Below are positions 1 to 8,335 of a stretch of 8,335 nt of DNA, piece by piece. How positions within the stretch are numbered: position 1 is the stretch's first letter; the number at the start of each line of letters is the position of its first letter. The translations under genes and the position numbers were made by a program. The notes under the pieces are model-generated. The model was not told where the DNA came from, searched no databases, and worked only from the letters and a program-made list of their open reading frames with translations. This DNA is from Promethearchaeota archaeon (GTDB taxonomy: Archaea; Asgardarchaeota; Hermodarchaeia; Hermodarchaeales; Hermodarchaeaceae), in NCBI GenBank assembly GCA_048938295.1, contig JBHLMI010000049.1, forward strand, positions 1 to 8,335, in the 5' to 3' direction.

Positions 1-80
1 TCGCTAAGAATCATCTCTACTGCCAGAGCGGATTGGGATTCCCTACGCTTAGGTTTGGCAGTTGGTTCTTCTTCGTGCAA
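1..80 (-). CDS. Possible 5' end of a gene running off the left edge (TTG start; MHEEEPTAKPKRRESQSALAVEMILS...), product unknown
   Basis: Reverse complement reads GAGAGG-attcac-TTG (SD-like at 87-92, TTG at 80-78), then 26 open codons to the edge with a charged, protein-like N-terminus. Too short to recognise. Confidence 0.35.
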   Translation of the reverse strand, partial: MHEEEPTAKPKRRESQSALAVEMILS

Positions 81-123
81 GTGAATCCTCTCTTAGGTTC
101 TTATCTAGTGTAGAAATGAGGGA

Positions 124-147
124 AACGGGGACATAAAAATCCCCGTT
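124..147 (-). terminator. Stem-loop terminator candidate for the 175..648 gene
   Basis: Perfect 8-bp inverted repeat AACGGGGA (124-131) / TCCCCGTT (140-147) with an 8-nt loop, 27 nt past the stop codon. On the minus strand it is followed by a pyrimidine-rich run (TCCCTCATTTCT). Confidence 0.6.
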
Positions 148-174
148 CTGGTCTGTAATCCTGGGATAGAACAC

Positions 175-648
175 TTAGATTGTCTTAAGGTCAGCTTCGA
201 TCATTTCACGGGTTTCCTTTTCTTCAACTTCGGCCATAGCCTGTTTCGCAAGCATGAGATACTTGTCTTTGTTTTTTCTGTCGCCTTTCACTTTATATCC
301 ACGGGCGAGCGCTTCGTAGGCATAGGCAAGGTCCCAGTCCTTGATACCTTCCTTTTCACAGATATCGAGGTATGTCTTACCATAATGAATGGCTCGATCT
401 CCATCGCCGAGGACGGCATACACACGGGACAGCTGCCAGTCACCACGGCCAAGGTTAATAGGTGTGGCATCCCATCCGTTTTCAACACGGACTCCCCAAT
501 GATATCGCGAAGCATGAGACGAGTTGACCATCGCATCTTTTTCTTCACCGGTAAGGTCCTTTTTATCCAAATAGCTCCAAGTGTTGTTGAAGAGGTCAAC
601 AGCCATCTTTCTGTGCCATTTTTCAAGAGTGAGTTCTTCATCTGCCAT
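175..648 (-). CDS. Conserved hypothetical alpha-helical (TPR-like) protein, 157 aa
   Basis: ATG at 648 with GGAGGT SD at 657-662. Motifs HRKMAVDLFNxTW, HASRYHW, RGDWQLSRVYAVLG and DWDLAYAYEALAR resemble a widespread uncharacterised prokaryotic family with helical-repeat patterning. Confidence 0.85.
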   Translation of the reverse strand: MADEELTLEKWHRKMAVDLFNNTWSYLDKKDLTGEEKDAMVNSSHASRYHWGVRVENGWDATPINLGRGDWQLSRVYAVLGDGDRAIHYGKTYLDICEKEGIKDWDLAYAYEALARGYKVKGDRKNKDKYLMLAKQAMAEVEEKETREMIEADLKTI

Positions 649-656
649 GTTAATCG

Positions 657-697
657 ACCTCCTATTAGGTAACCAATAATTTAGGTGTACTTAAAAA
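657..697 (-). promoter_or_regulatory. Putative TATA box (TTTTTAAGT, 697-689) and SD (GGAGGT, 662-657) for the 175..648 gene
   Basis: The TATA-like element is about 40 nt upstream of the ATG, consistent with a roughly 20-nt leader carrying the SD. The SD is clear, but the upstream BRE is poor. Confidence 0.4.
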
Positions 698-787
698 TGG
701 ATGAGGTTTTACTAGCATGCGCTTCTCCATCACTGGGTAATGACAATAATGAGAGAGTATTAACAGAAATGCTCAGTTATCCAGTGA

Positions 788-802
788 GACGAAATTTTTA
801 TT
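788..802 (+). promoter_or_regulatory. Putative archaeal BRE-TATA promoter for the longin gene
   Basis: GACGAAA (purine/A-rich, BRE-like) sits directly before TTTTTATT (795-802), in the divergent intergenic region about 110 nt upstream of ATG 913. AAATAAATAT at 847-856 is an alternative TATA candidate. Confidence 0.35.
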
Positions 803-912
803 CGGAACCGTGCTAACACTGAAAGAGCAGCTAGGCAGTCCGACTGAAATAAATATCGGAAGCCTGGGCAGGGAGTTCACGAGCAATAAAGAGCTAGTGG
901 AGATCGGAGAAG

Positions 913-1680
913 ATGATTAAAGCCATATTCATCGTGCTCAACGGTGCTTACGCATTTTCAAGGCAGTACACCGACAAAATTGACCCACACATGCTCTCCG
1001 GACTGCTAACTGCGTTTCGGGTTTCATCGAAGGAATTTGCCACTGGCGAGTTTCGGCAAGCTAAATTTGAAGGCTCCGAAGTCGTGGTTGACGGACTTAC
1101 TGAACGGCCAAATGACTTTGTAGCAATCTTTGCGACCCCAGATGAGCGCTCCACGGATTTAACCAATCTGATGGCCCTCATTAAAACAGCTTTTATCAGC
1201 GATTACGGCGATCGCATCCATACTTGGAATAGTTTACAGGGACCCTTTGCAGACTTTGAACCCACCATTGACCAATTGATCGCCGGATGTATTTGGTGTG
1301 ATACCGAAGAAATAATGGAGCCACCAACAGTTACCTTCACCACGGATCTGATGCCAGCTAAGGAAACGGTGTATCGCGGCAACTCTCTCAACATCAAATA
1401 CTTCATCCACAATAGTAGCAGCAAGTCCATCTACCTAACTGCCATTGTCAACGCCATTCCACACCTGTTCGAACTGGACGGGTTAACCAAGAATGTGATC
1501 CTTCGCAGCACTGCGTTCCTCCGCAACCAGCAACTTAAGCCTAACGAAGCCCATGAATCCATCATCCCCATCAAAGCACGGCGAATCGGGCACACCGAAG
1601 TCGCCCCGATTCTTTTCATCACCCAGGGCAATCAAGCGTTTACTGTACTGGGTGAAAATCGTGAAATGGACATCATCTAG
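913..1680 (+). CDS. Longin-domain protein with a C-terminal Ig-like beta-sandwich domain (Asgard-type), 255 aa
   Basis: aa 1-125 follow the longin order b-b-a-b-b-b-a-a (IKAIFIV, YAFSRQY, DPHMLSGLLTAF, FRQAKF, EVVVD, FVAIFA, LMALIKTAFISDYG, W-N...FADFEPTIDQLI), typical of Asgard longins. aa ~139-255 show Ig-like patterning (YRGNSLNIKYFIHN...LKPNEAHESIIPIKARRIG). GGAG at 899-902; an in-frame stop at 895-897 fixes the start region. Confidence 0.8.
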   Translation: MIKAIFIVLNGAYAFSRQYTDKIDPHMLSGLLTAFRVSSKEFATGEFRQAKFEGSEVVVDGLTERPNDFVAIFATPDERSTDLTNLMALIKTAFISDYGDRIHTWNSLQGPFADFEPTIDQLIAGCIWCDTEEIMEPPTVTFTTDLMPAKETVYRGNSLNIKYFIHNSSSKSIYLTAIVNAIPHLFELDGLTKNVILRSTAFLRNQQLKPNEAHESIIPIKARRIGHTEVAPILFITQGNQAFTVLGENREMDII

Positions 1681-1771
1681 CGGAGAGGGTTTTGCGACCG
1701 TTCATGCTTCTTAACTTCAACCACGCATGGGGTGGTGGTCAACTTGTTGAAGTCAGATTTTCTTCGATTAC

Positions 1772-1975
1772 ATGATAACCATGCAACCACCCAAGAGGTG
1801 GCATAATTGCTGTTCACCCAATTTAAGCAACTGCCTGCGAACTGATGTTAGGTACGGACTAATCTCTCCCAGCGTAGACCCCTTACACTTTACTTATGTT
1901 TGTCTAGACTGTAGTTTCGTCCACACTTTTACAGGTATGCGAACATGGACTAGACTATGCAAGAAAAGCAAATAG
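1772..1975 (+). CDS. Possible Cys-rich (zinc-ribbon-like) microprotein, 64-67 aa
   Basis: The only ORF of 60 aa or more in the 317-nt gap between convergent genes. It has HNCC near the N-terminus and YVCLDCSF later. No SD is seen, so it could be spurious. Confidence 0.3.
   Translation: MITMQPPKRWHNCCSPNLSNCLRTDVRYGLISPSVDPLHFTYVCLDCSFVHTFTGMRTWTRLCKKSK
1961..1975 (-). terminator. Possible U-rich archaeal terminator of the hdr/mvh operon
   Basis: The minus strand reads ...ATTTGCTTTTCTT about 25-35 nt after the mvhA stop. No strong hairpin. Confidence 0.3.
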
Positions 1976-1997
1976 CAGTTCTCGCTGATATAGAAGC

Positions 1998-3368
1998 CTA
2001 TTGAATCAACTCTATCATATGCACTGAACAGCTTATGCAAGGGTCGTAGGCTCGGACGAGTGGCTCAAGTTTTTGTGCTACGGTGTTGTGGCTTTCTGGT
2101 GCGGGTTTGAGGAGCTCGGGGAGGAGTTCTTGGGCTTTGGCTTGGATGGCGTGTTCAATGGTGCGGACGTTTTGTCCGGTGGCGATCATGCAGTTGACTT
2201 TGGTGATGATGCCCTCGTCGTTGGTCCAGTAGTTGTGGAAGAGAGTACCGCGGGGGGCTTCGACGACACCGACGCCTTCGCCAGCACGGGGTTCGGTGGG
2301 GACGCGGTAGTTGTCTTCTTGAAGGGTGGAATCTTCGATGAGAGTGATAGCCTGTTCGACTGCGCTGACTAATTCGGTGGAACGGGCGAGGTTATAGGCG
2401 ATGGGGTCGTGGACGGGTTTACTTACAAATAGCTCATAGAGTTGATCGTGGTACCCTTGAGCGAGGTCGCTGGCCATTTGTTTGGCGACATTGAGTCGGG
2501 CGAGGGGGCCGACGCGATAGTTGCCTTTGTCGGGTCCGAGGTCTTTAATGAAGGGGTATTTGACGGTGGTATAGGGCATAGCGTCTTCGGCAATGTATTT
2601 CGCGTAATCTTTGGGCAAAAAGTCGTGAAGTTTCTTTCCTTCGGGGGTGATGAAGCGGAGCGTACCATCATAGATATCATGGACCCCCTTATTGTGCAGA
2701 CCAAGGTAATGGGTTGGGTCACTAAGATAGTAGCCAACCTTGTTGTCAGCTTTCGGGGCGAGTTTAAAATAGAGATCTGCAATAGCTTGAGCGGTTTTCA
2801 AAGCTTTGGGAGCTTGTTTGGCTAATTTATCGCGTTCTTCTTCGGGTAATGGTCCAGCCATCCCCCCTGGAACAGCTGTGCAGGGGTGGATCATGCGTCC
2901 TCCAACGGCTTTGATGATGTTTTGGCCGAACATCCGTAGTTCGATTCCGACCTTGGCAAGTTTGGGATCCTTTGCAGCCACTGCTAAAACGTTTGGAGTG
3001 TCGGGAGTGAGAAAATCTGGTAGCGCTAGGTAGACTTGATGAAGGGCGTGGCTATGGATGTATTCGCCAAAATTTTCAAGGTGGCGAAGCTTGACAGCTT
3101 GTGCTGGTGGTGTGACGCCCCAGGCTGCTTCGACCGCCTTGACTGAGCCGAGATGGTGGGCAACCGAACAGATTCCACAAATCCGTTCAGAGAGTTGGGG
3201 AGCATCTTCGGCGGGAATGCCTTCCATGAAACGTTCGAACATCCGTGGGGATTCGATAATGTGGAAGTGGCATTGGTTAAGTTTGCCACCGCTGACATCT
3301 AACGTGATTTTGGCGTGTCCTTCCAGGCGGGTCATGGGTTCGAATTCGATGTGTTTGGGTTTACTCAT
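1998..3368 (-). CDS. mvhA: [NiFe]-hydrogenase large subunit (MvhA-like, group 3), 456 aa
   Basis: N-terminal EPMTRLEGH, L1 motif RICGICSVAH, GVGVVEAPRGTLFH, and L2 motif RAYDPCISCSVH plus a 6-aa tail. The true start is ATG 3368 (ATGA overlap with the mvhG stop; GGAGTGA SD at 3376-3382), not 3545. Confidence 0.93.
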   Translation of the reverse strand: MSKPKHIEFEPMTRLEGHAKITLDVSGGKLNQCHFHIIESPRMFERFMEGIPAEDAPQLSERICGICSVAHHLGSVKAVEAAWGVTPPAQAVKLRHLENFGEYIHSHALHQVYLALPDFLTPDTPNVLAVAAKDPKLAKVGIELRMFGQNIIKAVGGRMIHPCTAVPGGMAGPLPEEERDKLAKQAPKALKTAQAIADLYFKLAPKADNKVGYYLSDPTHYLGLHNKGVHDIYDGTLRFITPEGKKLHDFLPKDYAKYIAEDAMPYTTVKYPFIKDLGPDKGNYRVGPLARLNVAKQMASDLAQGYHDQLYELFVSKPVHDPIAYNLARSTELVSAVEQAITLIEDSTLQEDNYRVPTEPRAGEGVGVVEAPRGTLFHNYWTNDEGIITKVNCMIATGQNVRTIEHAIQAKAQELLPELLKPAPESHNTVAQKLEPLVRAYDPCISCSVHMIELIQ

Positions 3369-4246
3369 TTTTTCCTCACTCCTTTCCGTAAGTTGTCGAG
3401 TTTGGATGAAGCGTAAGTGTACCGGGCAAAGGTTCCAGCAAGGCGGGGTAATTTGAAGTTGGCAATTTGGTCCTCTTCCATTGCCGCTAATGCGTCCAGC
3501 ATAGCGACTCCTTGGTCCCAGACGGTTTCCGAGGGACCGCGGCAACCGGTACAGGGCATGTTACGACGGGTGCATTCGGCATTACAACCTGCGCGGGTGG
3601 CAGGGCCCATGCAAAGAAAGCCTTGAGAGAGGAGACAGGTTCCGGGTTCAGGAATTTCATGGGTGCGCCGCAGCTGTTTGGGTTTCTCGGTTAATCGTTC
3701 GAGGGGACACTCGTCACAGATGCTTTTCTTGGAAAGTTGGGGTGTTTCTCCGGCTAGTAGAGTAGTAATTACTTTGGCGATTTCATCAGGGTGGGGAGGA
3801 CAGCCTGGGATGACGAAATCAACTTTGACAACGTCACTGAGGCGAAGGTCGGCGGGAAGGACTTGTGGCACATTCTCGTGGGGAACCATCTTCTGCGCCA
3901 TTAGCACTGTTTTATGATATACATACTCAACACCTTCTTGGGCGTTGAAGGTATTAGCGAGGCCATTTACTCCGCCGTGGGCTGAGCAGGCGCCAAAGGC
4001 AATAAGGAATTTTGCTTGTTTACGCATGGCTTTGGCCATTTCTTGGTCGTGGTCTGTGCGAATACTGCCTTCGATAAGGGCTACGTCAATGTTAGGGGGT
4101 ATCGGGTTCTTAGTGTCTACAATGGGATAGGAGTAGACGATTTCGACGTCTTTGAGCAGGTCGAGGAGAGCTGTACCAGTATCGAGTAACGCGATGTGGC
4201 AGCCACTACAACCGGCCATACCCATGGTTGCGATGCGGACGGTCAT
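3365..4246 (-). CDS. mvhG: F420-non-reducing [NiFe]-hydrogenase small subunit, 293 aa
   Basis: GCSGCH, EGS, FGACSAHGG, PGCPP, SICDECP, CLLSQGFLCMGPATRAGC and CTGCRGP Fe-S motifs. Start is ATG 4246 (ATGA overlap with the mvhD stop; GAGGTGA SD at 4254-4260). Confidence 0.93.
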   Translation of the reverse strand: MTVRIATMGMAGCSGCHIALLDTGTALLDLLKDVEIVYSYPIVDTKNPIPPNIDVALIEGSIRTDHDQEMAKAMRKQAKFLIAFGACSAHGGVNGLANTFNAQEGVEYVYHKTVLMAQKMVPHENVPQVLPADLRLSDVVKVDFVIPGCPPHPDEIAKVITTLLAGETPQLSKKSICDECPLERLTEKPKQLRRTHEIPEPGTCLLSQGFLCMGPATRAGCNAECTRRNMPCTGCRGPSETVWDQGVAMLDALAAMEEDQIANFKLPRLAGTFARYTYASSKLDNLRKGVRKK

Positions 4247-4719
4247 TCGCACTTCACCTCTGGTTTCATTTTCTTCAGCGGATTAGGCCCCAGTTTTAAA
4301 ATTCGTTGATAAAACGACGAGGTAGTTTCTACCCATCTGTTAGCCATCCCTGCGCTCATTAGTTCAAAAATTAGACGACCACCGAGTCCAATGTCTTCGA
4401 GATCTTGTGCCAATTTCTGCATCCGCTTTTCAGCGTGGTAGTTTCCCGTGACGAAGTGGCATTGATCTTTAAGACAGCCAGTTACCATGACACCATCCGC
4501 GCCTTCTCGAAGGACTTCAAGTACATGGAGCGGATCAACTCGACCTGAGCAGGGAACACGGATGATCTCCACATTCACGGGATAGGACAGTTTACTGGTT
4601 CCAGCAAGATCAGCCGCGCCATAGGAGCAATAGTGGCAGCAGAAGCTAACGATTCGTGGCTCAAAAGCCGGTTTGGGCTTTGCCAATGCTTTTACAGATT
4701 TCGTTTTGCTTTTACTCAT
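4243..4719 (-). CDS. mvhD: [2Fe-2S] hydrogenase delta subunit MvhD/FlpD, 158 aa
   Basis: FCCHYCSYGAADLAG, RVPCSGRVD, EGADGVMVTGC and CHFVTGN motifs. The ATG overlaps the hdrA TGA. There is a Lys-rich N-terminal extension. Confidence 0.95.
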   Translation of the reverse strand: MSKSKTKSVKALAKPKPAFEPRIVSFCCHYCSYGAADLAGTSKLSYPVNVEIIRVPCSGRVDPLHVLEVLREGADGVMVTGCLKDQCHFVTGNYHAEKRMQKLAQDLEDIGLGGRLIFELMSAGMANRWVETTSSFYQRILKLGPNPLKKMKPEVKCE

Positions 4720-6704
4720 TTTTTAGATGCCCCTATATTGGCTAGAAGGCCTTCAATTTGAGAGTAAATCTGTTTGTCGCGGTAGTGTCGGAGTTGAATG
4801 GCTTCGGCGGGACATTCGACGACGCAGATACCACAGCCTTTACAAGCAACTTCAATGGTTTTGGCGACACCGCCTTCCATGTAGATGGCACTGTATGGAC
4901 AGACCGCGTAGCAGTTGGCACAGCCGATACAGAGGGATTCATCGACGATGGATTTAGCAAGATCCACTTCAACTTCTCCTTTGCTCATTGGGATGGCGGC
5001 ATGAGAAGCTGCAGCAGCACCCATGAAGGAGGATTCAGCGATGTCTCGTGGACTGCTGCAAGCGCCAGCGAGGAAGATCCCATTGGTTGTTGTGTCAACT
5101 GGTGCGAGTTTCAGATGATATTCTCGGAAGAATCCATCTAAATCCACTTCTAAATTCAGGGTATGGGCGAGTTCCTTGGCTCCGCTGTCGGGAATCATGG
5201 CGGCGGATAAGACGAGTAAATCTACGGGGAATTGCTCTTGCGTGCCGTTATGATGGTCGACGGTCAGGTTCAGACTCTTGCTATTATCCTCTTTGACATC
5301 TGTAATATCTGCACGATGGAATTTTACACCTAGACGTTGTGCATCCAGATAATAGCGTTCATACTCTTTACCTTGGAGCCGAATGTCTTTGTAGAATATA
5401 GTAACCTGGGTGTCGGGCCAATGTTCTTTAATGTAGACTGCATGTTTCATCGCGACTTGACAACAAACGCGGGAACAGTGAGAATAGTAATTCGGGTCAC
5501 GACTGCCAACACACTGAATCATCCCGACCCTTTTTGGTAATTTCTTATCCGAAATACGTCGTAGTTGTCCGTCAGTAGGACTCATAGGATCGAGGATTCG
5601 GGCAAGCATGAATTGAGAAATGACATTGGGGAATTCGCCATACCCATACATTCCTTCTGGTTTAAAAACATCATAACCTGTGGCAACAATCACTGTCCCC
5701 ACATTAATATCGGTATCTTTTGGTTGTTCGTCAAGATGAATCGCGTTGACTGGGCAGATTTGTTCACATTTGCCACATTTCGTGCAGGTATCAAAATCAA
5801 TCACAGGGGCTCTTGGAACAGCTTGAGGATAGGGATAGTAGATGGCTTTCCGATTGGCTAATCCATAATTATGTTCGTCGGGAACTTCAACCGGGCAGAC
5901 CTCCATACATTTGCCACAGAGCGTGCAAGTATCGATGTCCACACCCCGAGGTTTGCTATGAAGTCGAGCTTGGAAGTTACCAATATAGCCACTAAATTGT
6001 GTAACCTCCGTTTGTGTATACACGTTAATTTTAGGGTCATTGAGAAGGATCCGCTTTGACAAACATTTACGCGCCATTTCTCCATGGCGCGGTGGAACAC
6101 AGACTCCGCAAGTATCAGTCATGAAGACGAAGCCTAATTGTGCTGATTTTCCACCAAGTGCTGGACTACGTTCAACCAGATGCACTTCATAACCATTATC
6201 AGCGAGAAGTGTTGTTGCTGTAATTCCAGCGATTCCTGCTCCAATGATCATACAAACGGGAGGTACTTTTTGTGTTGTTGAGCCAATGGGTTCAAGTTCT
6301 GCTGCGCGATAGACTCCAGCACGGATGAGGTCTTTAGCTTTCTCTGTTGCTTTAGCGTAGTCGTCTTTTTGTTTCATGTGAGCCCAGGAGACTTGTTCGC
6401 GAATATTGACCATTTCAAAAAAGAAGGGATTGATTCCGGCCTCTAATACGGTTCGACGGAACGTGGGTTCATGTAATTTTGGACTACAAGATGCCACAAT
6501 GACGCGATTAAGCTTATGTTTCTTGATGTGCTTTTTGATGATATTTTGCCCTTCCTCTGAACAGGTAAAAAGCTGCCATCCAGCATAAGCAACATGAGGA
6601 AGGCCCTTTGCATATTCAGCAACGGCAGGAACATCAACAACTTTGGCAATATTGGTACCACATTTACAGACAAAAACACCGATTCGTGGTTTTTCGATCG
6701 TCAT
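4716..6704 (-). CDS. hdrA: Heterodisulfide reductase subunit A-like flavoprotein (complete, stand-alone), 662 aa
   Basis: N-terminal GVFVCKCGTNI and CSPKLHE, FAD-binding IGAGIAG, inserted 2x[4Fe-4S] domain (CTLCGKCMEVCP, CTKCGKCEQICP), QCVGSRD...CSRVCC, LAGACSSPRDI, and C-terminal ferredoxin (CIGCANCYAVCP, CKGCGICVVECP). True start is ATG 6704 with GGAGG at 6713-6717. Confidence 0.95.
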   Translation of the reverse strand: MTIEKPRIGVFVCKCGTNIAKVVDVPAVAEYAKGLPHVAYAGWQLFTCSEEGQNIIKKHIKKHKLNRVIVASCSPKLHEPTFRRTVLEAGINPFFFEMVNIREQVSWAHMKQKDDYAKATEKAKDLIRAGVYRAAELEPIGSTTQKVPPVCMIIGAGIAGITATTLLADNGYEVHLVERSPALGGKSAQLGFVFMTDTCGVCVPPRHGEMARKCLSKRILLNDPKINVYTQTEVTQFSGYIGNFQARLHSKPRGVDIDTCTLCGKCMEVCPVEVPDEHNYGLANRKAIYYPYPQAVPRAPVIDFDTCTKCGKCEQICPVNAIHLDEQPKDTDINVGTVIVATGYDVFKPEGMYGYGEFPNVISQFMLARILDPMSPTDGQLRRISDKKLPKRVGMIQCVGSRDPNYYSHCSRVCCQVAMKHAVYIKEHWPDTQVTIFYKDIRLQGKEYERYYLDAQRLGVKFHRADITDVKEDNSKSLNLTVDHHNGTQEQFPVDLLVLSAAMIPDSGAKELAHTLNLEVDLDGFFREYHLKLAPVDTTTNGIFLAGACSSPRDIAESSFMGAAAASHAAIPMSKGEVEVDLAKSIVDESLCIGCANCYAVCPYSAIYMEGGVAKTIEVACKGCGICVVECPAEAIQLRHYRDKQIYSQIEGLLANIGASKK

Positions 6705-6708
6705 TTTC

Positions 6709-8335
6709 CTAGCCTCCAGTACTCGCTTTGATATTTGCAACCGCTTTTCGAGCAAAGGCAGCAAACTCCTTTGCATCGCGTCCGATTAACTGTGCAACTT
6801 GAACTTTGTTTGGATTCAGACCTGATTGGGCGAGAAGATTTCGGACGACCTGAGCCCGGCTGTTTGCCATTCGAGCTCCACGTCCATAATGACAGAGTTT
6901 TGAATCACACGCAAAAAGAATCACACCATCAGCACCAGCTTCAATCGTCTGAAGAAGTTTAGGTGCGGATATACTGCCTGTACATGGAACTTCAAGAATG
7001 TGTAGATCAGCAGGATAGTGAAGGCGTTCCTCACCTGCTTCATCAATAGCGCGGTAAACACATTCATTACAAGCGAATCCGACGATTAGGTTCTCGGTTC
7101 CTTCAACACTATTACTTAACAAACCCTGGAGCGCAGAATCAATCACTGTGGGATTCGTATTAAGTGGTCCAATAGCCCCCACAGGACAAATCGCCATGCA
7201 TTCGCCACACGCTTGACAGCGAACTTCATCTACAACAACACAATTCCCTTTAGCATCTAGGGATATCGCTTGGGAAGGACAGGCAGAAATGCAAAGCCCA
7301 CATCCATTACAAAGATCTTTATTCACAACAGCAGTATCCAAAGCCTTGGTCATCGATTGTGTAGCCAGCCATACCGATGCCTGCTCTGCCGCCGCACCAG
7401 CGAGCTCCACCGATTCCGGAATATCCTTGGGGCCGTGACACGTGCCTGCAAGATAAACGCCATTAACATCGGTTCGCGCTAATGCTACTTTTTCATCCAA
7501 GGCTTTAAAGAACCCGAGTGAACCTATAGGTACACCGAACATCTTAGCAAGTTCTTTGGTTCCCGGTGAAGGAGTCATTGCACAGGAGAGGACCACTAAA
7601 TCAGCTTCAATGGATTTCATTACACCATCCGGATCAGAGTATTTTACGACGGGTCTATCATTGGCACGACTAATTTCGACAGTATCACCACGGTAAACAA
7701 CTTTGATATTATATTCTTCACAGGCACGCACATAGAATTCATCAAAGCCCTTTCCACCGGCCCGGATATCCCGCGCTACAATGGTGATGTCAATATTCGG
7801 ATCATATTCAAGTTTTGCCAGTTCAGCATGCTTAATCGCAGCCATACAACAATAGGCTGAACATTGCCAGCTAAACCGCTCATCACGACTCCCCACACAT
7901 TGTATCATCACAATATTCTCAGGCTTACGACCATCGGAGGGCACCTCCAATTTCCCACCAAAGGGCCCAACGGAGTCCATCATTCGAATAAACTGCATTT
8001 GCGTAATTACATCCGGGTTCTCCGCATAATGCAACTCTGGAACCACGGAGGGATCAAATTCCTTGAATCCCGTGGCAAGAATCACGCTGCCCACCTGCAC
8101 TTGAACTGTCTCATCCTTCATCTCATAATCAATAGCATTCGCCGGACAGATCTTTTCACACACTCCGCATTTATCGGTGGTCAGCTTCTTACAATGTGCA
8201 GCATCAATTGTAACCTTCCGTGGCACACTCTGAGAAAACGGCATATAGATGGCTTTCCGCTTCGCTATCCCCCACGACCAATCATCGTCAACTTTGGTCG
8301 GACATTTCTCGATACACTGCATGCATCCTGTGCAC
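6709..8335 (-). CDS. hdrA: HdrA-MvhD fusion protein (QmoB-like architecture), 5'-truncated by the window edge
   Basis: The frame is open to the edge (CTGC precedes MQCIEKCP, completing a CxxCxxCxxxCP motif), so the M at 8322 is internal. It contains ATGFKEFDP, QCVGSRD...CSAYCC, LAGTCHGPKDI and two C-terminal ferredoxin motifs, then an MvhD domain (~7095-6712: FACNEC, VPCTGS, GADGV, CDSKLCHYGRG). Confidence 0.93.
   Translation of the reverse strand, partial: CTGCMQCIEKCPTKVDDDWSWGIAKRKAIYMPFSQSVPRKVTIDAAHCKKLTTDKCGVCEKICPANAIDYEMKDETVQVQVGSVILATGFKEFDPSVVPELHYAENPDVITQMQFIRMMDSVGPFGGKLEVPSDGRKPENIVMIQCVGSRDERFSWQCSAYCCMAAIKHAELAKLEYDPNIDITIVARDIRAGGKGFDEFYVRACEEYNIKVVYRGDTVEISRANDRPVVKYSDPDGVMKSIEADLVVLSCAMTPSPGTKELAKMFGVPIGSLGFFKALDEKVALARTDVNGVYLAGTCHGPKDIPESVELAGAAAEQASVWLATQSMTKALDTAVVNKDLCNGCGLCISACPSQAISLDAKGNCVVVDEVRCQACGECMAICPVGAIGPLNTNPTVIDSALQGLLSNSVEGTENLIVGFACNECVYRAIDEAGEERLHYPADLHILEVPCTGSISAPKLLQTIEAGADGVILFACDSKLCHYGRGARMANSRAQVVRNLLAQSGLNPNKVQVAQLIGRDAKEFAAFARKAVANIKASTGG

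Follow-up and report, generated by a model that had tools for sequence, protein, structure and literature searches.

A longin and Ig-like two-domain protein of one Asgard archaeal genus, predicted to dimerize through its Ig-like half

The window (the whole 8,335-nucleotide stretch of DNA that was analyzed) carries on its forward strand a complete gene for a 255-residue protein, P0001, which opens with an ATG and closes with a stop codon (Table 1). Divergent from it lies a 157-aa gene (175-648, minus strand) that adjoins the P0001 gene throughout the genus, gives a weak TPR_12 match, and has unnamed small proteins, mostly bacterial, as its closest Atlas clusters. On the other side, the minus strand from 1998 to 8335 holds a co-oriented series encoding an mvhA-like [NiFe] hydrogenase large subunit, a small subunit (Oxidored_q6), MvhD/FlpD, an HdrA-like flavoprotein, and an HdrA-MvhD fusion that continues past the end of the window. 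The mvhA open reading frame is listed as 515 aa, with a TTG start well upstream of the start found in its 457-466-aa homologs.

A word-indexed search with the 255-residue protein recovered 24 clusters of near-full-length homologs that were 65-90% identical to it and, with few exceptions, of exactly its length; they were labeled Thorarchaeota, Promethearchaeota, or Hodarchaeota or bore no label. Fifteen orthologous DNA copies gave a median pairwise dN/dS of about 0.06 (0.04 in the N-terminal half and 0.10 in the C-terminal half), with synonymous sites close to saturation. On the basis of the homolog clusters and this ratio, we conclude that the open reading frame is a real gene under strong purifying selection. 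A Shine-Dalgarno-like motif stands just ahead of the start codon and may function as such; scans for sigma-70 promoters and terminators, which are ill-suited to archaea, returned nothing above shuffled sequence at this gene. In a hydropathy scan, no 19-residue window reached a Kyte-Doolittle value of 1.8, which agrees with an earlier statement that the protein has neither a signal peptide nor a transmembrane segment. Because it has no such hydrophobic segment, the product is predicted to be soluble and cytosolic.

Table 1. Coordinates and basis of the features discussed in the text
Feature	Coordinates	Strand	Basis or remark
Complete CDS, P0001	913..1680	+	255 aa; 24 homolog clusters; dN/dS 0.06
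GGAG, Shine-Dalgarno-like motif 4-7 nt before the ATG	906..909	+	Seen in the sequence; putative function
Longin domain, residues 1-132 (beta1-beta2-alpha1-beta3-beta4-beta5-alpha2-alpha3)	913..1308	+	Models, structure matches, family profile
G-C-x-W-C-D, residues 125-130, start of the interdomain linker	1285..1302	+	Alignment; invariant Cys pair in the genus clade
Ig-like beta-sandwich, residues 135-255	1315..1677	+	pLDDT 80-94; DUF11, CARDB, MG, TRAP, and transglutaminase structure matches
Predicted homodimer interface strands, block 1, residues 174-205	1432..1527	+	ipSAE 0.57 vs best control 0.00
A-R-R-I-G-H-T hairpin, residues 222-228, invariant	1576..1596	+	Alignment; outside the predicted dimer interface
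Predicted homodimer interface strands, block 2, residues 231-249	1603..1659	+	Complex prediction; interface conservation
L017 and the next gene	G000:C61:59088-60619		Candidate longin-GTPase operon pair
L023 and the next gene	G000:C32:23633-24972		Candidate longin-GTPase operon pair

The full-length AlphaFold2 model, built on a 27-row alignment, had a mean pLDDT of 74, and in it residues 1-124 formed a beta-beta-alpha-beta-beta-beta-alpha-alpha unit of only moderate confidence (pLDDT 57-71). A separate model of residues 1-135, for which a 37-row alignment including paralogs and relatives from other Asgard families was used, reached a pLDDT of 79.5 and a pTM of 0.74 with unchanged topology. For both models, DSSP assigned strand 2-9, strand 12-18, helix 25-39, strands 48-52, 55-61, and 69-74, and helices 80-102 and 113-129. 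Structures were searched with VIA, which is independent of Foldseek, against 48,161 PDB representatives, and longins headed the result for residues 1-132: Sec22 (Z 12.5), SYBL1 (12.3), and VAMP7 (12.2) were followed by synbindin and the TRAPP subunit chain 3cue_A (11.1) and by AP sigma (10.4-10.7), with further matches to zeta/delta-COP, SRX, sedlin, and BLOC-3. The alignments with solved longins spanned 110-128 residues at Z 10-12.5 and 9-13% identity, and Sec22b gave TM scores of 0.66/0.69. The structural Z values were tied, and no longin subtype was clearly favored.

In Pfam, P0001 alone matched no significant family, whether searched whole or as separate halves, and its full-length profile found no match in the PDB by sequence. 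The profile of the N-domain family matched PDB entries for Bet5 (5.6e-4), SRX (1.3e-3), and MON1 (1.4e-3) as well as MglB and AP-3 sigma (range to 6e-3), and paralogs of the N-domain gave Pfam matches, mostly below curated cut-offs, to Fuz_longin_1 (five members), Clat_adaptor_s (three), and Longin (two). The longin assignment thus appears to have sequence support at the level of the family. On the basis of the models and structure matches, we assign residues 1-132 to a longin domain, in line with the preliminary description, which had taken the N-terminal half to be a longin of Asgard type.

A roadblock/LC7 identity for this half was considered and rejected. In roadblock/LC7 domains an N-terminal helix comes before any strand, and only one helix closes the C-terminal end; the chain of P0001 enters a strand at residue 2 and closes the domain with two helices, and roadblock structures matched over only 100-110 columns with TM scores of 0.45-0.57 by query length. 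Arg17 is invariant in the close family and is often Arg or Lys in paralogs. The longin-type GTPase-activating proteins FLCN and NPRL2 have a catalytic arginine finger and a DENN or NPRL2-C partner domain, and Pfam detected neither of these partner domains in P0001.

The C-terminal half was modeled with higher confidence, residues 140-254 forming an all-beta sandwich at pLDDT 80-94. With residues 135-255 as the query, VIA returned transglutaminase barrels, macroglobulin domains, TRAP subunits, cohesins, and pilins, tied at Z 10-11.4, and the AFDB clusters and ESM Atlas gave mostly DUF11/CARDB proteins. Tightest of all was the match to an unnamed domain found in archaeal ATPases of the KaiC-like type (rmsd 1.3 Å over 112 residues). 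An ESM Atlas feature search scored only 0.78-0.90, which provides leads at most. By sequence, the DUF11 and CARDB families (PF01345 and PF07705) had no match at E <= 10 among 14 members of the C-domain family, the C-domain profile found nothing in the PDB, no C-domain paralog was found in the same genome, and aligning the C-domain with the P0026 DUF11/DUF7507 repeats in hhalign gave a probability of 7.8%. A CtaG_Cox11 identity was rejected: the match was obtained for 9 of the 14 C-domains, with a best E of 9e-4 that falls below the cut-off, the CFCF copper motif of Cox11 is missing, and the match is read as a common strand pattern. We assign residues 135-255, from the models and structure searches, to a single Ig-like sandwich of the generic DUF11/CARDB/macroglobulin/TRAP structural class, without detectable sequence relatives. 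The earlier proposal that the C-terminal ~115 residues make up a cytosolic Ig-like sandwich was thereby borne out, and the two patterns on which it drew (G156-x-x-L-x-I-x-Y-x-I-x-N167 and L208-x-P210 ... I220-x-A222-x-x-x-G226) are present. The further likeness that it saw to TRAP-beta, DUF11, and TRAPPC13-type Ig domains held in part: there is structural resemblance to DUF11 and TRAP proteins, but TRAP-beta and TRAPPC11 occur only inside a generic list. The result comes close to the outcome that the preliminary description had considered damaging, namely a C-terminus that matches only generic extracellular CARDB or S-layer repeats, in that the class is structurally the generic DUF11/CARDB one with Z values tied at 10-11.

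The two-domain architecture has a narrow distribution. When 400 Asgard genomes were searched, the full-length longin-Ig form was found in all 14 genomes of one genus and in no other. One of these 14 genomes carries the ortholog (G105:C5:16550-17289) in two overlapping frames, broken at residues 94-97 by either a frameshift or an assembly error. In the remaining Asgard genomes only residues 1-125 matched, within open reading frames of 200-370 aa, and the relatives of this kind that were fetched from other Asgard families were longin-Ras/Roc/P-loop fusions or had C-terminal parts without assignment. Outside the genus, the architecture was seen in two metagenome clusters (P0025 and P0032, here termed clade 2), both derived from metagenomes of Guaymas and of hydrothermal vents. 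When 1.84 billion representatives were searched exhaustively with HMMER, P0001 gave only five matches: its own cluster; P0025 (258 aa, 42% identical to P0001); P0026, a DUF11/DUF7507 repeat protein that matches residues 110-197 marginally (E 4.4e-5); and two relatives of the N-domain, namely P0027, a 300-aa longin-Roc/Arf GTPase fusion with 32% identity to the N-domain over 123 aa, and a 134-aa stand-alone protein with a weak Pfam Longin match. A profile search added just the other clade 2 cluster, P0032. The longin-Ig protein is specific to one Thor-type Asgard genus. Since the architecture is confined to this genus and the two metagenome clusters, we conclude that it is a late lineage-specific fusion and not an ancestral layout.

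These results bear on the idea, put forward in the preliminary description, that P0001 is a trafficking subunit of a proto-adaptor or TRAPP-like kind, whose layout either has a specific relationship to mu-adaptin/delta-COP or joins a TRAPP longin to a TRAPPC13-type Ig domain. In Foldseek, both domains are indeed covered by alignments with chains of AP2 mu and COPI delta (E about 1e-5), TRAP subunits are the top Foldseek matches to the C-domain, a TRAPPC11 entry appears at rank 24 in the AFDB clusters, and Pfam TRAPPC13_C is matched at E 0.11 in 2 of the 14 members. The mu and delta alignments, however, have an rmsd of 17-24 Å and TM scores of 0.24-0.35, and whole AP2 mu scored Z 10.0 (rmsd 17.4 Å) compared with 10.6 for sigma2, which is a longin only, so the sandwich adds nothing to the mu match. 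The mu-homology domain (Pfam Adap_comp_sub) comprises ~270 aa in two beta-sandwich subdomains, whereas the P0001 C-domain is one sandwich of ~120 aa whose structural neighbors form a tied generic list. For the TRAPP small subunits (Bet5/Trs23/sedlin), P0001 has no Pfam Sybindin or Sedlin_N match, and its structural Z values to them (10-11) are tied with those to other longins. The restriction of the architecture to a single genus and two metagenome clusters also speaks against the proposal, as does the finding of no coat or TRAPP genes nearby; in the P0001 loci examined there was no Bet3-like gene. The parallel with mu-adaptin and delta-COP comes down to the order of the domains, and the results do not support tying P0001 to adaptor, COPI, or TRAPP complexes, the sandwich being generic and the architecture limited to one genus and two metagenome clusters. 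We consider such a specific relationship to be very improbable.

The order in which the 157-aa TPR-like gene, the P0001 gene, and the convergent mvhA follow one another was retained at all 14 genus loci examined. Within the same genus clade, the only two cysteines of P0001, Cys126 and Cys129, form an invariant CxWC motif just past the last longin helix, and His103 and, within the A-R-R-I-G-H-T hairpin, His227 are likewise invariant. In clade 2 all four residues are replaced together in both proteins, the A-R-R-I-G-H-T hairpin is not conserved, and the longin-Ig gene is not near a hydrogenase. At both clade 2 loci (L016:4429-7005 and L048:3-2749), a gene for a 511-572-aa Peptidase_C25-like protein with TSP3 repeats precedes the longin-Ig gene in the same orientation; a homolog of that peptidase-like gene occurs elsewhere in the genome under study, unlinked to the P0001 gene. 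The conserved order, the invariant Cys and His residues, and their joint loss from a clade that does not adjoin a hydrogenase are what one might cite for P0001 as an accessory factor of the adjoining Mvh-type [NiFe] hydrogenase/HdrA cluster, with the CxxC and His residues as its metal or redox site. Against this, the P0001 gene is convergent with mvhA and not co-transcribed with it, synteny within one genus at 65-90% identity carries little weight, and unrelated genes occupy the position beside mvhA in the sister genus; moreover, to our knowledge neither the longin nor the Ig-like fold occurs in hydrogenase maturation. We regard a role of this kind as highly unlikely. Because neither clade 2 nor the sister genus shares the synteny, the hydrogenase neighborhood is treated as inherited gene order and not as a functional link. 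His103, Cys126, Cys129, and His227 could possibly form a metal or redox site.

Complex prediction for two copies of P0001 gave an ipSAE of 0.57 (0.59, 0.57, and 0.53 in separate runs) compared with 0.00 for the best control. The runs agreed in at least 46% of contacts, and the partner pLDDT was at least 76. The score mark used for dimers is reached by 20 of 30 proteins solved as one-chain pairs and, among 23 proteins solved as single chains, by one; this calibration applies only approximately to the present prediction, which used a custom alignment. The predicted interface is symmetric, and all of it falls within residues 174-249, in the Ig-like domain. Positions conserved at 90% or more made up 15 of the 23 interface residues and 37 of the 98 residues elsewhere in the Ig-like domain (Fisher p = 0.02), an enrichment that is weak and not significant by the Mann-Whitney test. 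These predictions support, but do not prove, dimerization of P0001 through its Ig-like sandwich, and a dimer of this form would bring its two longin domains next to each other.

An HMM of the N-domain found 13 further copies in the same genome. Two of them (L022 and L024; E 1e-8 to 3e-7) are longins fused to Arf/Roc-type GTPases. Two others, L017 (the closest paralog) and L023, are each followed on the same strand, 57-66 nt downstream, by a Ras/Rab-like GTPase gene, and their C-terminal parts of ~135 aa align with each other and look helical rather than sandwich-like. L026 and L028 carry wHTH domains, and L029 (G000:C46:22670-26866) is a single-pass surface protein of ~1400 aa with a transmembrane segment at 1155-1187 and a cytoplasmic longin tail at 1214-1345, the most distant of the 13 (E 3e-4). 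The other paralogs have C-terminal parts without assignment. A second giant open reading frame (G000:C6:41325-45491) gave a marginal longin match (E 0.011). Fusion and neighborhood thus suggest that this type of longin is tied to small GTPases at the level of the family. At every locus examined, the stretch within 8 kb of the P0001 gene is free of GTPase, roadblock, and longin genes, and for this reason binding of a GTPase or other partner by P0001 itself is an inference; 33 Ras-family and 14 roadblock matches in the genome are candidate partners.

The reading that we favor, and to which we assign an even chance, is that P0001 is a soluble longin module, dimerized by its Ig-like domains, that acts on a small GTPase or a longin partner. 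The Ig-like domains would pair face to face as a symmetric homodimer and present the two longin domains, which together would serve as a binding or regulatory platform of a GEF-, GAP-, or scaffold-like kind; its partner, encoded elsewhere in the genome, would be a small GTPase or a further longin or roadblock protein. In this proposal the dimer is a predicted one, and the binding of a GTPase or other partner is surmised, as is the function as a whole. Weighing against it are the lack of GTPase, roadblock, and longin genes nearby, the missing Pfam match of P0001 alone, a predicted dimer that leaves out the longin domain, the weak conservation enrichment at the interface, the moderate confidence of the N-domain in the full-length model, and the rough calibration of the complex score.

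A scaffold that does not act on GTPases is possible but rather unlikely. Here the longin would pair with another longin or roadblock module, such as the cytoplasmic longin tail of a giant surface protein, or serve generic interaction or sensing, and the Ig dimer would cross-link two partners of this kind. Consistent with this alternative, the ~1400-aa surface protein encoded in the same genome has a paralogous cytoplasmic tail, other paralogs carry wHTH domains and not GTPases, and the P0001 gene has no adjoining GTPase gene. The receptor tail, however, is the most distant of the paralogs, whereas the closest ones are those linked to GTPases. A bolder version of the GTPase-directed reading makes P0001 a minimal analogue of mu-adaptin in layout that arose independently, in which the Ig dimer would bind a partner or cargo, the longins would dock Rab/Arf-like GTPases, and a Cys2His2 set (His103, Cys126, Cys129, and His227) would staple or redox-gate the domains in the genus clade. 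We judge this quite improbable; if true, archaea would offer a simple and tractable model for an adaptor under GTPase control.

In eukaryotes, the regulators of Rab, Rag, and Arf have longin and roadblock domains as their underlying platforms. Asgard archaea have dozens of these domains, and P0001 adds a small, soluble, and probably dimeric member that should express easily and could be used in vitro to pair an Asgard longin with its GTPase or other partner. It has no bearing on the origin of adaptors, COPI, or TRAPP, because the fusion is young and limited to one genus and the sandwich is of a generic class. The main yield of the analysis is that an over-reading has been corrected and the extent of the longin paralog family in this genome has been documented.

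P0001 shares with mu-adaptin and delta-COP the order of parts (an N-terminal longin, a linker, and a C-terminal all-beta domain), and Foldseek aligns both locally; it differs in having one 120-aa Ig-like sandwich and no Adap_comp_sub match in Pfam. With eukaryotic longins (Sec22b/VAMP7, the sigma and mu-N adaptins, zeta/delta-COP, TRAPPC1/C4 (Bet5/Trs23), SRX, and MON1) it has the topology in common, at Z 10-12.5, but it lacks a SNARE motif and partner subunits, and the resemblance stays at 9-13% identity without membership at the Pfam level. TRAP-beta (SSR2) has a signal peptide, a lumenal Ig domain, and a C-terminal transmembrane anchor, whereas P0001 has no hydrophobic segment and its Ig-like domain comes after a cytosolic longin. 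Domains of the DUF11/CARDB/DUF7507/TRAP-beta/macroglobulin type are the best structural class for residues 135-255, and P0026 provides the marginal sequence match noted above; DUF11/CARDB-type domains are, however, mostly extracellular repeats, whereas the sandwich of P0001 is single, predicted to be cytosolic, and unmatched in Pfam. Known longin and roadblock platforms dimerize through the longin or roadblock domain itself, whereas in the predicted P0001 dimer the longin domain is not part of the interface.

The nearest comparisons are to be found in Asgard archaea themselves. The roadblock/longin superfamily has been reported to comprise about 130 orthologous groups in these archaea, where longin-GTPase fusions were also described, along with many lineage-restricted architectures that were ascribed to domain shuffling (bioRxiv 10.1101/2020.10.19.343400). 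Longin fusions are common and lineage-specific in Asgard archaea (PMC10933270; bioRxiv 10.1101/2020.10.19.343400), and longin/roadblock dimers have been described as GTPase platforms (PMC10933270). The Asgard longin-GTPase (Rag/Arf/Roc-like) fusions resemble P0001 in their homologous N-domain, fold, phylum, and habit of lineage-specific fusion; P0001 differs in carrying an Ig-like sandwich in place of the GTPase, in having no fused or adjacent GTPase, and in a dimer that is predicted to form through the added domain. ESCRT-related Asgard proteins combine longins with adaptin-appendage (Ig and TBP), Ig-like, and Vps28-C domains (PMC10936438) and are alike in joining a cytosolic longin to Ig-like modules, whereas P0001 is a minimal two-domain protein without Vps28-C, TBP/platform, or TPR parts; appendage domains are absent from the listed top structural matches of its C-domain. 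That Asgard longins are shuffled with many partners, Ig-like domains included, was already known (bioRxiv 10.1101/2020.10.19.343400; PMC10936438). P0001 is one more lineage-specific shuffle of an abundant Asgard domain and not a forerunner of adaptors or TRAPP. In view of the published longin shuffling, fusions, Ig-like combinations, and GTPase platforms, we conclude that it is a new architectural variant among the known Asgard longin proteins.

Follow-up and report, generated by a model that had tools for sequence, protein, structure and literature searches.

Two HdrA paralogues in a hydrogenase operon of a Promethearchaeota archaeon share an altered flavin site without Glu356

Both HdrA paralogues encoded in a [NiFe]-hydrogenase operon of a Promethearchaeota archaeon (Hermodarchaeaceae) lacked the Glu residue at position 356 (numbering of 5ODC chain A), which was replaced by Ile in an HdrA-MvhD fusion and by Ala in the partner HdrA, and both kept Lys409. 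On phylogenetic evidence, the Glu was not lost twice: its absence reflects a single ancient remodelling of the flavin pocket that is shared by the whole lineage. In the literature, a bifurcating flavin in HdrA is recognised by Glu356 together with Lys409, with Glu356 holding Lys409 in place (Appel et al. 2021, as cited in PMC9430772 and PMC12054007). This published rule would class both flavins as non-bifurcating, which is unproven, and the missing Glu does not show that bifurcation has been lost.

Operon structure and completion of the fusion gene

The window is the whole stretch of 8,335 nt that was analysed (GCA_048938295.1, contig JBHLMI010000049.1, positions 1–8,335). The operon genes are spaced by 4-nt gaps or overlaps, and their coordinates are summarized in Table 1. 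The second hdrA lies directly downstream of the fusion gene, and mvhA, mvhG, mvhD and hdrA occur together, as the MvhADG-HdrABC set requires. The start of mvhA at 3368 forms an ATGA overlap with the mvhG stop; both metal-site motifs of MvhA (RICGICSVAH and DPCISCSVH) were found, and its orthologues have 457–466 residues. The partner HdrA has 662 residues with its start at Met25, as in its orthologues. The MvhD domain of the fusion also matched the MvhD chains of 5odc and 8rvu. A profile search found no CCG-domain gene (hdrB type) in the window, and the hdrB-like genes of the genome are on other contigs, adjoining other hdrA paralogues. The hydrogenase-linked tandem HdrA pair without hdrBC that was proposed in the preliminary description is borne out by this arrangement.

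Table 1. Coordinates of the operon genes and flavin-site codons in the window.
Feature	Position	Strand	Remarks
mvhA, [NiFe]-hydrogenase large subunit	1998..3368	-	PF00374
mvhG, [NiFe]-hydrogenase small subunit	3365..4252	-	PF01058
mvhD, free-standing	4243..4719	-	PF02662, E 3.5e-44; start overlaps partner hdrA stop by 4 nt
Partner hdrA (P0002)	4716..6704	-	E 7.6e-183 to 5ODC_A
Partner Lys409 equivalent	5445..5447	-	Lys444 of P0002
Partner Asp360 equivalent	5589..5591	-	
Partner Ala at Glu356 position	5601..5603	-	FMLAR; alignment to 5ODC_A
hdrA-mvhD fusion, 3' part	6709..8334	-	541 codons + stop; partial product P0001; HdrA-like match to 5ODC_A, E 6e-86
MvhD ([2Fe-2S]) domain, C-terminal in fusion	6727..7086	-	PF02662, E 8.5e-34; P0001 residues 417-536
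Fusion Lys409 equivalent (AAG)	7831..7833	-	Lys168 of P0001 = Lys410 of full protein
Fusion Asp at 360-equivalent position	7975..7977	-	Four residues past Ile; Asp362 of full protein
Fusion Ile at Glu356 position (ATT)	7987..7989	-	Ile116 of P0001 = Ile358 of full protein; HMMER alignment to 5ODC chain A
Fusion Gln at Glu354 position	7993..7995	-	Same HMMER alignment

The fusion gene is split across two contigs, a circumstance that favours an artefact of sequencing or assembly, or decay of this gene copy, as the source of the substitution. Its first 242 codons stand at the end of another contig of this assembly, C6, which shares an exact 77-bp overlap with the end of the window; the joined reading frame is open, and the resulting protein of 783 residues has the same length as its orthologues. 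Moreover, Ile or Val is fixed at this position across about 20 independently sampled orthologue clusters (72–93% identical; Hermod-, Hod-, Thor- and Promethearchaeota), and the structure model of an orthologue (P0006) is of high confidence (pLDDT 88.7). The exact join, the orthologue-equal length and the fixed residue rule out a sequencing or assembly error, and fixation in the orthologues also means that the substitution is not due to chance. Artefact or gene decay is thus an extremely improbable explanation.

The N-terminal FAD motif, which the preliminary description had placed beyond the window and proposed to look up, is present and intact as GAGIAG on contig C6, together with the DCSIC (Cys197) motif. 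With the C-terminal G-x-x-x-G-P-K-D-I motif, found in the window as LAGTCHGPKDIPES, the TrxR-like FAD domain has both of its FAD motifs. The joined fusion and P0002 contain the Cys motifs of the N-terminal, inserted-ferredoxin, TrxR and C-terminal ferredoxin domains, covering the Fe-S ligand set (N-terminal Cys domain, Cys197, the C-x-G-S-R-D...C...CC cluster and both ferredoxin domains), and the Cys columns were invariant across 38 relatives. Both HdrAs keep every Fe-S domain despite more than 50% sequence divergence; complementary domain loss of the ANME type was not seen, and both have the N-terminal domain and Cys197. The P0006 model superposed on 8rvy_A with a TM score of 0.94 over 651 columns. 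In this model, a helix at residues 354–361 (full-protein numbering) holds Ile358, and Asp362 is just past its end.

Flavin-site residues and the origin of the substitution

The fusion reads MQFIR and CCMAAIK where the canonical sequences read LELER and CCMYAMK. Lys409, which contacts flavin N5 in the published 5ODC structure, was found in both the fusion and the partner, and Glu356 in neither. The alignments to 5ODC_A confirmed what had been described beforehand from the window, namely Ile and a kept Lys in the fusion and the lack of the Glu in both operon paralogues. The earlier views that this is no sequencing error and that the flavin site is non-canonical are also supported. Glu356 is present in each of the five distinct methanogen HdrA sequences with a solved structure (5odc, 8rvu, 8rvv, 9sfi and 7bkb), and the four further HdrA paralogues of the source genome keep E-x-E-R. 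All proven bifurcating HdrAs that were checked, the five solved enzymes and HdrA2 of Methanosarcina acetivorans, keep the Glu. The preliminary description had named free variation of this position among proven bifurcators, or a lack of FAD binding, as evidence against its own proposal; the position does not vary freely among them, and the FAD motif is intact.

The existence of a class of Glu-less HdrAs is not new: in a survey of HdrAs from methane-metabolising archaea, E356 was missing in 87 of 401 sequences (21.7%) and K409 in 15.2% (PMC12054007). The passages of that paper that were searched make no mention of MetF, heterodimers, Asp360 covariation, a sister-paralogue origin or Asgard hydrogenase/MetFV operons.

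We constructed a tree of 333 HdrA cores (177 Glu-less and 156 Glu-keeping), a sample in which relatives of the two queries are over-represented and which does not include M. acetivorans HdrA2. All 177 Glu-less cores fell in one clade (FastTree; n = 179, support 0.987), in which the fusion clade (n = 96) and the partner clade (n = 48) are sisters (support 0.955). IQ-TREE -fast with 79 representatives gave aLRT values of 98 for the Glu-less clade and 91.5 for the sister fusion and partner clades. Two independent losses of the Glu are rejected by both topologies. The wider Glu-less clade has Ala at the Glu356 position. These results show that Glu was replaced by Ala once, before the duplication, and that the Ile is derived; the differing residues had previously been taken for two events.

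The loss of the Glu was accompanied by other changes in the pocket. Asp occupies position 360 in 170 of the 177 Glu-less cores and in 5 of the 156 Glu-keeping cores, for which Ser or Asn is canonical, although these counts come from related sequences that are not phylogenetically independent. Ser352 is replaced by Gln, Tyr406 is absent and His is found at 410. Lys409 is kept in 169 of 177 clade members, and the five sequences with Glu in place of Lys409 are also among the very few Glu-less ones without Asp360. Gln at 354 is frequent among Glu356-keeping HdrAs as well (46/156), including M. acetivorans HdrA2. Helix periodicity and the covariation suggest that Asp360 may take over the Lys-positioning role of Glu356.

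Gene neighbourhoods and the role of the flavin

Among the loci in which both tandem HdrAs are Glu-less, hdrBC was found in 0/10, a hydrogenase in 7/10 and metFV in 4/10, compared with 91/129, 19/129 and 2/129, respectively, among the loci with only Glu-keeping HdrAs; mixed loci, in which some of the non-Glu calls (for example L073, L079, L084 and L121) are misaligned short N-terminal ORF fragments, were left out of these counts. In Bathyarchaeia and Freyarchaeum, related Glu-less fusions directly adjoin hdrCB. The tie between Glu loss and tandem hdrA operons without hdrBC that had been put forward for testing therefore holds for the tandem loci in which both copies are Glu-less and fails for Glu loss as such.

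In regards to metFV, one locus (L180) has the contiguous order metV-metF-fusion-hdrA-mvhD-mvhG-mvhA on a single strand. The metFV genes are adjacent in four further loci (L018, L020, L159 and L182), and are 3–4 genes away on the opposite strand in L016 and in the source genome, where they lie 3.4 kb from the pair, divergently oriented, with four genes between; they were not found at L017, L033, L036 and L179. The partner HdrA of some relatives is likewise an MvhD fusion. The source genome also has a canonical hdrCB...hdrA-mvhDGA cluster and a bona fide Mer above the family cut-off, by which MetF is rejected as its sole methylene reductase. Neither MetFV nor the operon complex is thus obviously indispensable.

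We give about even credence to an HdrBC-free hydrogenase complex with a heterodimeric HdrA core and a retuned flavin. The two hdrA products would be the halves of one heterodimer, an arrangement proposed earlier for tandem HdrAs (PMC9012536). The fusion half would bring its own MvhD domain, the partner half would use the free MvhD encoded beside it, and the pair would form a cytoplasmic [NiFe]-hydrogenase complex with MvhG and MvhA. Both flavin sites show one inherited design (Lys409, a small or hydrophobic residue at 356, ancestrally Ala and in the fusion lineage Ile, Asp360, Gln352, no Tyr406 and His410). The high-potential partner would be something other than HdrBC, and the best candidate is the MetFV methylene-tetrahydromethanopterin/folate reductase, which is encoded beside the pair in several lineages. 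The flavin would split electron pairs from H2 between ferredoxin and a mid-potential acceptor, or merge them in the reverse direction, with a retuned potential. An HdrBC from another locus of the genome might still associate physically with the complex.

The preliminary description had instead suggested that the pair is perhaps a non-bifurcating conduit. In this reading the Lys would be unheld without Glu356, and the pair, with a flavin of ordinary potentials, would simply connect the hydrogenase to a single electron acceptor, for example ferredoxin, MetFV or an F420-type module. Such a conduit fits the published Glu356/Lys409 criterion and the absence of hdrBC from the ten loci; the canonical Mvh-HdrABC cluster of the genome could carry out bifurcation separately. 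The reduction of methylene-H4MPT or methylene-H4F by H2 is exergonic without coupling according to textbook redox potentials (the folate couple is also in the literature). However, non-bifurcating or doubtful relatives described in the literature, such as sHdrA and Sporomusa ovata HdrA, lack at least the inserted ferredoxin domain, and the PDB match 6tjr has a chain of 349 residues, whereas every Fe-S domain is kept here. The conservation of Lys409 through the clade, the return of a carboxylate at position 360 and the occurrence of close Glu-less relatives in full mvhGA-hdrA-hdrCB clusters also argue against a simple relay, which we regard as a real though less than even possibility. Given the kept Lys, the covarying Asp, the complete Fe-S domains and the operon link to MetFV, a three-way role, whether bifurcating or confurcating, is no less likely than a conduit, and we find it somewhat more probable than not that electron pairs are still split or merged at the flavin, which would then be no plain wire.

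By analogy with BamE, the heterodimer might also be asymmetric, with one catalytic and one structural flavin. One BamE FAD is bifurcating, with Lys at N5, and the other is described as structural; in Bathyarchaeial clusters, a Glu-less fusion is found together with an HdrA of about 1000 residues that keeps the Glu, and in the partner clade the Cys197 motif is followed by a clade-specific conserved insertion that contains an additional Cys. However, both operon subunits share the pocket signature and the Lys, whereas the structural site of BamE has Gln in place of the Lys, and neither subunit has a sequence mark of a dead site. Such a division of labour is unlikely.

The most specific form of the preferred heterodimeric reading, in which the Ala/Ile356-Asp360 pair, the Mvh hydrogenase and MetFV would make up an HdrBC-free enzyme that couples H2 oxidation to the joint reduction of ferredoxin and a methylene-level C1 carrier, is doubtful at present.

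Comparison with known systems

The operon resembles MvhAGD-HdrABC of hydrogenotrophic methanogens (5ODC, 8RVU and 7BKB) in the HdrA domain set and fold, the MvhD, MvhG and MvhA partners, Lys409, Cys197 and all Fe-S motifs. In contrast to the homodimeric HdrA with Glu356 of that complex, it encodes two paralogues, one with a fused MvhD, without hdrBC, and their Glu is replaced in a pocket with Asp360, Gln352 and His410. HdrA2B2C2 of M. acetivorans contains an HdrA-MvhD fusion for which bifurcation has been demonstrated (PMC5296606). HdrA2 shares the C-terminal MvhD (PF02662) and Gln354 with the Asgard fusion, but keeps Glu356 (NMQLER) and has Asn at 360, where the Asgard fusion has Ile and Asp; it pairs with HdrB2C2, whereas the Asgard fusion has a second HdrA and no adjacent hdrB2C2.

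As in some of the loci related to the Asgard operon, the genes for HdrA, MvhD and MetFV are linked in the Hdr-type methylene-THF reductase MetFV-HdrCBA-MvhD of Moorella and Sporomusa, and the likely shared function would be to reduce the C1 carrier at the methylene level in the Wood-Ljungdahl pathway. The bacterial clusters contain hdrCB and one large two-domain HdrA, at least one domain of which keeps the Glu and the Lys, and lack Mvh hydrogenase genes (L123 and L170), whereas the Asgard operon has two separate HdrAs without Glu356, no hdrCB and its own hydrogenase. BamE of class II benzoyl-CoA reductase and the tandem or fused HdrAs of ANME have two non-identical HdrA units in one asymmetric dimer, as the Asgard pair may do. 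However, the units of BamE and ANME HdrA3/4 are joined in a single chain or have lost complementary domains, whereas the Asgard units are separate and complete and have the same altered pocket.

To our knowledge, Glu356/Lys409 is the sole sequence rule in use for calling HdrA flavin bifurcation, and many genome-based metabolic models depend on it. The Glu-less clade, which is large and ancient and includes Bathyarchaeia as well as Asgard archaea, the archaea most closely related to eukaryotes, has dropped the Glu, kept the Lys and gained an Asp one helix turn away with the wiring of a bifurcating enzyme intact. The rule is too narrow if its members still bifurcate; otherwise, a common Asgard hydrogenase-HdrA operon has been credited with an impossible function. 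If the HdrBC-free MetFV reading is true, these enzymes would have an alternative bifurcating flavin pocket and would provide the missing H2-coupling step of the Wood-Ljungdahl pathway in both groups. The operon, with seven genes including metVF, is a defined target for biochemistry that bears on hydrogen handling in these archaea.

In putative QmoA/QmoB tandem pairs of two Desulfobacterota genomes, for which the QmoB alignment was poor, the Glu and the Lys appear to be kept.

Flavin-site residues of the two HdrA subunits

The operon is densely packed on the minus strand, with 4-nt gaps or overlaps between genes, and the closest database relatives of both HdrAs bear the names Hermodarchaeota, Hodarchaeota, Thorarchaeota or Promethearchaeota, which places the genome among the Asgard archaea. 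The start of the partner hdrA was placed at Met25 (6704), leaving a 4-nt gap to the fusion gene, because its orthologues have 662 aa. Its longest ORF (window 6702–6776 region) has 24 codons too many at the 5' end, which would run into the fusion gene.

Genes of the hydrogenase-linked hdrA operon in the window
Gene	Position	Strand	Remark
hdrA-mvhD fusion	6709–8334	minus	5' end truncated by contig edge
second (partner) hdrA	4716–6704	minus	
mvhD	4243–4719	minus	
mvhG	3365–4252	minus	
mvhA	1998–3368	minus	

A HMMER search against Protein Data Bank chains aligned the fusion protein to M. thermolithotrophicus HdrA (5ODC_A, E 6e-86), the numbering of which is used here. M-Q-F-I-R of the fusion stood opposite the canonical L-E-L-E-R (353–357): the Ile codon at 7989–7987 is equivalent to Glu356, the Gln to Glu354, and the Lys at 7833–7831 to Lys409 (CCMYAMK in 5ODC_A). 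The partner HdrA has F-M-L-A-R at the same segment, with Ala at 356, and retains the Lys. The alignment thus bore out the preliminary description, in which the fusion had Ile in place of the Glu beside a retained Lys and both HdrAs of the operon lacked the Glu. Position 356 is Glu in each of the five distinct HdrA sequences from solved methanogen structures, and this Glu is also kept by the other four HdrA paralogues of the same genome.

The GxGxxG motif of the fusion, which lies beyond the window, was recovered intact on another contig of the assembly, C6. Residues 1–25 of the partial protein matched the extreme end of C6 at 100% identity, and C6 and the window's contig, C36, overlap exactly by 77 bp at their ends, within hdrA-mvhD (window 8258–8334, positions 1500–1576 of the C6-end locus L009). 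Joining the contigs gave a whole gene of 783 aa, exactly the orthologue length. The joined protein has GAGIAG, together with the N-terminal Cys domain and the DCSIC motif of Cys197, so that its motifs leave no doubt about FAD binding. The AlphaFold2 model of a full-length orthologue (P0006, 93% identical) had a mean pLDDT of 88.7 and superposed with a TM score of 0.94 (rmsd 2.3 Å, 651 columns) on the HdrA subunit in the M. marburgensis complex.

Fusion orthologues of 72–93% identity from independent samples all have Q-M-Q-[FY]-[IV]-R and retain the Lys; somewhat more remote ones (63–65%) have Q-M-Q-L-A-R, and the wider set of HdrA-MvhD fusions (roughly 775–810 aa; Bathyarchaeia and other Asgard groups) has, for the most part, Q-x-[QE]-L-A-R. 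Partner HdrA orthologues have Q-x-x-L-[AS]-R with the Lys, and their Bathyarchaeial clade has Q-L-K-L-A-R. These motifs indicate that the replacement of Glu356 is a fixed lineage trait.

The partner-HdrA clade also carries a conserved insertion of ~9 residues that includes an extra Cys and immediately follows the Cys197 motif (CGVCV-x9-R-x-C; in the window's partner, about 6080–6130, residues about 217–240), which canonical HdrAs do not have. Since Cys197 ligates the N-terminal cluster of the partner subunit, the insertion may change this cluster or introduce a redox-active thiol.

Single origin and remodelling of the Glu-less pocket

We collected 350 HdrAs (the six own paralogues, the matches of two protein searches and the HdrAs of 83 fetched loci) and excised from each the C-terminal half (229 aa) of its TrxR domain, which gave 333 non-identical cores. 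In the FastTree LG+gamma tree, built from this part of the protein with a sample biased to relatives of the queries that did not include M. acetivorans HdrA2, all 177 cores without Glu356 grouped in a single clade (179 tips, support 0.987), whose other two members have both Glu356 and Asp360. It contains two sister lineages (0.955): that of the fusion (96 tips, 0.971), to which the window's fusion belongs, and that of the partner (48 tips, 0.938), with the window's partner HdrA. An IQ-TREE -fast analysis of 79 representatives agreed, giving the core Glu-less clade an aLRT of 98 and the fusion-plus-partner node one of 91.5, with two divergent Glu-less sequences of uncertain placement. These trees indicate that Glu356 was lost once and not twice, a conclusion independent of the root because it concerns a single bipartition; a reading of the two different residues as separate losses was not borne out. 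Ala is the commonest state at 356 in both lineages, and the Ile of the window's fusion is best read as derived from Ala through Val inside its own subgroup.

The pocket was compared between the 177 Glu-less and 156 Glu-keeping cores. Position 356 of the former is Ala (142), Ile (15), Ser (10), Val (6) or Thr (4). Position 352 is Gln in 159 of the 177, and Ser, Gly or Ala in Glu-keeping cores; position 406 is Ala, Ile or Val, whereas Tyr occurs in 125 of the 156 Glu-keeping cores; and position 410 is His in 142 Glu-less cores. These residues indicate that the entire flavin pocket is remodelled in the Glu-less clade. Asp is present at 360 in 170/177 Glu-less cores versus 5/156 Glu-keeping ones. 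Lys409 is retained in 169/177, and the five clade members with Glu in its place are among the very few that also have no Asp360. In the P0006 model, residues 354–361 (full-protein numbering) form a helix, and Ile358 and Asp362 would lie on the same side because they are four residues apart. The covariation of Asp360 with the loss of Glu356 and with Lys409, and this helix spacing, suggest that the Lys-holding carboxylate may have been shifted by one helix turn, not lost.

The Lys409-to-Glu proteins (P0028, P0029 and P0031–P0033) form a small subclade of the fusion lineage with CCMAAIEH or CCISAIEH and no Asp360, in which the charge at the flavin N5 site is reversed.

Electron bifurcation and the Glu356/Lys409 rule

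In 5ODC, Lys409 hydrogen-bonds the flavin N5 (PMC6405883, PMC13514486). According to PMC12054007, E356 keeps K409 in position and is absent in 87 of 401 HdrAs (21.7%) of methane-metabolising archaea; Glu-less HdrAs as a class are thus already on record there. We found no mutational test of the rule in the literature searched, and as far as found it is correlative. Free variation at 356 among proven bifurcating HdrAs was not seen: M. acetivorans HdrA2, a proven bifurcating HdrA-MvhD fusion, keeps Glu356 in its own N-M-Q-L-E-R (supplement of PMC5296606). The literature searched yielded no description of a single-origin pocket redesign with a covarying Asp, nor of an Asgard/Bathyarchaeia hydrogenase-MetFV operon.

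By the published rule, both flavins of the operon would be classed as non-bifurcating, and the pair may be a plain electron conduit, as the preliminary description had suggested, a reading that we consider less likely than not. HdrA relatives that are non-bifurcating or doubtful, such as sHdrA and S. ovata HdrA, lack the inserted ferredoxin domain or have lost more, whereas both subunits of the window keep every domain across deep divergence. For this reason a retuned but still three-way flavin, to which we give about an even chance, is put slightly ahead of the conduit. The earlier observation stands, and its interpretation is supported in part.

The two HdrAs would form a heterodimer, as proposed earlier for tandem HdrAs of ANME (PMC9012536); in BamE, such a heterodimer is realised as a fused chain. 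Each HdrA would have its own MvhD, a view supported by relatives whose partner HdrA is itself an MvhD fusion.

Gene context and candidate partners

The genome has three Mvh-like hydrogenase clusters and six HdrA paralogues, of which only the Glu-less pair is in tandem. The other paralogues lie on contigs C51, C23, C25 and C66 (loci L011–L014), and two of these four Glu-keeping HdrAs adjoin hdrC and hdrB. C51 has a canonical cluster (hdrCB, 2-oxoacid oxidoreductase, hdrA, mvhDGA), C23 a fusion followed by hdrCB, and C66 an HdrA-MvhD fusion that adjoins hydrogenase genes and carries a helix-turn-helix domain at its N-terminus.

We sorted 167 loci, fetched from named genomes and metagenomes, by the Glu state of their HdrAs. 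None of the 10 loci with both tandem HdrAs Glu-less had hdrBC, while seven had hydrogenase genes and four metFV; the corresponding counts for the 129 loci with only Glu-keeping HdrAs were 91, 19 and 2. The suggested association of Glu loss with tandem operons lacking hdrBC held for these double Glu-less tandems, which do predict hdrBC absence, but not for Glu loss alone, since hdrCB stands beside Glu-less fusions in Bathyarchaeia (mvhGA-fusion-hdrCB-mvhD clusters that also include a Glu-keeping, roughly 1000-aa HdrA) and directly upstream of that of a Freyarchaeum. The Bathyarchaeial loci L021, L022, L025 and L027, with the order mvhG-mvhA-[Glu-less HdrA-MvhD fusion]-hdrC-hdrB-mvhD-[about 1000-aa Glu-keeping HdrA], would encode a heteromeric Hdr whose flavin sites differ, one being canonical and the other altered.

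MetFV is a candidate partner of the Glu-less pair. In locus L180, metV, metF, the fusion hdrA, hdrA, mvhD, mvhG and mvhA follow one another on one strand with short gaps; metVF is likewise a direct neighbour in L018, L020, L159 and L182, the L018 copy being embedded in a cluster with Fwd, Mch, Ftr and Mtd, and is 3–4 genes away in L016 and in the own genome (C6:50837–52439). The archaeal Wood-Ljungdahl methyl branch, CdhC and a true Mer are all encoded here, and the Mer makes MetFV a candidate and not a necessity. Instead of MetFV, the tandem pair of L179 has an FrhB/FdhB-like (F420-binding) gene (14879–16003) behind it, a hint that the pair may work with more than one kind of acceptor module.

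Immediately upstream of the fusion gene, and divergent from it, is a gene of the metallo-beta-lactamase fold (C6:54907–55713; L009:3–665), which occupies the same place in two related Asgard loci (L016:9063–9869 and L182:9042–9842).
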